Of a DNA stretch of 56,542 bases, positions 1 to 56,542 are shown in pieces. The DNA lies in NCBI GenBank assembly GCA_964413845.1, contig CAYPTJ010000003.1, forward strand, positions 1 to 56,542. The letters are read 5' to 3'. Within the stretch, counting starts at the first letter, position 1, and each line of letters begins with the position of its first letter. The translations under genes and the position numbers were made by a program. The notes beneath the pieces were generated by a model. That model was not told the origin of the DNA, searched no databases, and saw only the letters and a program-made list of their open reading frames with translations. Origin of the DNA: an uncultured Candidatus Saccharibacteria bacterium. Its GTDB lineage: Bacteria; Patescibacteriota; WWE3; 9FT-COMBO-53-11.

Positions 1-53
1 ATTTGCCTCTCCTGAGAAACTGCTGTAAAATTTAAGAGGAGGTGAGGAGCTAG

Positions 54-488
54 GTGCAAAAAGAATCAATCTGGCGCAAGCCTATTACACTGAGGGGGTT
101 AGGCATAGATAAGCTATTACAGACGTTCCGAAATATCTTTCAACGTATCGCGGCGTCAATCCGATCGAAAGTTGTCGTCAGTACGACTACGGTTGGATTA
201 CTTTTACTAAGTTTGCTTTTATTCGCGTTCATATATTTTATGTTTTCTACACCAGCGGAGAGGTTAGAACTTCGAGGAAAACCTGGGGAGATTTACACAG
301 GGCTTAGGAGTTTCTTGCATGGTAAGGAGTGTGTTGAGTATGAGATGAGAACCACGCCTTGTACGACCGAACACTATATTATAGGGCTACCATCGCCTTG
401 TGGTCCCACTTTGGGTAGGTGTATGAAGTGTATTGAGCATATTTTATGGTTTAGGTGGAGTGTTCCTGAGGGGAGAGGGTGTTATTAG
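54..488 (+). CDS. hypothetical membrane-anchored Cys-rich protein
   Basis: GTG start just after GAGGAGGTGAGGAG. One hydrophobic helix (VGLLLLSLLLFAFIYFMF) followed by a Cys-rich tail. No family recognised. Confidence 0.4.
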   Translation: MQKESIWRKPITLRGLGIDKLLQTFRNIFQRIAASIRSKVVVSTTTVGLLLLSLLLFAFIYFMFSTPAERLELRGKPGEIYTGLRSFLHGKECVEYEMRTTPCTTEHYIIGLPSPCGPTLGRCMKCIEHILWFRWSVPEGRGCY

Positions 489-669
489 CTCTAAAATCCC
501 GGAAAGTTTGAAATGAAAACCACCCCCGCTCCGCGTAAAGCTTCGGGAGGGCGCTGCCAAAACCCACCATCCTCTCCTGTGCGTTAGGAACACTTCTATA
601 GAAGTGTCCCATGTCCCCGTGGGTCTAGAATGAAGAAAATTCGACCAAAACCGCCGTCGGCGCTCTTTA

Positions 670-689
670 GACAACCTTCCCGTTCGCCG
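670..689. repeat. 20-nt direct repeat GACAACCTTCCCGTTCGCCG (copy 1)
   Basis: Exact copy at 1826-1845 and a partial copy (CCTTCCCGTTCGCCG) at 937-951. Confidence 0.9.
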
Positions 690-879
690 GTGCTCCCGTC
701 CTCCTGTGCTTTAATCTCCACCTTGATCTTTCTTAATCTTTTCAATTCTGCCTGTCGGCAGACAGGCTTTAGGTTTTAATCTTTGATGTTTTTAAGTCCC
801 ATTTTCCTCCTGAGCGTGTTATAACGCGTTATAACGTCAGGTTTTGAATTGACGGCCGTAGCGACTTTTTTTTGACAAC

Positions 880-936
880 CTTTAGGACGTTCGACGTTCT
901 TTAGGACGTTTGACGTTCTTTAGGACGTTCTACGTC
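880..936. repeat. 3 x 19-bp tandem repeat CTTTAGGACGTTCGACGTT
   Basis: Units at 880-898, 899-917 and 918-936 with 1-3 mismatches, lying in a roughly 480-bp ORF-poor spacer. Confidence 0.9.
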
Positions 937-968
937 CTTCCCGTTCGCCGTCAAAATTTACTTCGGCT

Positions 969-1778
969 TTACCTAAGATCGTCAATGAAGATCTCGTAAT
1001 AGGAAACGAGTGAGGCGGCGTAAAACATCATCCAGAAGAAGAACTCCTCAAAAGGAAAAGTTCTCCCAAAGACGGTAATCCGACCAATGTAGTTGTCGCC
1101 GGTGTAGATCCAATAACTATAATCGACGGCGAACAACTCGAGTATAAGGTAGAGGACAAAGAAATAACTTGTCGTAATTGCCATTTTCTTAATCATATTT
1201 GGCTTTTTAATGGCAAGAAGAATTGTTGGGGTAATCGCCGCCAACCCCATATAAAAGTATGGGTAACGGAGTTGGAGAAGAAAACTTGGTTGGATTATAT
1301 AAATTACTAAAGTTACTGCTACAGCAGACAAACCCAACAGCAATCCAAACAGAAAATTTGGGGAAACTTCCTTATTCTTCTTATCATTAACAAAATGTTC
1401 ATAAAAAACTATGGTCCACAACGTCATCATCATGTAGGCCAGAATATTATCAATTGGAACAACCCCCAGAATTTTTTTCTCGAAAACAAGAGAAACGACA
1501 GTCCAGGTCCGGGTGAACTCAGCGACAAAGTCAAGGAAGAAGGCAAAAACAACGCCAAAGAGAATTGTTGCCAGGATGATTTTCTTCCAATCCTTCTTTT
1601 GCCGAATACTTAAGTAGGGGACGACGGTCACGGTGTAGAACAGGAATACGAAAAAAGGCTTTCCGATATACAGATTAGCGGTTAGGTAAGCGTACAAGAA
1701 ACTCAGTCCTGTTAGCCCAATTAGTACTACCGCATCTAGCTTTTTCCCGGAAAGAGGACTCTTTACCATCTCCTCCAA
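969..1778 (-). CDS. multi-pass membrane protein, possibly lycopene-cyclase-domain family
   Basis: 269-aa ORF with about 7 hydrophobic segments. FPFEEFFFW (PxEE-like) and VPIDN motifs resemble the two halves of CrtYc/Yd-type domains. SD GGAGGAG precedes the ATG and a TATAAT lies upstream. Confidence 0.55.
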   Translation of the reverse strand: MEEMVKSPLSGKKLDAVVLIGLTGLSFLYAYLTANLYIGKPFFVFLFYTVTVVPYLSIRQKKDWKKIILATILFGVVFAFFLDFVAEFTRTWTVVSLVFEKKILGVVPIDNILAYMMMTLWTIVFYEHFVNDKKNKEVSPNFLFGLLLGLSAVAVTLVIYIIQPSFLLQLRYPYFYMGLAAITPTILLAIKKPNMIKKMAITTSYFFVLYLILELFAVDYSYWIYTGDNYIGRITVFGRTFPFEEFFFWMMFYAASLVSYYEIFIDDLR

Positions 1779-1825
1779 AATTATATCCTATCGCACCTTT
1801 ACAGATCTGGAAGAATCAGAGGATC

Positions 1826-1845
1826 GACAACCTTCCCGTTCGCCG
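1826..1845. repeat. 20-nt direct repeat GACAACCTTCCCGTTCGCCG (copy 2)
   Basis: Identical to 670-689. Both copies are followed by AGCGTGTTATAACG (812-826 and 1887-1900). Confidence 0.9.
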
Positions 1846-1978
1846 ATCCAGTTTTGATTAACCTCTCTTACCATCTCCTCTTCTTAGCGTGTTATAACGA
1901 CGGTGCGAAGGAGGATAGGGAGAAAAAAGAAGAGCCACCTCCTTAAGAGAGTGGCTCTAAAACTGCGGTGATCAAGGG

Positions 1979-2455
1979 CTAGACAGTAATGGCCCAAACG
2001 ATAAGCCATCCAACGACAAGGATCCAGAGGACCACGGTTACCGCAAAAAGCAGAAGACCGTCGTGGATCAACCAGAAGTAGTTGGCTTGAAGGTCAAGTT
2101 CTCGGATACTTCCGCGAAGGTTGTCCAACCCCGTCTGATATTCGGGGGACAACCGGTCCATGGTGGTGAGCCTTTGGGCCTGCTCGACGTGGTTGATGAG
2201 CGTCTTGTAGATGAGGGACATGTCGTTTTTGGGCGTGCGGAAGATGAGAGCGGCGTAACCGCTGGTCATCCCCCAACGCTCCATACCCTCTTTGACGTTG
2301 GTCATCCATGCAAGCATGTCATTTGGCTCAGAGCTCACTTGGGCTCTGGTCTTCCAACCGTTGACCTGCCGATCGATCTGATAGTTGAAAAACACAAGCC
2401 CTAGGGTTGCAGCGATCGCCACAACCAACAAAAGTGTAAATACTGCTCCTTTCAC
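1979..2455 (-). CDS. hypothetical protein with N- and C-terminal TM helices
   Basis: Start moved to an internal GTG (VKGAVFTLLL) that sits 6 nt after AAGGAGG. The longer ORF to 2521 has no SD. Confidence 0.6.
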   Translation of the reverse strand: MKGAVFTLLLVVAIAATLGLVFFNYQIDRQVNGWKTRAQVSSEPNDMLAWMTNVKEGMERWGMTSGYAALIFRTPKNDMSLIYKTLINHVEQAQRLTTMDRLSPEYQTGLDNLRGSIRELDLQANYFWLIHDGLLLFAVTVVLWILVVGWLIVWAITV

Positions 2456-2631
2456 CTTACACCTCCTTAAAGTGCTTTTAGTCGCCAATTCCTCTTTGGT
2501 AAGCCTACGGGCGACACGCAAGAGCTTACATTCCTATCCTATCATAAAGCCGATAGTATGTCAACGACTGCAGAAACCTTGACAATTATTTCCCTCCTGA
2601 TATTCTTTAGGAAAGAAGGGAGGGGGTGGCT

Positions 2632-2775
2632 GTGTGCGGTCCACAAGGTAGACCAGAGGAGGCCGGCGGCAAAGGACTTTGCCTGTTTTGCCGTGCTGAA
2701 GTTGAACAATCGCAATTCGCCGGGCACCTTAAGCGTTGTAAGGCAAAGGCGCGCCGCAAAAAAGTTTTAAAATAA
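2632..2775 (+). CDS. possible 47-aa basic Cys/His mini-protein
   Basis: GTG follows GAAGGGAGGGGG. The peptide contains CLFC...HLKRC and a Lys/Arg tail. It is below the size cutoff of the ORF track. Confidence 0.3.
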   Translation: MCGPQGRPEEAGGKGLCLFCRAEVEQSQFAGHLKRCKAKARRKKVLK

Positions 2776-2808
2776 AGCGATTGCGATAACTGGGAAGGAG
2801 GTTTTAAG

Positions 2809-3051
2809 ATGGCGTCGAAGGATCTTCCGGGAGGGATTGGTTGTGAGGAGGCCCAAAACCTCGCTAATCTCTACTTCAATGGCCTTGGTGGAGATGTCGT
2901 AAAAAGACCTTACTTGAAGCACATTGAACTTTGCGAAAGGTGTCAAGCGGTCCATCAAAGGTGGGTGGCTTGGCTTTGGGAGCTGGGAGAAGTGACCGGG
3001 GACGCTTTTGGTTATGTTCCTGAAAATCAAGAATCGATGCCCGAACTGTGA
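2809..3051 (+). CDS. small protein with HxxxCxxC motif (ZAS anti-sigma-like zinc finger)
   Basis: ATG follows GGGAAGGAGG. Contains KHIELCERC. An intrinsic terminator follows directly. Confidence 0.55.
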   Translation: MASKDLPGGIGCEEAQNLANLYFNGLGGDVVKRPYLKHIELCERCQAVHQRWVAWLWELGEVTGDAFGYVPENQESMPEL

Positions 3052-3068
3052 AGCTCGGGCATTTTTCT
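3037..3068 (+). terminator. rho-independent terminator
   Basis: ATGCCCGA...TCGGGCAT stem followed by TTTTTC. Confidence 0.75.
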
Positions 3069-3154
3069 TTTCACCCTACGGTTGGAAATAAGGAATGAAA
3101 CGAACTTTTTGGCTTTAGCCAAAATCGATGGGTTTAGCGTTGGTTAAAAATTAG

Positions 3155-3880
3155 CTAAATAATCATAGAGATTAGCATCGCAACGGCACAACCAACAATG
3201 ATGCCAAAGCCCATCCCATGTGGCTGTTTGTAGCGCTGGGCTGTTGGTAGAAGTTCGTCAACAGTAAGATAGACCATTACACCAGCGGCAAAGGCTAAGG
3301 CTAAAGGAATTAACCCCCCGACAGATGATAAGAGAGCTACACCTATTACTGCGCCAAGAGGCTCTGCTAACCCAGAGAGAAAAGAGATTGTAAATGCTCG
3401 CTTTCGCGAACCTCCTGAAGATATTATCGGCAATGCTATGGCAATTCCTTCTGGTATATTGTGCAAAGCTATGGACACAGCTACCAGCAAACCAAAAGCA
3501 GGCAAATGATAAAAACCAGCTGATATAGCAAGCCCTTCCGGCATGTTATGGAGTGAGATGCCTATAGCGATCAATGTGGCTGTCTTGAACATCTTTTTAT
3601 CAATTATTCCTTTCTCAAAAATAGAGAATTCTAAATGGGGCAACAACGAGTCTAGAAAAAGAATGAGTAGTGCGCCTAATACAAAACCAATGATAGCTAA
3701 CACATAGCTAATCATCATAGATTCGTGTAGTAGTCCTGTGAATGCCAAGGTTAACATAATACCGGAGGCAAAGCCCATGCTGGCTGACATTAAGGTCTTG
3801 GTAGGCTTGAATGGAAAAATTATTAACGCACCCAAACCCGTACACAAGCCGGCTATCAGGGCAAGCAAGATAGGATACAT
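3155..3880 (-). CDS. zupT: ZIP-family divalent metal (zinc) transporter
   Basis: HNMPEGLAI and HNIPEGIAIA signature repeats in a polytopic membrane protein. Confidence 0.85.
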   Translation of the reverse strand: MYPILLALIAGLCTGLGALIIFPFKPTKTLMSASMGFASGIMLTLAFTGLLHESMMISYVLAIIGFVLGALLILFLDSLLPHLEFSIFEKGIIDKKMFKTATLIAIGISLHNMPEGLAISAGFYHLPAFGLLVAVSIALHNIPEGIAIALPIISSGGSRKRAFTISFLSGLAEPLGAVIGVALLSSVGGLIPLALAFAAGVMVYLTVDELLPTAQRYKQPHGMGFGIIVGCAVAMLISMII

Positions 3881-3891
3881 ATTGTATTTAT

Positions 3892-3920
3892 ATTTTAGCT
3901 AAACTCTCTAAAAAATTCAA
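3892..3920 (-). promoter_or_regulatory. putative sigma70-type promoter of the ZIP gene (TTGAAT-17-TAAAAT)
   Basis: Minus-strand TTGAAT (3915-3920), a 17-nt spacer and TAAAAT (3892-3897). The ATG lies only about 11 nt downstream of the -10 and there is no SD. Confidence 0.5.
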
Positions 3921-3921
3921 T

Positions 3922-3938
3922 TTTCCCGTGACGGGAAA
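3922..3938. promoter_or_regulatory. perfect palindrome TTTCCCGT-G-ACGGGAAA abutting the -35 of the ZIP promoter
   Basis: 8-1-8 inverted repeat, a candidate metalloregulator operator. Confidence 0.4.
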
Positions 3939-3977
3939 GGCGGTTTATTCATCCTTCTCTTGACACTGATTTCTTAG

Positions 3978-4208
3978 TTGTTAAACTTAAGGAAAGAAGG
4001 AGGGAGGGATGTACTTTCTAAGGGTGGTGAACTGCGGGTTGTTGCGCGGGCGTACCTGGTTGGTACTTCCGACTCGCCGATTCGGTTGGTGGAGTTGCGG
4101 TGCCCGTTTTGTGGTGAGCCGCGCAGCGGGGAACTCAGGCCTTGCTTTTGTGGTGAAGTTCCGGTGGAGATCATCTCTAGGAAGGGCAGTTTGTTGCTGG
4201 CTGATTAG
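3978..4208 (+). CDS. possible small zinc-ribbon protein (CPFCG...CFCG); start unresolved
   Basis: The frame contains protein-like sequence with CPxCG and CxC motifs. The only start is a TTG without SD, and the strong SD+ATG at 4009 opens a different frame. Confidence 0.3.
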   Translation: MLNLRKEGGRDVLSKGGELRVVARAYLVGTSDSPIRLVELRCPFCGEPRSGELRPCFCGEVPVEIISRKGSLLLAD

Positions 4209-4263
4209 AAGATATCCTTTGTCCCGTCGCCGGCGGTTCTGGCAAAGAGAAGGAGGGAGCTAG

Positions 4264-4365
4264 ATGGGCTTTCTGGAGGTATTTAAGCTTATTGCTGCTC
4301 TGGCGGCTCTTGTGATCGCGGGGATAGGTGTATGGCGAATGAGACGGATAATTAGAGGCAAATAG
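4264..4365 (+). CDS. possible 33-aa single-TM peptide
   Basis: ATG follows GAAGGAGGGAGC. Peptide is MGFLEVFKLIAALAALVIAGIGVWRMRRIIRGK. A terminator lies downstream. Confidence 0.35.
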   Translation: MGFLEVFKLIAALAALVIAGIGVWRMRRIIRGK

Positions 4366-4415
4366 ATTATCCGTCAGAGGGCTTCATCAGCTGAGATAGA
4401 ATGAAGGACGTTGCT

Positions 4416-4446
4416 AGGCGGTTTTTACAAAGACCGCCTTTTTCTT
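4416..4446 (+). terminator. rho-independent terminator
   Basis: AGGCGGT...ACCGCCT stem followed by TTTTTC. Confidence 0.7.
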
Positions 4447-4519
4447 TATCCAGATTGACAATGTAGCCTGCGCATATAGAATAGATTTGAAGCATTAACA
4501 ATGTGGGAAAGGGGGAGGA

Positions 4520-5173
4520 ATGACGGTACTTCTGGTAACCTTCGGTTATCTTTTAGGTTCGATCTCTTTGGCTTATCTCGTTGCTCGTTGGATCAGGGGG
4601 ATAGATCTTCGTCGCTGGGGTAGCGGTACGGTTAGCGGTACCGGTGTCTACTATCATGTGTCCAAGTGGGCGGTGGTTCTGGTAGGAATCTTTGACCTCG
4701 CCAAAGGTGCTTTCCCAACCTGGCTGGGGCTTAGGTTAGACCTGGGGTTGCCGGTGGCTTTGGCTGCAGGACTGGCCGCAGTGGTTGGTCACAACTGGCC
4801 CTTTTATCTTAGGTTTAAAGGCGGTCGCGGCCTTGCTACCATGGGAGGAATGCTCTTGGTAGTCTTTCCTTGGAGTGCTCTTTGGTTAGGGCCTGCGTTG
4901 GGCATCGGACGGTTATTTCGCTACACGGGACTGGGGGGCTTGTTAGGGTTAGCGACGCTTCCAATTTTAGGGTTGATCATCGGGCAATCCCCAGCAGTAA
5001 TTTGGGCTTGTGGGGGGATGCTCCTTTTGACGGTGATCAAACGGTTGGAAGCCAACCGCTTGCCGCTACCTCCGCCAGGACCTAAGCGGCGCCGAGTCCT
5101 GATCTGTCGCCTGCTTTTCGACCGTGATGTTGGTCCTCGTGAGGTTTGGACGGAGCGCGGTCTTATAAAATAG
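4520..5173 (+). CDS. plsY: glycerol-3-phosphate acyltransferase PlsY
   Basis: GSGTVSGTG and HNWPFYLRFKGGRG motifs in a membrane protein of about 200 aa. Confidence 0.85.
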   Translation: MTVLLVTFGYLLGSISLAYLVARWIRGIDLRRWGSGTVSGTGVYYHVSKWAVVLVGIFDLAKGAFPTWLGLRLDLGLPVALAAGLAAVVGHNWPFYLRFKGGRGLATMGGMLLVVFPWSALWLGPALGIGRLFRYTGLGGLLGLATLPILGLIIGQSPAVIWACGGMLLLTVIKRLEANRLPLPPPGPKRRRVLICRLLFDRDVGPREVWTERGLIK

Positions 5174-5235
5174 ATGTGTTGGGCCCGTATTTTTAGTGCG
5201 GGCTCTTTTCTTTTGAAAAAATAATGGGTACTTTT

Positions 5236-6357
5236 TCAAGTACCCATATGCAAAACATCGTTATACACTTTGAGGATCCTTGGTCCAACATTGTCCCAAG
5301 AATACTGCTCAACCTCCTTAAGGCTCCACCGGCTCATCCTTTTTCTTAGCTCTTCATCTTTTGCAAGAATGATGAGAACCTCGGCAAGCCCCTCGACATC
5401 TTCCGGTGGAACAAGAAGCTTCGCCCCTTCTCCCTTAAGAACCTCACGGTATCCGGCGTTGGCAAAAGCGACAACCGGCAGTCCTGAAGCCATCGCTTCC
5501 AAAAGAACAATTCCAAAACTTTCCCCATGGGTCGCTGGTGCACAATAAAGATTGGCCTCGGCAAAGAAGCGCGGCAGCTCTTCCTCATTGGCAAACCCAA
5601 CAAACCTTACCCCTTTAAGATTATTTTTGGCCACAAATTCTTCCGCCTTAGCTTCTAGAGGTCCACCTCCAACGATAACTAGCCCAACATCACTAACCTC
5701 TTCCCGAATCTTCTTAAAAGCTTTCAGCAGAAAGAGAATTCCCTTTCTCTTGTCCAATCTTCCCACATACAAAATGGTGATTGACCTTTTAGTGGGGAAG
5801 CGCTTGCGGTAAGTGCTCTTGAACCGCTCAAGATCAACTCCGGGAGGGATCACCGCATATTCGCCGGGGGAGACTTGATTGGCAAACTCTAGCGCTGGTT
5901 GTGAGATGGCAATTCTCCCATCAAGTTTTTTGATGTAGTGGTCCATCAAAGGAAAAAGAAGCGGTAATGACACCGGCAACCTTTCCGGTTCCAAATAGTT
6001 ATGGAAAGTGGCAACGCTTGGGGTGCGGGTGTGGTCAAGAAACCGCATCCCCAACACTCCAAACATTCCTTGAAGATGGAGAATCTCAAGGCGCTCTTTT
6101 TCTGTGATCTTCTCAATCTCCTCTTTTCCTATCCAGTCGGTGTACGCTGAGATCTGTGTCCCTATTCCAGGAAGGGTAGGAGATTTCCCCACTCTTGCGA
6201 CTTTGAATCCTTTCTTCTCACTTTCTCCTTCTTCGCCACCGGCGATAATTACTGCCTGATGTCCCGCTTTTTGCAGGAACTGATAGAGTCCTTTAACGTA
6301 GGTTTGGACTCCGCCGGGAAAATCGGGATTGCCATCAAGTAAAATTCCAACCTTCAT
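5236..6357 (-). CDS. GT4-family glycosyltransferase
   Basis: ESFGIVLLEAMASGLPVV (EX7E region). Start moved to MKVGILLDG, which follows AGAAGGAGGGG. Confidence 0.85.
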   Translation of the reverse strand: MKVGILLDGNPDFPGGVQTYVKGLYQFLQKAGHQAVIIAGGEEGESEKKGFKVARVGKSPTLPGIGTQISAYTDWIGKEEIEKITEKERLEILHLQGMFGVLGMRFLDHTRTPSVATFHNYLEPERLPVSLPLLFPLMDHYIKKLDGRIAISQPALEFANQVSPGEYAVIPPGVDLERFKSTYRKRFPTKRSITILYVGRLDKRKGILFLLKAFKKIREEVSDVGLVIVGGGPLEAKAEEFVAKNNLKGVRFVGFANEEELPRFFAEANLYCAPATHGESFGIVLLEAMASGLPVVAFANAGYREVLKGEGAKLLVPPEDVEGLAEVLIILAKDEELRKRMSRWSLKEVEQYSWDNVGPRILKVYNDVLHMGT

Positions 6358-6635
6358 CGTTTTCCCCTCCTTCTTTTGATTTAGCTTTGAGGGAACGAAA
6401 AGAGGATAGCAGATTAAGATAGAAACCAGCAAGGGTGGGGATCTCTCTCGCGCTTGATCTTTTCTTGGTTCCCTGATATTATCTTTGCGGTTCCGCGGTT
6501 GCGGAATTTGGTAAGATGAAAAAGGTGATGGTTAAGCGTCCGTCCGAGTTAGTGATCAGCGAACACTCTACCGTGATCAGGAAGGAGGTGTTAGCCGACT
6601 TCTGATCGCTGGTCTTCCGATCCTAATCTCTGTTG

Positions 6636-6656
6636 GCCGCTTAACGCGGCTTTTTT
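6636..6656 (+). terminator. terminator-like hairpin in the rplC leader
   Basis: GCCGC-TTAAC-GCGGC followed by TTTTTT, about 110 nt before rplC. Confidence 0.55.
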
Positions 6657-6768
6657 GATTGGTTGTTCTCTTCGAGAATGACCATCAACCCCGCATACGA
6701 CGCTCCAACGAGATCTGGACGTAGTCAAGATGAGTTGGAAGGAGTTGTGCGGGGTAGGAAGGACAAAG

Positions 6769-7287
6769 ATGAAAGAGATAAAAGGGAAAAAGTTGAGTAT
6801 GTCCCAAATTTTCGCCGAAGATGGTCGAGTTATTCCTGTGACTTTGATTAAGTTTGCGGAGTTTCCCCAAGACCTTACCCCCGGAACCCCCGTCAGAATC
6901 ACGGGGGTTTCTAAAGGGAAAGGTTTTGCGGGGGTAGTGAAGCGTTGGGGTTTTGCTGGTGGGCCGGCAACCCACGGTCAATCTGACCGAGAGCGTGCCC
7001 CTGGTTCTATTGGGCAAAGGACCACTCCCGGGCGCGTCCATAAAGGGAAAAGAATGGCTGGTCGGATGGGAATGAAAAAAGTAACCCTCAGAGGCCTATC
7101 TGTTGTTGAGGTTGATCTAGAAGCAAAAATTGTAAAGCTTTCAGGAGCGGTGCCTGGGCCGCGGGGAAGAGAAGTCGTTGTGCGTTACGAACCCAGCGAA
7201 GTCAGGAGTCAGGAGTCAGGAGCCAGTAGTGATAGGGAGAGGAGAGACGAGGAGGAAACGGGTAAAGGGAAGGAAACTACTGACTAA
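6769..7287 (+). CDS. rplC: 50S ribosomal protein L3 (compact, with repeat-encoded tail)
   Basis: [25 protein letters not shown]...PGSIG signature. The ATG at 6769 follows GGAAGGA. Confidence 0.9.
7201..7230. repeat. heptanucleotide array (GTCAGGA)3-GCCAGTA-GT
   Basis: Period-7 tandem array. Its 21-mer CAGGAGTCAGGAGCCAGTAGT is identical to 19701-19721. Confidence 0.9.
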
Positions 7288-7309
7288 TGGCTACTGTCTA
7301 ATGACTAAA
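7282..7309. repeat. heptanucleotide array GACTAAT-GGCTACT-GTCTAAT-GACTAAA
   Basis: Period-7 array. It resembles 19741-19768 and contains the rplC stop codon. Confidence 0.85.
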
Positions 7310-7311
7310 CT

Positions 7312-7938
7312 ATGAAGGTTGATCTTTACAGTGAAAAGGGAACAAAGTTAACGACCAAAGTGGAGCTCCCAAAGGAGATCTTTGGGATTGCTCCCAATGA
7401 AACCGCCTTGCGGCAGTATCTTCATGTTTATCAGGCAAATCAGCGCCGAGGAACGGTTTCGACCAAAACTCGCGGTGAAGTTTCCGGGGGAGGACGAAAG
7501 CCCTGGCGGCAGAAGGGAACAGGCCGGGCACGTCACGGATCGATCCGTTCACCCTTGTGGGTTGGGGGGGGAGTAACTCATGGTCCAAAACCGCGGGATC
7601 TTACCCTTTCAATTCCCAAAAAGATTGCCGATCTAGCCTTGAAATCCGCCCTTTCTTTGAAGGCAAAGGAAGGAAAGATCAAAATTCTTCGGGAGTTGAC
7701 CTTCAAAAAGCCAAAGACGACTCAAGCCGCCACACTTTTAAAGAAGCTTAAGCTTGGGAAAAGCGTTTTGCTACTTGCCCCGGAGAAAGATTTGGGACTG
7801 CAGCGTTCTTTTCGAAATATCAAAGGAGTGGAGGTGAGGATTGCCTCAAATGTGAACGCCTATGATGTTTCCTTGGCCGGGGATACCCTTTTTTTGAAAG
7901 AGGCGATCGGGAGACTTAAGGAGCGTTTAGGAAAATGA
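7312..7938 (+). CDS. rplD: 50S ribosomal protein L4
   Basis: GGGRKPWRQKGTGRARHGSIRSPLWVGGG motif and operon position. Confidence 0.95.
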   Translation: MKVDLYSEKGTKLTTKVELPKEIFGIAPNETALRQYLHVYQANQRRGTVSTKTRGEVSGGGRKPWRQKGTGRARHGSIRSPLWVGGGVTHGPKPRDLTLSIPKKIADLALKSALSLKAKEGKIKILRELTFKKPKTTQAATLLKKLKLGKSVLLLAPEKDLGLQRSFRNIKGVEVRIASNVNAYDVSLAGDTLFLKEAIGRLKERLGK

Positions 7939-8237
7939 ACATCTACCAAGTGATCAAAAAACCGATTGTCACCGAGAAGAGTCAGAGTTTAGCCGCTCAG
8001 GGAAAATACGTCTTTGCGGTAGCTAAAGAAGCAACCAAGGAGGAAGTATCCCGAGCGGTTGAAGCTCAATTTAAGGATGTTAAGGTGGGGAAGGTGAACA
8101 TTAGCAGGGTTCCAGGACGGTTAGTTGCCTGGCGCCGCCGTGGTCGGCGCCCAATTATTGGGAGAAGACAAGGTGTAAAGCGCGCGGTCGTGACCCTTTC
8201 TAAGGGAAAGATCGCGCTTTTTGAGGAGAAAAAGTGA
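7935..8237 (+). CDS. rplW: 50S ribosomal protein L23
   Basis: Size, the PIVTEKS...KYVFAV motif, and position between L4 and L2. Confidence 0.9.
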
Positions 8238-8974
8238 TGACAAAGCTAAAATTTGGGAGAAAAAGAGATGTTGGTCGAAGTAGAGGGAAGATCTCCGTTC
8301 GCCATAAAGGGGGCGGAGAGAAGCGCCTTTATCGAGTAGTTGATTTTAAGCGGGATAAAAGAGATATCCCGGCAAAGGTTGAGGCGATTGAGTATGACCC
8401 AAACCGTTCGGCAAAGATCGCCCTTCTTCTTTTTCCCGATGGGGAGCGCCACTATATTTTGGCTCCAGAAGAAATTAAGGTAGGAAGCGCAGTTTTAGCG
8501 TCCGAAAAAGCTTCCGCGAAGGTGGGTAATGCTCTTCCCCTTGGGAAGATTCCGGTTGGAACGGAGGTTCACAATGTGGAGCTTATTCCAGGACAGGGAG
8601 GAAAGATGATCCGTGCCGCTGGAACTGCGGCGGTAGTCTTGGCTAAGGAAAAGGAGTTTGCTCATCTAAAAATGCCCTCCGGCGAGATAAGGAAAATAAG
8701 GTTGAATTGCTGGGCAACGGTTGGCCGCCTTACCGGGGTGGAGAGAAAGATGCGCCGGTTGGGGAAGGCGGGGATCAAAAGGCATCTGGGGATTAGGCCA
8801 ACGGTGCGGGGAGTAGCGCAACATCCCCGAGCCCATCCTCATGGTGGAGGGGAAGGAAAGTCGGGGATAGGAATGCCCTCACCCAAAACACCCTGGGGAA
8901 AGCCCACGTTGGGGAAAAAGACACGAAAGCGGTTTCATACGGATAAATATATTGTGGCAAGGAGGAAGAAATAA
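8234..8974 (+). CDS. rplB: 50S ribosomal protein L2
   Basis: [17 protein letters not shown] and HPHGGGEGK motifs. Confidence 0.95.
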
Positions 8975-9267
8975 TGGCACGCTCAAGCAAAAAAGGACCA
9001 TTTATTGATCCAAAATTACTGAAGAAGGTTTTAAGAGCAAAAGAATCAGGAGGTGCTGAACCGATCAAGACTTGGTCGCGAGATTCACAAATTTCACCAG
9101 AGATGGTCGGGCTGACGATCGCCGTTTACAACGGAAAGGTTCATGTGCCGGTAAAGATTGCGGAGGCGATGATTGGCCACAGGTTAGGAGAATTTTCTCC
9201 AACCCGGATCTTTAGGAAGCACGGCCGCAAAGGGCTTAAGGTTTCTGTATCGGAAGGACGGGTCTAA
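8974..9267 (+). CDS. rpsS: 30S ribosomal protein S19
   Basis: [12 protein letters not shown]...[11 protein letters not shown] motif. Confidence 0.95.
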
Positions 9268-9272
9268 TAAAA

Positions 9273-9740
9273 GTGATAAGTGATAAGAAACAAGTGACAA
9301 AGGTGAAGAAAGAAACAAAGCCGACAAAAGCTGTAGAGGTGTCGGAGGCGGTTGGTCCAAAGGAAGCGCGGGCGGTAGGGAGGTATCTGCGAATCTCTCC
9401 CACAAAAGTGGGAGGAATCTTAGATCTAATTCGTGGGGAGACGGTAGGGGAGGCGAAGCGGATTCTTCACTTTACCCCTAAAAAAGGTGCAAAGATCGCC
9501 CTTAAGGTTTTGAATTCAGCGGTAGCTAACGCCAAAGCTAAGAGCCAGGTTGATGAGAAAAGTTGGGTAGTTTCTGATGCACGTGCCAATAAGGGTCCTC
9601 TTTTTCGAAGAAAACTTGACCCTAAAGCACGTGGCAGTTGGGGAATGATCACAACACCCTCAACTCACTTGACAATCGTGGTTAAGCGGGAGGCGGAAGT
9701 TGAAAAACAGAAGAAAAAGGAGGAGAAAAATGGGTCATAA
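9273..9740 (+). CDS. rplV: 50S ribosomal protein L22 (N-terminal extension)
   Basis: ARAVGRYLRISPTKV core, and GTG start inside a GTGATAA-GTGATAA repeat. Confidence 0.9.
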   Translation: MISDKKQVTKVKKETKPTKAVEVSEAVGPKEARAVGRYLRISPTKVGGILDLIRGETVGEAKRILHFTPKKGAKIALKVLNSAVANAKAKSQVDEKSWVVSDARANKGPLFRRKLDPKARGSWGMITTPSTHLTIVVKREAEVEKQKKKEEKNGS

Positions 9741-10365
9741 AATTCATCCGCGAAGTCTAAGAATGGGAATAACTGAACCGTGGCGCTCACGCTGGTTCAG
9801 CGTGAAGGAATACGCTAAATTTGCACTTGGTGATAGGAAAATCCGCCAGTTCTTGACAAAAAAGCTGGCAGAGGTGGGACTTTCGGAGATTGAAATTGAA
9901 CGTTCGGGGGAAAAGGTGAAAGTGGTCATCCATGTTTCCAGACCTGGACTTGTAATTGGGAGAGGAGGTTCTGGGATTGAACTTCTTCGGCAAACATTGC
10001 TTGAGAAGCTGGGGGTTGAGAAAGGGAATCTGGAACTTGAGGTTCAGGGGGTAAAAACACCGCTTCTTTCGGCGGTTCTTTTAGCGAATCGGATCGCCCG
10101 TGGGTTGGAAAGACGAGCTAATTTTCGGCGTCTTGCGAATGAGGTGGCGGATGAAGTAATGACTCAAGGAGCAAAGGGGATAAAGGTAGAACTTGCCGGA
10201 CGGATTGCTGGAAGAGAGATCGCTCGGGTAGAAAAGGTAGGGCGGGGTTCCGTTCCTTTATCAACGCTTCGTGCAAGAATTGACTTTGCTGAGGATACGG
10301 CGCATACGCGCTACGGAACAATCGGAGTCAAGGTTTGGGTTTATCTAGGGGAGGAGGGGATTTAG
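9730..10365 (+). CDS. rpsC: 30S ribosomal protein S3
   Basis: [13 protein letters not shown] start after AGGAGGAG, and a KH-domain core. Confidence 0.95.
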
Positions 10366-10367
10366 TG

Positions 10368-10781
10368 ATGTTGTTGCCCAAAAAAACAAAATTCAGAACA
10401 CAATTTCGAGGGAATGAAAGGATAAAAGGCAAGGCTTGGGTTGGCTCAGAGCTTTCGTTTGGGAAATACGGGTTAAAAGCTACTGCTGGAGGATTGCTTA
10501 CATCACGGCAGATTGAGGCCGCAAGGCGGGCGATTATGCACTATACGAAGCGGGGAGGGAAGCTTTGGATCCGAATTTTTCCAGATAAACCGATCTCAAA
10601 AAAGCTGGGTGAGACGAGAATGGGCGGGGGAAAATCTCCCGTTGATCACTATGCAGCCGTTGTCAAGGCTGGGCGAATCATCTTTGAACTTTCCGGTATT
10701 GCGGCAAAACAAGCCAAAGAGGCACTAAAGCGGGCAGGTCAAAAGCTCCCCCTTAAGACAAAGATTGTTACTGAAGAATGA
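10368..10781 (+). CDS. rplP: 50S ribosomal protein L16
   Basis: [10 protein letters not shown] start and IEAARRAI motif. Confidence 0.95.
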
Positions 10782-11044
10782 TGGAGATTAAAGATTTGCG
10801 CGATAAAGAAAGAGGTGAATTATTAAAGCTTCTGAAAGAAGCGCGATTAGAGTTGGTGAGGTTAAAAATGGAGCGGAAAACCGGTTCCTTGGCCGATGGA
10901 AGTACAATTCATAAAAAGCAAAAAGAAATTGCCCAAACGACAACTGTTTTAAGGGAGAAGGAGATTCTTGCTGAGGCGACGGTTGAAAAAGAAGCTCCTT
11001 TGGGCAAGCTCAAGGAAGAAAAAGATGCCAAAACGAAGACTTAA
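10778..11044 (+). CDS. rpmC: 50S ribosomal protein L29 (C-terminal extension)
   Basis: [25 protein letters not shown] core and operon position. Confidence 0.85.
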
Positions 11045-11327
11045 AGGAAAAGTTGTTTCTGACAAAATGGAAAAGACGGTAGTTGTTGTGGTGGAGCGTG
11101 TCTTTTCCCATCCGGTTTATAAGAAGCGGATTAGAGTAACCAAGCGGTTTAAGGCGCACGATGAGGGGGGAGCAAAAGTGGGGGATGAGGTTGTGATCGA
11201 AGAGGCAAGACCCTTCTCAAAGCAGAAACGTTGGAAGGTAATTGAGGTTGGCGGGAGAAAAGTTGCCGAAAAGTCAAAGGAGGGGGTAGCCAAGAGGGCC
11301 AAAGTGAGAAAAAGAGGAGAAAAATGA
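11025..11327 (+). CDS. rpsQ: 30S ribosomal protein S17
   Basis: [20 protein letters not shown]...HPVYKK motif, using an internal ATG. Confidence 0.9.
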
Positions 11328-11695
11328 TCCAAAAAGGAACGGTTCTTAATGTTGCTGATAACTCTGGTGCAAAAGCCCTTAAGGTGATTGGTATTCCCCA
11401 CAAAGGAAAGGTGCAAACCGCTTCTTTGGGTGAGGTGGTAACGGTTTCAGTTCGAGGAGCTGATCCCCAGGGGGTGGTAAAAGATCATGCGATTGAGCAA
11501 GCGGTGATCGTTCGGGTTAGGAAGGAAGTAAGAAGACAAGACGGTTCTTATATCCGGTTTGATGATAATGCGGCGGTCGTGATTGATAAGAAAACTAACA
11601 ACCCCCAAGGGAGTAGGATTTTTGGTCCGATAGCACGAGAGGTGAGAGAGCACGGTTTTAAAAAGATTGCCTCACTTGCTAAGGAGATCTACTAA
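11324..11695 (+). CDS. rplN: 50S ribosomal protein L14
   Basis: [17 protein letters not shown] start. Confidence 0.95.
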
Positions 11696-11696
11696 G

Positions 11697-12050
11697 ATGA
11701 GACGCGAAACAGGAACAAAGAAAATCAAAATCCGAAAAGGCGATAAAGTAAAAATCATCGCCGGAAAGGATATCGGGAAGGAGGGAGAGGTAGAAAGGAT
11801 GCTGCGAGGTGAGAACCGGGCGGTGGTGGCAGGAGTAAATCTTGTCAAGAAGTTTGTTAAGAGGAAAGGGGAACGTGAGCCGGGAGGAATTATTACTGTC
11901 GCAGCACCAATCCACATCTCAAACTTAATGCTTATTTGCCCAAGATGTAGCAAACCCACAAAGGTGGGGTATAAGGTAAAAGAGGGAGGGGGGAGGATTC
12001 GATTTTGCCGCCGTTGCGGAAAGGAGGTTGACCCGCCCAGGGCGGGGTAA
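11697..12050 (+). CDS. rplX: 50S ribosomal protein L24 (with C4 zinc-ribbon-like insert)
   Basis: KOW motif IRKGDKVKIIAGKDIGKEG, and CPRC...CRRC in the C-terminal half. Confidence 0.9.
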   Translation: MRRETGTKKIKIRKGDKVKIIAGKDIGKEGEVERMLRGENRAVVAGVNLVKKFVKRKGEREPGGIITVAAPIHISNLMLICPRCSKPTKVGYKVKEGGGRIRFCRRCGKEVDPPRAG

Positions 12051-12055
12051 GGGAA

Positions 12056-12589
12056 ATGCTGAAAGAGTTTTATCAAAAAAAGGTTGTTCCAAAGCTTAAA
12101 GGTACAGTTGGCAGGGGGAATCCGTATGGTGTTCCTTACCCTGTGAAGATTGTAGTGAATATGGGTGTTGGGGAAGATAAGGATAAAAAGGAGGTGCTGG
12201 AGCACGCCCGTGAGGATCTAGCAATGCTTGCTGGTCAAACTCCTTCCTTCCGGTTGGCAAAAGAAGCAGTAGCATCCTTTTCGATAAAAAGAGGTGATAT
12301 CGTGGGAGTAGCGGTGACACTTCGGGGAAGAAAGATGTGGGATTTTCTTGAAAAGCTTGTCAAGGTGGTTCTCCCCCGGACAAAAGATTTTCGCGGGGTC
12401 TCACGGAAAAGCTTTGATGGAAAAGGGAACCTTACCGTTGGAATAAAAGAGCAGACTGCTTTTCCCGAGATTGATCCCCACAAAATCAGTAAGATCCGGG
12501 GATTGGAGGCTACCGTGATGACGTCAACTGAGGATGATGAGAAAGCATATCAGGTGCTAAAAGAGCTTGGAATGCCGTTTAGAGATTAA
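12056..12589 (+). CDS. rplE: 50S ribosomal protein L5
   Basis: Size, position and the typical FRGVS...[10 protein letters not shown] motif. Confidence 0.9.
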
Positions 12590-12590
12590 A

Positions 12591-12776
12591 ATGCCTAAAA
12601 AAGCACTTATTGAAAAACAGAAAAGAACACCAAAATTTAAAACACAAAGGTACAATCGTTGTCAGATTTGTGGGAGAAGCGGTGCTTACATGCGGAAGTT
12701 TGGAATGTGCCGAATCTGTTTTCGGGAGCTTGCCTCAAGGGGGGAACTTCCAGGGGTTAGGAAAGCGAGCCACTAA
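12591..12776 (+). CDS. rpsN: 30S ribosomal protein S14 type Z (zinc form)
   Basis: 61 aa with CQICGR...CRIC. Confidence 0.9.
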
Positions 12777-12777
12777 G

Positions 12778-13176
12778 ATGAGTATTAACGATCCGGTTGC
12801 TGATATTTTTTCTGCCATAAAGAATGCTGCTGCCGCCGGCCACACGGAGGTAGTTGTCCCTTTTTCAAAATTTAAAGCGCAGCTTGCATCGCTTCTTAAG
12901 AAGGAGGGGTTTGTAACAGAGGTACACAAGTTTAAGGAAAAGGAAGGAGCACGTTTCTTCCTGGCAATCAAGCCCGCTTACGATGAGGAAGGTAATTCTA
13001 AAATAAGCCACCTTAAGCGGATTTCAAGGGCTGGGCAGAGAATTTATTCACCGGCTTCAAAATTAAAATCACCACCGCTTGGAATCAAAATTGTCTCAAC
13101 ATCACAAGGACTTTTCACTGAGAAAGAAGCAAAGAAAAAGCGTCTTGGAGGCGAAGTGGTTGGGGAGGTTTGGTAG
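12778..13176 (+). CDS. rpsH: 30S ribosomal protein S8
   Basis: MSINDPVADIFSAIKNA start, using an internal ATG of the longer ORF. Confidence 0.9.
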   Translation: MSINDPVADIFSAIKNAAAAGHTEVVVPFSKFKAQLASLLKKEGFVTEVHKFKEKEGARFFLAIKPAYDEEGNSKISHLKRISRAGQRIYSPASKLKSPPLGIKIVSTSQGLFTEKEAKKKRLGGEVVGEVW

Positions 13177-13256
13177 GGATTAGTGGAGAGTATACAGTCC
13201 ACAGTTAACAGTATCTGTGAACTACAGCGAAGCGTACTGTGAACTATTAACTAAGA

Positions 13257-13796
13257 ATGTCAAAGTTAGCGAAGAAACCATTTTCTATCCCAGAAGGGGT
13301 GACGGTTGGAAAAGATAATAACCGATTAATCCTTAAGGGAGAAAAAGGTGAGTTGGTTCTTACTATTCCTCCAGGGATTGAGGTAGCGAAGAAGGAAAAC
13401 GCCGTTGCCGTCAGTGGCAAGGAAAGTCGGATTGTTGGCCTTTTCACATCTTTGGTTAAAAATGCGATCACCGGAATCAACCAGGGCTTCCGGAAGGAAT
13501 TGGAGCTTGTAGGAGTTGGTTATAAAGCGGAGGTAGCGGGGGATATTCTTCGGCTTGCCCTCGGTTTCTCCCATCCCGTCGAATACAAGATTCCGGAGGG
13601 GGTAAAAATTACCATGGTAGAGAATACAAAAGTGGTAGTTGAGGGAGTGGATAAACAGTTGGTTGGGCAGGTCGCAGCAGAGATTAGGAAACTCCGACCT
13701 CCCGAGCCGTACAAAGGTAAAGGAATAAGATATGTGGGTGAGGTAGTGAGAAGAAAATCCGGTAAAGCAATGAAGGTGACTGTGGGAGGAGCTTAA
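13257..13796 (+). CDS. rplF: 50S ribosomal protein L6
   Basis: Size, position and the PEPYKGKGIRY motif. Confidence 0.95.
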   Translation: MSKLAKKPFSIPEGVTVGKDNNRLILKGEKGELVLTIPPGIEVAKKENAVAVSGKESRIVGLFTSLVKNAITGINQGFRKELELVGVGYKAEVAGDILRLALGFSHPVEYKIPEGVKITMVENTKVVVEGVDKQLVGQVAAEIRKLRPPEPYKGKGIRYVGEVVRRKSGKAMKVTVGGA

Positions 13797-13798
13797 CA

Positions 13799-14146
13799 AT
13801 GCCAGTCAAACATTATCAGGTTAAAAGGGCACGACGACGGAGACGAATCCGGGGGAAGATCTTTGGAACTGGAAAACGTCCACGCCTTTCCGTTTTCCGC
13901 TCGGGCAAGCACATCTTTGTGCAGCTTATTGATGATGAGAAGGGGAAGACTTTGGTTGCAATTTCGGATTTATCCTTCAAGGAAGGAATCAAGAGCCAAA
14001 AAGCACAGGTGGCTGGGGAAAAGCTGGCTGAGGAAGCATTAAAGTTGAAGATAAGACGAGTTGTCTTTGACCGAGGTGGATACAAGTATCACGGTCGGGT
14101 GAAAGCAGTTGCCCAAGGGGCAAGGAAGGGAGGGTTGGAGTTTTGA
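13799..14146 (+). CDS. rplR: 50S ribosomal protein L18
   Basis: RLSVFRSGKHIFVQLIDD and FDRGGYKYHGRV motifs. Confidence 0.95.
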   Translation: MPVKHYQVKRARRRRRIRGKIFGTGKRPRLSVFRSGKHIFVQLIDDEKGKTLVAISDLSFKEGIKSQKAQVAGEKLAEEALKLKIRRVVFDRGGYKYHGRVKAVAQGARKGGLEF

Positions 14147-14598
14147 TGGCCGAAGGAGTAATGGGGCAAAAACTGCAAGAAAAGGTGCTCATGGTTAATC
14201 GAGTTGCCAAAAAGATTAAGGGAGGTGAGCGGAGGGGTTTTACGGCGTTGGTGGCAGTTGGAGATGGGTGTGGAAAGGTAGGAATTGGTTACGGTCGTGC
14301 GCAAGATCTGCGGGTGGCGATTGAGAAAGGGAGAAGGCAAGCGAAGGTGAAGATGTTTGCTGTCCCAATTTCGGGAACCACCATTCCCCATCGTGTAGAG
14401 GTAAAAGAAGGGGCAGTGAAGATTATTCTTAAGCCTGCTCCCCGCGGCGCAGGATTGATCGCGGGTGGAGTGATCCGAGATCTTCTAGAGCTGGCGGGGT
14501 ATGGGGATGTATCGGCGAAGATGTTAGGAACAAGAAATAGAATGGCGAATGTGAAGGCAACAGTTACTGCTTTAAGGGGGATGAGGAATGAGGCTTAA
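14146..14598 (+). CDS. rpsE: 30S ribosomal protein S5
   Basis: VNRVAKKIKGGERRGFTALVAVGDG motif. Confidence 0.95.
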   Translation: MAEGVMGQKLQEKVLMVNRVAKKIKGGERRGFTALVAVGDGCGKVGIGYGRAQDLRVAIEKGRRQAKVKMFAVPISGTTIPHRVEVKEGAVKIILKPAPRGAGLIAGGVIRDLLELAGYGDVSAKMLGTRNRMANVKATVTALRGMRNEA

Positions 14599-15016
14599 TA
14601 ACCTTCCAAGGTTAGTTGGGAAAAAGAAGAAACGGCTGGGTCGTGGTTACGGATCGGGAAAGGGTGGTCACACCGTTGGACATGGTACCAAAGGTCAGAA
14701 AGTACGGGGGCGGATTAAGCTTGGTTTTGAAGGTGGGCAGTTCCCTCTTGTGCGGCGGTTACCACGTTTAGGTGGTTTTAGAAGCATCCGGGGAAAACCA
14801 GCAGTGTTGAATTTGGGTAATCTTACCGCTTTTCGAAAAGGTGAAATCGTGAGCCCAGAAACGCTTAAGGAAAAAGGTTTAATCAAAAAAATCCCTTCTG
14901 CGGGGATAAAGATTTTGGGTGAGGGAGAGGCAAAAGCCCTTAAGTTTAAGGGTGTTTTGCTTTCTGCCCCAGCGCGAGAGAAGATCTTGAAGGCAGGAGG
15001 AAAGATCGAAAAATGA
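14588..15016 (+). CDS. rplO: 50S ribosomal protein L15
   Basis: [21 protein letters not shown] motif. It overlaps the rpsE 3' end, so there is no room for rpmD. Confidence 0.95.
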
Positions 15017-16287
15017 TCAGAGCCCTTTTGGTTCGCGCTTTTCAGGAGAAAGAAATTCGTACGCGGTTGCTTTTTACCTTGGGGGTTGTGGTGGTGTTTC
15101 GCTTTTTAGCACACCTTCCTTTGCCGGGGGTTGATCTTGCGGCGCTCAAACAGTTGTTTGCTTCCAACGCGCTTTTGGGGCTTTTGAACATCTTTTCTGG
15201 CGGGGCGATGGAAAACTTTTCGATCGTCTCCCTCGGCCTTAACCCATATATTAACGCTTCGATCATCTTTCAGCTTTTGACTTTTGGTTTTCCTCACCTA
15301 AAAGAGCTTGCCCAAGAGGGGGAGTATGGGAGAGCAAAAATTAACCAATATACTCGTTTTTTGACGGTTCCTCTTGCTTGTTTTCAGGGTTACGGACTTT
15401 ATTTTCTTCTTTCTAACCAAGGGGTTGTGAATCCTCTTCCTCCCCTTTCGTTGGCGGCCTTAGTAGTTTCCCTTACAGCAGGATCGATCCTTTTGATGTG
15501 GTTGGGAGAGATCCTCACGGAGAAAGGAGTTGGGAATGGGATTTCGATGCTTATTTTTATCGGAATTGTCGCTGGATATCCGCTTTCTTTGGGGCAAACA
15601 TTTGCCACCGCTTCCGCCGAGCGGATCGGGGGACTTCTTCTTTTTGTGGCGATGGCGGTTGCACTTGTTGGAGGGATTGTTATTGTTAATGAAGCGGCAA
15701 GAAGAGTTAGAATTGAATATGCGATCCGGATCAGAGGAGGCCGCCGATATGGGGGGGAGACGTACCTTCCCTTAAGAATTAATCAAGCAGGAGTAATCCC
15801 CATTATCTTTGCCATCTCGCTTGTTCTTATTCCTCCTACCTTCGCGCGTTACTTTTCCGGTGTGGCACATCCCTTGGTTTCTCGGGCAGCCTCCTTTCTC
15901 CTCACCTTGTTTAACCCTCAAGGTGCTTTTTATATCCTTTTCTATTTCTTGATGGTTGTACTTTTTACCTTCTTCTATACAGCGGTCATCTTTAATACGA
16001 AAGATATCGCAGAAAATCTTCAAAAAAGAGGCGGGTTTATTCCTGGGGTAAGGCCAGGAAAAACAACCGTAGATTATCTTAACCATGTTCTTACGCGGAT
16101 TACCTTTTTTGGAGCAATCTTTCTGGGTTTGGTAGCAGTTCTTCCCACCATTGCCGGCAGATTCACGGGTGTTACTACCTTTACACTGGGGGGAACTGGC
16201 ATTTTGATCGTTGTTTCGGTTATCCTTGAGACGCTGCGTCAACTTGAATCACAATTGGGGATGCGAGATTATGAGGGATATTTGTAA
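15013..16287 (+). CDS. secY: preprotein translocase subunit SecY
   Basis: 424-aa polytopic protein in the canonical position, with [12 protein letters not shown] and [10 protein letters not shown] motifs. Confidence 0.95.
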
Positions 16288-16302
16288 ACTGATACTTAAG
16301 CA

Positions 16303-16569
16303 ATGTTTGAGCAACTCAGAGAAGTAAATAAGCTAAGAAAACAAGCCGCGGAGTTGAAGCGTGAGATGGAAAGAATCACCGTTGAGGTTGTTGAGGGAGG
16401 GGTGAAGATTGTGATGCGGGGGGATCAGCAGGTTGAAAAGATTGAGTATGATGGTGAGGCGCGTGAGGACCTAAAGCGTGCCTTCAACAAAGCGGTTAAA
16501 GAGTCTCAGAAGAAAGTCGCCCAAAAACTCTCGGGCTTAGTTTCTGGAATGAAGATCCCCAGCATATGA
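16303..16569 (+). CDS. YbaB/EbfC-family nucleoid-associated protein (probable)
   Basis: 88 aa with a coiled N-terminus plus AFNKAVKESQKK...SGMKIP, resembling YbaB. Confidence 0.55.
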   Translation: MFEQLREVNKLRKQAAELKREMERITVEVVEGGVKIVMRGDQQVEKIEYDGEAREDLKRAFNKAVKESQKKVAQKLSGLVSGMKIPSI

Positions 16570-17105
16570 AGCTTGTGATCCTTGGCCTCCCGGGAGCGGG
16601 GAAAGGTAGTCAAGCCGTGCTTCTTTCTAAAGCGCTCTCAATCCCTCGTATCTGTGCTGGGGAGATGCTTCGCGAAATCAGTAAGGAGAAAAGTTCCCTG
16701 GGAAAGATAGTAAAGGAGACGGTCCAAAAAGGGGAACTTGTCTCTGATGATCTTATTTTTACGCTCCTCAAACAACGGCTTAGGAAGAGCGATACACGGA
16801 AGGGCTTCATTTTGGATGGGACTCCGCGGACATTGAATCAAGCGCAGATGTTTCGCAAGCTCTTTTCTTTGGATAAGGTCTTCGTTTTGAAGATTGATGA
16901 GAAAACGGCCATGACAAGATTACTTAAGCGCGGAAGGGGAGATGATACTCATGTGGCGATCGGGAGAAGATTTGAAATCTTTAATCGGGAGATTGGCCAA
17001 ATTGTTAAGTTGTATCACGATTTAGGTATTTTGGTGGAGATTAATGCAAAGGCTGCCCCTCAGGTAGCGCACAAAGAGATTCTCTCTCACTTGAAGCGAG
17101 GTTAA
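16566..17105 (+). CDS. adk: adenylate kinase (short-lid form)
   Basis: ILGLPGAGKGSQA P-loop and GFILDGTPRT motif. Confidence 0.9.
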   Translation: MKLVILGLPGAGKGSQAVLLSKALSIPRICAGEMLREISKEKSSLGKIVKETVQKGELVSDDLIFTLLKQRLRKSDTRKGFILDGTPRTLNQAQMFRKLFSLDKVFVLKIDEKTAMTRLLKRGRGDDTHVAIGRRFEIFNREIGQIVKLYHDLGILVEINAKAAPQVAHKEILSHLKRG

Positions 17106-17107
17106 AA

Positions 17108-17875
17108 ATGGCAATCACGGTTAAATCGAAGGAGCAGATTAAGATAATGAAAGAGGGAGGGAGAATCACCGCGGGAGCGCTTAAGGCAGTGCTTGCAAGG
17201 GTTGCGGTTGGAGTAACAACTGCAGAATTAGATAAGATCGCTGAGGAATTTATTATCTCCTCTGGAGGAGAGCCTGCCTTCAAGCGTGTTCCCGGTTACA
17301 AATTTGCTACTTGTCTTAATCTTAATGAGGGGGTAGTTCACGGTCTCCCATCCAAACAGAAGCTGAAAGAGGGCGATATTTTAAGCGTTGACCTCGGCAC
17401 CTACTACAAGGGATTAAACACTGATGTCTCTTGGACGGTGTATGTTGGGGACGAAAACCAGGCTTTAAGCTCTAAGCTTCAATTCCTAGAGGTGGGAGAG
17501 AAGGCACTTTGGGTGGCAATTGACCAATGTCGTATTGGTAAGGCAGTGGGAGATATCTCAGCAGCAATGGAGAAGATTTTAAGAGGTGCTGGTTACTCTC
17601 CCGTGGAAACCTTAGTTGGCCACGGGGTTGGGGAAAAGCTTCATGAAGAACCGCAAATTCCCTGTCTCGCTTCCCCCTACAAAGGCGTAGAGCTTAAGGA
17701 AGGAATGACGCTTGCAACTGAAGTAATTTATACTGCTGGGAAACCAGCTTTAAAACTTCTTCCTGACAACTGGACATTTGTGACTGCTGATGATAGTCTT
17801 GCTGGTTTGTTTGAGCACACGGTTGCCGTTTCTCCTACCGGTCCTATAGTGTTGACCGCTTGGAAGGTGATCTGA
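17108..17875 (+). CDS. map: type I methionine aminopeptidase
   Basis: Position after adk, with VHGLP, DLGTYYKGLNTD and GHGVGEKLHEEP motifs. Confidence 0.9.
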   Translation: MAITVKSKEQIKIMKEGGRITAGALKAVLARVAVGVTTAELDKIAEEFIISSGGEPAFKRVPGYKFATCLNLNEGVVHGLPSKQKLKEGDILSVDLGTYYKGLNTDVSWTVYVGDENQALSSKLQFLEVGEKALWVAIDQCRIGKAVGDISAAMEKILRGAGYSPVETLVGHGVGEKLHEEPQIPCLASPYKGVELKEGMTLATEVIYTAGKPALKLLPDNWTFVTADDSLAGLFEHTVAVSPTGPIVLTAWKVI

Positions 17876-17933
17876 TAATATATGAGAGATCTCTCCCTTA
17901 ATGATAAGCCCTAGGCTTACTTGAGGAGTTTTG

Positions 17934-18152
17934 ATGGAGAAAAGAAAAGAAAAAATTGAGAAGGAAGGTGTTGTGCGGGAGACGCTTCCTAATGCCTTCT
18001 TTCGGGTGGTCCTTGATGATGGAGAGGAAGTTTTGGCGCACATCTCTGGGAAGATACGTATCTACCGGATTAAGATTCTTCCTGGGGATCGGGTAAGGGT
18101 AGAGCTTTCTTTGTACGATAAAAAGCGAGGGAGGATTACGTATCGGCTTTAA
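17934..18152 (+). CDS. infA: translation initiation factor IF-1
   Basis: [32 protein letters not shown] motif. Confidence 0.95.
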
Positions 18153-18162
18153 GAATCTTGCA

Positions 18163-18276
18163 ATGAAGGTAAAAGCATCAGTTAAGAAGATATGCAAAGA
18201 CTGTAAAATCGTGAGGCGTAAAGGAAAACTTTACGTGATTTGTAAAACCCCCAAGCATAAGCAACGGCAGGGGTAG
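18163..18276 (+). CDS. rpmJ: 50S ribosomal protein L36
   Basis: 37-aa [37 protein letters not shown]. Found by hand because it is below the ORF-track cutoff. Confidence 0.95.
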
Positions 18277-18284
18277 TTGAAGCG

Positions 18285-18689
18285 ATGGCAAGAATTGCGG
18301 GAGTAGATATACCAAGTGAAAAGCGAGTCGAGATAGCCCTCACATATATCAAAGGGATCGGGCGGAGTTTATCCAATAAGATTCTTAAGGAAGTGGAGAT
18401 CTCCCCTGATGCAAGGGTAAAGAATCTCACGGAGGGGGAGATTAGCCGGATTAAGGAAGCGCTTGAGAAAGGCGGCTATCGGTTAGAAGGAGAACTCACG
18501 CAGGAGGTGGCGTTAAACATCAAGCGTCTGCGCGATATTGGCTCTTATCGAGGAATAAGACATGAAAAAGGACTTCCCGTAAGAGGTCAGCGGACACGAA
18601 CCAACGCTCGAACCAGAAAGGGAAGAAAGATTGCTGTTGGTGGAACAAGCCGTGCAGCCTTAAAGGCGATGGCAGCGCGGAAGACATAA
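18285..18689 (+). CDS. rpsM: 30S ribosomal protein S13
   Basis: [10 protein letters not shown] start and GSYRGIRH motif. Confidence 0.95.
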
Positions 18690-18696
18690 ACTAAAG

Positions 18697-19071
18697 ATGA
18701 CGAAGAAGAAAAAAGAGCGGAAGATTCCTGAGAAGGCATTCGCACACATTTTGGCAACCTTCAATAATACCCACATTACCATTACTGATGAGGCGGGAGG
18801 TGTAATCACTCGCGCTTCGGCAGGAACAGCCGGTTTTAAAGGAACGAAAAAAGCCACTCCTTTTGCCGCTTCTCAGGCAGCGGAGGCGGCGTCTAAAAGG
18901 GCCACTGGTCTGGGGGTAAAGGAAGTTTCCGTTCTGGTTAAGGGGCCGGGAGCAGGGAGAGATAGTGCAATCAAAGCCCTTAAGGTTGGCGGTTTGGAGA
19001 TCACCTCAATTACTGATGTGACGTCAGTTCCCCATAACGGACCAAGACCAAAGAAACGAAGGAGGGTATAA
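18697..19071 (+). CDS. rpsK: 30S ribosomal protein S11
   Basis: [16 protein letters not shown]...[13 protein letters not shown] motif. Confidence 0.95.
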
Positions 19072-19073
19072 CG

Positions 19074-19655
19074 ATGGGCAGATATGTGGGTCCAACTCAT
19101 AAATTGTGCCGAAGAGAAGGAGTTCCGCTTTGCGGACGGGAAGATTGTCCAGTGAGGACCCGTCTTTCAGCTCCAGGGCAGCATGGAGCGCGGCGGAGAA
19201 GACTTTCTGAATATGGCCTTCAGCTTAGAGGGAAGCAGAGGGCAAAGCGAATTTACGGGGTGAGAGAGGTGCAGTTTAAGCGCTACTTTAAAAAAGCGCT
19301 TGGAAGCAAAGAGAAAACAGGAGAGGTTCTTCTTCAGATTCTTGAAAGGCGCTTAGATAATGCTCTTTATCGAGCAGGTTTTGCAAAAACCCGTCCGCAC
19401 GCGCGCCAGATGGTAGGGCATAGTCTTGTCAAGGTAAACGGGAAGCGTGTTACAATCCCTTCGTATTTGGTCAAGGTAGGTGATAAAATAAACCTTGCCA
19501 AAAAAGATGCCCCCCTTTACGAGGAGGTGGTTAAACCCTCGTGGTTGAAGGTGGAGAAAGAAAAACGCGAAGCAGAAGTTAAGGCGCTTCCAAAACGGGA
19601 GGAGATTGGGGCAGAAATTGATGAAAAGCTAATTGTGGAGTTCTATTCGCGTTAG
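19074..19655 (+). CDS. rpsD: 30S ribosomal protein S4
   Basis: MGRYVGPTHKLCRREG start and an S4 RNA-binding domain. Confidence 0.95.
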   Translation: MGRYVGPTHKLCRREGVPLCGREDCPVRTRLSAPGQHGARRRRLSEYGLQLRGKQRAKRIYGVREVQFKRYFKKALGSKEKTGEVLLQILERRLDNALYRAGFAKTRPHARQMVGHSLVKVNGKRVTIPSYLVKVGDKINLAKKDAPLYEEVVKPSWLKVEKEKREAEVKALPKREEIGAEIDEKLIVEFYSR

Positions 19656-19700
19656 CGAACAAGGTTGCGAGCGTAGGCGAGCGCTTTACTCGAGATAAGA

Positions 19701-19768
19701 CAGGAGTCAGGAGCCAGTAGTAAGAAGTAGTAGTACTCCCGACTAACGGCTAATGGCTAACGACTAAC
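19701..19768. repeat. composite heptanucleotide-repeat element in the rpsD-rpoA spacer
   Basis: CAGGAGTCAGGAGCCAGTAGT (identical to 7210-7230), then GACTAAC-GGCTAAT-GGCTAAC-GACTAAC. Confidence 0.9.
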
Positions 19769-19769
19769 A

Positions 19770-20729
19770 ATGATCAATCCTAAAGAGATTACAATCAAAA
19801 AAGAAAAAGAGACAAAGGAAGAAGGACGTTTTGTGATTGAGCCTTTGCCCTCCGGTTACGGTCATACGTTAGGCAATGCGCTTCGCCGGGTGTTACTTTC
19901 TTCACTCCCTGGAGCGGCGGTGGCAGAAGTAAGCTTTGAGGGAGTACCCCATCCCTTTACCACCATCAAAGGTGTGAAGGAGGATCTAATTGAGTTGATC
20001 CTCAATCTCAAGAAGGTTCGTTTTATTATGCATGTTGATGGGCCACTGGAGGCGCGGATTGAGGCGAAAGGGAAAAAGGAGGTGACTGCGGGGGACATAA
20101 AGATTTCATCGGGAGCGGAGATAGCTAATCCTGAGCTAAAGGTTGCCACTCTTACTGATAAATCAGCTAAACTTTCGGCCCGGCTTTTGGTAGAGAAGGG
20201 TGTTGGATATAAGCCATCAGAAGAACGGCAAGAATCAAGAGTGGGAGTAATCCCGATGGATTCAGTTTTCTCTCCTGTGACGAAAGTTGCCTACTTTGTG
20301 GAGGAAACACGGAGGGGGCGAGAAACAAACTTGGATAAATTGATCTTGGAGATTACAACCGACAGAACGCTTAAGCCGGGGGAAGCGCTTGAGAAAGCCA
20401 CCGCTATTTTAATAAGTTATCTTGAACCGCTTATCGGGAAGAAGCTCAAAAAGGCAGCGGAAGAGGCACTAGCGGAAAAAGGGAAGAAGGTTGAGGGTCC
20501 ATCGCCGGAGATTCGGAAGCTCTCGCTTGAGGAGCTCAACCTCCCGCCTCAGACGGTGACGATCTTAACCAAAGGGGGGATTAAGACGGTAGGGAGGCTT
20601 CTTCAGAAAACGGTTGAGGATCTCCTTAGCATCCGAGGCTTTGGGGAGAGAAGGCTTAAAGATCTTGAGCGAGAGTTGAAAAAACTGGGCGTTGCCCTAA
20701 AGGAAAGTGAAGCAACAAAGGAGGGGTAA
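19770..20729 (+). CDS. rpoA: DNA-directed RNA polymerase alpha subunit
   Basis: GYGHTLGNALRRVLLSS motif, and a C-terminal domain with LNLPPQTVTIL. Confidence 0.95.
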   Translation: MINPKEITIKKEKETKEEGRFVIEPLPSGYGHTLGNALRRVLLSSLPGAAVAEVSFEGVPHPFTTIKGVKEDLIELILNLKKVRFIMHVDGPLEARIEAKGKKEVTAGDIKISSGAEIANPELKVATLTDKSAKLSARLLVEKGVGYKPSEERQESRVGVIPMDSVFSPVTKVAYFVEETRRGRETNLDKLILEITTDRTLKPGEALEKATAILISYLEPLIGKKLKKAAEEALAEKGKKVEGPSPEIRKLSLEELNLPPQTVTILTKGGIKTVGRLLQKTVEDLLSIRGFGERRLKDLERELKKLGVALKESEATKEG

Positions 20730-20731
20730 TA

Positions 20732-21187
20732 ATGAAAAAACAGCGCGTTGGAAGTTCGTTGCGAGGGCAGCGCCGGGCGTTGTGGCGTAACCAAGTTGTA
20801 AACCTCATCCTTCATGGTTCCATTACTACCACTGAAGCGCGGGCGAAGGTTCTCAAAAGCGAAGTAGAGCACCTTATTTCAAGAGCAAAGAAAGCTGATT
20901 TGGCGACCCGGCGGTGGGTTCTTTCTCTCCTCCCTGATGATCAAGCCGCAAAGAAGTTATTCGATCAAGTTGTACCGCAGTTTATGCAACGTGTTGGTGG
21001 TTATGTCCGTGTTGTTAAGCTTATGCCAAGAAGAGGGGATCAGGCCTCCATGGCTCGGGTGGAATTTGTGGAAGAGATTAAAATAAAAGAAGAGGAGAAA
21101 GGGAAGGAGGTTAAGAAGACAAAACTTAGAAAGAAATCAGGAGGAAAAAAAGATGAGGAAAAAGACAAGAGCGACAAAAGTAAGTGA
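20732..21187 (+). CDS. rplQ: 50S ribosomal protein L17 (Lys/Glu-rich tail)
   Basis: GGYVRVVKLMPRRGD motif and position after rpoA. Confidence 0.9.
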   Translation: MKKQRVGSSLRGQRRALWRNQVVNLILHGSITTTEARAKVLKSEVEHLISRAKKADLATRRWVLSLLPDDQAAKKLFDQVVPQFMQRVGGYVRVVKLMPRRGDQASMARVEFVEEIKIKEEEKGKEVKKTKLRKKSGGKKDEEKDKSDKSK

Positions 21188-21587
21188 AGTTCAAAGAAGG
21201 TGGCATCTCGTGGATGCCAAAGGGAAAATTTTGGGAAGATTAGCCAGCCAGGTAGCCCAACTTTTAATGGGTAAAGGTAAACCTAACTTCGCCCCGTATC
21301 TTGATATGGGCGATTACGTGGTTGTGATCAATGCAAAAGAGATAATGGTTACTGGCAAGAAAGAGAGAGAAAAACTCTACCATCGCTACTCTGGTTATCC
21401 AGGAGGGCTTAAAACAGAGACTTTAGGGGAGTTGCGAAAGCGACGGCCGGAGGAGATCATCCGCCGTGCGGTTAAAGGGATGCTTCCAAGAGAGAAACTG
21501 GGGAGGAGGATGATCACCAAACTTTATGTCTATTCAGGTTCAGAGCATCCGCATGAGGATAAATTCAATGGTGGAAAAGAAAAGTGA
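21153..21587 (+). CDS. rplM: 50S ribosomal protein L13
   Basis: RRWHLVDAKGKILGRLAS motif. Confidence 0.95.
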   Translation: MRKKTRATKVSEVQRRWHLVDAKGKILGRLASQVAQLLMGKGKPNFAPYLDMGDYVVVINAKEIMVTGKKEREKLYHRYSGYPGGLKTETLGELRKRRPEEIIRRAVKGMLPREKLGRRMITKLYVYSGSEHPHEDKFNGGKEK

Positions 21588-21981
21588 AACCAAAAAAGAA
21601 TACTGTGAAGCGGTAGGTCGGCGAAAGCGTGCCGTAGCGGTAGTTCGTCTCGTTGGAAAAGGTGGCCCTACTTTTATCAATGATAAACCAATTGAGGAGT
21701 ACTTCCCGGGGGAGCCGGCAAAGATTGCTTACCGTGAACCGTTTCGGGTTACAGAAACAGAGGGGAAGTTTTCCGGGACAGTTAAAGTTTCAGGAGGAGG
21801 AAAGGGAGCGCAGTTAGGAGCGGTTATTTTAGGTTTTGCGCGGGCATTAGTTACTTACGATGAAAAATTTCGCCAACCGTTGCGTCAGGCTGGCCTCCTA
21901 ACCCGTGATCCCCGGGAGAAAGAACCAAAAAAATACTTTTTGCGGAAGGCTAGGAAGAGGCCGCAATACTCAAAGCGCTAA
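21568..21981 (+). CDS. rpsI: 30S ribosomal protein S9
   Basis: GRRKRAVAVVRL...GGGKGAQLGA...QYSKR. Uses the internal ATG 21568, which overlaps the rplM end. Confidence 0.9.
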   Translation: MVEKKSETKKEYCEAVGRRKRAVAVVRLVGKGGPTFINDKPIEEYFPGEPAKIAYREPFRVTETEGKFSGTVKVSGGGKGAQLGAVILGFARALVTYDEKFRQPLRQAGLLTRDPREKEPKKYFLRKARKRPQYSKR

Positions 21982-22020
21982 TTCCGCAAAAAGCTAGGCG
22001 CATAGCGCAGCGCGCCGTCG

Positions 22021-22065
22021 TTCTTAAGAAAAGCCCGCAAGCGACCACAATATTCTAAGCGGTAG
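22021..22065 (+). pseudogene. recoded duplicate of the rpsI 3' end (FLRKARKRPQYSKR-stop)
   Basis: In frame with rpsI. It encodes the same 14 aa plus a stop, yet 11 of the 14 sense codons and the stop codon differ. Confidence 0.7.
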
Positions 22066-22202
22066 TGAAGAATAAGGCTACGCGTGGAGCGAACCCCTTA
22101 CTCCAAGTGGTTATCTTATAGTTGACAAAAGGCCCGGGACGCGGTATCCTACCATTGGTGGATTATTTAGACCCAAGACTATAAGGAAGGAGGGCTTGGC
22201 TC

Positions 22203-22298
22203 GTGGCAGACGATGAGATCCATGTTCCCGTTGATGGTGGTGGCAGTGAACCAGTCGATGATGTTGCAGACGATCTGGCCGACGAAGAGAGCGACTAA
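22203..22298 (+). CDS. possible 31-aa highly acidic mini-protein
   Basis: GTG lies 7 nt after AAGGAAGGAGGG. Peptide is MADDEIHVPVDGGGSEPVDDVADDLADEESD. It has its own TTGACA-17-TATCCT upstream and a terminator downstream. Confidence 0.35.
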   Translation: MADDEIHVPVDGGGSEPVDDVADDLADEESD

Positions 22299-22332
22299 CT
22301 AATTTTTGTTTGATCAGATCAGATCAGATTTC

Positions 22333-22365
22333 AAGGCTTTGCCTTTGCAGGCAGAGCCTTTTTCC
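22333..22365 (+). terminator. rho-independent terminator
   Basis: AAGGCTTTGCC...GGCAGAGCCTT stem followed by TTTTT. Confidence 0.7.
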
Positions 22366-22380
22366 TTTAAACTAAGTGAG

Positions 22381-23655
22381 ATGTTTGAAAGAACCATCTT
22401 AGACAACGGTTTGAAAATTATCTCCAAGGAACTGAAAGATACCGAAACTGTAACCGTGAAGATTTCGGTCAGTGCTGGTTCAAAATTTGTAGAACCCGGG
22501 AAAGAAGGCTTATCACATTTAGTTGAACATATGGTTATGAATGGTAGTAAGAGATACCCCGACCCCTTGGCTGTTAGGCGTGCTATTGAGGAACTCGGTG
22601 GATACATTAATGCTGACACTAGTAAGGAGGAAGCAAATTACAGGGTCAAGGTAGTCGCCGATGATCTGGAAAAGGCGGTAGATGTCCTCTTTTCGCTTAT
22701 AGATGAGCCGCTGTTAGACAAGAGGGAACTGGAGGATGAAAAAAAAGTTATTTATGAAGAGATAGCGAGAGCTGAGGATAAACTGGAGAGAAGGCTCTTG
22801 GACAAGTTCTTCACGCTGCTTTTCAGAGAACATCCATTAGGGAAGCGTGTATTAGGATATCAGGATAAGTTGAAACGAATCTCTACAGATGAGGTTAGAG
22901 AATTCTTTAAAAACTTTTACGTGCCTGAAAATATTGTAGTCTGTGCAGCTGGCCGGGTAAGCCATACCAGATTGGTCAATCTGGTGAATAACTATCTCGG
23001 CTCTCTTAAGCGGGGAAGATTACGGTCCTATGATGAATTTATTCCGTTGGTTGATGGGCCGAAAGCGTCCGTGTTAGATGAGAGAGCCCAGCAAGCTAGG
23101 CTGCTTTTAGGGTTTCCTACAAAGCCTCAGAATCTTGAGGCGCACATATTAAATATGTTTATTGTCCAGTTATTGTGTAGTAATGATAGGTTGTCTGCAA
23201 GATTGAGGGTGAGGGAGAAGCTGGCTTATGACGTTAGCGCTGCGTACTCTGAATTTTCCGATGCTTCTCTCGTTTTAGTTTACGGGGGTTTTTCTTATAA
23301 CCGAGTTAGAAAAGCGATAAAGTCTATAACTGACGAGCTGCGATCAATTAAAAAGAACCCTATCAGGAGTAAAGAGTTTAATAAGGTTAGAAAATTGTTT
23401 GAAACCAACCTCATTTTTAAGTTGGAAACTCCTGAGGATTGGATTGAGTTTGCACTTCGTTGGAATCTGATTTTGGGTAATCCAATTGAGCCTGAGAATT
23501 ATTTAAAAGAATTGGAAGAGATTGAACCAGAGGATATCCAAAGACTTGCACAAAAACTCTTCGTCCCTGAAAATTCTTACCTCGCGGTAGTTCACAAAGA
23601 CAAGAGAGCCGGGGAGTTTGAAGAGCTCTTGCGAGAGGGATTAGGAAGCACGTAA
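22381..23655 (+). CDS. M16-family (pitrilysin/insulinase-like) zinc peptidase
   Basis: HLVEHM (HxxEH) motif. Start set at MFERTILDNGL; the upstream TTG extension covers a terminator and a GATCA repeat. Confidence 0.85.
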   Translation: MFERTILDNGLKIISKELKDTETVTVKISVSAGSKFVEPGKEGLSHLVEHMVMNGSKRYPDPLAVRRAIEELGGYINADTSKEEANYRVKVVADDLEKAVDVLFSLIDEPLLDKRELEDEKKVIYEEIARAEDKLERRLLDKFFTLLFREHPLGKRVLGYQDKLKRISTDEVREFFKNFYVPENIVVCAAGRVSHTRLVNLVNNYLGSLKRGRLRSYDEFIPLVDGPKASVLDERAQQARLLLGFPTKPQNLEAHILNMFIVQLLCSNDRLSARLRVREKLAYDVSAAYSEFSDASLVLVYGGFSYNRVRKAIKSITDELRSIKKNPIRSKEFNKVRKLFETNLIFKLETPEDWIEFALRWNLILGNPIEPENYLKELEEIEPEDIQRLAQKLFVPENSYLAVVHKDKRAGEFEELLREGLGST

Positions 23656-24182
23656 TTTTTAAGCGCTTTGTAGACAGGGCCAGCAGGGGTGAGTCTGCTT
23701 TCGACTAAATCGATTTGTGTTGCTTCAAACCCTATCTTTGGCAGGGTGTAAGCACGGATCCTTTGGCGCAACGCCTCTTTTTCACCGGAGCGTAATTGTT
23801 TTAAGCGGGCGAGCGTGATGTGGGAGTGGAACGGTTTTTCATCAAAGCCGATTTTTCTTTCTAAAAGTTTCTTTTTTATCTCCTCAACAAGGCTCGAGAT
23901 TTTCTCTACCTTTCCAGCAAGGTTAACAGCAAGAAGACGAGCTTTTTCTTCACTGGGGAAAAGGGTGAGGATACTTGTTTCAAGGTTCATTGGTTTATAT
24001 TTAATACTGTCTAAGACATTGGTGATTTCACTTGCTTTATCTGTTTCACCGATAAAGATCAGGGTGAGGTGAAGATTTTCCTCCTCAACCCATTTGGCGG
24101 GAAGTTCCAGAAAGTCTCGTTTGACCTCTGCTAGTACCTTCCTAACGTTTTCTGGTAAGGGGATAGAGATAAAAAGTCGCAT
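23592..24182 (-). CDS. ligT: 2H-phosphoesterase, RNA 2',3'-cyclic phosphodiesterase (LigT/ThpR-like)
   Basis: Two HxT motifs (HLTL and HITL) at typical spacing, and an MRLFISIPLP start. Confidence 0.8.
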   Translation of the reverse strand: MRLFISIPLPENVRKVLAEVKRDFLELPAKWVEEENLHLTLIFIGETDKASEITNVLDSIKYKPMNLETSILTLFPSEEKARLLAVNLAGKVEKISSLVEEIKKKLLERKIGFDEKPFHSHITLARLKQLRSGEKEALRQRIRAYTLPKIGFEATQIDLVESRLTPAGPVYKALKNYVLPNPSRKSSSNSPALLSL

Positions 24183-24190
24183 AAGAAAGA

Positions 24191-24252
24191 TGGTCGGGGA
24201 AGCCGGACTTCCGCCAAAGGCGGATAAACTCCCCGGCGACCTTGGATAGTAC
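24191..24252 (-). other. tRNA-Pro acceptor-stem minihelix copy ending in ACCA
   Basis: Minus strand reads CGGGGAG - hairpin (TCCGCC-TTT-GGCGGA) - CTTCCCCG-ACCA. TCCCCGACCA duplicates the tRNA 3' end. Confidence 0.5.
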
Positions 24253-24327
24253 TGGTCGGGGAGGGGGGAATTGAACCCCCTGCCTCTCGCACCCCATGCG
24301 AGCGGTCTACCGATGACCTACTCCCCG
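24253..24327 (-). tRNA. tRNA-Pro (GGG)
   Basis: Hand-folded. Acceptor CGGGGAG/CTCCCCG with C1:G72 and A73. D stem GGTC/GACC. Anticodon stem CTCGC/GCGAG with loop AUGGGGU. T arm GGGGG-TTCAATT-CCCCC. CCA is encoded. Confidence 0.9.
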
Positions 24328-24529
24328 CATCGCCAAGCACCTTTACCCGCCGAAGCTTTAGCGCAGGCGGGCCATGCGAGTGCGCGGACCTTGTCCGCCT
24401 CTGGCGGAAACTGCGCTATTCCCCGATGAGCAAAGCGAATCTCTTTTATTATACCCGCAAACTCTTGTATTTTCCACCGCTGGTGATAGACTTATAAGAC
24501 ACGCTCAAAACTACATATGGAGGATAGAG

Positions 24530-24802
24530 ATGCAAAAGTGTCCCGGTCTGGACCTGAGAAATGTAAGACCGGAGGATATTGAGGTAGAGTGTCCCTTCTG
24601 TGGAGAGATAGTTGAGATCTGGCCTCCAAGCCGGGGAATCAAATGCCCAAACTGTAAGAAATGGGTTGATAAAAGAGGGGGAATTCCAAGCTGTGCTGAC
24701 TGGTGTTCTGGTGGTGAAGAGATGGTAAGGGAGTGTCTCGGAGAAGAGAGATACAGAGAATGGAAAGAATCAAAACAAAGGAAGGAGGGAGGAGATGTCT
24801 AA
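24530..24802 (+). CDS. multi-Cys zinc-ribbon protein, unknown function
   Basis: ATG follows GGAGGA. Contains CPFCG...CPNC plus CADWC...C. The upstream part of the long ORF covers GC hairpins. Confidence 0.65.
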   Translation: MQKCPGLDLRNVRPEDIEVECPFCGEIVEIWPPSRGIKCPNCKKWVDKRGGIPSCADWCSGGEEMVRECLGEERYREWKESKQRKEGGDV

Positions 24803-25400
24803 GGTCTTTATCATCTGTCCAGTGAGGAATGCTGATCTGGCAATTCAGGAGGAGATTCAGCGTTATATAGAGCGATTAGAGGAAGCTGGGCATCATGTTC
24901 ACTGGCCCCTGCGGGACACCAACCAAAATGATCTCCACGGAATTCGCATCTGTATGGATAACTGCGATGCGATTATCGCCGCTGACGAGGTTCATATCTG
25001 GTACGACCCGACCAGTATGGGGTCGCACTTTGACATAGGAATGGTGAATGCTCTCCGTCTCTTAGGGTTTAAGAAAACGGTGCTTTGGGTTAATAACTTT
25101 CCACGGGCCTATCTGCCTTGGAATTATAAGCCCTTCCTTACCGTCAGAACTAGGACAGATGAGCTTCGTTACTGCTTTGAGCCGACTGGTCCTTGGTCCC
25201 TTTTTGAAGGGGGTATGCTCTTTGCTCTCCTTCGCTTGGGGTTCAAGAGAAAACTGGTTCTGCTGAACGACAGCGACGTTCAGCCGACTCCAGAGAAGAA
25301 GAGCTTCGCGAACGTCTTTCGCGCTTTGGCTGATGGTCGCGACATTGCGCGGGAAGATGCGGCGGAGATTCTTTCTACGTTAATTACTAGGGAGGAGTGA
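24795..25400 (+). CDS. nucleoside 2-deoxyribosyltransferase / DNPH1(Rcl)-like fold protein (tentative)
   Basis: VFIICPVRNA...AGHHVHWP...ADEVHIWYDPTSMGSHFDIG follows the YFCGSIRGG...ADVVVAEV..SLGVGYELG pattern, with Asp in place of the catalytic Glu. A partial internal duplication is present. Confidence 0.45.
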   Translation: MSKVFIICPVRNADLAIQEEIQRYIERLEEAGHHVHWPLRDTNQNDLHGIRICMDNCDAIIAADEVHIWYDPTSMGSHFDIGMVNALRLLGFKKTVLWVNNFPRAYLPWNYKPFLTVRTRTDELRYCFEPTGPWSLFEGGMLFALLRLGFKRKLVLLNDSDVQPTPEKKSFANVFRALADGRDIAREDAAEILSTLITREE

Positions 25401-25401
25401 G

Positions 25402-25632
25402 ATGAGAAAGTACAAGGTTGTGTTGATGAGGCAGGTGCTCTGGAGAGATTTACACCCAGAGATCCATCGTGTTGGGGCCTGCAACGCCGAAGAGGCGGTT
25501 GCGGAAGCAAAGGATCTGGTCCGCTGGGTGAACGAGGAGATGGGACGTGATCACATAGCGGGAAGGGTTGAGTTGCGCGAGGTCCACAACTCTCGTGGCA
25601 CACGTATCTGGTCACATTTGATTAATGAGTAG
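25402..25632 (+). CDS. hypothetical 76-aa protein
   Basis: Starts 2 nt after the previous stop and shares the terminator at 25642-25675. Confidence 0.55.
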   Translation: MRKYKVVLMRQVLWRDLHPEIHRVGACNAEEAVAEAKDLVRWVNEEMGRDHIAGRVELREVHNSRGTRIWSHLINE

Positions 25633-25641
25633 TTTTTGACT

Positions 25642-25675
25642 AAGGCTAGTTATGCTGACTAGCCTTTTTCTTTTG
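25642..25675 (+). terminator. rho-independent terminator
   Basis: AAGGCTAGT...ACTAGCCTT stem followed by TTTTCTTTT. Confidence 0.8.
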
Positions 25676-25715
25676 TTGTTGCATTTTGGGGTAAAGCACG
25701 ATAACATCGAAGACG

Positions 25716-26795
25716 ATGGCAAAGAAGTTGAGCGCAGCGAAATCCGCCTCTGGTGGAGAAAAAGCTAGTCCTTCGAAAGCCTCGGAATCAGGAAAAAAAC
25801 AGGCTCTAACCTCAGCGATTGAGCAGATTGAAAAGTCCTTTGGACGTGGTTCGATTATGAAGTTGGGGGAGCAGGCCGCCGCCAAGGCTGATGTGGAGGT
25901 CGTTCCCACCGGTTCTTTTGGGCTGGATCTTGCTTTAGGGGTGGGGGGAATCCCTAAGGGACGGGTGACCGAGATCTTTGGACCGGAAATGTCCGGAAAA
26001 ACAACCCTCGTTCTTCATATGATCGCCGAGGTGCAAAAACAAGGCGGAACCGCCGCTTTTATTGATGCGGAGCACGCCCTTGACCCCTCCTACGCCAAAC
26101 GTATCGGGGTTAATGTTGATGATCTTCTTCTCTCCCAGCCGGATACCGGCGAGCAATCGCTTGAAATTACGGAGACACTGGTTCGCTCGGGGGCGGTTGA
26201 CCTGATCGCAATTGACTCCGTTGCCGCACTTGCCCCGCGGGCGGAGATTGAAGGGGAGATGGGGCAACCTCATCTTGGACTTCAAGCACGGCTGATGTCC
26301 CAAGCGCTTCGAAAACTCGCCGGAGCAATTGCCAAATCCAACACAACCGTTGTTTTCACCAACCAGATCCGCCACAAGATTGGAGTCTTTTTCGGTAGTC
26401 CGGAAACAACCCCTGGTGGTTTGGCGCTTAAGTTTTACGCCTCGGTTCGGATTGATCTTCGAAGGATTGGAACGATCAAGCGAGGGGAGGAAGTTTTGGG
26501 ATCACGCGTTCGGGCGAAGGTGGTGAAAAACAAAGTCGCTCCACCTTTTCGCCAGGCGGAGTTTGACATTATGTATGATGAGGGGATCAGCAAAAGGGGG
26601 GAACTGTTGGAGCTTGGGGAACGTTATGGCGTTGTTGAAAAAAGCGGAGCCTGGCTTGAATTTGAGGGACGAAAGTTAGGCCAAGGTAAGGAAGGCTCAA
26701 AAGAGTTCCTAAAGAAAAATCCCAAGATCGCGGAGAAGATTGAGGAAGCGATCAAAAAAGCCGCCGAAAAAGCGGCTTCGACAAGCTCACTGTAA
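25716..26795 (+). CDS. recA: recombinase RecA (N-terminal Ser/Lys-rich extension)
   Basis: [10 protein letters not shown] Walker A, and the IDSVAAL and [11 protein letters not shown] motifs. Confidence 0.95.
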
Positions 26796-26830
26796 AAAAG
26801 CGAGAAGTCTTAAACTTCTCGCTAAGTTTT
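26793..26830. terminator. bidirectional terminator hairpin
   Basis: AAAAAAGCGAGAAGT...ACTTCTCGCT, lying between the convergent recA and 26822-27067 genes. Confidence 0.7.
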
Positions 26831-27067
26831 ACCTATTTGAACTCTCCTTTTGAAATCTCCTTCGGCAGGGAATGACAGGTCAAGGTCGGGTTCTAGTTCA
26901 CGTTTTGGTCTTTTGATCGCGTCCAAGATTTCCAGGGCATGGTCAAGATGAATTTCGATATCTTGCCACTTTACCTCTTCGTTGGTTCCTTCCGTCCCTT
27001 TGACTTTGGCGCAAACGCCATCGTAAGCTTCTTCAAGAATTGCCCTTATCTCATCAGTATCAAGCAT
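26822..27067 (-). CDS. hypothetical acidic 81-aa protein
   Basis: ATG follows AAGGAGGAAGC. Sits 10 nt downstream of the 27078-27470 ORF. Confidence 0.55.
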   Translation of the reverse strand: MLDTDEIRAILEEAYDGVCAKVKGTEGTNEEVKWQDIEIHLDHALEILDAIKRPKRELEPDLDLSFPAEGDFKRRVQIGKT

Positions 27068-27077
27068 TGCTTCCTCC

Positions 27078-27470
27078 TTACCACGAGACCGGGATGGTAA
27101 CCAACGCTACCTGATAACGACCCTGCTTTCTCCCCTTTTTGAAGACGCGATAAGTATATTCTTTCCTCCTGTCGCTAGGAGCCATTTCTTTAACGCGTTC
27201 GAGTTGGTGATCAAGTCCCCAAATCATCCGACGAACCACATCCACTGGGCTGTGGACAGTTTGATAGCGTATCTGCTGGAGGATATAAAGGCGCAAGCGC
27301 CAAACGGGACAGTATATTTCTTGATCAGGTGAAAGGTAATCTGGTAAGAGTCGTTTTCCTTGCGAGAGACCTTCCTCAATTAATTCTCGCTCCCAATCGG
27401 CGACATTGGCAGCCCGCTCTAGATACTTGCGATCCCTCTCCAGAAGCTCTTTCTCACTTAACTCAGCCAT
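27078..27470 (-). CDS. hypothetical 130-aa protein
   Basis: ATG follows ACGGAGGGATA. No motif recognised. Confidence 0.55.
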   Translation of the reverse strand: MAELSEKELLERDRKYLERAANVADWERELIEEGLSQGKRLLPDYLSPDQEIYCPVWRLRLYILQQIRYQTVHSPVDVVRRMIWGLDHQLERVKEMAPSDRRKEYTYRVFKKGRKQGRYQVALVTIPVSW

Positions 27471-27612
27471 TATCCCTCCGTCTTGGATTCGGTTTTAGTG
27501 TGTGCAAGGATGATTTTAATGCCGAAGATGGGAAAGGTCAAGCCCCGGTCGGGTTGACAGTGGTTGGGAGGAGAAGCTATGATTGGTAGTTAGGAGATGA
27601 AAGGTTTTAGCA

Positions 27613-28839
27613 ATGGTCGACAAAAAAATCAAAGAGTCCTCTACATCGTCCGCCAAATCGGCGGATAAGATCTCAATTGAAGAATTAAGAGAAAGATATC
27701 TCAAGGAATTAGAGAAGGTTTCCAATCTTTCCCGTGAGGACGCCCGAAAGAAGCTCCTTAAGGAGTTGGAGCAGGATTTGGAGAATGAGAAAGCACGTCG
27801 GATCGCGGAGGTGGAGGAGGAGATTAAAGCCGTTGTTTCTGAACGGGCAAAAGATATCCTTGTTTCCGCAATGGAGCGCTCCTCCACCGATTATGTGGCC
27901 GAGTACACCGTTTCGGTGGTGAATCTTCCTTCCGAGGATTGGAAAGGGAAGATCATCGGGAAGGAAGGGCGCAACATCCGCGCTTTGGAGCGGGCAACCG
28001 GAGTGGAGTTTGATCTTGAGGAGGCGCCCAATGCCGTTCGCCTCTCCTCCTTTGATTCGGTTCGCCGTTATATTGCCAAATTGGCGCTTGAGCAGCTGAT
28101 TAAAGACGAGCGGATTCAGCCGGAGCGAATTGAGGAGACGGTGGCAAAGGTTAAGGAGAGGGTGGAGGAGGAGATTAAAAAAGAAGGGGAGAAAATTGCG
28201 CTTGAGGCTGGTTTGGGAGGGTTGCCTTCCGGAATCATTGAGCTTTTAGGCCGCTATAAATTTCGCACCTCCTATGGTCAGAATTTAGCGAAGCATTCTT
28301 TAGAGATGGTGAAGCTTGGAGCTTACCTTGCGGCGGAGGTTGGGGCGGATGTGGGGCTTACCAAAACCGCCTGCCTTCTTCATGATATTGGGAAAGTGGC
28401 AACCGGCGCCGCCGAGGAAGGACATGTCAAGCTTGGGCGAAAGATTTTAGAGAGGTTCAACTTCCCAGAAAAATTGATCAACGCCGCTGTTTCTCATCAC
28501 GAAGATGAGGAGAAAAAAAGCGTTGAGGCGGAGCTGGTTTACATCGCCGATGCCACCTCAGGCGCTCGGCCGGGAGCGCGGTATGAAGATTTTGAGGGCT
28601 ACGTGAAGCGGATTGAGGAGCTGGAGAATATTGCCAAATCCTTCCCTGGGGTTGAGGATGCCTATGCAATCTCCGCTGGTCGTGTGGTGCGGGTGATTGT
28701 TAAGCCGCAGGAGATCTCTGATGAGACTGCTGCAAAGCTTGTCCATGATATCTCAGAGAAGATTGGAAAAGAGATCGTCTCTCCTGGTGGAGTTAAAGTG
28801 GTTGTTATCCGCGAATCCCGCTTTGAAGAAACCGCATAA
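27613..28839 (+). CDS. rny: ribonuclease Y (no N-terminal TM segment)
   Basis: KH motif GKIIGKEGRNIRALE and HD domain LLHDIGK...SHHEDE. Confidence 0.9.
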   Translation: MVDKKIKESSTSSAKSADKISIEELRERYLKELEKVSNLSREDARKKLLKELEQDLENEKARRIAEVEEEIKAVVSERAKDILVSAMERSSTDYVAEYTVSVVNLPSEDWKGKIIGKEGRNIRALERATGVEFDLEEAPNAVRLSSFDSVRRYIAKLALEQLIKDERIQPERIEETVAKVKERVEEEIKKEGEKIALEAGLGGLPSGIIELLGRYKFRTSYGQNLAKHSLEMVKLGAYLAAEVGADVGLTKTACLLHDIGKVATGAAEEGHVKLGRKILERFNFPEKLINAAVSHHEDEEKKSVEAELVYIADATSGARPGARYEDFEGYVKRIEELENIAKSFPGVEDAYAISAGRVVRVIVKPQEISDETAAKLVHDISEKIGKEIVSPGGVKVVVIRESRFEETA

Positions 28840-28941
28840 ATCCCAAAAGTAATTCTACAAACTTAGAGGCTACTATTCATACTATATAGTATGAATATAC
28901 GCTGCCATATAAAAAGGCTGAACACTTTGTCCAGCCTATGT

Positions 28942-29598
28942 TTAGAGTTTCTCTTCAGTAAAGAACGGCGAACGAGAAAGTATCCACCTCTCTTTCTGAT
29001 TTAGCGTGCAATCCATGAGTGGGAGGAGGTAGTCTTGCCTGTTCATAAATCTGTGAGACGCTTCTTGGTTGTGGCCTAAGCCAAAAACATGTCCAAGTTC
29101 ATGGGTGATTCGTCCCTCTGCCCTCCCATCAGGTCCCCAATGGGTGAGGAGATGCGAAGAGATAATGGCGTATCCGCCAGATTCAACCTGAAGGCCAGTA
29201 GCGGTGTACCCAAAGCTTTCTTGGGCTACCACAGGGGTGAAGATGACCCACGCTTGGGTGTTATCAGCGTTGAGTTTTTCCCTGATAAGGATGATGAGGT
29301 TGAAGCAGAGGATATCCAAATCTGAGAGCTTTGAGTAGTACCTCGGACCGCACCTCTCCTGGCAAATCCGATCCAAATCCTTAGGAAGAGGAATATCCCC
29401 ACTCCTATGTCTTTGAAGATCTTCAGCAGTGTGGTGCGTCTGGATGATCATGAGCTCTTCAACCTGCAAAGTCTTTCCAACCTCTTTTAGAAAGTATTGG
29501 CGAATGTGCTCAAACGACTGTCGACATCTCTCTTTGATGTCGGCTGGGGCGATAGTATCCGCGAGAGCAATCCAAACTGGCCTTACCACATGCTCCAT
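28942..29598 (-). CDS. metzincin-type zinc metalloprotease
   Basis: HELGHVFGLGH (HExxHxxGxxH) motif. Confidence 0.7.
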   Translation of the reverse strand: MEHVVRPVWIALADTIAPADIKERCRQSFEHIRQYFLKEVGKTLQVEELMIIQTHHTAEDLQRHRSGDIPLPKDLDRICQERCGPRYYSKLSDLDILCFNLIILIREKLNADNTQAWVIFTPVVAQESFGYTATGLQVESGGYAIISSHLLTHWGPDGRAEGRITHELGHVFGLGHNQEASHRFMNRQDYLLPLMDCTLNQKERWILSRSPFFTEEKL

Positions 29599-29696
29599 CT
29601 ATCTCTCCTCTCGTTATTCTGTTTTCATCTTATAGCGTATCACGGAGTTTGGGCTTGGGCAAGATCAATTCTATTTCTTGCTATTATTGAAGCACG

Positions 29697-30500
29697 ATGA
29701 AAATTCTTTTTATCGGCGATATTGTAGGGAAATTAGGAAGACGTGCCGTTGGAGAGGTCCTGCCCGATCTGAGGAAGAAGGAGAAGATTGATCTGGTGAT
29801 CGCCAACGGAGAGAATCTTGCTCACGGGCGGGGGATGACGGAAAAGACCCTCAAGGAAGTGATGGGTTACGGGGTTGATTTCTTCACCTCCGGTCCCCAT
29901 ATCTTTGCCCATGAAGATGTTTTCAGCCTTAATTTACCTTTGATTCGACCGGCGAACTATCCCTCAGATAAACCGGGCCGGGGATTCACTACTCTTAAGG
30001 TAGGGGGGAAAGATATCCTGATTATTAATCTTGCAGGAGATCAGGATTTTATCGGCCGTACTTATCTTGAGGAGGGCGAGAAGTTCGAGAATCCCTTCGG
30101 AATGGTTGAGCAGATCATTGCATCGGTGAAAGAGCCTAATCTGATTATTGTTGATTTTCACGCCGAGCTTACTTCCGAAAGATCGGCGATGGGCTTCTTC
30201 TTGGACGGTAAGGTCACTGCTGTCGTGGGGACCCATACCCACGTTCCCACTGCCGATGCTCAAATCCTCCCCAAGGGAACCGGTTACGTCACCGATGTTG
30301 GGATGTGCGGAGCAAAAGATTCAGTTTTGGGGGTCGTCCCAGAGATAATCATCAAGCGCCTTGCCGAGGGTGGTAAGGATCCGTTTGAGTGGGTTGAAAA
30401 GGGTTCCGCGGTTTTCAACTCTGTTCTTTTTGAGACAAACCCTAAGGGTTTAGCAAAGGGAATCAGAAGGATTGATAAGGAGATCAACCCTTCGGGTTAA
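29697..30500 (+). CDS. ymdB: YmdB-family metallophosphoesterase (2',3'-cyclic-nucleotide 2'-phosphodiesterase)
   Basis: MKILFIGDIVG...ANGENLAHGRG and FHAE...GTHTHVPTAD motifs. Confidence 0.85.
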   Translation: MKILFIGDIVGKLGRRAVGEVLPDLRKKEKIDLVIANGENLAHGRGMTEKTLKEVMGYGVDFFTSGPHIFAHEDVFSLNLPLIRPANYPSDKPGRGFTTLKVGGKDILIINLAGDQDFIGRTYLEEGEKFENPFGMVEQIIASVKEPNLIIVDFHAELTSERSAMGFFLDGKVTAVVGTHTHVPTADAQILPKGTGYVTDVGMCGAKDSVLGVVPEIIIKRLAEGGKDPFEWVEKGSAVFNSVLFETNPKGLAKGIRRIDKEINPSG

Positions 30501-30546
30501 AATTTCTAAACCCGAAGGGTTTAGGAAAAGGAGGTGAAAAGTTAAG

Positions 30547-30822
30547 TTGAACAAATCTAGTTTAATTGACACTGTTTCGGCTAAGACTGGACTTTCTAAA
30601 GCAGCAGCGGAGCGAGCGGTAAACGCCTTTTTAGGAGCGATTGCTGATGACCTTTCCAAAGGGGAGCGGGTAACTGTTTCTGGCTTTGGCACTTTTGAGG
30701 TGAGAAAAAGAAAGGCAAGGGTGGGGCGGATTCCTCAAACCGGCAAGCCTGTGGTTATTCCCGAACATCTCACTCCCGCTTTCATCGCCGGGGAGGGTCT
30801 GAGAAAGAGCGTGCGGGGATGA
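30547..30822 (+). CDS. hup: DNA-binding protein HU
   Basis: TTG start after AAAGGAGGTG, with the GFGTFEVRKRKARVGRIPQTG arm motif. Confidence 0.9.
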   Translation: MNKSSLIDTVSAKTGLSKAAAERAVNAFLGAIADDLSKGERVTVSGFGTFEVRKRKARVGRIPQTGKPVVIPEHLTPAFIAGEGLRKSVRG

Positions 30823-31535
30823 ATTATCAGCTGCTTCATTCCTGGGATGTCAGTCCCCAGGAGGCAATTCGGATCCAAGAGAAGTTAAGGGAAAAAGTTA
30901 TCAAAGAGGGTCCGCCTCCCGCCCCTGGCGACCCGCTTCGCCGCGAGGCGAGGGCTCGCCTCTGGCAACTGGCGGATCGTGTTCGGAAAGTGGCGGGGGT
31001 GGATGTTGGCTTTCCCGCACCTGAAACAGCACGCGCGGCCGTTGTGGTTCTCTCCTTTCCAAAGTTAGAACTTGTTGAAAAACAGATTGCGGAGGTGCCA
31101 GCTACCTTTCCCTATATCCCTGGATTGTTGGCTTTCCGCGAGGCACCGGCGGTTTTGGAGGTGATCCGCCAGTTGGCGGATGAACCAAACCTTTTTATCT
31201 TTGATGCTCAGGGTTATGCTCATCCGCGGCGGATGGGGCTTGCCACCCATCTTGGCCTTTTTCTTGATAAACCAACAATTGGTTGTGCCAAATCAAAACT
31301 GATCGGTCAATATCTAATGCCTGGTAACCGAGTGGGGGAGAGGGCGGATTTGGTTGACAACAGTGAGGTTGTTGGGGCAGCGGTACGCAGCCGGCCAGGA
31401 TCTCCTCCTCTTTTTATCTCTGTTGGTCATAAGATTTCTTTAGATGAGGCGGTAAAATATGTTTTAGCGTGCACGAAACGAGGGAACCATCTTCCTGAAC
31501 CAACGCGTCTGGCCCATCAATTTGCCTCATCGTGA
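30819..31535 (+). CDS. nfi: endonuclease V
   Basis: GVDVGF, YIPGLLAFREAP and FDAQGYAHPRRMGLATHLG motifs. Confidence 0.85.
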   Translation: MNYQLLHSWDVSPQEAIRIQEKLREKVIKEGPPPAPGDPLRREARARLWQLADRVRKVAGVDVGFPAPETARAAVVVLSFPKLELVEKQIAEVPATFPYIPGLLAFREAPAVLEVIRQLADEPNLFIFDAQGYAHPRRMGLATHLGLFLDKPTIGCAKSKLIGQYLMPGNRVGERADLVDNSEVVGAAVRSRPGSPPLFISVGHKISLDEAVKYVLACTKRGNHLPEPTRLAHQFASS

Positions 31536-32309
31536 AGAGAAGTACTCTTCCAAAGTTATTCCCTTGCGGTAGACTTCACCTGCAACTTCCTTCCCAACAA
31601 AACGGAAGTGCCACGGCTCCCAAAGGTACCCGGTAATCCCGTCTTTTCCTTTGGGGTAGGAGAGAACAAAACCATATTTGTGGGCATTTTTCTCCAACCA
31701 ACGTCCTTCGCAGGTGAAGCCGAAATTACGGGTAAGCTCGTAACCAACGGTTGAGCTGGTCAAGTCAACTGTTGTCCCCAGTTGATGTTCGGAATGGCCG
31801 GACCGAGCCGAGCCAAGATCGGCATAGTATCTTCCTACTTGAGCAACCCACCAGTTGTAGACCGCGATCTGAGTCTGGTAGGAGCGATATGCGGAAAGGA
31901 CGGCGATTTTGCATCCGCAGGATTTTTCGACAGCCATAAAGAGATCTTTGAGGTGGGGAATTACTATCTTTTGAATCGTTTCTGGACCAACCGTCTTTAC
32001 CCCTCCCTCTAAGCTAACCAGGTTTGAAGGAACATACCAGGAAAGGAGAGTATAAATTTTATTGATATGAGCAAGAAGCATCTCCCCCTCCACCTTAAGA
32101 GTGATTTCTTGGGAAGGGTAGAAGAAGGGGACGGTCTGGTAGGAGAGGGCTTCTTTAATGAGTTTTGCTGGCTGAGGTGGAGTGAGACCAAAAAGCGTGA
32201 TTTGAAGCTCGGGGGAGGGGAGTGCTTCCTCCTTTTGATGCAGGTAGGAAGTGGCAAAGACGACTTCAAAAAACAAGATTGAAAGAAGAATGAATAAAGT
32301 AGCTCGCAT
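31527..32309 (-). CDS. M15-family D-Ala-D-Ala carboxypeptidase (VanY-like), secreted
   Basis: SGHSEHQLGTTVDL and EPWHFRF motifs, with a signal-like N-terminus. Confidence 0.8.
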   Translation of the reverse strand: MRATLFILLSILFFEVVFATSYLHQKEEALPSPELQITLFGLTPPQPAKLIKEALSYQTVPFFYPSQEITLKVEGEMLLAHINKIYTLLSWYVPSNLVSLEGGVKTVGPETIQKIVIPHLKDLFMAVEKSCGCKIAVLSAYRSYQTQIAVYNWWVAQVGRYYADLGSARSGHSEHQLGTTVDLTSSTVGYELTRNFGFTCEGRWLEKNAHKYGFVLSYPKGKDGITGYLWEPWHFRFVGKEVAGEVYRKGITLEEYFSSR

Positions 32310-32376
32310 TTATCAAATTAAGTCTAACAAGGATACAGCTTTGACAGAAAGTTTGAAGAGTTGATAGACTCAAGGT

Positions 32377-33369
32377 GTGAATATTGAGCAGCGTTACGAA
32401 ATCTCTTTAAAAACAATTCTTACCACCCTTGGGATTTTGGCGCTTCTTTTGGTTCTTATTCAGATAAGAGCGCTTTTTATTACTCTTTTTGTCGCCTTAA
32501 TTTTATGCCTTGCTTTGGATCCGTTAGTTGTCAGGCTTAAAGGTTGGCGAATCCCTCGTCCTTTGGGGGTAATTCTTACTTTTCTTGCAATCGTTGCTCT
32601 TTTTGGAGGAGTAATTGCTTATGGTTTTACCCCGATGATTAACCAGACCGGCAAGTTTCTCTTAGGTTTGCCAACCCTTCTCGACCCGTTTCTTGCACGA
32701 CTACCAACACCTTTAACAGATCAGCTGAAGAGTCAGCTCTTTTCCCAGCTAACGATGTTCTCCTCCGATCTTCTAAACTCCACTGTTGCCCTTGCCTCAA
32801 ATTCGCTTTTCATTATTACGATCCTTGTTTTTGGTTTTTACCTTCTTTTGGATTGGGAGAATGTGAAGACATGGTTTATCGGATTTTTCAGCCGCCCAGC
32901 GCAGAAAAGAGTGGTAGCGATTATTGAACAGATGGAGCATCGGCTTGGAGGGTGGGTCCGAGGGGAGTTGGCTTTAATGACAATTGTTGGGGTACTTATT
33001 TTCTTTGGACTTACCGTTCTTAAAGTAGAGTATGCCCTTCCTTTAGCGTTGATCGCCGCGGTTTTGGAGATTGTTCCGATGATCGGGCCGATTTTGTCGA
33101 TGATTCCAGCGGCGATTGTTGGTTTTAGCGCTTCGCTTTGGTTGGGGATTGCGGTGCTTGTTCTTTATGCGGTTGTGCAACAGGTCGAAAATAACTTCAT
33201 CGTCCCCAATGTAATGGGAAAGGCGGTTGGGTTTTCTCCTTTAGCAACGCTGATTATCCTTTTTATCGGAACAGAGTTGTACGGGGTAGGGGGACTAATT
33301 TTGGCAATCCCCACCACACTCTTTCTCACCATTGTAATTAAAGATATCCGCACTGGGGAGGAAGAATAA
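32377..33369 (+). CDS. AI-2E/PerM (UPF0118) family transporter
   Basis: 330-aa polytopic protein with a typical LEIVPMIGPIL motif. Confidence 0.75.
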   Translation: MNIEQRYEISLKTILTTLGILALLLVLIQIRALFITLFVALILCLALDPLVVRLKGWRIPRPLGVILTFLAIVALFGGVIAYGFTPMINQTGKFLLGLPTLLDPFLARLPTPLTDQLKSQLFSQLTMFSSDLLNSTVALASNSLFIITILVFGFYLLLDWENVKTWFIGFFSRPAQKRVVAIIEQMEHRLGGWVRGELALMTIVGVLIFFGLTVLKVEYALPLALIAAVLEIVPMIGPILSMIPAAIVGFSASLWLGIAVLVLYAVVQQVENNFIVPNVMGKAVGFSPLATLIILFIGTELYGVGGLILAIPTTLFLTIVIKDIRTGEEE

Positions 33370-33513
33370 GAGTGTTTTGGGAGCTTCGGTTGCAGCTTCT
33401 CCTTTTGTCATCGGCAGTTTTACTTGGAGTTTTTGTCGGTTATATGTTTTATCTTTTTTCTTTAAGTTATTATGGTCAGCTTGGGCAGATTTATTCCGTT
33501 TTATAACGTACGA

Positions 33514-33923
33514 GCTCCTTTTTGGTTTCTGTGGTATAATTAAGATTGTGCAGGAAGAAGGGCAACCGCCCCACGTCGCGTAAAGCTATGAGGGGAGGAA
33601 AGTCCTGACTCCGTAAGAGCAAAGGAACGGGGTGCAAGCCCCGACGGGTAACCGCTAGTGGTCCAACCCCGAAAGGGATTGGGCACGGATCCTGAATCAA
33701 TCCTTCGACAGGCTCAGGATTGCCCTGAGCGCAGTCGAACGGGCAACAGGGTTTGAGAGCAACAGAGACGAGCGCTCACCTAAATCCGCCAGTAGGTGGA
33801 GATGGTGAGCGGGTGAAACGGGCAATCCCACCTGGAGCAATCCACGACCACACCCTTTAAGGCTGCTCGCCGATGGTTGATGACGACGATTTGGCCACAT
33901 TGACCAGGGTGCGAAGATGGAGC
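33514..33923 (+). ncRNA. rnpB: RNase P RNA (bacterial type A-like)
   Basis: GAGGAAAGUCC (P4 5' strand) at about 33590-33603, CCCACCUGGAGCAA and GGCUGCU segments. Candidate P1 is GCUCCUUUUU / AAGAUGGAGC with 9 of 10 pairs. A TATAAC -10-like hexamer lies 7 nt upstream. Ends are approximate. Confidence 0.8.
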
Positions 33924-34114
33924 ATCCGCCAACTGGCGGACCCGCCTGAATGCGAGAGCTTTTGGCGGGAGAGAGATGGTTGTCTAAAACAGAATCAGGC
34001 TTATTCTCTTCCTGCGCCAGAAAGTGCCACCGTAAGGTGGCCTTTCTGTTTGAACAGGAGAGAACAAGGTTGCGAGCGGAGCGAGCGCCTTATCCTCTTC
34101 CTGTGCAGAAAAAT

Positions 34115-34138
34115 CCCCGCCAAAAGCGGGGCTTTTTC
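34115..34138 (+). terminator. rho-independent terminator-like hairpin
   Basis: CCCCGC-CAAAA-GCGGGG followed by CTTTTTC. Confidence 0.65.
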
Positions 34139-34272
34139 TATCTTTCAAATTAAGGAGGAGAAGATTGCGGTTTGTATGCACATACTAGTATGTGCTAACA
34201 GGTGGCGACATCAGGCAAAAAATAACCCGTCCAAGTTTCCTTGAACGGGCTTTAGGTTGTGATCGTCCATCA

Positions 34273-34467
34273 TTAAAACCAAAGTGTCGCAAAGCTTAGG
34301 ACGGCGAACACCGCCCCGACGGGAAGAAACAGCATTCCGATTGAGACGCTTCCCGCGGTCATAAAGAGAATCGCTGGAAGCGTGAATAACAATCCCACAA
34401 TCCCGAGCGGGACACTAGGCCCGAACGGAGTGTTATACCGCTGGAGCACTCGCCATATACGCCACAT
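34273..34467 (-). CDS. small 2-TM membrane protein
   Basis: 64 aa, almost entirely hydrophobic after MWRIWRVLQRY. Confidence 0.5.
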   Translation of the reverse strand: MWRIWRVLQRYNTPFGPSVPLGIVGLLFTLPAILFMTAGSVSIGMLFLPVGAVFAVLSFATLWF

Positions 34468-34581
34468 TTGCTACCTCCCCTTCTTTTTAGAGCTTTGATT
34501 CTCCTAAGGGGAGTTTACCACGAATCCTATAGGATTGCAAGGGCTTGTCCTTTCATAAATTCGGTGTTATCATCGGGGGCG

Positions 34582-36123
34582 ATGCTTGCCAAGGTTATCT
34601 CCGCCGCCACCGTTGGTTTAAACTCCGTTCCGGTTGAGGTTGAAGTTGATATCGAAAAACGTGGATTTCCGGCCTTCACCATCGTTGGTCTTCCTGATAA
34701 GGCGGTTGAGGAGAGCAAAGAGCGGGTACGGGCCGCTCTTAAAAATACGGGGGCGGATTTTCCCCAGTACCGCATCACCGTCAATCTTGCCCCAGCAGAT
34801 TTGAAGAAGGAAGGCCCCTACTATGATCTTCCCATTGCGGTTGGAATTCTTATCGCTTCAGAGCAACTTCGCGCGGATCTTTCTCACTCCCTTGTTTTGG
34901 GTGAGCTTTCCCTTGACGGCAGCCTTCGTCATACCCCTGGGGTCTTACCGACTGCTCTTTTGGGGAAAGAAAAAGGTTTTAAGCAAATCTTTCTTCCGGC
35001 TTTAAATGCGGCTGAGGCATCAATCGTTTCCGGGATTGAAGTCTTTGCCGTGGAAAACCTTCTTGATCTGGTTAAACACCTTATGGGAACTAAGACGTTT
35101 GAACCCTTTCCCCATACTGATATCGCCGATCTGATCGAGGAAGAGGAGGCGGAAGTAGATTTTGCCGAGATTATGGGTCAGGAGCAGGCGAAGCGGGCAT
35201 TGGAGATCGTTGCCGCTGGGGCGCATAACTTACGGATGTCTGGGCCTCCAGGGGCAGGGAAGACACTTCTTGCTCGGGCGCTTCCTTCGATCCTTCCAAG
35301 GATGATGGCCGAGGAGGCACTTGAGGTAACAAAGATCTACTCGATCAGTGGAAATCTGAATCCTGGCCAGGCACTGGTTAAAACACGGCCATTTCGTGCG
35401 CCGCATCACACCACCTCAAGGATTGGGCTGATCGGCGGAGGGCAACACCCAAAGCCGGGTGAGATCTCTCTGGCTCACCGAGGAATCCTCTTTTTAGACG
35501 AGTTTCCTGAATTTCCCCGTCACGTTTTGGAAGCGTTGAGGCAGCCGGTTGAAGATGGGATTGTGACGATCTCCCGAGCCGCCGGGTCGTTAACTTTCCC
35601 GGCAAAATTTATTTTGGTTACGGCGGAGAATCCCTGCCCCTGCGGCTACTTAGGGGATCCACGCAAGTCCTGCCGCTGCAGTGCCCATCAGATCTTGCAC
35701 TACAAGCAGAAAGTTTCCGGTCCAATTTTGGATCGGATCGATATGCACATTGAGGTTCCTGCGGTTAAAACCGACAAGCTGATGCAAGGTGCGGATGAAG
35801 CCAAGCCGCAAGCGGAAAGCAGTAAAAAATTACGGGAGCGGGTGCAGAAGGCACGTGATCGGCAGCTTAAGAGATTTGTAGGAAAGAAGATTTTCAGCAA
35901 TGCAGAACTAACGGCGAAGGAGATTCACAAATTTTGCAAAATGACTGCGGAGGCAGAGGTGCTTCTTCGCCAAGCGGTTTCCCAAATGGTGCTTTCGGCA
36001 AGAGCCTACCACAAAGTGATCAAGGTTTCGCAAACGATTGCCGATCTGGCTGGTTCAAAGGAAATCCTGCCTGAGCACATCGCTGAGGCACTGCAATATC
36101 GCCCTCGCGAGTCAGAGTTCTAA
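34582..36123 (+). CDS. comM: YifB/ComM-family Mg-chelatase-like AAA+ ATPase
   Basis: MLAKVISAATVGL start, GPPGAGKT Walker A, GILFLDEFPEF Walker B, and a CPCG...C zinc module. Confidence 0.9.
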   Translation: MLAKVISAATVGLNSVPVEVEVDIEKRGFPAFTIVGLPDKAVEESKERVRAALKNTGADFPQYRITVNLAPADLKKEGPYYDLPIAVGILIASEQLRADLSHSLVLGELSLDGSLRHTPGVLPTALLGKEKGFKQIFLPALNAAEASIVSGIEVFAVENLLDLVKHLMGTKTFEPFPHTDIADLIEEEEAEVDFAEIMGQEQAKRALEIVAAGAHNLRMSGPPGAGKTLLARALPSILPRMMAEEALEVTKIYSISGNLNPGQALVKTRPFRAPHHTTSRIGLIGGGQHPKPGEISLAHRGILFLDEFPEFPRHVLEALRQPVEDGIVTISRAAGSLTFPAKFILVTAENPCPCGYLGDPRKSCRCSAHQILHYKQKVSGPILDRIDMHIEVPAVKTDKLMQGADEAKPQAESSKKLRERVQKARDRQLKRFVGKKIFSNAELTAKEIHKFCKMTAEAEVLLRQAVSQMVLSARAYHKVIKVSQTIADLAGSKEILPEHIAEALQYRPRESEF

Positions 36124-36413
36124 AGGATAAAATTGAAGGCGATAATTACCCCAAGAGCGATAGCGGTGAGGACCCCACTTTTGATAAGGTCAGCTTTGAT
36201 AAACTTTGGGTCTACCATTTGGGGAGGTAGTTGAGGTTTTCGGATCGCCGGTTCTTTTACCTCTTTTGGTGCTACAGCGGGTTTCTGTATGCTTGGCGGT
36301 GTTGATGGTGCTGGTGGCAAAGTAGGTTTTTGACCAGTGATCTGTGCCCGCAGAACCTCAACCTCGCGCCTGAGGTGGGCAAGTTCTTTATCTTTTCTCC
36401 TTTTCTTGGACAT
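36120..36413 (-). CDS. tail-anchored Pro-rich membrane protein
   Basis: Basic coiled N-terminus, a PTLPPAPSTPP region and a C-terminal TM helix. Confidence 0.55.
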   Translation of the reverse strand: MSKKRRKDKELAHLRREVEVLRAQITGQKPTLPPAPSTPPSIQKPAVAPKEVKEPAIRKPQLPPQMVDPKFIKADLIKSGVLTAIALGVIIAFNFIL

Positions 36414-36569
36414 ATCTTGATTTTACCACTATTAGCTCCTTAAGCAGGCTTGTATTCGTCCTATATAGTATGATACTGAGGCAAACTTTTCCCAGATTGA
36501 CTTGGAATATTGAAATTTGTTAATCTGAGTATAGATTGTGATCGTTTTGCTGCGTAAAACGTCCAATCT

Positions 36570-37748
36570 TTGATTGTGATCAAAGAGAAAACCGGGGTTG
36601 TGGAGTTAAAACCATCTTGCCGATCACGTTTTGGTGGGTGGGTAAAACAACATCGGTGGGTTCTTCTTTTTATTTTCTTTATTTTGCTCTCGTTTATCGG
36701 AGGTGGAGTTTGCTTCGTTTTGGCTAAGCGCTTTTCTCTCCCTTTTCTTAATCCACTTGGACCTTCAACTGGCGAGCCGCTGATTGTCCTTTCTGCACCA
36801 ACTGTTTTGGATCAACTCCATCCGATTAGCGGTGTTTTTTATACCAAAGCGCAAAAAGATACTTGGGGAAAACGCCGACCTTTGGCAGTGATGATTGATA
36901 ATCATGCGCTTGCGCGCCCTTACCATTTTGGTCTTCAAAAAGCTGATCTGATCTGGGAAGCAGTGGCTGAAGGAGGGATTCCTAGATTGTTAGCTGTGTT
37001 TCACAGCCAAGATATCGCTAAACTTGGTCCTGTCCGTTCTGCCCGTGTTTATTACATTGATTGGGCTTTAGAATTTCCTGCGTATTATTCCCATGTAGGC
37101 GGAGCGGGGACACCAGGATCACCAGCGAATATTTTTGCTTATATTCGACAAAAAGGTGTTTTGGATCTTGATCAGTTTCGTTTGGGAACCTCTACCTATT
37201 GGCGCGGCGGAGATATTATGATTGGGGGAAGAACAATCCTTTCTCATATCAATTACACTTCAACTAAAAAACTCTGGCAAGCGGGGGAACGGCTTTATCC
37301 AGGAACAAATAAATTACCCAAATTTAAGGCTTGGAAGTTTAAAAGTGATATCCCATATACTGAGCGCTCTGAAAAGCAAAAAATCTCCTTTAACTTTTGG
37401 TATCTCCCAGTTTACGCCGTGGAGTGGAGGTATGAACGAACAACCAACACTTACTTGCGATTCCAAGGAGGAAAGAAACACCTTGACCAAACAACAAAGC
37501 AGCAGCTCACCGCAAAAAATGTTGTCCTTCTTTACACACCGCAATACAGAGCGGGAGATGGAACTGCTCATCTTCTTTTTAAAACCACAGGAAGCGGTGA
37601 TGCCGAAGTCTTCCGCGATGGTAAGAAGATTAAAGCGACATGGAAAAGAAATACCCTTTCGGATCGAACGATCTTTTATGAGCAAGGAACCAAAAAGGAG
37701 ATTGTTTTCAACCGTGGGTTAACCTGGATTGAAGTACTGCCAAAATGA
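36570..37748 (+). CDS. DUF3048 (YerB-like) domain protein, membrane-anchored
   Basis: RPLAVMIDNHALARP...GIPRLLAVFHSQ resembles DUF3048. An N-terminal TM helix is present. The start (TTG 36570 or GTG 36576) is uncertain. Confidence 0.6.
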   Translation: MIVIKEKTGVVELKPSCRSRFGGWVKQHRWVLLFIFFILLSFIGGGVCFVLAKRFSLPFLNPLGPSTGEPLIVLSAPTVLDQLHPISGVFYTKAQKDTWGKRRPLAVMIDNHALARPYHFGLQKADLIWEAVAEGGIPRLLAVFHSQDIAKLGPVRSARVYYIDWALEFPAYYSHVGGAGTPGSPANIFAYIRQKGVLDLDQFRLGTSTYWRGGDIMIGGRTILSHINYTSTKKLWQAGERLYPGTNKLPKFKAWKFKSDIPYTERSEKQKISFNFWYLPVYAVEWRYERTTNTYLRFQGGKKHLDQTTKQQLTAKNVVLLYTPQYRAGDGTAHLLFKTTGSGDAEVFRDGKKIKATWKRNTLSDRTIFYEQGTKKEIVFNRGLTWIEVLPK

Positions 37749-37792
37749 TGGGTTCGATGAACTCACCACAAGTTGGAAGGAGGTGAACATGC

Positions 37793-38452
37793 GTGCCTTT
37801 AATTAAACCAGGGGAAAAGGGTCGGTTTAAGGTTAAAAAAGTTTTAAGGACGGGTAGGGTTGTTGTGCCTGGTTTACTCAAAAATCTTTTTGTTTCACAA
37901 GTGCGGGTAGATATCCTCAAGCTTTTTCTCCTTCATCCCGGTACCGAATATCATGTGCGAGAGATTACGCGGCGGGTAAGTGCAGAGATCAATGCCGTTC
38001 GAAGAGAGCTTGAGAATTTGGAGAGTTTAGGATTGCTTAAGAAAAACCCCCGAAAAAACCGCCTCTATTACTTAATTAAGGAGGATTTTCCACTTTTTAA
38101 CGAGGTTTTGGGACTGGTTGTTAAAGAGGAGGGAGTTGGTAAGGCGTTAGTGAAGGGGAAAGGTTTAGGCGAGGTGAAACTCGCGTTTCTTTCGATTCCT
38201 TACCTTAAAGGGAGGGTAGCAGCACCCAGCGAGATTGATCTTTTGATCGTGGGGCGGGTTTCCTCCAAGAAGATTGCCAAACTGGTTAAGGATGAGGAGA
38301 AGCGAAGAGGTCAGGAGATAAACTACACGATTCTCTCCGAAGGGGAGTTTGAAGCGCTCAAAAAGAGGCGAGATCCATTCCTTCTCTCAGCTATTTTTCA
38401 GCCCAAAATTATCCTCACACCAGGAGCAGAACGCTACCTTGTGATTAGCTAA
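37793..38452 (+). CDS. winged-helix (ArsR-like) transcriptional regulator with C-terminal domain
   Basis: RVDILKLFLLHPGTEYHVREITRRVSAEINAVRRELENLESLGLL is a wHTH pattern. Confidence 0.6.
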   Translation: MPLIKPGEKGRFKVKKVLRTGRVVVPGLLKNLFVSQVRVDILKLFLLHPGTEYHVREITRRVSAEINAVRRELENLESLGLLKKNPRKNRLYYLIKEDFPLFNEVLGLVVKEEGVGKALVKGKGLGEVKLAFLSIPYLKGRVAAPSEIDLLIVGRVSSKKIAKLVKDEEKRRGQEINYTILSEGEFEALKKRRDPFLLSAIFQPKIILTPGAERYLVIS

Positions 38453-38491
38453 GGGTGGGTGTTAAAGTAGTTTTTGGGCACTCATTAAGCT

Positions 38492-38692
38492 ATGGCCGAG
38501 AAAATCATAAAAACAGGAAACTCTGCTGCGGTAACCCTTCCGGCAAAGTTTATGCGGGATCTTAATTTAAAGATTGGCGATCCTGTTGTGGTGGAGATTG
38601 ATTATATTAAAGGGGAGATCACCTTTCGCTTTCCTGGAGCGCGGCAACTACATCTTACCCCTCCTCCAAAACGAGAAAGAACAAAAGCTTAA
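38492..38692 (+). CDS. AbrB/MazE/SpoVT-fold antitoxin-like protein
   Basis: KTGNSAAVTLPAKFMRDLNLKIGDPV swapped-hairpin motif. No toxin ORF follows. Confidence 0.65.
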   Translation: MAEKIIKTGNSAAVTLPAKFMRDLNLKIGDPVVVEIDYIKGEITFRFPGARQLHLTPPPKRERTKA

Positions 38693-38726
38693 CCTTAGGG
38701 ACCTGCTAATGATATAGTTTCAGTGG

Positions 38727-38814
38727 ATGGTCGTCCGCCCGAGGCGGACTAGTATTTTCACTTCGCTCGAATGGACGTCCGCCCGAGGCGGACTAGCATT
38801 CTCGCTTCGCTCGA
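38727..38814. repeat. 2 x 44-bp tandem repeat ending at the secD ATG
   Basis: Units at 38727-38770 and 38771-38814, about 90% identical. Each holds the hairpin GTCCGCC-CGA-GGCGGAC and TTCGCTCGA. Confidence 0.9.
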
Positions 38815-40092
38815 ATGTTAAAACCAAGATCTGTTTTAATTTTCATTATTCTTCTTATCATTGGTGCCGCGCTTGTTGATTTAAGTGGTTATCTTTGGCC
38901 GGCAACTGTAGACCTTACACGGTTCAAGATTCCCCTCCGCCGCGATCTTTCTCTCCATTACGGTTTGGATCTTCAAGGAGGTTTGCAGGTAAGTTTGGAG
39001 GCGGATATGTCGGGGATTCCTGAGAAAGAAAAAGATCGGGCGCTTGAAAGCGCGCGTGCCGTTGTTGAGCGGCGAGTTGATTTTTTAGGTGTTGCTGAAC
39101 CCACAATCCAAGCTTCAAGATCAGGGAATTCATATCGGGTGATTGTCGAGCTTCCTGGGGTAGAGGATCCAGAACAAGCCCTTCTTTTGATTGGCCAGAC
39201 GGCACAGTTAGATTTTCGTGAAGCGACAGGCGAGGGTGAAAACCAGCAGTTTGTGAGGACGGGGCTTACAGGAAAAGATCTCGCGCGTTCTCAGGTTGAT
39301 TTTGAACAAACAACCAGTGCGCCGCAGATTGCTCTTCAATTTACTTCCGGGGGAGCGAAGAAATTTGAGGAGATCACGGGGAGAAATGTGGGAAAGTCGT
39401 TGGCGATCTATCTTGATGAGGTAATTCTTACTGCGCCAACGGTTAAGGGAAAGATTAGTGGAGGGAATGCGGTAATTACCGGGCAGTTTACTTTATCTGA
39501 AGCAAAGCGGCTTGTTGCCCAGCTTAATGCCGGGGCGTTGCCAACGCCGATTCATGTTTTGGAACGACGGCAGGTGGGGGCAACTTTGGGGGCAGAGGCG
39601 TTAAAGAGGAGTGTCGTTGCTGGTTTGGTTGGGTTGGCGTTGGTGGTCTTCTTTATGATCGGTAACTATGGGAGGTTGGGGATTTTAGCAACCATGGCTT
39701 TAATCATCTACGGGATTATCACCTTGGCGATTTATAAACTTCTTCCAGTAACCTTGACCCTTTCGGGTGTGGCTGGTTTTCTCCTCTCGGTGGGGATGGC
39801 GGTTGATGCTAATATCCTAATTTTTGAGCGGATTAAGGAAGAGCGACATTGGGGGAAGGAGTTGCATGAGGCGATGGAGCTTGGGTTTGGTCGGGCGTGG
39901 GATTCGATCCGCGACGCGAATTTAGCTACCCTAACAACTGTTTTTATCCTTTTTAATCCGTTTGGCTGGTCGTTTCTTGTCACCTCGGGGATGGTGAGAG
40001 GATTTGCTTTGACTTTGGGTCTTGGTGTTTTGATCTCGCTTTTTACAGGGGTGGTGGTCACAAGAACCTTGGTGCGTGTTTTCTACCGATAA
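38815..40092 (+). CDS. secD: protein translocase subunit SecD
   Basis: GLDLQGG motif, a periplasmic domain and a C-terminal 6-TM bundle with VGMAVDANILIFERI. Confidence 0.9.
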   Translation: MLKPRSVLIFIILLIIGAALVDLSGYLWPATVDLTRFKIPLRRDLSLHYGLDLQGGLQVSLEADMSGIPEKEKDRALESARAVVERRVDFLGVAEPTIQASRSGNSYRVIVELPGVEDPEQALLLIGQTAQLDFREATGEGENQQFVRTGLTGKDLARSQVDFEQTTSAPQIALQFTSGGAKKFEEITGRNVGKSLAIYLDEVILTAPTVKGKISGGNAVITGQFTLSEAKRLVAQLNAGALPTPIHVLERRQVGATLGAEALKRSVVAGLVGLALVVFFMIGNYGRLGILATMALIIYGIITLAIYKLLPVTLTLSGVAGFLLSVGMAVDANILIFERIKEERHWGKELHEAMELGFGRAWDSIRDANLATLTTVFILFNPFGWSFLVTSGMVRGFALTLGLGVLISLFTGVVVTRTLVRVFYR

Positions 40093-40159
40093 GGATGGTG
40101 AGCTTGTCGCCCATTCGGCGAGCTCAGGGCGATCCTGAGCAGGGTCGAAGGATCGAATC

Positions 40160-41074
40160 ATGATCAACTTCATGCGTCGTAAAAAAATATACTTCTTGCT
40201 CTCCGCTTTGGTGCTGGTACCGGGAATTTTCTCTCTGGTTCTCTTTTGGTTAAAACCTTCGATCGATTTCACAGGGGGAACATTGTGGGAGGTGCGCTTC
40301 GCTGAGTCAGTAGTCAGTAGTCAGGAGCCAGTAGTGGAGATCATTCGGGAAACCTTTACCGGACAGGGCTTGGAGATAGCTTCGATCCAAGCATCAGGTG
40401 AGAAGCAGTTTATCATTCGCACTGTTCCTTTAACCACCGAGCAGCATAAATCGTTGGTGGCGACGCTAAAGGAAAAGCTCGGGGATTTTGAGGAAGTTCG
40501 TTTTGAAACTTTAGGTCCAAAACTGGGGCGGGAGCTTCTTTTTAAAGCGTTTTTTGCAGTTACCTTGGCAGCTCTTGCAATCCTCACCTATGTCGCCTAC
40601 CGATTCAAGAACCTAATGTATGGGGTGGCAGCGATTTTGGCGATGTTTCATGATACCTTTGTTCTCCTTGGTATTTTCTCTCTCCTTGGCCGATTTTTTG
40701 GGGTAGAGGTAGATACGCTGTTCGTCACCGCGGCTTTATCAACCCTCTCATTTTCAGTCCATGACACAATTGTTGTTTTTGACCGGATTCGAGAGATCTT
40801 GAGGCGCAATCCTTCTTTGGAGTTGGACGTAGCGATTAACCAAGCGGTGGGGGAAACGTTAGTGCGTTCGATCAACAACTCCCTGACGATTGTCTTTATG
40901 CTTTTGGCACTGTTTCTTTTGGGTGGGGAGAGCTTGCATTGGTTTGTCTTTGCTCTTTTGGTAGGGACAATCTCGGGAACCTACTCCTCAACTTTTACCG
41001 CCGCCCCGTTGCTGGTGATTTGGCGGAACTTCTCACGGCAAGGAGGGTTAAAGAAAATCTTCCAGCATCACTAA
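40160..41074 (+). CDS. secF: protein translocase subunit SecF
   Basis: IDFTGGT motif and FSVHDTIVVFDRIRE, immediately after secD. Confidence 0.9.
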   Translation: MINFMRRKKIYFLLSALVLVPGIFSLVLFWLKPSIDFTGGTLWEVRFAESVVSSQEPVVEIIRETFTGQGLEIASIQASGEKQFIIRTVPLTTEQHKSLVATLKEKLGDFEEVRFETLGPKLGRELLFKAFFAVTLAALAILTYVAYRFKNLMYGVAAILAMFHDTFVLLGIFSLLGRFFGVEVDTLFVTAALSTLSFSVHDTIVVFDRIREILRRNPSLELDVAINQAVGETLVRSINNSLTIVFMLLALFLLGGESLHWFVFALLVGTISGTYSSTFTAAPLLVIWRNFSRQGGLKKIFQHH

Positions 41075-41095
41075 GAGTGATATTATGCCTTTGGT

Positions 41096-42763
41096 ATGGA
41101 GAAAAGGTGGCAGATCCTCAGTGTGTTGGAAGTAGGGAGCAAGGAGTCAGTAGTTGAAAACCTTCTTAAAAACAGAGGCATTAAGGATAAAGAGGAGTTT
41201 TTTGATCCCCCAAGGCCTAATCAGCTAATTACCCAGTTACGTCGTTATCTTCCTGACCTTGATCAAAACCAACTTGAGCGTGCCGTTGAGCGAATCAAAG
41301 AAGCAATTTCCTCTGGGGAAAAAATCATCGTCTGGGGTGATTTTGATGTGGACGGGGTAACCGCAACCGCGATTCTTTGGTCCGCCCTGGGCGGACCTGG
41401 CGGCCTTGGTGCTGATGCCCTTCCTTACATTCCCGATCGATTCACCGAAGGTTACGGCTTGAACAAACAAGGGATTAAAAAGATAAGTGAAGAGGGAGCG
41501 GGGTTAATCATTACTGTTGATTCAGGAATTACGGCAAAAGAAGAAGTGGAGTATGCTAACTCTTTAGGGTTAGAAATTATTGTTACCGACCACCATTTGA
41601 AACCCAAAAAGCTTCCTCCCGCTTATGCGATCGTTCAGACAAACAAACTCTGTGGGGCTGGGGTAGCGTGGTTGCTCGCTTCTCAACTCATCACTAATCA
41701 CTCATCACTAATCACTGGATTTCTTGACCTTGTTGCGATCGCTACCATTGCAGATCTCCAACCGCTTTTGGGGGCTAACCGGAGTTTAGTGAAGTACGGC
41801 TTTGAGGTCTTAAATCAAAACAAACGCCCTGGTTTGGCTGCTTTGCTTGAGGTGGCGGGCCTCAGGCCCGGAAATTTGGGAAGCTACGCTGCAGGCTGGA
41901 TTTTGGGACCAAGAATCAATGCAATTGGCCGGTTGAAACAGGGGATTGAGGCGTTGCGCCTCCTTTGTACCCAGGATGAGATTAAAGCGCGGGAGTTGGC
42001 ACATCTTCTTGAAGCCGCCAATATAAAGCGGCAGAGTTTAACAGAGGAGATGTACAATCATGCCAAAGGTTTGGTTGTGGATGGTTCGACAGGCTCACCA
42101 CAAGGGGAGGGTCTCATCGTTCTTTACCATGATAGCTGGCATGAAGGGATCATTGGTTTGGTAGCAGGGAAGTTGGTAGAGGAGTATGGCCGTCCAGCAG
42201 TAGTGATTGCCAAAGGAGAGGAGTTTTCAAAAGGATCAGCACGCTCAGTGAATGGGTTTAACCTCCTTGAGGCGTTGCAAAACCACGCTGATCTTTTGGA
42301 GGATGTTGGAGGGCATGAGATGGCGGCGGGTTTTACGGTTTTAAACGAGAAGTTGGAGCAGTTTGTTTCTGCTTTGAGAGAAGAGGCAAAAGAGATTTTA
42401 AAAACGCTTGACCCCCGACCAGTTCTTAAAATCGATCTTGAGTTTCCTCTTTACAACCTTGGTTATGAGTCGATAGCAGAGTTAGAGAGATTTAAGCCAC
42501 ATGGAGTTGGCAACCCCGAGCCACTTTTTCTCGCTCAGGGAGTGAACGTTTTAGAGGAGAGGAAAGTCGGGCGGCAAAAGCAGCATCTGAAGCTTTTGGT
42601 TTCTCCTGGCTTTGAGGCGATCTGGTTTGGTCATGGTGAGAATGGTAGCTTTACCCTGGGAGAGGAGGTTTCCCTGGCTTATACTCCCGAAATCGAAGTT
42701 TGGAACGGGAAGGAGAAGGTAATCCTTAAGATCCGTGATCTGAGGAGAACCGGCCATGATTAA
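41096..42763 (+). CDS. recJ: single-stranded-DNA-specific exonuclease RecJ
   Basis: GDFDVDGVTATAIL, TVDSGI, VTDHH and GGHEMAAG motifs. Confidence 0.9.
   Translation: MEKRWQILSVLEVGSKESVVENLLKNRGIKDKEEFFDPPRPNQLITQLRRYLPDLDQNQLERAVERIKEAISSGEKIIVWGDFDVDGVTATAILWSALGGPGGLGADALPYIPDRFTEGYGLNKQGIKKISEEGAGLIITVDSGITAKEEVEYANSLGLEIIVTDHHLKPKKLPPAYAIVQTNKLCGAGVAWLLASQLITNHSSLITGFLDLVAIATIADLQPLLGANRSLVKYGFEVLNQNKRPGLAALLEVAGLRPGNLGSYAAGWILGPRINAIGRLKQGIEALRLLCTQDEIKARELAHLLEAANIKRQSLTEEMYNHAKGLVVDGSTGSPQGEGLIVLYHDSWHEGIIGLVAGKLVEEYGRPAVVIAKGEEFSKGSARSVNGFNLLEALQNHADLLEDVGGHEMAAGFTVLNEKLEQFVSALREEAKEILKTLDPRPVLKIDLEFPLYNLGYESIAELERFKPHGVGNPEPLFLAQGVNVLEERKVGRQKQHLKLLVSPGFEAIWFGHGENGSFTLGEEVSLAYTPEIEVWNGKEKVILKIRDLRRTGHD
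42081..42104. repeat. 24-nt repeat ATGGTTCGACAGGCTCACCACAAG (copy inside recJ)
   Basis: Identical to 48403-48426. Confidence 0.95.
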
Positions 42764-43208
42764 AAAAGAACTAGTTTTGGTAAGCGGGTGTTTAGCGGGA
42801 TTGAAGTGTAAGTATGATGGGAAAGCTGATCGGGCGGATGAGTGTATTGTTGGGATGGTGAGGAAGGGCAAAGCGATTCTGGTTTGTCCCGAGCAACTGG
42901 GCGGGTTGCCGACACCGCGGCCGCCCTGCGGAATCTTCTCCAGAGAGCCCTTAAAGGTGTTGACTAGCCGTGGTAGAGGCGAGGACAGAACCGCCCAATT
43001 TTTAAAGGGTGCTAAAGAAACGCTTGGGATAGCGAGGATGTTTGGGATCAAAAAGGCGATTTTGAAGAACAAAAGTCCCTCGTGTGGGGTAACTAAAACC
43101 TGGCAGTTAGATAAAAATTTCAGGAATCGTATAGCTAAAGGGCAGGGTGTGACAACAGAATTACTCCGTAAAAACGGCATAGAAGTTCTCAGTGAAGAAG
43201 ATTTATAA
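42756..43208 (+). CDS. DUF523-family protein (TudS-like)
   Basis: VSGCLAGLKCKYDG, CPEQLGGLPTPRPP and KNKSPSCGV motifs. Confidence 0.7.
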   Translation: MIKKELVLVSGCLAGLKCKYDGKADRADECIVGMVRKGKAILVCPEQLGGLPTPRPPCGIFSREPLKVLTSRGRGEDRTAQFLKGAKETLGIARMFGIKKAILKNKSPSCGVTKTWQLDKNFRNRIAKGQGVTTELLRKNGIEVLSEEDL

Positions 43209-43368
43209 ACAAAAACCCAAACCCTTTAAGCGTTAGATGATGCGGGAAAGATTGAGATAAGTTCACTATCATACTCTACAGTATGATAGTGCCTTTTCAG
43301 TTCTTGACTACTCACTCATACCATCTTTCAATCTCTATTAGAGTGTTCTCTCACCAAGCCTCAAATTT

Positions 43369-44808
43369 ATGGTTTATAATAGGGTTGGGGTGACTCTAAA
43401 GGATCTTCTTGAGAAACACAAAAGTTACGAGCCAAGCTTGAACACAGAGTTGATCACCAAAGCTTACAACTTTGCGGAGGCTGCCCATGTGGGGCAGAAA
43501 CGGTTGTCCGGGGAGGGGATGCTGGAGCATGTTTCCGAAGTGGCAGGGATCTTAACTGAGGTTCAGGCAGACTCAACTACCATCGCCGCCGCTCTTCTTC
43601 ATGATGTTTTGGAGAAAACCAATCTTGAGCAGGAAGCTTTAGCTGAGGAGTTTGGGGGGGAGATTACATCACTGGTTGAGGGTTTGCGGGCGGTTAAGGA
43701 AGCAGGAAGTCACGTCACTGCAGAGGAAGAGCGAGACTGGGAGAATTTAAGGCACATGATGCTCGCCTCAATCAAAGACCCAAGAGTTTTGTTGATTCGG
43801 CTGGCGGAAAAGATCCACAACTTGCGAACTATCTCCGCTTTGCCACCTGAAAGACAAAAAACTTCTGCCCAAAAGGTCTTTGATATCTGGTCTCCTTTGG
43901 CGGCGATTTTGGGTCTTTATCGCTTTAAAGCGGAGTTGGAGGATCGGGCTTTTTCTATCCTTGAGCCGGAAAAATATAAGGAAATTGAGGAGAAGGTCCG
44001 TGCTCAGGCGGGGGAGATGGAGAGGGTGGTTGAGACTGTAAAGGAGAAGCTTACGGAAGCGCTGCAAAAAGAAGGGATCGTGGGAGAGATGAAAGGCCGC
44101 ACCAAACATCTTTACGGGGTTTACCGAAAGCTTCCCCGCTACCAAGAAAAAGCGGGGGGGATGTTTTACGATCTTTTAGGTTTTCGGGTGGTGGTTGCTA
44201 CAGTTGAGGAGTGCTATCGAGTTTTAGATATTATCCGCCGTCTTTGGCGAGAAGTTCCAGGTTTGTTTGACGATTATATCGCCCATCCTAAACCAAACGG
44301 TTACCAATCGCTTCAGGATGTCTTTGAGATTGATAGTCACTTGGTTGAAATTCAGATTAGAACTAAAACAATGGAAGAGTTTGCCGAATACGGGCTGGCA
44401 GCACATCAGCATTACGCCACCTTAGAAGGAGAGAAGAAAAGAGAAGGTTCCCTTCCCGCTTCTGAGGCAAAAGTTGCTCTTATCAAGAGTCTGGCCTTTT
44501 GGGAGAAAGGGCAGGAGCTCAATCTCTTTCCTAACGAGGTTTTTGTTTTCACCCCCAAAGGGGATGTGAAGGTTTTGCCTAAAGGAGCTACCCCTATTGA
44601 TTTCGCCTTTGCGGTCCACACCGATCTTGGTAAAAATTGTAGCGGTGCAAAGGTAAACGAGAAGATGATCTCTTTAAACTATCAACTTCAGAATGGGGAG
44701 GTGGTAGAGATTATTACAGGAAGAGGGAGAAAACCTTCCTCCGACTGGCTTGCCTTTGTCAAAACAGAGCTTGCGCGCTCTCAAATCCAAAAAAGTCTCA
44801 AATCATGA
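43369..44808 (+). CDS. rel: RelA/SpoT-homologue (p)ppGpp synthetase/hydrolase (HD + synthetase + TGS, no ACT)
   Basis: HD motif LLHDVLE, synthetase RTKHLYGVYRKL...YQSLQ, and TGS VFVFTPKGDVKVLPKGATPIDFAFAVH. Confidence 0.85.
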   Translation: MVYNRVGVTLKDLLEKHKSYEPSLNTELITKAYNFAEAAHVGQKRLSGEGMLEHVSEVAGILTEVQADSTTIAAALLHDVLEKTNLEQEALAEEFGGEITSLVEGLRAVKEAGSHVTAEEERDWENLRHMMLASIKDPRVLLIRLAEKIHNLRTISALPPERQKTSAQKVFDIWSPLAAILGLYRFKAELEDRAFSILEPEKYKEIEEKVRAQAGEMERVVETVKEKLTEALQKEGIVGEMKGRTKHLYGVYRKLPRYQEKAGGMFYDLLGFRVVVATVEECYRVLDIIRRLWREVPGLFDDYIAHPKPNGYQSLQDVFEIDSHLVEIQIRTKTMEEFAEYGLAAHQHYATLEGEKKREGSLPASEAKVALIKSLAFWEKGQELNLFPNEVFVFTPKGDVKVLPKGATPIDFAFAVHTDLGKNCSGAKVNEKMISLNYQLQNGEVVEIITGRGRKPSSDWLAFVKTELARSQIQKSLKS

Positions 44809-44845
44809 CAGATAACTCAAGGAGCTGGTATCATTTAACCGTTTG

Positions 44846-46231
44846 ATGGAAAGAACGTTTACCTTGGAAACCCCTAAGAAGATCGGCAAGAAGGTAGTTC
44901 TTTTTGGATGGGTTCATCGTCGCCGTGACCATGGGAAACTCGTTTTTATTGATCTTCGTGATCGCTCAGGAATTGTTCAGGTGGTTGGTGGTTGGGAGAT
45001 GGGTGAATTAGGGTTGGAAGATGTGGTTCGAGTGGTTGGGACGGTAGTAAAACGCACATCAAAAACGGTTAACCCAAAAATCGCCACTGGTAAAGTTGAA
45101 ATTAAGGTAGAGGAGATGGAAGTTTTAGCGAAGGCAAAGGAGCTTCCTTTTCCAATCGCCACCGAAGGATACGAAATTGAGGAGGGGTTGCGGCTCAAGT
45201 ATCGCTACCTTGATCTTCGCCGACCACGGATGGTCAAAAATTTGGAACTTCGCCAGCGGGTAATTAAGTTTATTCGAGATTGGTTGGATAAGCGAGGTTT
45301 TATTGAGATAGAAACGCCAATTTTGACTAAAGCTACACCCGAAGGTGCCCGGGATTTTACTGTCCCTTCCCGTCTTCAGCCAGGAAAATTTTATGCCCTG
45401 CCTCAATCACCCCAACAGTACAAGCAGCTTTTAATGGTTGCCGGTTTTGAGAAATATTACCAAATTGCCCGCTGTTTCCGGGATGAAGATCCAAGAGCTG
45501 ATCGGGCCTATGGAGAATTTACTCAGCTTGACTTAGAGATGTCTTTTACCAGTCAAGAAGAAATTTTATCTTTAATAGAAAGTTTATTTAAGGATTTAAC
45601 TGAAAAAGTTCTTGGCAAAAAAGTTTATCGATTTCCTTTTCCGAGAATTTCTTACAAAGAGGCGATGGAAAGATATGGGACGGACAAACCAGATATAAGA
45701 AAAGATAAAAAAGACAAAGACATCTTAGCTTTTTGTTTTATTGTTGACTTTCCGCTTTTTGAATGGAAAGAGACTGAAAAAAGATGGGATTCGATGCACC
45801 ATCCTTTTACTGCTCCAAAAGAGAAAGATATTTCTCTTTTAGACAGGGATCCAGGCAAAGCCCATTCTTACCAGCATGACCTAATTCTTAATGGTTTTGA
45901 GATTGGCGGTGGTAGCATCCGAATAACCGATCCAAAACTTCAGGAAAAAATTTTTGAGATCCTAGGTCATACGAAGGAGCAAATTCAGAAAAAATTTGGC
46001 CACTTACTTAAGGCTTTTGAATATGGAGTCCCACCCCATGGTGGTATTGCCCCGGGAATTGACCGGTTTTTAATGGTAGTTCAAAATGAACCTTCTCTGC
46101 GAGAAGTGATTGCCTTTCCAATGACCTCCTCGGGGCAAACGTCGGTGATGGATGCTCCATCGGAAGTTCCAGAAGAACAACTTAAGGAGCTTGGAATTCG
46201 GGTGGTCAGAAAGCGCAAAGGCAAAAGGTGA
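44846..46231 (+). CDS. aspS: aspartyl-tRNA synthetase (short form lacking the bacterial insertion domain)
   Basis: OB fold with FIDLRDRSG, QSPQQYKQLLM, FRDEDPRADR and GGGSIR motifs. 461 aa. Confidence 0.9.
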   Translation: MERTFTLETPKKIGKKVVLFGWVHRRRDHGKLVFIDLRDRSGIVQVVGGWEMGELGLEDVVRVVGTVVKRTSKTVNPKIATGKVEIKVEEMEVLAKAKELPFPIATEGYEIEEGLRLKYRYLDLRRPRMVKNLELRQRVIKFIRDWLDKRGFIEIETPILTKATPEGARDFTVPSRLQPGKFYALPQSPQQYKQLLMVAGFEKYYQIARCFRDEDPRADRAYGEFTQLDLEMSFTSQEEILSLIESLFKDLTEKVLGKKVYRFPFPRISYKEAMERYGTDKPDIRKDKKDKDILAFCFIVDFPLFEWKETEKRWDSMHHPFTAPKEKDISLLDRDPGKAHSYQHDLILNGFEIGGGSIRITDPKLQEKIFEILGHTKEQIQKKFGHLLKAFEYGVPPHGGIAPGIDRFLMVVQNEPSLREVIAFPMTSSGQTSVMDAPSEVPEEQLKELGIRVVRKRKGKR

Positions 46232-47229
46232 ATTTTGACCCCTCTTATCTTCTCCCCAAAACCAAGAGACTAGTTGAGACCTCTATCCAAATTATTGTTC
46301 TAAAGGCAAAGGTGCTTATCCAACAAAGTTTTGGCTTTGGGAAAGAACTTACCTGGAGAGATGTTCTGCGGTTTTTAGTAGTAGTGGCTATGGCTGGTTT
46401 TCTTCTCTCTTTTGGTTCCAGCCAACTTACTCCTGCAGACCAAAAAGTTTCCCTTCTGCATCCTATCCTTCTTGCGGACGCGTCTTTACCACCTAAAATT
46501 ACCGCTAGATCAGCTTACCTTCTTGATTTGCAGAGTGGTTTTGTCCTCTACGATAAAAACTCCTTGCGGAAGCTTCCTCCTGCCTCAACGGTCAAGGTTG
46601 CTACCGCTCTTGTTGCGCTTGATAACTATAAACTAGATGAAGTAGTAGTTGTTCCTTCAACCTGTGTTTTAAGAACGGGGGAGAGCATCATGGGACTACA
46701 ACCACGGGAGAAGATAACCGTCCGTGATCTTTTGCGAGGTTTACTGATCGCCTCTGCTTCGGATGCCGCCTGTACCTTGGCCTACCATCATCCTGAGGGG
46801 GTGCTAACATTTGTTGCGGCGATGAATCATTTGGCAGCTGCTTTGAAGCTTGAGCAAACTTATTTTGTCAATCCTACCGGGTTAGATAGCTCTCTCCAAT
46901 ATTCCAGTGCTCAAGATTTAACCGTTTTAACCAAAAAGGCTCTCAAGGATCCGTTTCTTTGTGAGGTAGTCAAAACAAAGGAGATTACCGTCTCCTCAAA
47001 TGATGGGAAGTTCCAACATTATCTTAAGACGACGAATGAGCTTTTGGGAAAGATACCAGGGATTTTGGGAGTAAAAACCGGTTACACTGGCAAAGCAAAA
47101 GAAGTCTTCGTCTTCTATTTCAAGGGTGGGGAAAGGGAATTTTTGGGGGCGGTAATGGGAAGCAGTGACCGCTTTTCGGATACCAAGGATCTTCTTGCTT
47201 GGATTCTTTCTTCTTTCCGCTTTCCCTAA
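46228..47229 (+). CDS. serine-type D-Ala-D-Ala carboxypeptidase (S11, PBP5-like)
   Basis: ASTVK (SxxK) and KTGYT (KTG) motifs with an N-terminal anchor. Start uncertain. Confidence 0.75.
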   Translation: MNFDPSYLLPKTKRLVETSIQIIVLKAKVLIQQSFGFGKELTWRDVLRFLVVVAMAGFLLSFGSSQLTPADQKVSLLHPILLADASLPPKITARSAYLLDLQSGFVLYDKNSLRKLPPASTVKVATALVALDNYKLDEVVVVPSTCVLRTGESIMGLQPREKITVRDLLRGLLIASASDAACTLAYHHPEGVLTFVAAMNHLAAALKLEQTYFVNPTGLDSSLQYSSAQDLTVLTKKALKDPFLCEVVKTKEITVSSNDGKFQHYLKTTNELLGKIPGILGVKTGYTGKAKEVFVFYFKGGEREFLGAVMGSSDRFSDTKDLLAWILSSFRFP

Positions 47230-47231
47230 GC

Positions 47232-48353
47232 TTAAGGTTGGATCCAACTCGTTGAGATAGCAGAGGTATAAGTGACAAAAGTGGTATCCTTTCCATCATC
47301 GGTTTTGGCACTGCCTGTAAAAACATAGATCGGTTGAAGGTATTTTTGCCATAAGGGGTCGTCAAAGTAAGCTAACTCCACTTTTCGGATGGAGACTGTT
47401 TTAAGAGTCAGTGGGGTATAGGGATCCAAAGGCGAAGTTCCTTGAAGTAAAACTTCAGCGACTCCCCTTCCTTTTTTGACCTCTTCCCACGCCTCAGCAA
47501 CAGGTCTTAAGGGATAAGTTTCTACTTTCTCTTTATTTATTTCCCACATTGTATAAGAGAGATAAAGAATGTTGTTGATCTCTGGTTTAAGGCCGGAAGT
47601 TATCCAGACTTGGATTAGGCCTATCTGGGGTTTTGGGGGGAGAATCGAGAAGCTGTTAGCAGAAACGCCTGTTAGGTTGCGGAAGAAATCTACTCGGGTG
47701 AACTGTCCTTCCGAAACAGAGATTGCATCTTTCACTCCTCCCCCCTCTACCTTGTGAGCTTGGGTGGCTTGTCTTCCCTCTCCAAACCCTCCTTTAAGAA
47801 GTCCATTCCGGTTGAGAAACTCTTGGGCTTCTTTGATCACCTCGCCTCCGGTTAGTGCACTTCCTTTGGGGATGGTTGTCTGAATATGGGTAATGTCGGT
47901 AGTAAGGGTGAAATTCTGGCTAGTGAGGTTGACTGTTAGGGTCCGTTTGTCTACCACATCTTTAAAGATGACTGCTTTTTTATCCGCACTTAATTCACCC
48001 TCTCCTCCAAAATCAAACTTCTTAGCGAGTTCCTTAGCGCGCTGCTCTCCCAAAGGTGTGATTTTGATCTCTTGCATCGCCACCACCTCGGCACGGTCAG
48101 GAAAGGTTGGAAGCTCTCCGGTTGCTGTTTCCAAAAAGTAGCTTGGAGTCCCCTTTATCGGAAGGGCAGGGAGGTGAAGCGCAGGGAGTTTCCCAAATCC
48201 GGCTGTAGGGGGTGAAACCGGTGGAGGGTTAATCTGGCGGTAAAGATCACGGAGAAAGTTGAAGAGTACCACAAGAAGAAGCAAAGCGAGCAGTCCAAGA
48301 ATTCCCCAAACGATTATCTTTCTTACGGAAGCGGCAGTTTCGTAGAGACTCAT
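47232..48353 (-). CDS. hypothetical membrane-anchored extracytoplasmic protein
   Basis: 373 aa with a single N-terminal TM helix. No motif recognised. Confidence 0.6.
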   Translation of the reverse strand: MSLYETAASVRKIIVWGILGLLALLLLVVLFNFLRDLYRQINPPPVSPPTAGFGKLPALHLPALPIKGTPSYFLETATGELPTFPDRAEVVAMQEIKITPLGEQRAKELAKKFDFGGEGELSADKKAVIFKDVVDKRTLTVNLTSQNFTLTTDITHIQTTIPKGSALTGGEVIKEAQEFLNRNGLLKGGFGEGRQATQAHKVEGGGVKDAISVSEGQFTRVDFFRNLTGVSANSFSILPPKPQIGLIQVWITSGLKPEINNILYLSYTMWEINKEKVETYPLRPVAEAWEEVKKGRGVAEVLLQGTSPLDPYTPLTLKTVSIRKVELAYFDDPLWQKYLQPIYVFTGSAKTDDGKDTTFVTYTSAISTSWIQP

Positions 48354-48402
48354 GATTTTAAGTTTAGCAGATCAGGGATCGGGGATGGTATCATTGGGGC
48401 TG

Positions 48403-48451
48403 ATGGTTCGACAGGCTCACCACAAGTTGGTTCGACAGAGCTCACCACAGG
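48403..48451. repeat. two tandem copies of the GGTTCGACAGRGCTCACCACA element
   Basis: 48403-48426 is identical to 42081-42104, and 48427-48451 is a diverged second copy. Confidence 0.95.
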
Positions 48452-49860
48452 TGGTTAAAACACGTTTTGCCCCCTCACCAACGGGGGTGCTCCATGTTGG
48501 ATCGGCGTACACCGCCCTTTTCAACTTCGCTTTCGCCAAGCAGAATAAGGGTAAGTTTCTTCTCAGGATTGAGGACACTGATCGAACCCGTTTGGTGAAA
48601 GGGGCGGAAGAGCAGATCATCGCTGCTCTTGCCTGGCTCGGGCTTACCTGGGATGAAGGGCCAATTCGCCAGTCCGAAAGGCTTCCATTTTACCAGAGGT
48701 ACGCTAAGGAGTTAGTGGAAAAGGGAAAGGCTTACTACTGTTTTTGCTCGGAGGAGCGGTTGGCTAAGATGAGAAAAAGCCAACAGGAGAAGGACCTCCC
48801 ACCGAAGTACGACGGGCGGTGTCGGCGGTTGGATCCTAAAAAAGCAGGAGAGAGGGCGAAAAGGGAGAAATATGTTATCCGGCTTAAAGTTCCCGAAAGT
48901 GGCGAAACTTCTTTTACCGATTTGATTCGGGGGAGGATTACTTTCAAAAACGCAGAGATTGATGATCAAGTTCTTCTTAAATCTGACGGTTTTCCCACTT
49001 ACCATCTGGCGGTTGTCGTTGATGACCACTTGATGAAAGTTACCCATGTGATAAGGGCAGAGGAGTGGATCTCCTCCACCCCTAAGCACATTCTGCTCTA
49101 CCGCGCATTGGGCTGGAAGATTCCTACCTTTGCTCATCTTCCTCTTCTTCGGGAGCGTGATCGGGCCAAACTTTCCAAACGCCACGGCGCAGTGGGGGTG
49201 GTGGAGTTTCAGGAAGAAGGGTATCTTCCGGAGGCGCTGCTTAACTTTCTTGCTCTTCTTGGCTGGTCCCATCCTAAAGGGAAAGATATCTTCCCTTTGA
49301 GTGAATTTATCAAGAAGCTTGATCTGGCCCGGATCTCTACCTCAGCCCCAGTATTTGATCGGGGGAAGCTAGATTGGATGAACGGGGAATACATGAGAAA
49401 ATTAAAAATTAAAAATTTAAAATTAAGAATTTGTGAATATCTGAAGAACTACAGAGGCTTGGATGTCAACCCCGACCTCATCGAGCAGATTGTGCCCCTG
49501 ATCCGGGAGCGGATCAAGAAGCTATCCGAGTTCGAAGAGATGGCTGGATTTTTCTTTAAGGATGTTGCTTGGTCACCGGAGCTTCTTGTGCAGCAAGGTG
49601 AAACAACAGTGTCTGCTAAGGAGAAGTTAGAAGAGAGTTCAAAGCTTCTAAAGGGAATGGAAGATTGGAAAGCAGAAAAGTTAGAGAGGGAAATGAGGAA
49701 GTTAGCAAAGAATCGTGGTTGGAAAGCACCCGTTTTATTTATGACGCTGCGGGTCGCAATCTCGGGAAAGAAGGTCTCTCCTCCTTTGTTTGAGAGTATG
49801 GAGGTTCTTGGGAGAGAGAAGGTTCTTCCGCGGATAGAAAAAGCTGCTTCAGTTCTTTGA
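48451..49860 (+). CDS. gltX: glutamyl-tRNA synthetase
   Basis: VVKTRFAPSPTGVLHVGSAYTALFN (HIGH region) and LSKRHG (KMSKS). A conservative GTG start is used; in-frame upstream ATGs at 48385 and 48403 lie in repeat DNA. Confidence 0.9.
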   Translation: MVKTRFAPSPTGVLHVGSAYTALFNFAFAKQNKGKFLLRIEDTDRTRLVKGAEEQIIAALAWLGLTWDEGPIRQSERLPFYQRYAKELVEKGKAYYCFCSEERLAKMRKSQQEKDLPPKYDGRCRRLDPKKAGERAKREKYVIRLKVPESGETSFTDLIRGRITFKNAEIDDQVLLKSDGFPTYHLAVVVDDHLMKVTHVIRAEEWISSTPKHILLYRALGWKIPTFAHLPLLRERDRAKLSKRHGAVGVVEFQEEGYLPEALLNFLALLGWSHPKGKDIFPLSEFIKKLDLARISTSAPVFDRGKLDWMNGEYMRKLKIKNLKLRICEYLKNYRGLDVNPDLIEQIVPLIRERIKKLSEFEEMAGFFFKDVAWSPELLVQQGETTVSAKEKLEESSKLLKGMEDWKAEKLEREMRKLAKNRGWKAPVLFMTLRVAISGKKVSPPLFESMEVLGREKVLPRIEKAASVL

Positions 49861-49974
49861 TTCCTCACTTGACAAACGACTATCGGCCATTCATACTGGA
49901 AAGTGAGTGGAAGAAAATTCCGCCAAATTCCCCTGCCTAAAGCGCCTTTTTAAGATAATCTGCCCCTAAAACGA

Positions 49975-50048
49975 GCCGGCGTAGCTTAGCTAGGTGAGAG
50001 CATCCGTCTCCAAAACGGAAAGCGTGGGTTCGAATCCCGCCGCCGGTG
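49975..50048 (+). tRNA. tRNA-Trp (CCA)
   Basis: Hand-folded. Acceptor GCCGGCG/CGCCGGT. D stem GCTT/GAGC. Anticodon stem TCCGT/ACGGA with loop CUCCAAA. T arm GTGGG-TTCGAAT-CCCGC. Discriminator G. CCA is not encoded. Confidence 0.9.
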
Positions 50049-50101
50049 CTCTTGAGTAAATTAGGCACCCTAAAAATCTGATAGAGTAGGAGGTAAGAGA
50101 G

Positions 50102-51127
50102 ATGGCTACCAAAAGAGTTCTTACTGGTATCCGCCCAACTGGCCCACTGCATCTGGGACATTATGTTGGAGCGCTCAGTCAGTGGATACCTCTTCAGGAC
50201 GACTATGAGTGCTTCTTCCTAATCGCTGACGTGCAAGCCTTAACAACCCACATTAATCAGCCAGCGGTAATTGAAGAGGCGGTTCGAGAGGTGATGCTCG
50301 ACTGGATCGCTGTTGGTTTGGATCCCATCCGGCCCAACGTCCACTTTGTTCTTCAAAGTGGAGTTCCAGAACTCACCGAACTTACTACTTACTTTTCGAT
50401 GTTGGTTCCTTTTTCCGAGATAGAAAGAAACCCTACCATCAAAGAAGAAAGGAAACGTCTTGGTTCTGAACCGACAGTAGGGTTCATGGGTTACCCAGTC
50501 AGCCAAGCAGCGGATATCCTCCTTTTTACCCCCTACCCACCGGGAAAGGAAGATGAGCTGCTTGTGCCGGTAGGGGAGGATCAAGTACCCCATCTTGAGG
50601 GGACTAACCGAATTGCCAGGCGGTTTAATCGCCGTTACGGCAAAGTCTTTCTTGGGTGTACTCCTAAAGTGGGGAAGGTAGGTCGTCTACCAGGGACTGA
50701 TGGCCAAGCAAAGATGAGTAAGTCCTTGAGAAATGTAATCCAACTTAAGGATGTCCCAGAAACGGTACAGCGGCAAGTGATGAGGATGTTCACCGATCCC
50801 AAAAAGGCTCGGCAAGGTGACCCTGGCCATCCAGAAGGATGTCCAGTATACCTCTACCACCAAGCCTTTGGTAACTTGGCAACACTTGATGAGCGTGCAA
50901 AGCGCTGTCGGTTGGGTGAGTTAGGTTGCGTTGAGTGCAAACAGAATCTTGTTGAAGTGCTCAATGCTTTCCTCGATCCCATCAGAAAAAGGCGTGCTGA
51001 AGCAGAGGAGATGCCTTTGGGGAAATATCTCCGTGAAGGCACAGAGTACGCTCGTGAAGTTGGACAAGTCACAATGGCCGCCGTGCGTAAGGCGATGCAC
51101 CTTAACTATCCTTCGATTTTCTCCTAA
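50102..51127 (+). CDS. trpS: tryptophanyl-tRNA synthetase
   Basis: GIRPTGPLHLGHYVG (HIGH) and KMSKS motifs. 341 aa. Confidence 0.9.
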   Translation: MATKRVLTGIRPTGPLHLGHYVGALSQWIPLQDDYECFFLIADVQALTTHINQPAVIEEAVREVMLDWIAVGLDPIRPNVHFVLQSGVPELTELTTYFSMLVPFSEIERNPTIKEERKRLGSEPTVGFMGYPVSQAADILLFTPYPPGKEDELLVPVGEDQVPHLEGTNRIARRFNRRYGKVFLGCTPKVGKVGRLPGTDGQAKMSKSLRNVIQLKDVPETVQRQVMRMFTDPKKARQGDPGHPEGCPVYLYHQAFGNLATLDERAKRCRLGELGCVECKQNLVEVLNAFLDPIRKRRAEAEEMPLGKYLREGTEYAREVGQVTMAAVRKAMHLNYPSIFS

Positions 51128-51144
51128 GAAGAAGGGGGGAGACA

Positions 51145-51855
51145 ATGGGATGCACAATTGTTAACACGGTAGTTGTTCTCGTCGCTGGGGTAATTGGTCT
51201 TTGTCTAAGAGGCCGATTATCCGAGAAGTACGGAGACGCAGTTAAGGAGGCTCTTGGTCTCGCAGCGATACCAATTGGAGTTTCCCTTTATCTAGGAACG
51301 AAAAACCCGTTAATTGTGCTTATCGCAACCACCTTAGGGTTTCTTTGGGGGTGCCTTTGGTGCCTTCAAGGCCGCCTCGATAAGGTGGGTGGCTGGCTCG
51401 AAAAACATACCCGTTTTTTGGAGAGGTTGGTACCCCATCGGAAAGGGGATAGTTTCACCAATGCTTTTGTAACGGCAAGCGTTGTTTCCCTCATTGGCCC
51501 ATTAGCAATAATGGGACCTATTCAGGCAGGGGTGACCGGGGACTGCAACCTCATATACACAAAATGCATCTTTGATTTCTTCGCGACGGTAGTATTTGCC
51601 GCCGGAATGGGAGTGGGAGTGTTGTTTTCTGCATTCTCTGTTCTCCTTTTCCAGGGTGCAATCACGTTTGCATCTTCCTGGGTCGGGCAGATATTAACCG
51701 AGGCGATGATCGTAGAAATGACCGCCGTTGGTGGGGTTTTGATTATGGCGATGGGTATACATGTATCCGGAATCAAGAAGATCGACGTGGGAAACTTCTT
51801 GTTAGCGATTCCCCTTGCCCCAATCATCACCTACCTTTGGGGAGTAGTGTTTTGA
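51145..51855 (+). CDS. DUF554-family membrane protein (YqgA/YdfK-like)
   Basis: Polytopic 236-aa protein whose N-terminal IVNTVVVLVAGVIG pattern is typical of DUF554. Confidence 0.55.
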   Translation: MGCTIVNTVVVLVAGVIGLCLRGRLSEKYGDAVKEALGLAAIPIGVSLYLGTKNPLIVLIATTLGFLWGCLWCLQGRLDKVGGWLEKHTRFLERLVPHRKGDSFTNAFVTASVVSLIGPLAIMGPIQAGVTGDCNLIYTKCIFDFFATVVFAAGMGVGVLFSAFSVLLFQGAITFASSWVGQILTEAMIVEMTAVGGVLIMAMGIHVSGIKKIDVGNFLLAIPLAPIITYLWGVVF

Positions 51856-51884
51856 GTACTGTTGGAGAGCGCACCGATTGAGTT

Positions 51885-52979
51885 TCAGTCAGTGCGCTCT
51901 TTTTGTATTGCAAATATTCTAAGAAGCAGTTTAACGATATTTTCCAAATCCTTTAGAGCAATACTTTCCCTGGTAGTGTGCGTTTCGCGAGCGCCATAGG
52001 TCAGATTTAGAGTCTTAATTCCACGGTTGTTCAAAATATTAGCATCACTCCCGCTGCAAGTTGGTGAGAACTTTGGTGTAAAACCAAGGGTTTTTATCTC
52101 ATGCTTAACTTTTTTAACAAATTCATCCTCTTTTTTAACCCTAAATCCCTGAGCGGGGTTTAGGATTTTAAAACTTGTTTTTCCTCCATCATCTTCAGAA
52201 GTTTTTCTGAATTCTTCTACTACTTTTTTCATTTCACTCCGCGCTCTTTGATTATTCAAACTTCTAACTTCAGCTTGAATAAAAACTTTACCTGGAACTA
52301 CATTTCTTGATTCTCCTCCCGTAATCTTTCCAATATTCACGATTGTATTTTTGTTAATCCTTCCTTGCTTAAGTTTGGAGATTGCAGAGGCAGCAATTGT
52401 GATTGCGTTAACCCCTTTTTGAGGATCAAGACCAGCATGTACGGATTTTCCTTTAATCTCAATATCGATTGTGTAATAAAAAGGAGCGGCCGATGTTATC
52501 GTCCCAAAGGGACCTGGACGGTCGAAAACGATTCCTCTTTTCGCTCTAAGTTTGGAAAAATCAAGAGCCGAAGCACCTTTGGAACCAAATTCTTCTTGAA
52601 CCGTAAAGATAATTTCCAACGGACAGGTTTTAAGATTGTCTTCCTTCAAAATCTTTAGAAATTCTAGAATAGCGGCAACAACCGCCTTATTATCGGCTCC
52701 GAGGATTGTTTTTCCACCGCTTTTAAATACACCATTCTTGAGAACCGGTTTAACCCCAAAGCAAGGTTCAACTGTATCAAGATGGGTGCAAACTAAAATA
52801 GGCTTCCCCTCACCAGTTGTTCTGGCGATAATATTTTCGACCTTGTCCTGTCCGAAATTGATGGCAAGGGTGCGTAGCTCTTTTTTGACAAATTCTAAAG
52901 CCGTCCCTTCTTTTCCTGAGGGACTTCCGATTTTTGTAAGGTTCAAAAAATTTCTTTTAAGTCTCTTTCTGTCAACCAT
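51885..52979 (-). CDS. M20-family metallopeptidase/amidohydrolase
   Basis: PSGKEGTALEFV...CTHLDTV...GADNKA pattern and a size of 364 aa. Confidence 0.7.
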   Translation of the reverse strand: MVDRKRLKRNFLNLTKIGSPSGKEGTALEFVKKELRTLAINFGQDKVENIIARTTGEGKPILVCTHLDTVEPCFGVKPVLKNGVFKSGGKTILGADNKAVVAAILEFLKILKEDNLKTCPLEIIFTVQEEFGSKGASALDFSKLRAKRGIVFDRPGPFGTITSAAPFYYTIDIEIKGKSVHAGLDPQKGVNAITIAASAISKLKQGRINKNTIVNIGKITGGESRNVVPGKVFIQAEVRSLNNQRARSEMKKVVEEFRKTSEDDGGKTSFKILNPAQGFRVKKEDEFVKKVKHEIKTLGFTPKFSPTCSGSDANILNNRGIKTLNLTYGARETHTTRESIALKDLENIVKLLLRIFAIQKERTD

Positions 52980-53030
52980 AATTCACCATCGTTTTTGAAA
53001 GCTAAACTAGTTCCACTTTTAATTTTAAAG

Positions 53031-53066
53031 AAAACCCCTTGGCCTATCATAGAACCAAGGGGTTTT
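53031..53066. terminator. strong bidirectional terminator spanning the stop of the GNAT-like gene
   Basis: AAAACCCCTTGG - 12 nt - CCAAGGGGTTTT, a perfect 12-bp stem. Confidence 0.8.
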
Positions 53067-53712
53067 GCAATTGACCAACAAAGATAGCCGCATCACCTCT
53101 TCCCGGCTTAAGGCCGATTTTGGCAAAGGTTTCTGTAGCTTTCCTCTCTTCCCCTTCATAGCGAGGTTCAGTAGCCGTCATACATCCCCCGTAGGTTCCG
53201 ACCTCAACGAAGGTTTCAGGGTCAAAACTCTTCATCCCAAGCCTTTGGGCTATTGCTAGGGCAATACTTCTGAAAGGCTCAGGAGGTTTTACAATGCCTC
53301 CAGGATAAAGAACGGCACACCTTCTCAGCAAGCAGATATATATGACAGGGTTCTGGGTTCGGGTTGCGATATATCTGCAGTTGGCATCTGTGATCGCTTG
53401 ATCTAGGATCTTCCCCAATAAACCCTTCTTTTGATGTCTGCTTTCAAAGACAGTCCCACTTAAATAGAGTACTCTTTCTCCCGCGATGCAAAGATGATCA
53501 AAGGAACCGAAACCAACAGCTCCTCCAGAGAATCTCGCCACATAGATGGCATCAACCCCAAGGACATGGTTTTTAATATCGTCAGTCTCAACTGGTGTCC
53601 CAAAACCGTCTCTAGTTACAGGAATGAGGCTTTCTAACAACGTTTGCTGTTCCAACTCACTTAGAGTTTCTCTTGGGTTTAGGATAGCCTCAATAGAGTA
53701 CCTATTTTGCAT
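53047..53712 (-). CDS. GNAT-fold acyltransferase-like protein, unknown substrate
   Basis: RHQKKGLLGKIL (Q/RxxGxG/A-like acyl-CoA loop) followed by ATRTQNPVIY. SD GGAGGAG is present. The gene is preceded by a T-box leader. Confidence 0.6.
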   Translation of the reverse strand: MQNRYSIEAILNPRETLSELEQQTLLESLIPVTRDGFGTPVETDDIKNHVLGVDAIYVARFSGGAVGFGSFDHLCIAGERVLYLSGTVFESRHQKKGLLGKILDQAITDANCRYIATRTQNPVIYICLLRRCAVLYPGGIVKPPEPFRSIALAIAQRLGMKSFDPETFVEVGTYGGCMTATEPRYEGEERKATETFAKIGLKPGRGDAAIFVGQLQNPLVL

Positions 53713-53760
53713 CTCTCTCCTCCCCGTTTTTAAGTTTTTTGGATTGGTTTATCTACTCTC

Positions 53761-54095
53761 AAATAAGAAAACCCCGTACTTATCCTGCCACTCTTAAGTG
53801 ACAAACAAGGACGAGGTTTCCTTCGGACACCCCGTGGTGCCACCCTGTTTTACCTAATCGTTACCGATTAGGCCTTAGGGATACTTGACAAAGCAGTGAT
53901 ACCCCACAGTTTGATAACGGTCTGCTTCCGGGTAGAGCTACTTGCAACACTAACCGCGTTTGCTCTACCAGCTTAGTGTTCCATAACACTGAGAGGGCCC
54001 ATTCTCCCCCTCATAGCTGTTTAGGTGATTATTACATACACCTTACGTGCTGTCAAATGGCTGAGCGTGCCGGTCAGGACCCACTCAATCCTTAT
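53761..54095 (-). promoter_or_regulatory. T-box riboswitch leader, probable Trp (UGG) specifier
   Basis: Minus strand carries AGGGUGGCACCACG, with mutually exclusive antiterminator and terminator folds, Stem III, an F-box CCGUUA, and a Stem I lower helix with GAA-UGG-G. See findings. Confidence 0.8.
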
Positions 54096-54354
54096 AGTCC
54101 ATTGTATAACCTCGGGGCTAAATGGCTTGCACTGAGCCTGTCGAAGTAGTTTATGCTGAGCGAAGTCGAAGTAAGACAAACCTGTCCCGTAGTGAACCTT
54201 GTTCTACTTTAATCCTGTTGAGAGCCGAGGGCTCTCAGCCCTCGGGTGAAAACGGGAGGAAAGCAAAGGTTCTGAGGCCGAAGTCCGAAGAAAGCCGAGA
54301 CCTCTTAGGCCTCGGATATTTACTACTGGGATGAGACAGTATAAAAAAGGTGAA

Positions 54355-54392
54355 GCGCTAGGTCGGGGGTTCAAATCCTCCCCGGGGAGCCA
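54355..54392 (+). other. tRNA-like 3' module (variable loop-T arm-acceptor strand-GCCA) without a detectable 5' half
   Basis: GCGCT-AGGTC-GGGGG-TTCAAAT-CCTCC-CCGGGGA-G-CCA. The T arm matches 15 of 17 positions of the tRNA-Pro T arm. Confidence 0.5.
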
Positions 54393-54398
54393 GCACCT

Positions 54399-54426
54399 AA
54401 AAAGCCCTGTATATTGGGCTTTTTTG
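54399..54426 (+). terminator. rho-independent terminator
   Basis: AAAGCCC-TGTATATT-GGGCTTT followed by TTTT. Confidence 0.75.
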
Positions 54427-54505
54427 ATTACAAAAGACTTTTCATTTTGTGAACCTGTGAAATTGATAGTTTTTGTTAGAAGTCCCGCGGTATTATTAGG
54501 TAGCA

Positions 54506-55336
54506 ATGAAAGATTTTCTTAAAGTAGCCACCTTCAGGGTTACGTCCAGATGTAACAATAATTGCAAACTGTGTTTTGCCTCAAAAAATGTTGAAGAAAT
54601 GGGTTTTTCTGAATTAACAAGGCTTTTTAGATTGCTTTATTCGAAAGGCATTAAGGCAGTTCTTTTAACAGGCGGCGAGCCTCTATTAAGAGAAGATTTT
54701 AAGGAAATTGTTGGCGAATTGAAAAGGTATAGTTTTAAGATATTCCTGGAAACTAATGGTGATTTTTTCTTCAAATATAAAAGGTTGATTTCAGACAATA
54801 TCGATGAGCTGGCTATGCCTGTGGATTTTCCAGATAGGAGCTATCGTAACCAGGGCAACCTCAAGGCGGTTTTAAGAGCCTTGGACTACTTTAAGAGAGA
54901 TAAACGCCCGATGATTCGTATAGGAACCGTGGCTACCCAAGAAAACATTAAGGCTTTAAGCGAAATTGGTGAGTTGTTGAAAAAATACCCAGTTGATATT
55001 TGGAAAATCTACCAGTTTATTCCTCAAAACCTTAATGCAGTAAGAAATAGGCATCTTTTGGAAGTTGCGCAAGAAGATTTTGATGAGGCGACTGAAAGAC
55101 TTAAAAAAGATTTTTCGAAATTTTTTAAGGTCGTGGTTTATAAAAGAAAAGAAATGAACAAAGCCTATTTCTTTATTAATCCTGATGGGACTGTTTTTAT
55201 GCCTGTCGATGATGGTGATGTTTTTCAAGAAGAGAGAATTGGCAACATCTTTGAGGAGGATATTTTCGATAGATGGGGAAAATTGGTTTCCAAAAAGAAC
55301 TACACTGGTAACATCAAGTCAACCTTCAGCAGATAG
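54506..55336 (+). CDS. radical SAM protein (no SPASM/twitch cysteines seen)
   Basis: CNNNCKLC (CxxxCxxC) and LTGGEPLLREDF motifs. The gene is visibly AT-rich. Confidence 0.8.
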   Translation: MKDFLKVATFRVTSRCNNNCKLCFASKNVEEMGFSELTRLFRLLYSKGIKAVLLTGGEPLLREDFKEIVGELKRYSFKIFLETNGDFFFKYKRLISDNIDELAMPVDFPDRSYRNQGNLKAVLRALDYFKRDKRPMIRIGTVATQENIKALSEIGELLKKYPVDIWKIYQFIPQNLNAVRNRHLLEVAQEDFDEATERLKKDFSKFFKVVVYKRKEMNKAYFFINPDGTVFMPVDDGDVFQEERIGNIFEEDIFDRWGKLVSKKNYTGNIKSTFSR

Positions 55337-55523
55337 GGCTAATATTTGTTTTGTTTGTTCCATTGCCGTTTCTGGATGTTTAACCAACTCCAACCAATTT
55401 GCTGTTCGAAAATCGTCCCAGCCAGCGAGCCACCGTCTACCGGGATAGACAGATTTAAATCTTATATATCTGAAATCCGTAAGGCCTTCGTCCGAACTTG
55501 TGTTTCGTTATAATGGGGGTAAT

Positions 55524-55709
55524 ATGTCTATTTTATTTAACAGCATCATTTTTTGGGGACTGACAATTTTTGGGTTTGTTGCCGGACTTTTACTTTCAAG
55601 AAAGAAACTAAAACTCCCCTTATTAACTTCCATTATTATTTCTATATTGTCATTGTTGTTTTTTGCTTGGCTAGGACTTTTTATCCTAGGATCGTTGGGC
55701 AGCTTGTAA
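55524..55709 (+). CDS. 61-aa two-TM membrane peptide
   Basis: ATG lies 9 nt after TATAAT (55509-55514) with GGGGGT in between. The peptide is hydrophobic. Confidence 0.5.
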   Translation: MSILFNSIIFWGLTIFGFVAGLLLSRKKLKLPLLTSIIISILSLLFFAWLGLFILGSLGSL

Positions 55710-55811
55710 ACAAAATTTCTAACCTCACTACCATAAACCCAACGCTTTATGCGCCAGAGAGGGGACTAGGACTTGTTGCATCACTTCTAAATTATTACTA
55801 AACTGGTATTA

Positions 55812-56372
55812 ATGCCTAATCCCGCCAACGACACCGAACCCCCTTTAATTGACGTTAAGGTCACAAACCCGCTTACTTACATCAAAAGATGGTGGAACCG
55901 AATAATTGGCAACGAAGGTATTTCTCTTAGTTTTAGGGTCAGACCCCTAACCGCGTTAGCAATTGCTATCGTTGTTTCCAGTTTAGCCTTTGGCGTAGGG
56001 CAGTTTGTTCTGCCATTTAGTGTTCCTTTCTTTAAGCCGATTCCGGAAGACATTACCCTTCCGACACCAGACCCTTGGAGGGAAACAGCTTTTACTGGAA
56101 CTCTCCAATACTCCCAAACGACCGGCAAATATTATCTAGTTACCACATCATCGGAGGCAATTGCACTAGAGGTGCCAGACAATATCGACTTGTCGGGATT
56201 TGTAGGAAGAAGAATTTTTGCAGCAGGAAAATACAACAAGTCTGCAAGAACCCTTGTAGTTTCTGACGCCAGAAACACGGAACTTCTACCTAAAAGCCCA
56301 AATCCTCTCCCCACTGTAAGCCCTTCGCCATCTGAGTCTCCAACTCCATCGGAAACTCCCACACCTGAATAA
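55812..56372 (+). CDS. membrane-anchored protein with Pro/Ser/Thr-rich tail
   Basis: One TM helix (LTALAIAIVVSSLAFGVG) and an SPSPSESPTPSETPTPE tail. The P/S/T-rich coding continues in frame after the TAA. Confidence 0.55.
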   Translation: MPNPANDTEPPLIDVKVTNPLTYIKRWWNRIIGNEGISLSFRVRPLTALAIAIVVSSLAFGVGQFVLPFSVPFFKPIPEDITLPTPDPWRETAFTGTLQYSQTTGKYYLVTTSSEAIALEVPDNIDLSGFVGRRIFAAGKYNKSARTLVVSDARNTELLPKSPNPLPTVSPSPSESPTPSETPTPE

Positions 56373-56542
56373 ACGCCAATCCCTAGCCCCTCGCCAATCT
56401 ACTCACGAGGTAAAATGGTTCTGTGCAGGAAAATCTGGAGATTTGCAGGTAACAGTGGGCAAAATAAGACGTTTCGCTTCGCTCCACAATCTTCTTTTCT
56501 CGCTTCGCTTGAAAATAGGGACCTCGGTCACCTTAGGGTGCC

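Follow-up and report, generated by a model that had tools for sequence, protein, structure and literature searches.

The central gene of the cassette between tRNA-Pro and recA, ORF2, belongs to a distinct, unnamed and uncharacterised clade of the NDT/DNPH1/MilB superfamily. The explanation that we favour as a whole, at somewhat better than even chances, is that ORF2 is a real gene of this clade lodged in an accessory slot, with base cleavage or exchange as the activity of its product. The gene occupies this variable slot, predicted to be its own transcription unit, and the protein would probably act on a non-canonical (deoxy)nucleoside monophosphate, in nucleotide salvage, pool sanitation or a phage–host conflict over modified bases.

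Organization of the locus

The cassette lies in the window, that is, the whole stretch of DNA that was analysed (56,542 nucleotides), and comprises the following features, given with their borders:

24253-24327, minus strand: tRNA-Pro(ggg), found by ARAGORN and by Rfam (tRNA, 60 bits); the variable slot's left border, which is conserved
24530-24802, plus strand: ORF1, a 90-aa Cys-rich zinc-ribbon-like protein (P0001); the start is the ATG after a GGAGG box
24795-25400, plus strand: ORF2, a 201-aa NDT/DNPH1/MilB-superfamily protein (P0002) of the 'Asp-type' clade, with a 1.5-domain architecture
24984-25097, plus strand: repeat copy 1 of ORF2 (residues 64-101), with strand 3, the catalytic loop carrying S74 and D80, then a helix and the next strand
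25158-25271, plus strand: repeat copy 2 of ORF2 (residues 122-159), with a degenerate loop and Glu instead of D80, followed by the C-terminal KSF motif
25010-25195, plus strand: hypervariable linker segment within ORF2
25402-25632, plus strand: ORF3, a putative 76-aa ORFan (P0003)
25642-25675, plus strand: intrinsic terminator ending the three-ORF unit before recA (hairpin 25642-25666, 11-bp stem, T-rich tail)
25716-26795, plus strand: recA, from the ORF list; the conserved right border of the slot

The original prediction, made from the letters of the window, had described three tightly coupled ORFs, with one SD-led first gene and one terminator, placed between tRNA-Pro and recA, and this layout is confirmed: the coordinates give an 8-nt overlap between ORF1 and ORF2 and a 1-nt gap between ORF2 and ORF3, the GGAGG box stands 7 nt 5' of the ORF1 ATG, and the hairpin is the single strong terminator-like site. 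A longer ORF1 frame, of 142 aa from 24374, is also open. The GC content of the cassette is unremarkable; codon usage is atypical in all three ORFs (ORF1 score -0.10).

The ORF2 unit is predicted to be transcribed separately from recA. Co-transcription of the cassette with recA was considered and is unlikely, because of the terminator here and of a hairpin and promoter-like -10 box in L006; L172 also retains the terminator hairpin, with compensatory changes. Relatives have recorded RecA Pfam domains in the corresponding position, and the recA differences between the relatives compared fall 8/9/71 by codon position, a third-position bias that indicates strong purifying selection.

The tRNA-Pro/recA interval

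The same tRNA-Pro lies upstream of recA in L001, L006, L010, G003-G008 and G019, and the order tRNA-Pro, NDT-like gene, recA is conserved in a small WWE3-like clade. The contents of the slot vary among sister genomes: it is empty in G004, holds ASCH-like and UDG-like genes in G003, G005, G007 and G008, and is taken by a MazE/Doc toxin–antitoxin pair in G019. The UDG-like call, made for the A5 profile, has a Pfam E-value of 7e-4 and a Foldseek E-value of about 2e-3; the A4 and A5 profiles found no matches among PDB sequences. The interval is a small hot-spot for accessory-gene swapping in this lineage, in keeping with the earlier suggestion of an accessory locus beside a tRNA gene, and the adjacency of the family gene to recA may be purely positional.

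Fold and superfamily of ORF2

Against Pfam, ORF2 matches PF05014 with E=1e-3 and 19.6 bits, below the 28.8 cut-off; 24 of its 48 relatives match the same model at E<=0.01 (best E=2e-10), and P0130 scores 29.8 bits, above the cut-off. The AF2 model of ORF2 (pLDDT 86.8, pTM 0.85), in which confidence is lowest at residues 100-120, has its best Foldseek and VIA matches in NDT, MilB, BcmB and DNPH1; VIA Z is 7.6-8.5, with some 100 of about 113 residues covered, and Foldseek probabilities are ~1.0 to NDT, DNPH1 and BcmB (E about 5e-3). Moreover, the family profile aligns with CtNDT at E=1.2e-3, placing D80 on E88, S74 on D82 and N56 on D62. Together, these results corroborate the NDT/DNPH1 fold that had been proposed for the 201-aa protein, and ORF2 is predicted to have the flavodoxin-like alpha/beta fold common to NDT, DNPH1 and MilB. 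Neither P0002 nor the narrow profile A2, searched against PDB sequences, gave more than chance matches.

For NDTs (PF05014), the Chroococcidiopsis enzyme CtNDT (8pqp) is the only significant sequence-profile link, at the E-value given above, and the Desulfotalea NDT (7o62) is the top VIA match (Z 8.5). The (hydroxymethyl)CMP N-glycosidases MilB and BcmB (PDB 4jem, 4ohb, 4jen) are among the best structural matches, with Z 8.4 and 22-23% identity. DNPH1 (Rcl; 2'-deoxynucleoside 5'-phosphate N-hydrolase; PDB 8qhq, 4fyh) has the alpha/beta fold in common with ORF2 (VIA Z 7.3-8.1), and profile search of the PDB gave no match to it at E<10. Overall, the structural scores of ORF2 are only moderate (Foldseek E about 5e-3, Z about 8), and those of TIR domains come close to them.

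Active-site pattern of the clade

A residue census was taken over 314 family domains. At the nucleophile position, D80, Asp is present in 306 of 312 domains and Glu in none; the canonical catalytic Glu (LlNDT E98, CtNDT E88, DNPH1 E104) is not retained in the clade, and the Asp that had been noticed at this position in the window is upheld by the profile alignment on CtNDT E88. Position 56, that of the general acid (CtNDT D62, DNPH1 D80), is Asn in 235 and His in 63 of 310 domains, and position 5 is Phe in 225 and Tyr in 64. S74 is Ser in 305 of 310 domains; it aligns on CtNDT D82, a position that is Ser in DNPH1 and MilB (PMC10603095). R11, six residues past the strand-1 aromatic, is Arg in 285 of 304 domains, its equivalence to DNPH1 R30 and MilB R23 resting on spacing and structural ranges rather than on residue-level superposition. 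Additionally, the clade has two signatures of its own, an invariant loop, HxPxRDTxQxD, and the C-terminal KSF motif.

The spacings of these residues follow those of the monophosphate enzymes: F5-R11, N56-D80 and S74-D80 equal Y24-R30, D80-E104 and S98-E104 of human DNPH1, and the first and last of them equal F17-R23 and S97-E103 of MilB (PMC10603095). The CPVR-type motif after strand 1 falls where DNPH1 and MilB have theirs, as does the Ser six residues before the acid. DNPH1 and ORF2 share the Arg six residues past the strand-1 aromatic, the Ser six residues ahead of the acidic nucleophile (in DNPH1 a ligand of the 5'-phosphate; PMC10603095) and 24 residues between general acid and nucleophile; they differ in that the clade has an Asp rather than a Glu nucleophile, Asn or His for the general-acid Asp and mostly Phe for the Tyr, and in that its invariant RDTxQxD loop replaces the His56/shielding-loop region and it carries the KSF motif. 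MilB resembles the clade further in having Phe, not Tyr, in strand 1, along with the Arg and the Ser (PMC10603095, PMC4081090), whereas the clade has Asp instead of Glu103, no antibiotic-biosynthesis context, and family motifs and a 1.5-domain architecture that are absent from MilB and BcmB. In the active site, CtNDT Y7, D62, D82 and E88 are matched by F, N, S and D, all four of these catalytic or sugar-binding residues being different.

By its residue pattern, the clade retains the Arg and Ser with which DNPH1 and MilB bind a nucleoside 5'-monophosphate. Human DNPH1 carrying D80N has been crystallised with its substrate 5hmdUMP still bound (title of PDB 8rps); because both carboxylates are changed in the clade (Glu to Asp, and Asp to Asn or His) and because this DNPH1 variant holds its substrate, the clade could bind rather than cleave, or work by a different mechanism.

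Internal repeat and hypervariable segment of ORF2

The partial internal duplication noticed earlier is real and longer than first seen: residues 64-101 and 122-159 are 39% identical (E=1e-8 by BLASTP, as a single comparison). Copy 1 bears the conserved ADEVHIW and SxGSxFDxG motifs of the family, and in the AF2 model copy 2 adds a strand-helix-strand unit at 123-156. Across the family, second copies have lost the catalytic-loop residues and keep KSF in 30 of 36 cases, and the 1.5-domain layout is scattered over the family tree. A partial tandem duplication of ORF2 in this lineage has left the catalytic loop with copy 1 and the C-terminal motif with copy 2. Across 25010-25195, the DNA of L172 is largely unalignable with the window; both sides match at about 95-97%, as judged by eye, with scattered mismatches.

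Distribution and genomic neighbours of the family

The ORF2 family counts at least 1,055 representatives at 50% identity (E<=1e-3). Its 69 genome loci are mostly from CPR bacteria and DPANN archaea, and it occurs on 67 viral contigs of up to 405 kb; in the tree, viral and cellular sequences are interleaved. It is sparse among the genomes sampled, being found in 6 of 401 genomes of the phylum (about 1.5%) and in 2 of 61 relatives. A tblastn search of the INPHARED cultured phages with P0011 found nothing, whereas IMG/VR contigs hold many copies. Alignment A3 proved too diverse for pattern-based locus retrieval, and A2 was used.

The genomic surroundings of the family suggest nucleotide chemistry. 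On viral contigs, 10 loci have a thymidylate-synthase-like gene at most five genes away (immediately upstream in 6), 15 have a radical SAM gene at most two genes away (adjacent in all but one), 9 encode a NUDIX-domain protein and 5 have a kinase-like gene with a sub-threshold AAA_33 match; parcubacterial loci have NDK and ComEC neighbours in 9 and NT5C in 3. All of these counts include near-duplicate viral contigs and related genomes, and so are not independent. MilB acts after the thymidylate-synthase-like hydroxymethylase MilA, and the MilA–MilB order parallels the thymidylate-synthase-like neighbours on viral contigs. Further neighbours include a dUTPase and an Exo_endo_phos (PF03372) gene near L010, and UvrD, which adjoins the family gene in L011. 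An ASCH-NDT-like fusion exists as P0084, and ASCH-like genes lie directly upstream of the family gene in L002 and L012; N4-acylcytosine nucleosides are substrates of ASCH proteins (PMC6972931).

ORF1 and ORF3

ORF1 has eight cysteines, two CxxC pairs 14 residues apart and four more, in line with the eight cysteines and two CxxC motifs described originally. Its zinc-ribbon matches in Pfam are all below the cut-offs (best E=9e-4), PHROG gives phrog_8736 at E=1e-4, and a search of 5.8 billion proteins returned no homologue besides ORF1 itself. Complex prediction with P0002 reached a best score of 0.09, against a mark of 0.32, which speaks neither for nor against an interaction. The DNA homology of the window with L001 starts only at 24778; therefore, the last eight ORF1 codons read through the conserved leader of ORF2. 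Expression of ORF1 is probably coupled translationally to that of ORF2.

Besides the window, ORF3 is present only in L001, L171 and L172, where the DNA is closely similar, and it matches nothing in Pfam, PHROG or PADLOC; NCBIfam holds no model for ORF2 or ORF3. The four variants of ORF3 give no indication of purifying selection: in five of the six pairwise comparisons more codon changes are non-synonymous than synonymous, and a third-position bias is absent. A structured RNA or recA leader, with no Rfam match and an RNA fold z-score of -1.5, is unsupported rather than refuted; an unusual conservation of ORF3 was rejected, as L172 is simply a close relative, one hypervariable segment apart. ORF1 and ORF3 appear to be recent lineage-specific additions, neither of them a conserved partner of ORF2. 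The description of the operon as orphan accordingly stands for these two, whose homologues are confined to near-identical genomes, but falls for ORF2 with its large family.

Possible functions of ORF2

The original prediction joined zinc ribbon, NDT-like protein and 76-aa protein in one dedicated functional system, and looked to recurrence of the triad in other genomes. The full triad is found only in L171, which is 99.95% identical to the window, and co-occurrence of the three genes ends at strains whose DNA is about 95-100% identical. In place of ORF1, L001 and L172 have a 4HBT thioesterase, L002 and L012 have an ASCH-like gene, and L006 and L010 have no gene; most relatives are without ORF3, including L002, L006, L010 and the P0011 contigs. 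Tight coupling behind one SD-led start and ahead of one terminator speaks for a system, as do the Cys-rich N-terminal extensions of about 6-8 of 173 family members and the two or more CxxC motifs in 7 of 88 small viral neighbours; these fused Cys-rich modules, however, are not homologous to ORF1, neither ORF1 nor ORF3 has homologues outside closely related strains, and ORF3 has no purifying-selection signal. As the triad does not co-occur, the locus is instead one family gene with lineage-specific neighbours; the three-gene system appears largely refuted, and we consider it very improbable. ORF2, with or without ORF1 and ORF3, might also be an anti-phage defence gene, destroying phage-specific modified nucleotides or excising modified bases, and interchangeable with the small UDG-like gene found in this slot in sister genomes. 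The variable slot, with nothing in G004 and with ASCH-like plus UDG-like genes or a MazE/Doc pair in the other sister genomes, the rare and patchy family, the atypical codon usage and the hypervariable segment are all consistent with this; moreover, UDG-family and HhH glycosylases are proven effectors (PMC11078745; bioRxiv 10.1101/2025.10.29.685425), and a glycosylase paired with a base-trimming helper is known from Brig3/BapA (bioRxiv 10.64898/2026.02.25.707755). The defence-system check suggested with the original prediction matched none of the three proteins to PADLOC models at E<=1, a result that, with a library dated 2023, does not exclude defence. Against a defence role, the family is at least as common on phage contigs as in cells and stands there beside biosynthetic-looking genes, the ORFs flanking the slot include no further identified defence genes, the retained phosphate-binding residues suit free nucleotides better than DNA, and no NDT-fold defence glycosidase has been described; we regard this role as unlikely.

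Two further proposals were weighed. A classical nucleoside 2'-deoxyribosyltransferase, swapping bases between deoxynucleosides for salvage in an organism without de novo nucleotide synthesis, would account for PF05014 as the best Pfam match and for NDT structures among the top fold matches, and would suit both CPR bacteria, which lack nucleotide biosynthesis (PMC10633639), and the NDK, NT5C and ComEC neighbours in Parcubacteria. Yet the clade has other residues in place of the catalytic Glu, of the general-acid Asp and of the Asp that binds the 5'-OH (CtNDT D82), with, at this last position, the Ser that characterises the monophosphate-specific DNPH1 and MilB (PMC10603095), and a family in only about 1.5% of the sampled phylum genomes is therefore not a core salvage enzyme, which makes such a role distinctly improbable. 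We judge it equally improbable that the protein of this clade binds nucleotides or nucleic acids without catalysis, for instance as a sensor or regulator tied to recombination and repair: the Asn at the general-acid position mimics the DNPH1 D80N variant that was crystallised with substrate, and the gene adjoins recA or uvrD in several lineages, but about 20 invariant polar residues per 120-aa domain are more enzyme-like, between the gene and recA lie a terminator and a promoter-like box, and the phage contexts are metabolic. For base cleavage or exchange on a nucleoside monophosphate, the reading that we prefer, there is a precedent in DmtZ, a characterised phage NDT-family enzyme (dAMP hydrolase and deoxyribose-5-phosphate transferase) that acts on a dNMP and whose gene stands beside nucleotide-metabolism genes, the type of role proposed here for the clade; DmtZ, which was compared by description only, differs in retaining the canonical catalytic triad with Glu103 (PMC12884076).

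If this biochemical reading is true, DNPH1/MilB-type nucleotide N-glycosidases would extend to phages, CPR bacteria and DPANN archaea. The extension would span over 1,000 sequence clusters, in which the catalytic dyad is changed from Glu/Asp to Asp/Asn, and could help to explain how non-canonical nucleotides are handled by genome-reduced symbionts and by their phages; the family's association with thymidylate-synthase-like, radical SAM and ASCH genes could then lead to unexplored pathways of base modification or base removal. A bolder, and in our estimate rather unlikely, extension casts the 'Asp-type' clade as a new enzyme class in an arms race over modified nucleotides, exchanged between phages and ultra-small prokaryotes (CPR/DPANN). 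The cellular enzyme would be a pool-level defence that destroys phage-specific modified (d)NMPs, such as those of 5-hydroxymethyl pyrimidines or N4-acyl cytosine; it would be interchangeable in situ with a miniature UDG-like glycosylase, would often have an ASCH 'base-trimming' partner or fusion, in parallel with Brig3/BapA, and a pseudo-dimeric active site would arise from the recurrent 1.5-domain duplication. For annotation, the three-ORF cassette is not to be treated as a system. Finally, the close homologue P0004, from L001, has lost the conserved residues E65 and H67, a hint that constraint may be relaxed in this sub-lineage.

Organization of the locus

The three-ORF unit lies between tRNA-Pro(ggg) and recA. 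On re-checking, the ORF coordinates of the original prediction proved accurate, and its observations on the ORF layout, terminator and flanking genes were confirmed.

Features of the locus
24253-24327, minus strand: tRNA-Pro(ggg), left neighbour of the unit
24530-24802, plus strand: ORF1, 90 aa, counted from the ATG after a GGAGG box
24795-25400, plus strand: ORF2, 201 aa, overlapping ORF1 by 8 nt
25402-25632, plus strand: ORF3, 76 aa, beginning one base past the ORF2 stop
25642-25666, plus strand: terminator-like hairpin with a T-run behind it, the sole clear site of this type
25716 (start), plus strand: recA, right neighbour of the unit

ORF1, a zinc-ribbon-like protein, contains eight Cys residues, including a CxxC-14-CxxC pair. 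The codon-usage scores of ORF1, ORF2 and ORF3 (-0.10, 0.11 and 0.08, respectively) do not exceed the 5th percentile for housekeeping genes (mean 0.32, sd 0.12), which fits foreign or young genes; by the same measure, each ORF scores higher in its annotated frame than in the other two forward frames. No homologues of ORF1 or ORF3 were found beyond near-identical strains. Across the four variants of ORF3, non-synonymous codon changes outnumber synonymous ones in five of six pairwise comparisons and there is no third-position bias (small numbers in both cases); in recA, the first, second and third codon positions differ 8, 9 and 71 times, respectively.

Fold and active site of ORF2

The assignment of ORF2 (P0002) to the NDT/DNPH1 fold, as originally proposed, is upheld by several scores. 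P0002 itself matches Pfam PF05014 weakly (E=1e-3; 19.6 bits, the cut-off being 28.8), 24 of 48 diverse relatives match it with a best E of 2e-10, and a profile built from relatives finds Chroococcidiopsis deoxyribosyltransferase structures (E=1.2e-3). The AF2 model (pLDDT 86.8, pTM 0.85) best matches deoxyribosyltransferases, the MilB/BcmB CMP N-glycosidases and DNPH1, with Foldseek probabilities of ~1.0 (E 5e-3 to 1e-1) and VIA Z-scores of 7.6-8.5 across ~100 residues; the scores for TIR domains are a little lower. No single score is overwhelming; taken together, they make the placement of ORF2 in the NDT/DNPH1/MilB superfamily secure, and within it ORF2 belongs to a distinct clade.

In a profile alignment, the invariant Asp of the family (D80, numbered as in single-domain members) falls on the catalytic E88 of CtNDT, and S74, N56 and F5 fall on D82, D62 and Y7, respectively. 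A census of 314 family domains bears out the earlier suggestion that Asp replaces the catalytic Glu: the D80 position is Asp in 306/312 domains and Glu in none. The same census finds Ser at position 74 in 305/310 domains, Arg at position 11 in 285/304, and either Asn (235) or His (63) at position 56. Other invariant motifs are specific to the clade: an HxPxRDTxQxD loop, ADEVH in strand 3 and a C-terminal KSF. In human DNPH1, the nucleophile is E104, the acid is D80, and the phosphate is held by S98, with R30 following strand 1; the MilB equivalents are F17, R23, S97 and E103 (PMC10603095). The family has exactly the DNPH1/MilB spacings (6, 24 and 6 residues); thus, judged by spacings and residues, the clade retains the monophosphate-binding features, while both catalytic carboxylates are changed.

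Internal duplication

The partial internal duplication noticed in the original prediction is real: residues 64-101 and 122-159 of P0002 share 39% identity (E=1e-8), the repeat unit comprising strand 3, the catalytic loop, a helix and strand 4. In the AF2 model, the second copy appears as an extra strand-helix-strand (123-156) preceded by a low-confidence linker. Copy 1 has intact catalytic motifs; in copy 2, the loop is degenerate (Glu replaces the Asp) and the KSF motif follows. Across the family, second copies likewise lack the catalytic residues and carry KSF. This '1.5-domain' layout, a full domain plus a second C-terminal half, is found in 25 of 184 sequences and a full tandem duplication in 12. 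Since the duplicated sequences are dispersed over the tree, and the form in the window is nested among single-domain members of its own clade, the layout appears to have several independent origins. Partial duplications include those of P0035, P0037, P0045, P0052, P0066, P0087, P0094 and others, and window positions 24984-25271.

Compared with the related locus L172, a hypervariable ORF2 segment of ~185 nt (window 25010-25195) is almost unalignable, both flanks showing only scattered mismatches (by eye, ~95-97% identical). Such a mosaic is suggestive of recombination, or of gene conversion involving the two repeat copies. In a 90% identical homologue (P0004; L001:4001-4609), near-invariant ADEVH residues are lost (E65 to R, H67 to D) and the non-synonymous changes cluster at window positions 24878-25078, which may reflect relaxed constraint following duplication.

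Distribution and gene context of the family

In an exhaustive search by profile, 1,055 cluster representatives (50% identity) passed E<=1e-3, 843 of them also passing E<=1e-10. Species-representative genomes hold 69 loci; CPR bacteria and DPANN archaea account for most of these, and Bacteroidota, Syntrophorhabdus and Firmicutes for a few. In the phylum of the window, the family is rare (6/401 genomes sampled; 2/61 relatives). Uncultivated viral contigs are rich in it (67 IMG/VR loci, on contigs of up to 405 kb), and none was found in the cultured-phage records searched. Viral and cellular sequences are intermixed in the topology of a FastTree phylogeny.

On the viral contigs, for which the counts include near-duplicates and so overstate independence, a radical SAM protein (phrog_9298) is at most two genes away from the family gene in 15 loci, and is its direct neighbour in all of these except one. 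A divergent thymidylate-synthase-like protein occurs within five genes in 10 loci, 6 of which have it directly upstream. A NUDIX-containing protein is nearby in 9 loci, and 5 have a kinase-like protein whose AAA_33 match is below threshold. This neighbourhood looks like an uncharacterised nucleotide-modification module. The viral loci are L104-L170 (for example, L159:4312-5352 and L112:2635-3915), and their thymidylate-synthase-like protein is long. Among other cellular loci, an adjoining gene has a weak radical SAM match in five; parcubacterial loci carry NDK and a split ComEC in nine cases and NT5C in three; and, in single loci, genes for a dUTPase and an Exo_endo_phos protein (PF03372) lie near the family gene (L010) or UvrD lies downstream (L011). 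Two fusions join the family domain to an ASCH domain (P0084; PF04266, E=3.5e-7) and to DUF7768/DUF4406, another NDT-like domain (P0151); the ASCH part of P0084 matches the small proteins encoded upstream in this lineage with an hhalign probability of 92.5%.

In the MilA/MilB logic, a thymidylate-synthase-like hydroxymethylase is followed by an NDT-fold N-glycosidase, and the viral pairing parallels this order. MilB is an N-glycosidase (PMC4081090), ASCH proteins hydrolyse N4-acylcytosine nucleosides (PMC6972931), and DmtZ is a recently characterised phage NDT-family dNMP hydrolase/transferase (PMC12884076). Together, the neighbouring genes, fusions and parallels point broadly to the chemistry of non-canonical nucleotides rather than to one substrate.

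The tRNA-Pro/recA interval

For the closest homologues, every look-up had the family gene immediately upstream of recA-rny and, wherever the DNA could be inspected, downstream of tRNA-Pro(ggg).

Contents of the interval in related loci (L) and genomes (G); the last three rows are same-family genomes without the ORF2-family gene
Window, L171 (99.95% identical): zinc ribbon, family gene (1.5-domain), ORF3
L001, L172: 4HBT thioesterase, family gene (1.5-domain), ORF3
L002: ASCH-like gene, family gene, recA; contig begins within the ASCH-like gene and shows no tRNA
L012 (G002): ASCH-like gene, family gene; contig stops within the family gene and shows no recA
L006, L010: family gene only
G004: empty, ~160 bp
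G003, G005, G007, G008: ASCH-like gene, ~139-aa UDG-superfamily-like gene
G019: MazE-like antitoxin, Fic/Doc toxin

The proposed three-gene system is not supported: the slot is conserved, and the neighbours of the family gene vary between genomes. The tRNA-Pro(ggg)/recA interval is a small hot-spot of swapped cargo in this CPR family. It spans 24328-25715 in the window; the recA-upstream regions of G003-G009 and G019 are L084-L089 and L093. The adjacency to recA is probably positional, because a terminator (in the window) or a hairpin and a -10 box (in L006) separate the two genes. The 3' side of recA is also variable: the window, like L171, has two small ORFs of 81 and 130 aa (26822-27470, minus strand), and the corresponding interval L001:6001-7850 holds a response regulator and a histidine kinase.

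Possible functions of ORF2

On balance, we lean slightly towards ORF2, from an uncharacterised Asp-type clade, being a nucleotide N-glycosidase or transferase that is accessory and horizontally mobile and that occupies a variable slot beside two lineage-specific small ORFs. Catalytic activity of the family is inferred, and a binding-only role is conceivable, given that PDB 8rps is, by its title, a crystal structure of a DNPH1 variant carrying Asn in the acid position together with bound substrate. Defence is a live alternative to the enzymatic reading, in view of the islet behaviour of the slot and the UDG-like gene that replaces the family gene in sister genomes. Established defence effectors include glycosylases of the UDG family and of the HhH type (PMC11078745; 10.1101/2025.10.29.685425), and one pairing of a glycosylase with a helper has been described (10.64898/2026.02.25.707755).

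The ~139-aa slot protein matches Pfam UDG with E=7e-4, and its AF2 model (pLDDT 77) is closest in Foldseek to family-4 UDG, UdgX, TDG and SMUG1 (E ~2e-3). It is far shorter than known UDGs, and the protein at L087:2778-3194 (minus strand) and its homologues (alignment A5) have unusual motifs, QCPWR near the N-terminus and HPA near the C-terminus.

Follow-up and report, generated by a model that had tools for sequence, protein, structure and literature searches.

A likely tRNA-Trp-specific T-box riboswitch with an ultrashort Stem I and an intrinsic terminator precedes a GNAT-fold gene in a WWE3 genome

T-box riboswitches that control transcription generally need a long Stem I with a platform that binds the tRNA elbow, the rationale being that the tRNA must be captured before the polymerase arrives at the terminator (PMC7583486, section 6.2). 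Trp-specific examples of this class I type precede B. subtilis rtpA-ycbK, the Lactococcus trp operon and S. suis trpX (see PMC9382623, PMC2494555). A short or "ultrashort" Stem I is known from the actinobacterial ileS T-boxes, which form class II of TBDB (Sherwood et al. 2015, cited in PMC7583486; structures 6UFG and 6UFM) and which control translation of ileS by Shine-Dalgarno (SD) sequestration in response to tRNA-Ile. No report of T-boxes in CPR/Patescibacteria was found in the literature searched, and a 2024 perspective calls cell cycle regulation in this group "virtually unknown" (PMC11665869).

The window analyzed here is the whole 56,542-nt stretch of DNA, and exact matches between its proteins and a candidate division WWE3 MAG confirm the CPR-like genome that had been proposed for it. 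On its minus strand, a gene for a GNAT-fold protein is preceded by a leader that is in all likelihood a tRNA-Trp-specific T-box riboswitch acting by transcription attenuation. With class I T-boxes (RF00230) it shares the T-box sequence, the 7-nt bulge, an A1/A2 antiterminator opposed to an intrinsic terminator, a Stem II with AGUA, the IIA/B pseudoknot, the F-box, Stem III, a GAA-UGG-purine specifier context and a UGGN bulge matched to the tRNA discriminator. It differs from them in having no long Stem I, AG bulge or distal loop, hence no elbow-binding IDTM, in presenting the codon in an apical rather than an internal loop, in its RF00230 score (45.5 bits, against a gathering score of 93), in its CPR host, and in its target, a GNAT-fold gene rather than an aaRS, biosynthesis or transport gene. 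Like the ileS T-boxes, it has a truncated Stem I whose apical loop bears the specifier, has no IDTM, and keeps the S-turn of Stem II as well as the IIA/B pseudoknot, which are presumably needed for holding the anticodon. Unlike them, it has an intrinsic terminator, a predicted tRNA-Trp ligand and a WWE3 host, and the basal K-turn region in the window leader and in those of loci L002 and L004 is a three-way junction with an inserted hairpin. The features of the leader are, from 5' to 3':

54028..54056 (-): sigma-70-type promoter TTGACA-17-AATAAT with extended TG, 11 of 12 consensus matches
53970..54018 (-): Stem I three-way junction made of P1, specifier hairpin and inserted hairpin (MFE, z -3.7)
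54018-54016 with 53972-53970 (-): basal helix P1, AGC/GCU (MFE fold)
54012-53991 (-): specifier hairpin GAGGGGG-AGAAUGGG-CCCUCUC (covariation, MFE, match to model R1)
53999..54001 (-): UGG, the Trp specifier codon, within the apical loop AGAAUGGG and with the purine G53998 after it (conservation)
53975..53990 (-): extra hairpin AGUGUU-AUGG-AACACU, between the specifier hairpin and the P1 3' strand
53931..53969 (-): Stem II, GGUAGAGC/GCUCUACC (53969-53962 with 53938-53931), with the S-turn-type AAGUA (53943-53939) on its 3' side (Rfam alignment)
53906..53930 (-): Stem IIA/B pseudoknot and F-box; IIA CGG/CCG, 53930-53928 with 53920-53918; IIB GCAG/CUGU, 53925-53922 with 53909-53906 (covariation; helices 4 and 5 of alignment A4)
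53878..53905 (-): variable hairpin GGGGUA...UAUCCC, in the linker from the IIA/B pseudoknot to Stem III (MFE)
53853..53872 (-): Stem III, CCUAAUCG-GUAA-CGAUUAGG, with purine flanks UAAGG (before) and UAAAACA (after)
53807..53846 (-): antiterminator (discriminator core), -23.2 kcal/mol without tRNA (RF00230 alignment and fold)
53761..53823 (-): intrinsic terminator, in which the antiterminator 3' strand CCUCGUCCUU pairs with AAGUACGGGG (53781-53772), followed by UUUUCUUAUUU (53771-53761)

A permissive search without the gathering cut-off aligned RF00230 (model positions 1-219) with 54023..53804 of the minus strand, with E-values of 1.1e-8 for the 871 nt searched and 7.4e-7 for the whole window. 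The search suggested in the initial annotation thus gave a match that is significant by E-value but stays at less than half the Rfam gathering score, and no T-box was reported in the window at that threshold. The model covers just 32 nt of Stem I where it has 82 itself. Orthologous leaders score only 36-42 bits, and standard annotation pipelines overlook such leaders because their scores lie below half of the Rfam threshold. The 271-nt leader has a folding z of -5.2. Model R1, built from eight leaders with the window and its orthologues left out, found the window leader at full length (48.2 bits, E 1.7e-10) and also matched L007, L002 and L004. The labels "complete" and "textbook" in the initial annotation are inaccurate, as the leader lacks the platform by which canonical transcriptional T-boxes bind the tRNA elbow and as the Stem I and pseudoknot assignments were wrong.

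The same leader occurs before orthologous genes in four further metagenomic loci. Orthologue leaders were detected in L002 and L004, partially in L006, and by eye in L003 and L007. A sister set of leaders has the same architecture and stands before a TrpE gene at the head of a trp-like operon of six ORFs, before TrpD-like genes and before a tRNA-Trp gene. Locus L001 carries the GNAT gene with its M20 partner but has no T-box in the 320 nt available upstream, which is uninformative because the contig ends there. When reference genomes were scanned with the protein family, only four distant relatives were found (27-35% identity; DPANN and Parcubacteria), none of them with a T-box core. Twelve leaders were segmented by hand because MAFFT and CM alignments mis-registered the three that bear insertions; in the resulting table every helix is 93-100% canonical. 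Automated pair counting was restricted to A4, an alignment of eight sequences, in which 88.4% of cells are paired compared with 75.4% in shuffles (reached by 0 of 500) and 31-46% in slid controls. Double-sided changes were found at 12 pairs in A4, against 5.4 expected (0 of 500). These numbers understate the pairing, since the P1 and IIB columns are partly out of register. The leaders form a natural class of at least 12 members that covary and that join an apical-loop specifier to an intrinsic terminator.

In the window, the T-box sequence AGGGUGGCACCACG lies at 53846-53833 and has maximal posterior probability in the Rfam alignment. The consensus tested, AGGGUGGNACCGCG, comprises the antiterminator 5' side and the 7-nt bulge, and GGUGGNACC(A/G)CG is invariant in 12 of 12 related leaders. 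A1 (AGGG/CCUU) joins 53846-53843 to 53810-53807, and A2 (ACGGGG/CCUCGU) joins 53835-53830 to 53816-53811 beneath an inner cap UCC-GAA-GGA; both are 100% canonical in the 12 leaders. The bulge reads UGGCACC, of which UGGC is complementary to the tRNA 3' GCCA. Antiterminator and terminator are mutually exclusive, as CCUCGUCCUU is common to both, and a U-run follows the terminator hairpin. This hairpin has an energy of -31.3 kcal/mol, and the terminator conformer reaches -44.8 kcal/mol versus -23.2 for the antiterminator conformer. The initial annotation had placed the T-box sequence, A1, bulge, A2 and the terminator 3' strand with its U-tract at these same coordinates, and the alternation of antiterminator and terminator that it proposed agrees with both the RF00230 alignment and the folding.

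Stem II, which is helix 3 of A4, is canonical in 82 of 84 pairs and shows compensatory changes at five of its seven positions. Its 5' S-turn strand is AAA in the window, while sister leaders have GAA opposite AGUA. Helix IIB is canonical in 56 of 60 pairs, with compensatory changes at 5/5 positions. The pseudoknot drawn at first, AACACUAA/UUAGUGUU, proved to be specific to the window; the conserved, covarying IIA/B element is formed by CGG/CCG and GCAG/CUGU. The F-box CCGUUA (53920-53915) and the Stem III hairpin (53872-53853) lie where they had been annotated, and Stem III is canonical throughout (82/82 pairs, 8/8 positions compensatory, 11 leaders). In the linker, sister leaders have equivalent but unrelated hairpins, as judged by eye. 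The leader has the T-box set of a Stem II with S-turn, IIA/B pseudoknot, F-box and Stem III.

The promoter predicts a transcript start near 54021, 3 nt ahead of Stem I. Equivalent TTGACA promoters stand at the same distance in L002, L004, L038, L050, L051 and L062, and the promoter-to-Stem I distance is 15-50 nt in every complete leader. Stem I is an ultrashort hairpin with the codon in its apical loop, set within a three-way junction, with only 49 nt between the P1 strands. The specifier hairpin is canonical in 71 of 71 pairs from 12 leaders, with compensatory changes at four of seven positions. The inserted hairpin was found only in the window, L002 and L004, its sequence and length being different in the latter two, and is missing from L007 and eight sister leaders. 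In the K-turn region, sister leaders have UGA...GA. The leaders of the window, L002 and L004 have their 5' GA in Watson-Crick pairs with UC, and downstream of the inserted hairpin their P1 3' strand is preceded by AA or AG, so that the K-turn, a feature reported to be indispensable to T-boxes with a short Stem I, is not evident in these three. The window leader was found to have neither a long Stem I nor the AG bulge and distal loop that make up the elbow-binding IDTM platform.

The sequence GGGAGAAUGGGCCC does not vary in any of the GNAT-locus leaders that extend over Stem I, and the same specifier loop heads the trp operon, the TrpD-like genes and the tRNA-Trp gene. The reading of GAA-UGG-G (54004-53998) as a Trp specifier was upheld by this conservation and by the position of the loop before trp genes. 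The tie between the GNAT gene itself and this amino acid is a contextual one. When the codon positions were left free, TGG occurred in 16 of 56 pattern matches. The non-TGG matches inspected were canonical long-Stem-I T-boxes that the pattern had hit in their distal Stem I, or were devoid of T-box features; none was an ultrashort T-box with another codon, so there is no cross-amino-acid covariation of loop codon and gene. The discriminator G73 matches the bulge base C both for the window tRNA-Trp and for that of L059, in agreement with the initial pairing of the UGGC bulge with the G73 tRNA-Trp(CCA) at 49975-50048. In the comparison of specifier and bulge among orthologues, UGG held as invariant but UGGC did not: L002, L004 and L006 have UGGU, which needs A73 or a G-U wobble with G73. 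No tRNA genes were found in the available sequence of the UGGU loci.

Three other readings of the leader have to be weighed against these data. Control of translation by SD sequestration, which we consider improbable, would accord with the link made until now between an ultrashort Stem I and control of translation (PMC7583486; TBDB class II, PMC7778990), and L024 has no obvious terminator and an antiterminator 3' strand that could pair with its SD. In the window, however, the alternative helix is a hairpin of about -31 kcal/mol followed by UUUUCUUAUUU that ends 35 nt before the SD and makes no contact with it; the SD sequestration of class II was not found there, and a hairpin with U-run also terminates 10 of the 11 other related leaders, all but L024. 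A different tRNA would be sensed if the specifier lay in another frame of AGAAUGGG (AUG Met, GGG Gly, AAU Asn or GAA Glu). Specifier frames can indeed be ambiguous, and TBDB considers -1, 0 and +1 (PMC7778990), but only UGG fits the layout GAA-NNN-purine, the same loop precedes TrpE, TrpD-like and tRNA-Trp genes, long-Stem-I leaders with GAAUGGA precede TrpRS genes, and the bulge base C fits G73 of tRNA-Trp, all of which makes another frame very improbable.

We give the least credence, and hardly any, to a canonical, complete class I T-box whose long Stem I would be closed by 54089-54080/53997-53988 with UGG in an internal specifier loop. This lower helix, AUUGAGUGGG with CCCUCUCAGU, had been put forward in the initial annotation, and the complementarity is real (9 of 10 nt). 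Its 5' strand, however, precedes the -35 box of the one good promoter and is not transcribed if the start is near 54021 as this promoter places it. The helix is also missing from orthologous leaders, with no equivalent in L002 or L004, whose promoters are equally close. RNAfold avoids it even when the upstream sequence is included, favoring the local hairpin, which covaries perfectly; the stretch from 54080 to 54012 has neither an AG bulge nor distal loop motifs, and Rfam aligns 32 nt of Stem I against the 82 of its model.

In the preferred reading, tRNA-Trp-dependent transcription attenuation, events would run as follows. Transcription would begin near 54021, and the nascent leader would fold a short Stem I, devoid of a distal platform for the tRNA elbow, whose apical loop AGAAUGGG would show UGG to the CCA anticodon of tRNA-Trp. 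If the bound tRNA is uncharged, its 3' GCCA would pair with UGGC in the 7-nt bulge and stabilize the weaker antiterminator, and RNA polymerase would proceed into the 221-aa gene. With charged tRNA, or with none, the terminator (53823-53761), by far the more stable structure, would form and transcription would halt.

The genes and other elements around the leader that bear on its function are:

53047..53712 (-): regulated gene, 221-aa GNAT-fold protein, PIS12228.1 ("hypothetical protein COT70_02045")
53027..53066 (-): hairpin AAAACCCCUUGG...CCAAGGGGUUUU plus CUUU after the GNAT stop codon (sequence reading and locus comparison)
51885..52979 (-): PepT-like M20 metallo-hydrolase, 364 aa (TIGR01883, 303.8 bits, cut-off 274)
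51145-51855: DUF554 membrane protein, after trpS
50102..51127 (+): trpS (TrpRS; TIGR00233, 260 bits), convergent with the M20-GNAT unit
49975..50049 (+): tRNA-Trp (CCA), discriminator G73, CCA not encoded, the predicted T-box ligand

A tmRNA-like gene may also lie upstream. The GNAT gene has its SD, GGGGAGGAG, at 53725-53717. Pfam and NCBIfam returned nothing for the 221-aa protein (no Pfam match at E <= 0.1), while 40 of 63 relatives matched PF00583 (best E 1.3e-9) and the family profile gave weak GNAT matches to PDB sequences (E 0.008-0.5). An AF2 model (pLDDT 86, pTM 0.85) had 501 PDB matches at E <= 1e-3 in Foldseek; the best 50 of these 501 are all GNAT-fold acyltransferases, headed by NatD (E 2.6e-8). 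Together, these results uphold the GNAT-like nature first attributed to the protein. The structural similarity concerns the generic core only (TM 0.37-0.48). With GNAT N-acetyltransferases (PF00583; nearest structures NatD/Naa40, Naa50 and RimI), the protein shares a beta-sheet/helix core (about 125 residues), a beta4-alpha3 loop of the form Q-x-x-G and a conserved alpha4 Tyr; it differs in that about 80 residues of its C-terminal part are divergent, in an RTQNP motif peculiar to its family and in only 10-18% identity to solved structures. The conserved residues are Q94-x-x-G97 at beta4-alpha3 and R118-T-Q-x-P...Y125 at beta5-alpha4. In the loop Q94-K-K-G97-L-L, Q94 and G97 are at least 90% conserved among 63 sequences; compared with the acyl-CoA pyrophosphate-binding loop Q/R-x-x-G-x-G/A, the last position is L or M, not G/A.

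The gene had been described as monocistronic. A hairpin with a U-tract does follow it and may terminate or attenuate transcription ahead of the M20 gene, but the GNAT and M20 genes make up a conserved unit. They lie side by side in L001, L002, L003, L005 and L008, abut each other in the first and last of these, and protein P0120 is a fusion of the two. The spacer between them contains covarying hairpins lacking a U-tract in L002, L005 and L003, and there is no spacer in L001 and L008. The GNAT gene always has an M20 or AstE/AspA-type deacylase gene as its neighbor, the two being fused in one case; its family numbers 796 representatives at 50% identity, and one member (P0050) is fused to a chorismate mutase. 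In L001, GNAT-M20 is followed on its own strand by a W/Y-family synthetase gene (PF00579), so that with trpS in the window such a gene is found near the pair in two different arrangements. The GNAT and M20 proteins of the window contain no tryptophan (joint P about 1.7e-3), as do the products of 8 of the 48 other genes of the window.

Pairs of an acyltransferase and a deacylase are familiar in amino-acid metabolism, as in ArgA/ArgE, AstA/AstE and EctA/DoeB, and aminoacylases include ACY1 (M20) and ASPA/ACY3 (AstE/AspA family). The present pair resembles them in that a GNAT-type N-acyltransferase adjoins an M20 or AstE/AspA hydrolase or is fused with it. It differs in the lack of those pathways' intermediate-processing enzymes, in its occurrence in the metabolically minimal genomes of CPR and DPANN and, in the WWE3 clade, in being placed under predicted tRNA-Trp control. 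The product is probably an acyl-CoA-dependent GNAT-fold N-acyltransferase that works with the adjacent M20 hydrolase. The pair might handle N-acyl or peptide-bound Trp, or aromatic amino acids generally, and so raise free Trp in an amino-acid scavenger, a guess that we hold only tentatively because an acyltransferase consuming free Trp would be counter-productive under Trp starvation. We regard as unlikely, and about equally so, two further proposals. The broader one sees in the GNAT-deacylase pair an unrecognized module of ultra-small symbionts (CPR bacteria and DPANN archaea) for Trp or aromatic acquisition or salvage by way of N-acyl or peptide-bound intermediates, wired in WWE3 to tRNA-Trp charging by a platform-free, terminator-type T-box. 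The other makes the GNAT protein a starvation effector, either an N-alpha-acetyltransferase acting on ribosomal or other proteins or a tRNA-acetylating toxin, with the T-box merely as a starvation sensor. Its closest structural neighbors are indeed the protein N-terminal acetyltransferases NatD, Naa50, RimI and Ard1, and of all T-boxes about 8% stand before genes that have no known function or no evident amino-acid link (PMC2494555). Against an effector speak the confinement of this likeness to the generic core, the association or fusion with small-molecule deacylases across CPR and DPANN, the chorismate mutase fusion and the absence of an antitoxin-like partner.

A short Stem I was previously thought typical only of T-boxes that control translation; here it belongs to a terminator-type leader without an elbow platform. 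Binding of tRNA by such a T-box would run contrary to the generalization made in PMC7583486. A terminator-type Trp T-box with a short Stem I may have been depicted earlier, for example among the Dehalococcoides trpE and trpB-like leaders (mentioned in PMC2494555). The leader offers a direct test case for the kinetic argument on the long Stem I and would be a compact transcriptional tRNA sensor of about 260 nt. The switch gives a predicted ligand, tRNA-Trp, to an uncharacterized GNAT family that is paired with deacylases in CPR and DPANN, and so a testable lead to how organisms without amino-acid biosynthesis may secure the rarest amino acid.

At the Rfam gathering score, no T-box was reported in the window. 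In E-value mode, the T-box family RF00230 matched the minus strand at 54023..53804 from end to end (model positions 1-219), with significant E-values of 1.1e-8 (871-nt region) and 7.4e-7 (whole window), but the 45.5 bits obtained are below the gathering score of 93. This deficit is due to the short Stem I, of which 32 nt were aligned to RF00230 versus 82 in the model. Strand reading bore out nearly all of the 3' half of the T-box described in the initial annotation. The elements read, together with the tRNA considered below, are:

53846-53833, minus strand: T-box sequence AGGGUGGCACCACG
minus strand: helix A1, AGGG/CCUU
minus strand: antiterminator bulge, UGGCACC
minus strand: helix A2, ACGGGG/CCUCGU
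minus strand: terminator, CCUCGUCCUU paired alternatively with AAGUACGGGG, then UUUUCUUAUUU
53872-53853, minus strand: Stem III
53920-53915, minus strand: F-box
49975-50048, plus strand: tRNA-Trp, anticodon CCA, discriminator G73, CCA end not encoded

The 271-nt leader gave a folding z of -5.2. Over 53880-53758, the terminator conformer reached -44.8 kcal/mol versus -23.2 kcal/mol for the antiterminator without tRNA, in line with the mutually exclusive terminator initially annotated. The terminator being far more stable, this is the expected default-off arrangement. A hairpin followed by a U-run also closes 10 of the 11 other leaders of the class described below. The exception, at metagenomic locus L024 (13191-13491, minus strand), has no such terminator; the 3' strand of its antiterminator (UCCUU) could pair with the Shine-Dalgarno sequence GAGGG, and judging from its sequence this leader may act on translation. 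The T-box of the window probably acts by a transcriptional mechanism.

A promoter, TTGACA-17-AATAAT with an extended TG, was found at 54056..54028 (minus strand), and the transcript is therefore predicted to start near 54021. The lower helix of Stem I proposed initially could not be retained: its 5' strand (54089-54080) lies upstream of the -35 box, and RNAfold omits the helix even when given the upstream sequence. Stem I instead folds locally as a three-way junction comprising the basal helix P1 (AGC/GCU), a specifier hairpin (GAGGGGG-AGAAUGGG-CCCUCUC) with UGG (54001-53999) in its apical loop, and a second hairpin (AGUGUU-AUGG-AACACU). The pseudoknot AACACUAA/UUAGUGUU, also proposed, was discarded, being unconserved and reusing this second hairpin; the conserved IIA/B pseudoknot is formed by CGG/CCG and GCAG/CUGU. 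The Stem I of the window differs from the one first suggested and is the more interesting of the two. Within 53945-53990 (minus strand), a single AACACU (53980-53975) is accompanied by two copies of AGUGUU, the first at 53990-53985 and the other in the apical part of Stem II (UUAGUGUU). The 3' arm of the inserted hairpin could pair with either copy of AGUGUU, a possible alternative pairing between this hairpin and Stem II that is seen in the window only.

Among 5.8 billion clusters, close relatives of the 221-aa GNAT-like protein encoded downstream of the leader number only six (52-58% identity), with one more at 33%. Rfam detected a T-box 5' of the GNAT gene in L004 (42.2 bits), L002 (36.1 bits) and, partially, L006 (cut), and a T-box is also present in L003 and L007, both cut by the contig end. 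The window, L002, L004 and L007 share without any difference the block GGGAGAAUGGGCCC, which contains the specifier, while the stem flanking it changes compensatorily (GAGGGGG/CCCUCUC, GAAAGGG/CCCUUUC, CGGG/CCCG). The extra hairpin is present in L002 and L004 with another sequence and another length; L007 lacks it. No T-box was seen in the available sequence of L001. At the start of that contig (L001:1-100), GAACTTAGTAACCAT(C/T)AAT(C/T)CC occurs as two direct copies about 65 nt apart; a 52-aa ORF and then the GNAT gene follow them.

Metagenomes were scanned with the pattern GGAGAANNNRCC-N{41,71}-CCGGA-N{72,102}-GGTGGNACCRCG, codon positions being left free. The scan returned 57 loci, with TGG in 16 of 56 matches, and the TGG matches split into two groups by Stem I. 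In six, Stem I is long and canonical, and GAAUGGA lies in an internal loop; in one of them, L028, the downstream gene, the one scanned, encodes a W/Y-family synthetase. The ultrashort group comprises nine distinct loci (L024, L026, L038, L045/L052, L050, L051, L059, L062 and L055, the last being the window's own contig), arranged as promoter, AAAGCGUUUGA, short stem, loop AGAAUGGG, returning stem and GAGCU. Their Stem I is of the window's type, minus the extra hairpin. The non-TGG matches inspected either lacked T-box features or came from ordinary T-boxes with a long Stem I, the pattern having hit another part of that stem.

The leader of L024 precedes TrpE and then five ORFs sized like TrpG, D, C, F and B (the Pfam scan covered TrpE only). 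Divergent TrpD-like Glycos_transf_3 proteins (443-505 aa), far below the TIGR01245 cut-off, are encoded behind four other leaders of the class:

L026:2352-3686, minus strand: TrpD-like gene
L051:9379-10710, plus strand: TrpD-like gene
L038:4997-6481, minus strand: TrpD-like gene
L045:4126-5643, plus strand: TrpD-like gene

No trp operon comes next: the following gene encodes a BtpA-family protein in L038 and an inosine-uridine nucleoside hydrolase in L045; these loci may represent another Trp-related salvage route. At L059:2671-2993 (minus strand), a tRNA-Trp gene (CCA, G73) comes directly after an ultrashort UGG T-box and its terminator, and then a 268-aa ORF without match in Pfam and NCBIfam. 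Read from its sequence, this switch appears to control the gene of its own ligand. As these leaders stand before TrpE, TrpD-like and tRNA-Trp genes, the link between the apical UGG and tryptophan does not depend on the GNAT locus.

The eight ultrashort leaders outside GNAT loci were used alone to build a covariance model covering P1, the specifier hairpin, Stem II and Stem IIA, i.e. the 5' domain. This model found the window's leader at full length (53898-54024, minus strand; 48.2 bits, E 1.7e-10 in 422 kb), as well as L007 (52.8 bits), L002 (40.6) and L004 (40.0). In the tool-made alignment of eight sequences, 88.4% of cells were paired versus 75.4% in shuffles, and 12 pairs showed two-sided changes versus 5.4 expected (each reached by 0 of 500 shuffles); sliding the partners by 1-3 columns lowered pairing to 31-46%. 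In a hand-segmented table of 12 leaders, A1 and A2 were 100% canonical and Stem II 82/84, and compensatory changes accompanied canonical pairing in the specifier hairpin (71/71; 4 of 7 positions), pseudoknot helix IIB (56/60; 5 of 5) and Stem III (82/82; 8 of 8). We are very confident that the leader is a genuine, conserved T-box attenuator.

The window bulge UGGC fits the G73 of the window's tRNA-Trp, the match initially predicted, and the same combination was read in L059. In L002, L004 and L006, where no tRNA gene was found, the bulge is UGGU. Specificity for Trp is highly probable. The tRNA-Trp, trpS and a DUF554 membrane protein gene lie head to tail (49975-51855, plus strand; trpS-DUF554 gap 18 nt), convergent with the M20-GNAT-T-box unit, so that together they make up a small "Trp island". 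No T-box precedes trpS itself, and the DUF554 protein may be a transporter.

In its 3' half and its Stem II/IIA-B region, the element is like any other T-box. The 5' end is similar to that of the short-Stem-I ileS T-boxes of Actinobacteria, whose codon is "mounted in an apical loop" and whose Stem II makes up for the missing elbow contact (PMC7583486). Those T-boxes control translation (PMC7583486), and TBDB equates a truncated Stem I with translational class II (PMC7778990), whereas the window's class pairs a short Stem I with a terminator. About 8% of T-boxes precede genes of unknown or unrelated function (Wels et al., PMC2494555), so an unusual target is not unprecedented. In the literature searched, which did not include Sherwood 2015 and Vitreschak 2008, we found neither a mention of T-boxes in CPR/Patescibacteria nor a GNAT-deacylase pair reported to be controlled by a T-box.

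The CPR-like character of the genome was confirmed. Nine of 10 window proteins match exactly those of candidate division WWE3 bacterium CG09_land_8_20_14_0_10_47_33, and WWE3 is a candidate phylum belonging to the CPR. S5 (14143-14598) and L15 (14588-15016), read by eye, overlap in the ribosomal protein operon (14143-15016, plus strand) without an L30 gene between them, an arrangement reported for CPR bacteria and consistent with this membership. A bacterial class A RNase P RNA (33550-34019, plus strand) matched its model at full length with 73.5 bits (threshold 100), its 470 nt versus 367 model positions implying sizeable insertions. A hairpin-rich, ORF-free stretch (54108-54426, plus strand) has a tRNA-like T-arm, an acceptor strand and GCCA at its end (GGTCGGGGGTTCAAATCCTCCCCGGGGAGCCA, ~54361-54392), directly followed by a clean intrinsic terminator, AAAAAGCCCTGTATATTGGGCTTTTTT (54399-54426, plus strand). 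ARAGORN found nothing there, and Rfam matched only the T-arm (tmRNA positions 346-363, 10.6 bits, E 0.027); the stretch may encode a divergent tmRNA, or another RNA resembling a tRNA, in the direction away from the T-box promoter.

The 221-aa protein (PIS12228.1, annotated "hypothetical protein") has no match in Pfam or NCBIfam. Its confident AlphaFold model (seven-sequence alignment; pLDDT 86, pTM 0.85) matched GNAT acetyltransferases in the PDB (NatD, E 2.6e-8, then Naa50, RimI and others), which supports the initial GNAT-like reading; TM-scores were only 0.37-0.48 because the last ~80 residues differ. An exhaustive profile search gave 796 representatives at E <= 1e-3, and 40 of 63 members scanned match PF00583. 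Little or no variation is seen at Q94 and G97 (between beta4 and alpha3) or at R118-T119-Q120-x-P122 and Y125 (beta5-alpha4), which would fit an active acyl-CoA-dependent transferase.

In every contig that extends far enough (L001, L002, L003, L005), an M20 peptidase gene comes after the GNAT gene; in L008 the next ORF, which was unscanned, overlaps or abuts it. In L001, a W/Y-family synthetase gene (PF00579) comes after GNAT-M20 on the same strand. The spacer holds a hairpin with a U-tract in the window and covarying hairpins without U-tract in L002/L005 and L003, and the genes abut in L001 and L008; this arrangement therefore indicates one functional unit. More widely, an M20 hydrolase adjoins the GNAT gene in WWE3-like loci and a Nanoarchaeota MAG (L009), and an AstE/AspA-type deacylase does so in L010, L011 and L012. 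To our knowledge, the known aminoacylases are contained in these two families, M20 and AstE/AspA. Fusions were also found, of GNAT with Peptidase_M20 (P0120, 654 aa) and of chorismate mutase (CM_2) with GNAT (P0050, 330 aa). Neither the GNAT protein (221 aa) nor the M20 protein (364 aa) of the window has any tryptophan (background 1.09%, joint P ~1.7e-3), and the M20 orthologues of L001, L002 and L003 lack it as well; 8 of the 48 other window genes are likewise Trp-free. The evidence makes the pair a candidate for a tryptophan-related metabolism of N-acyl or peptide-linked amino acids, and the role of this controlled GNAT-M20 pair is the more valuable question.
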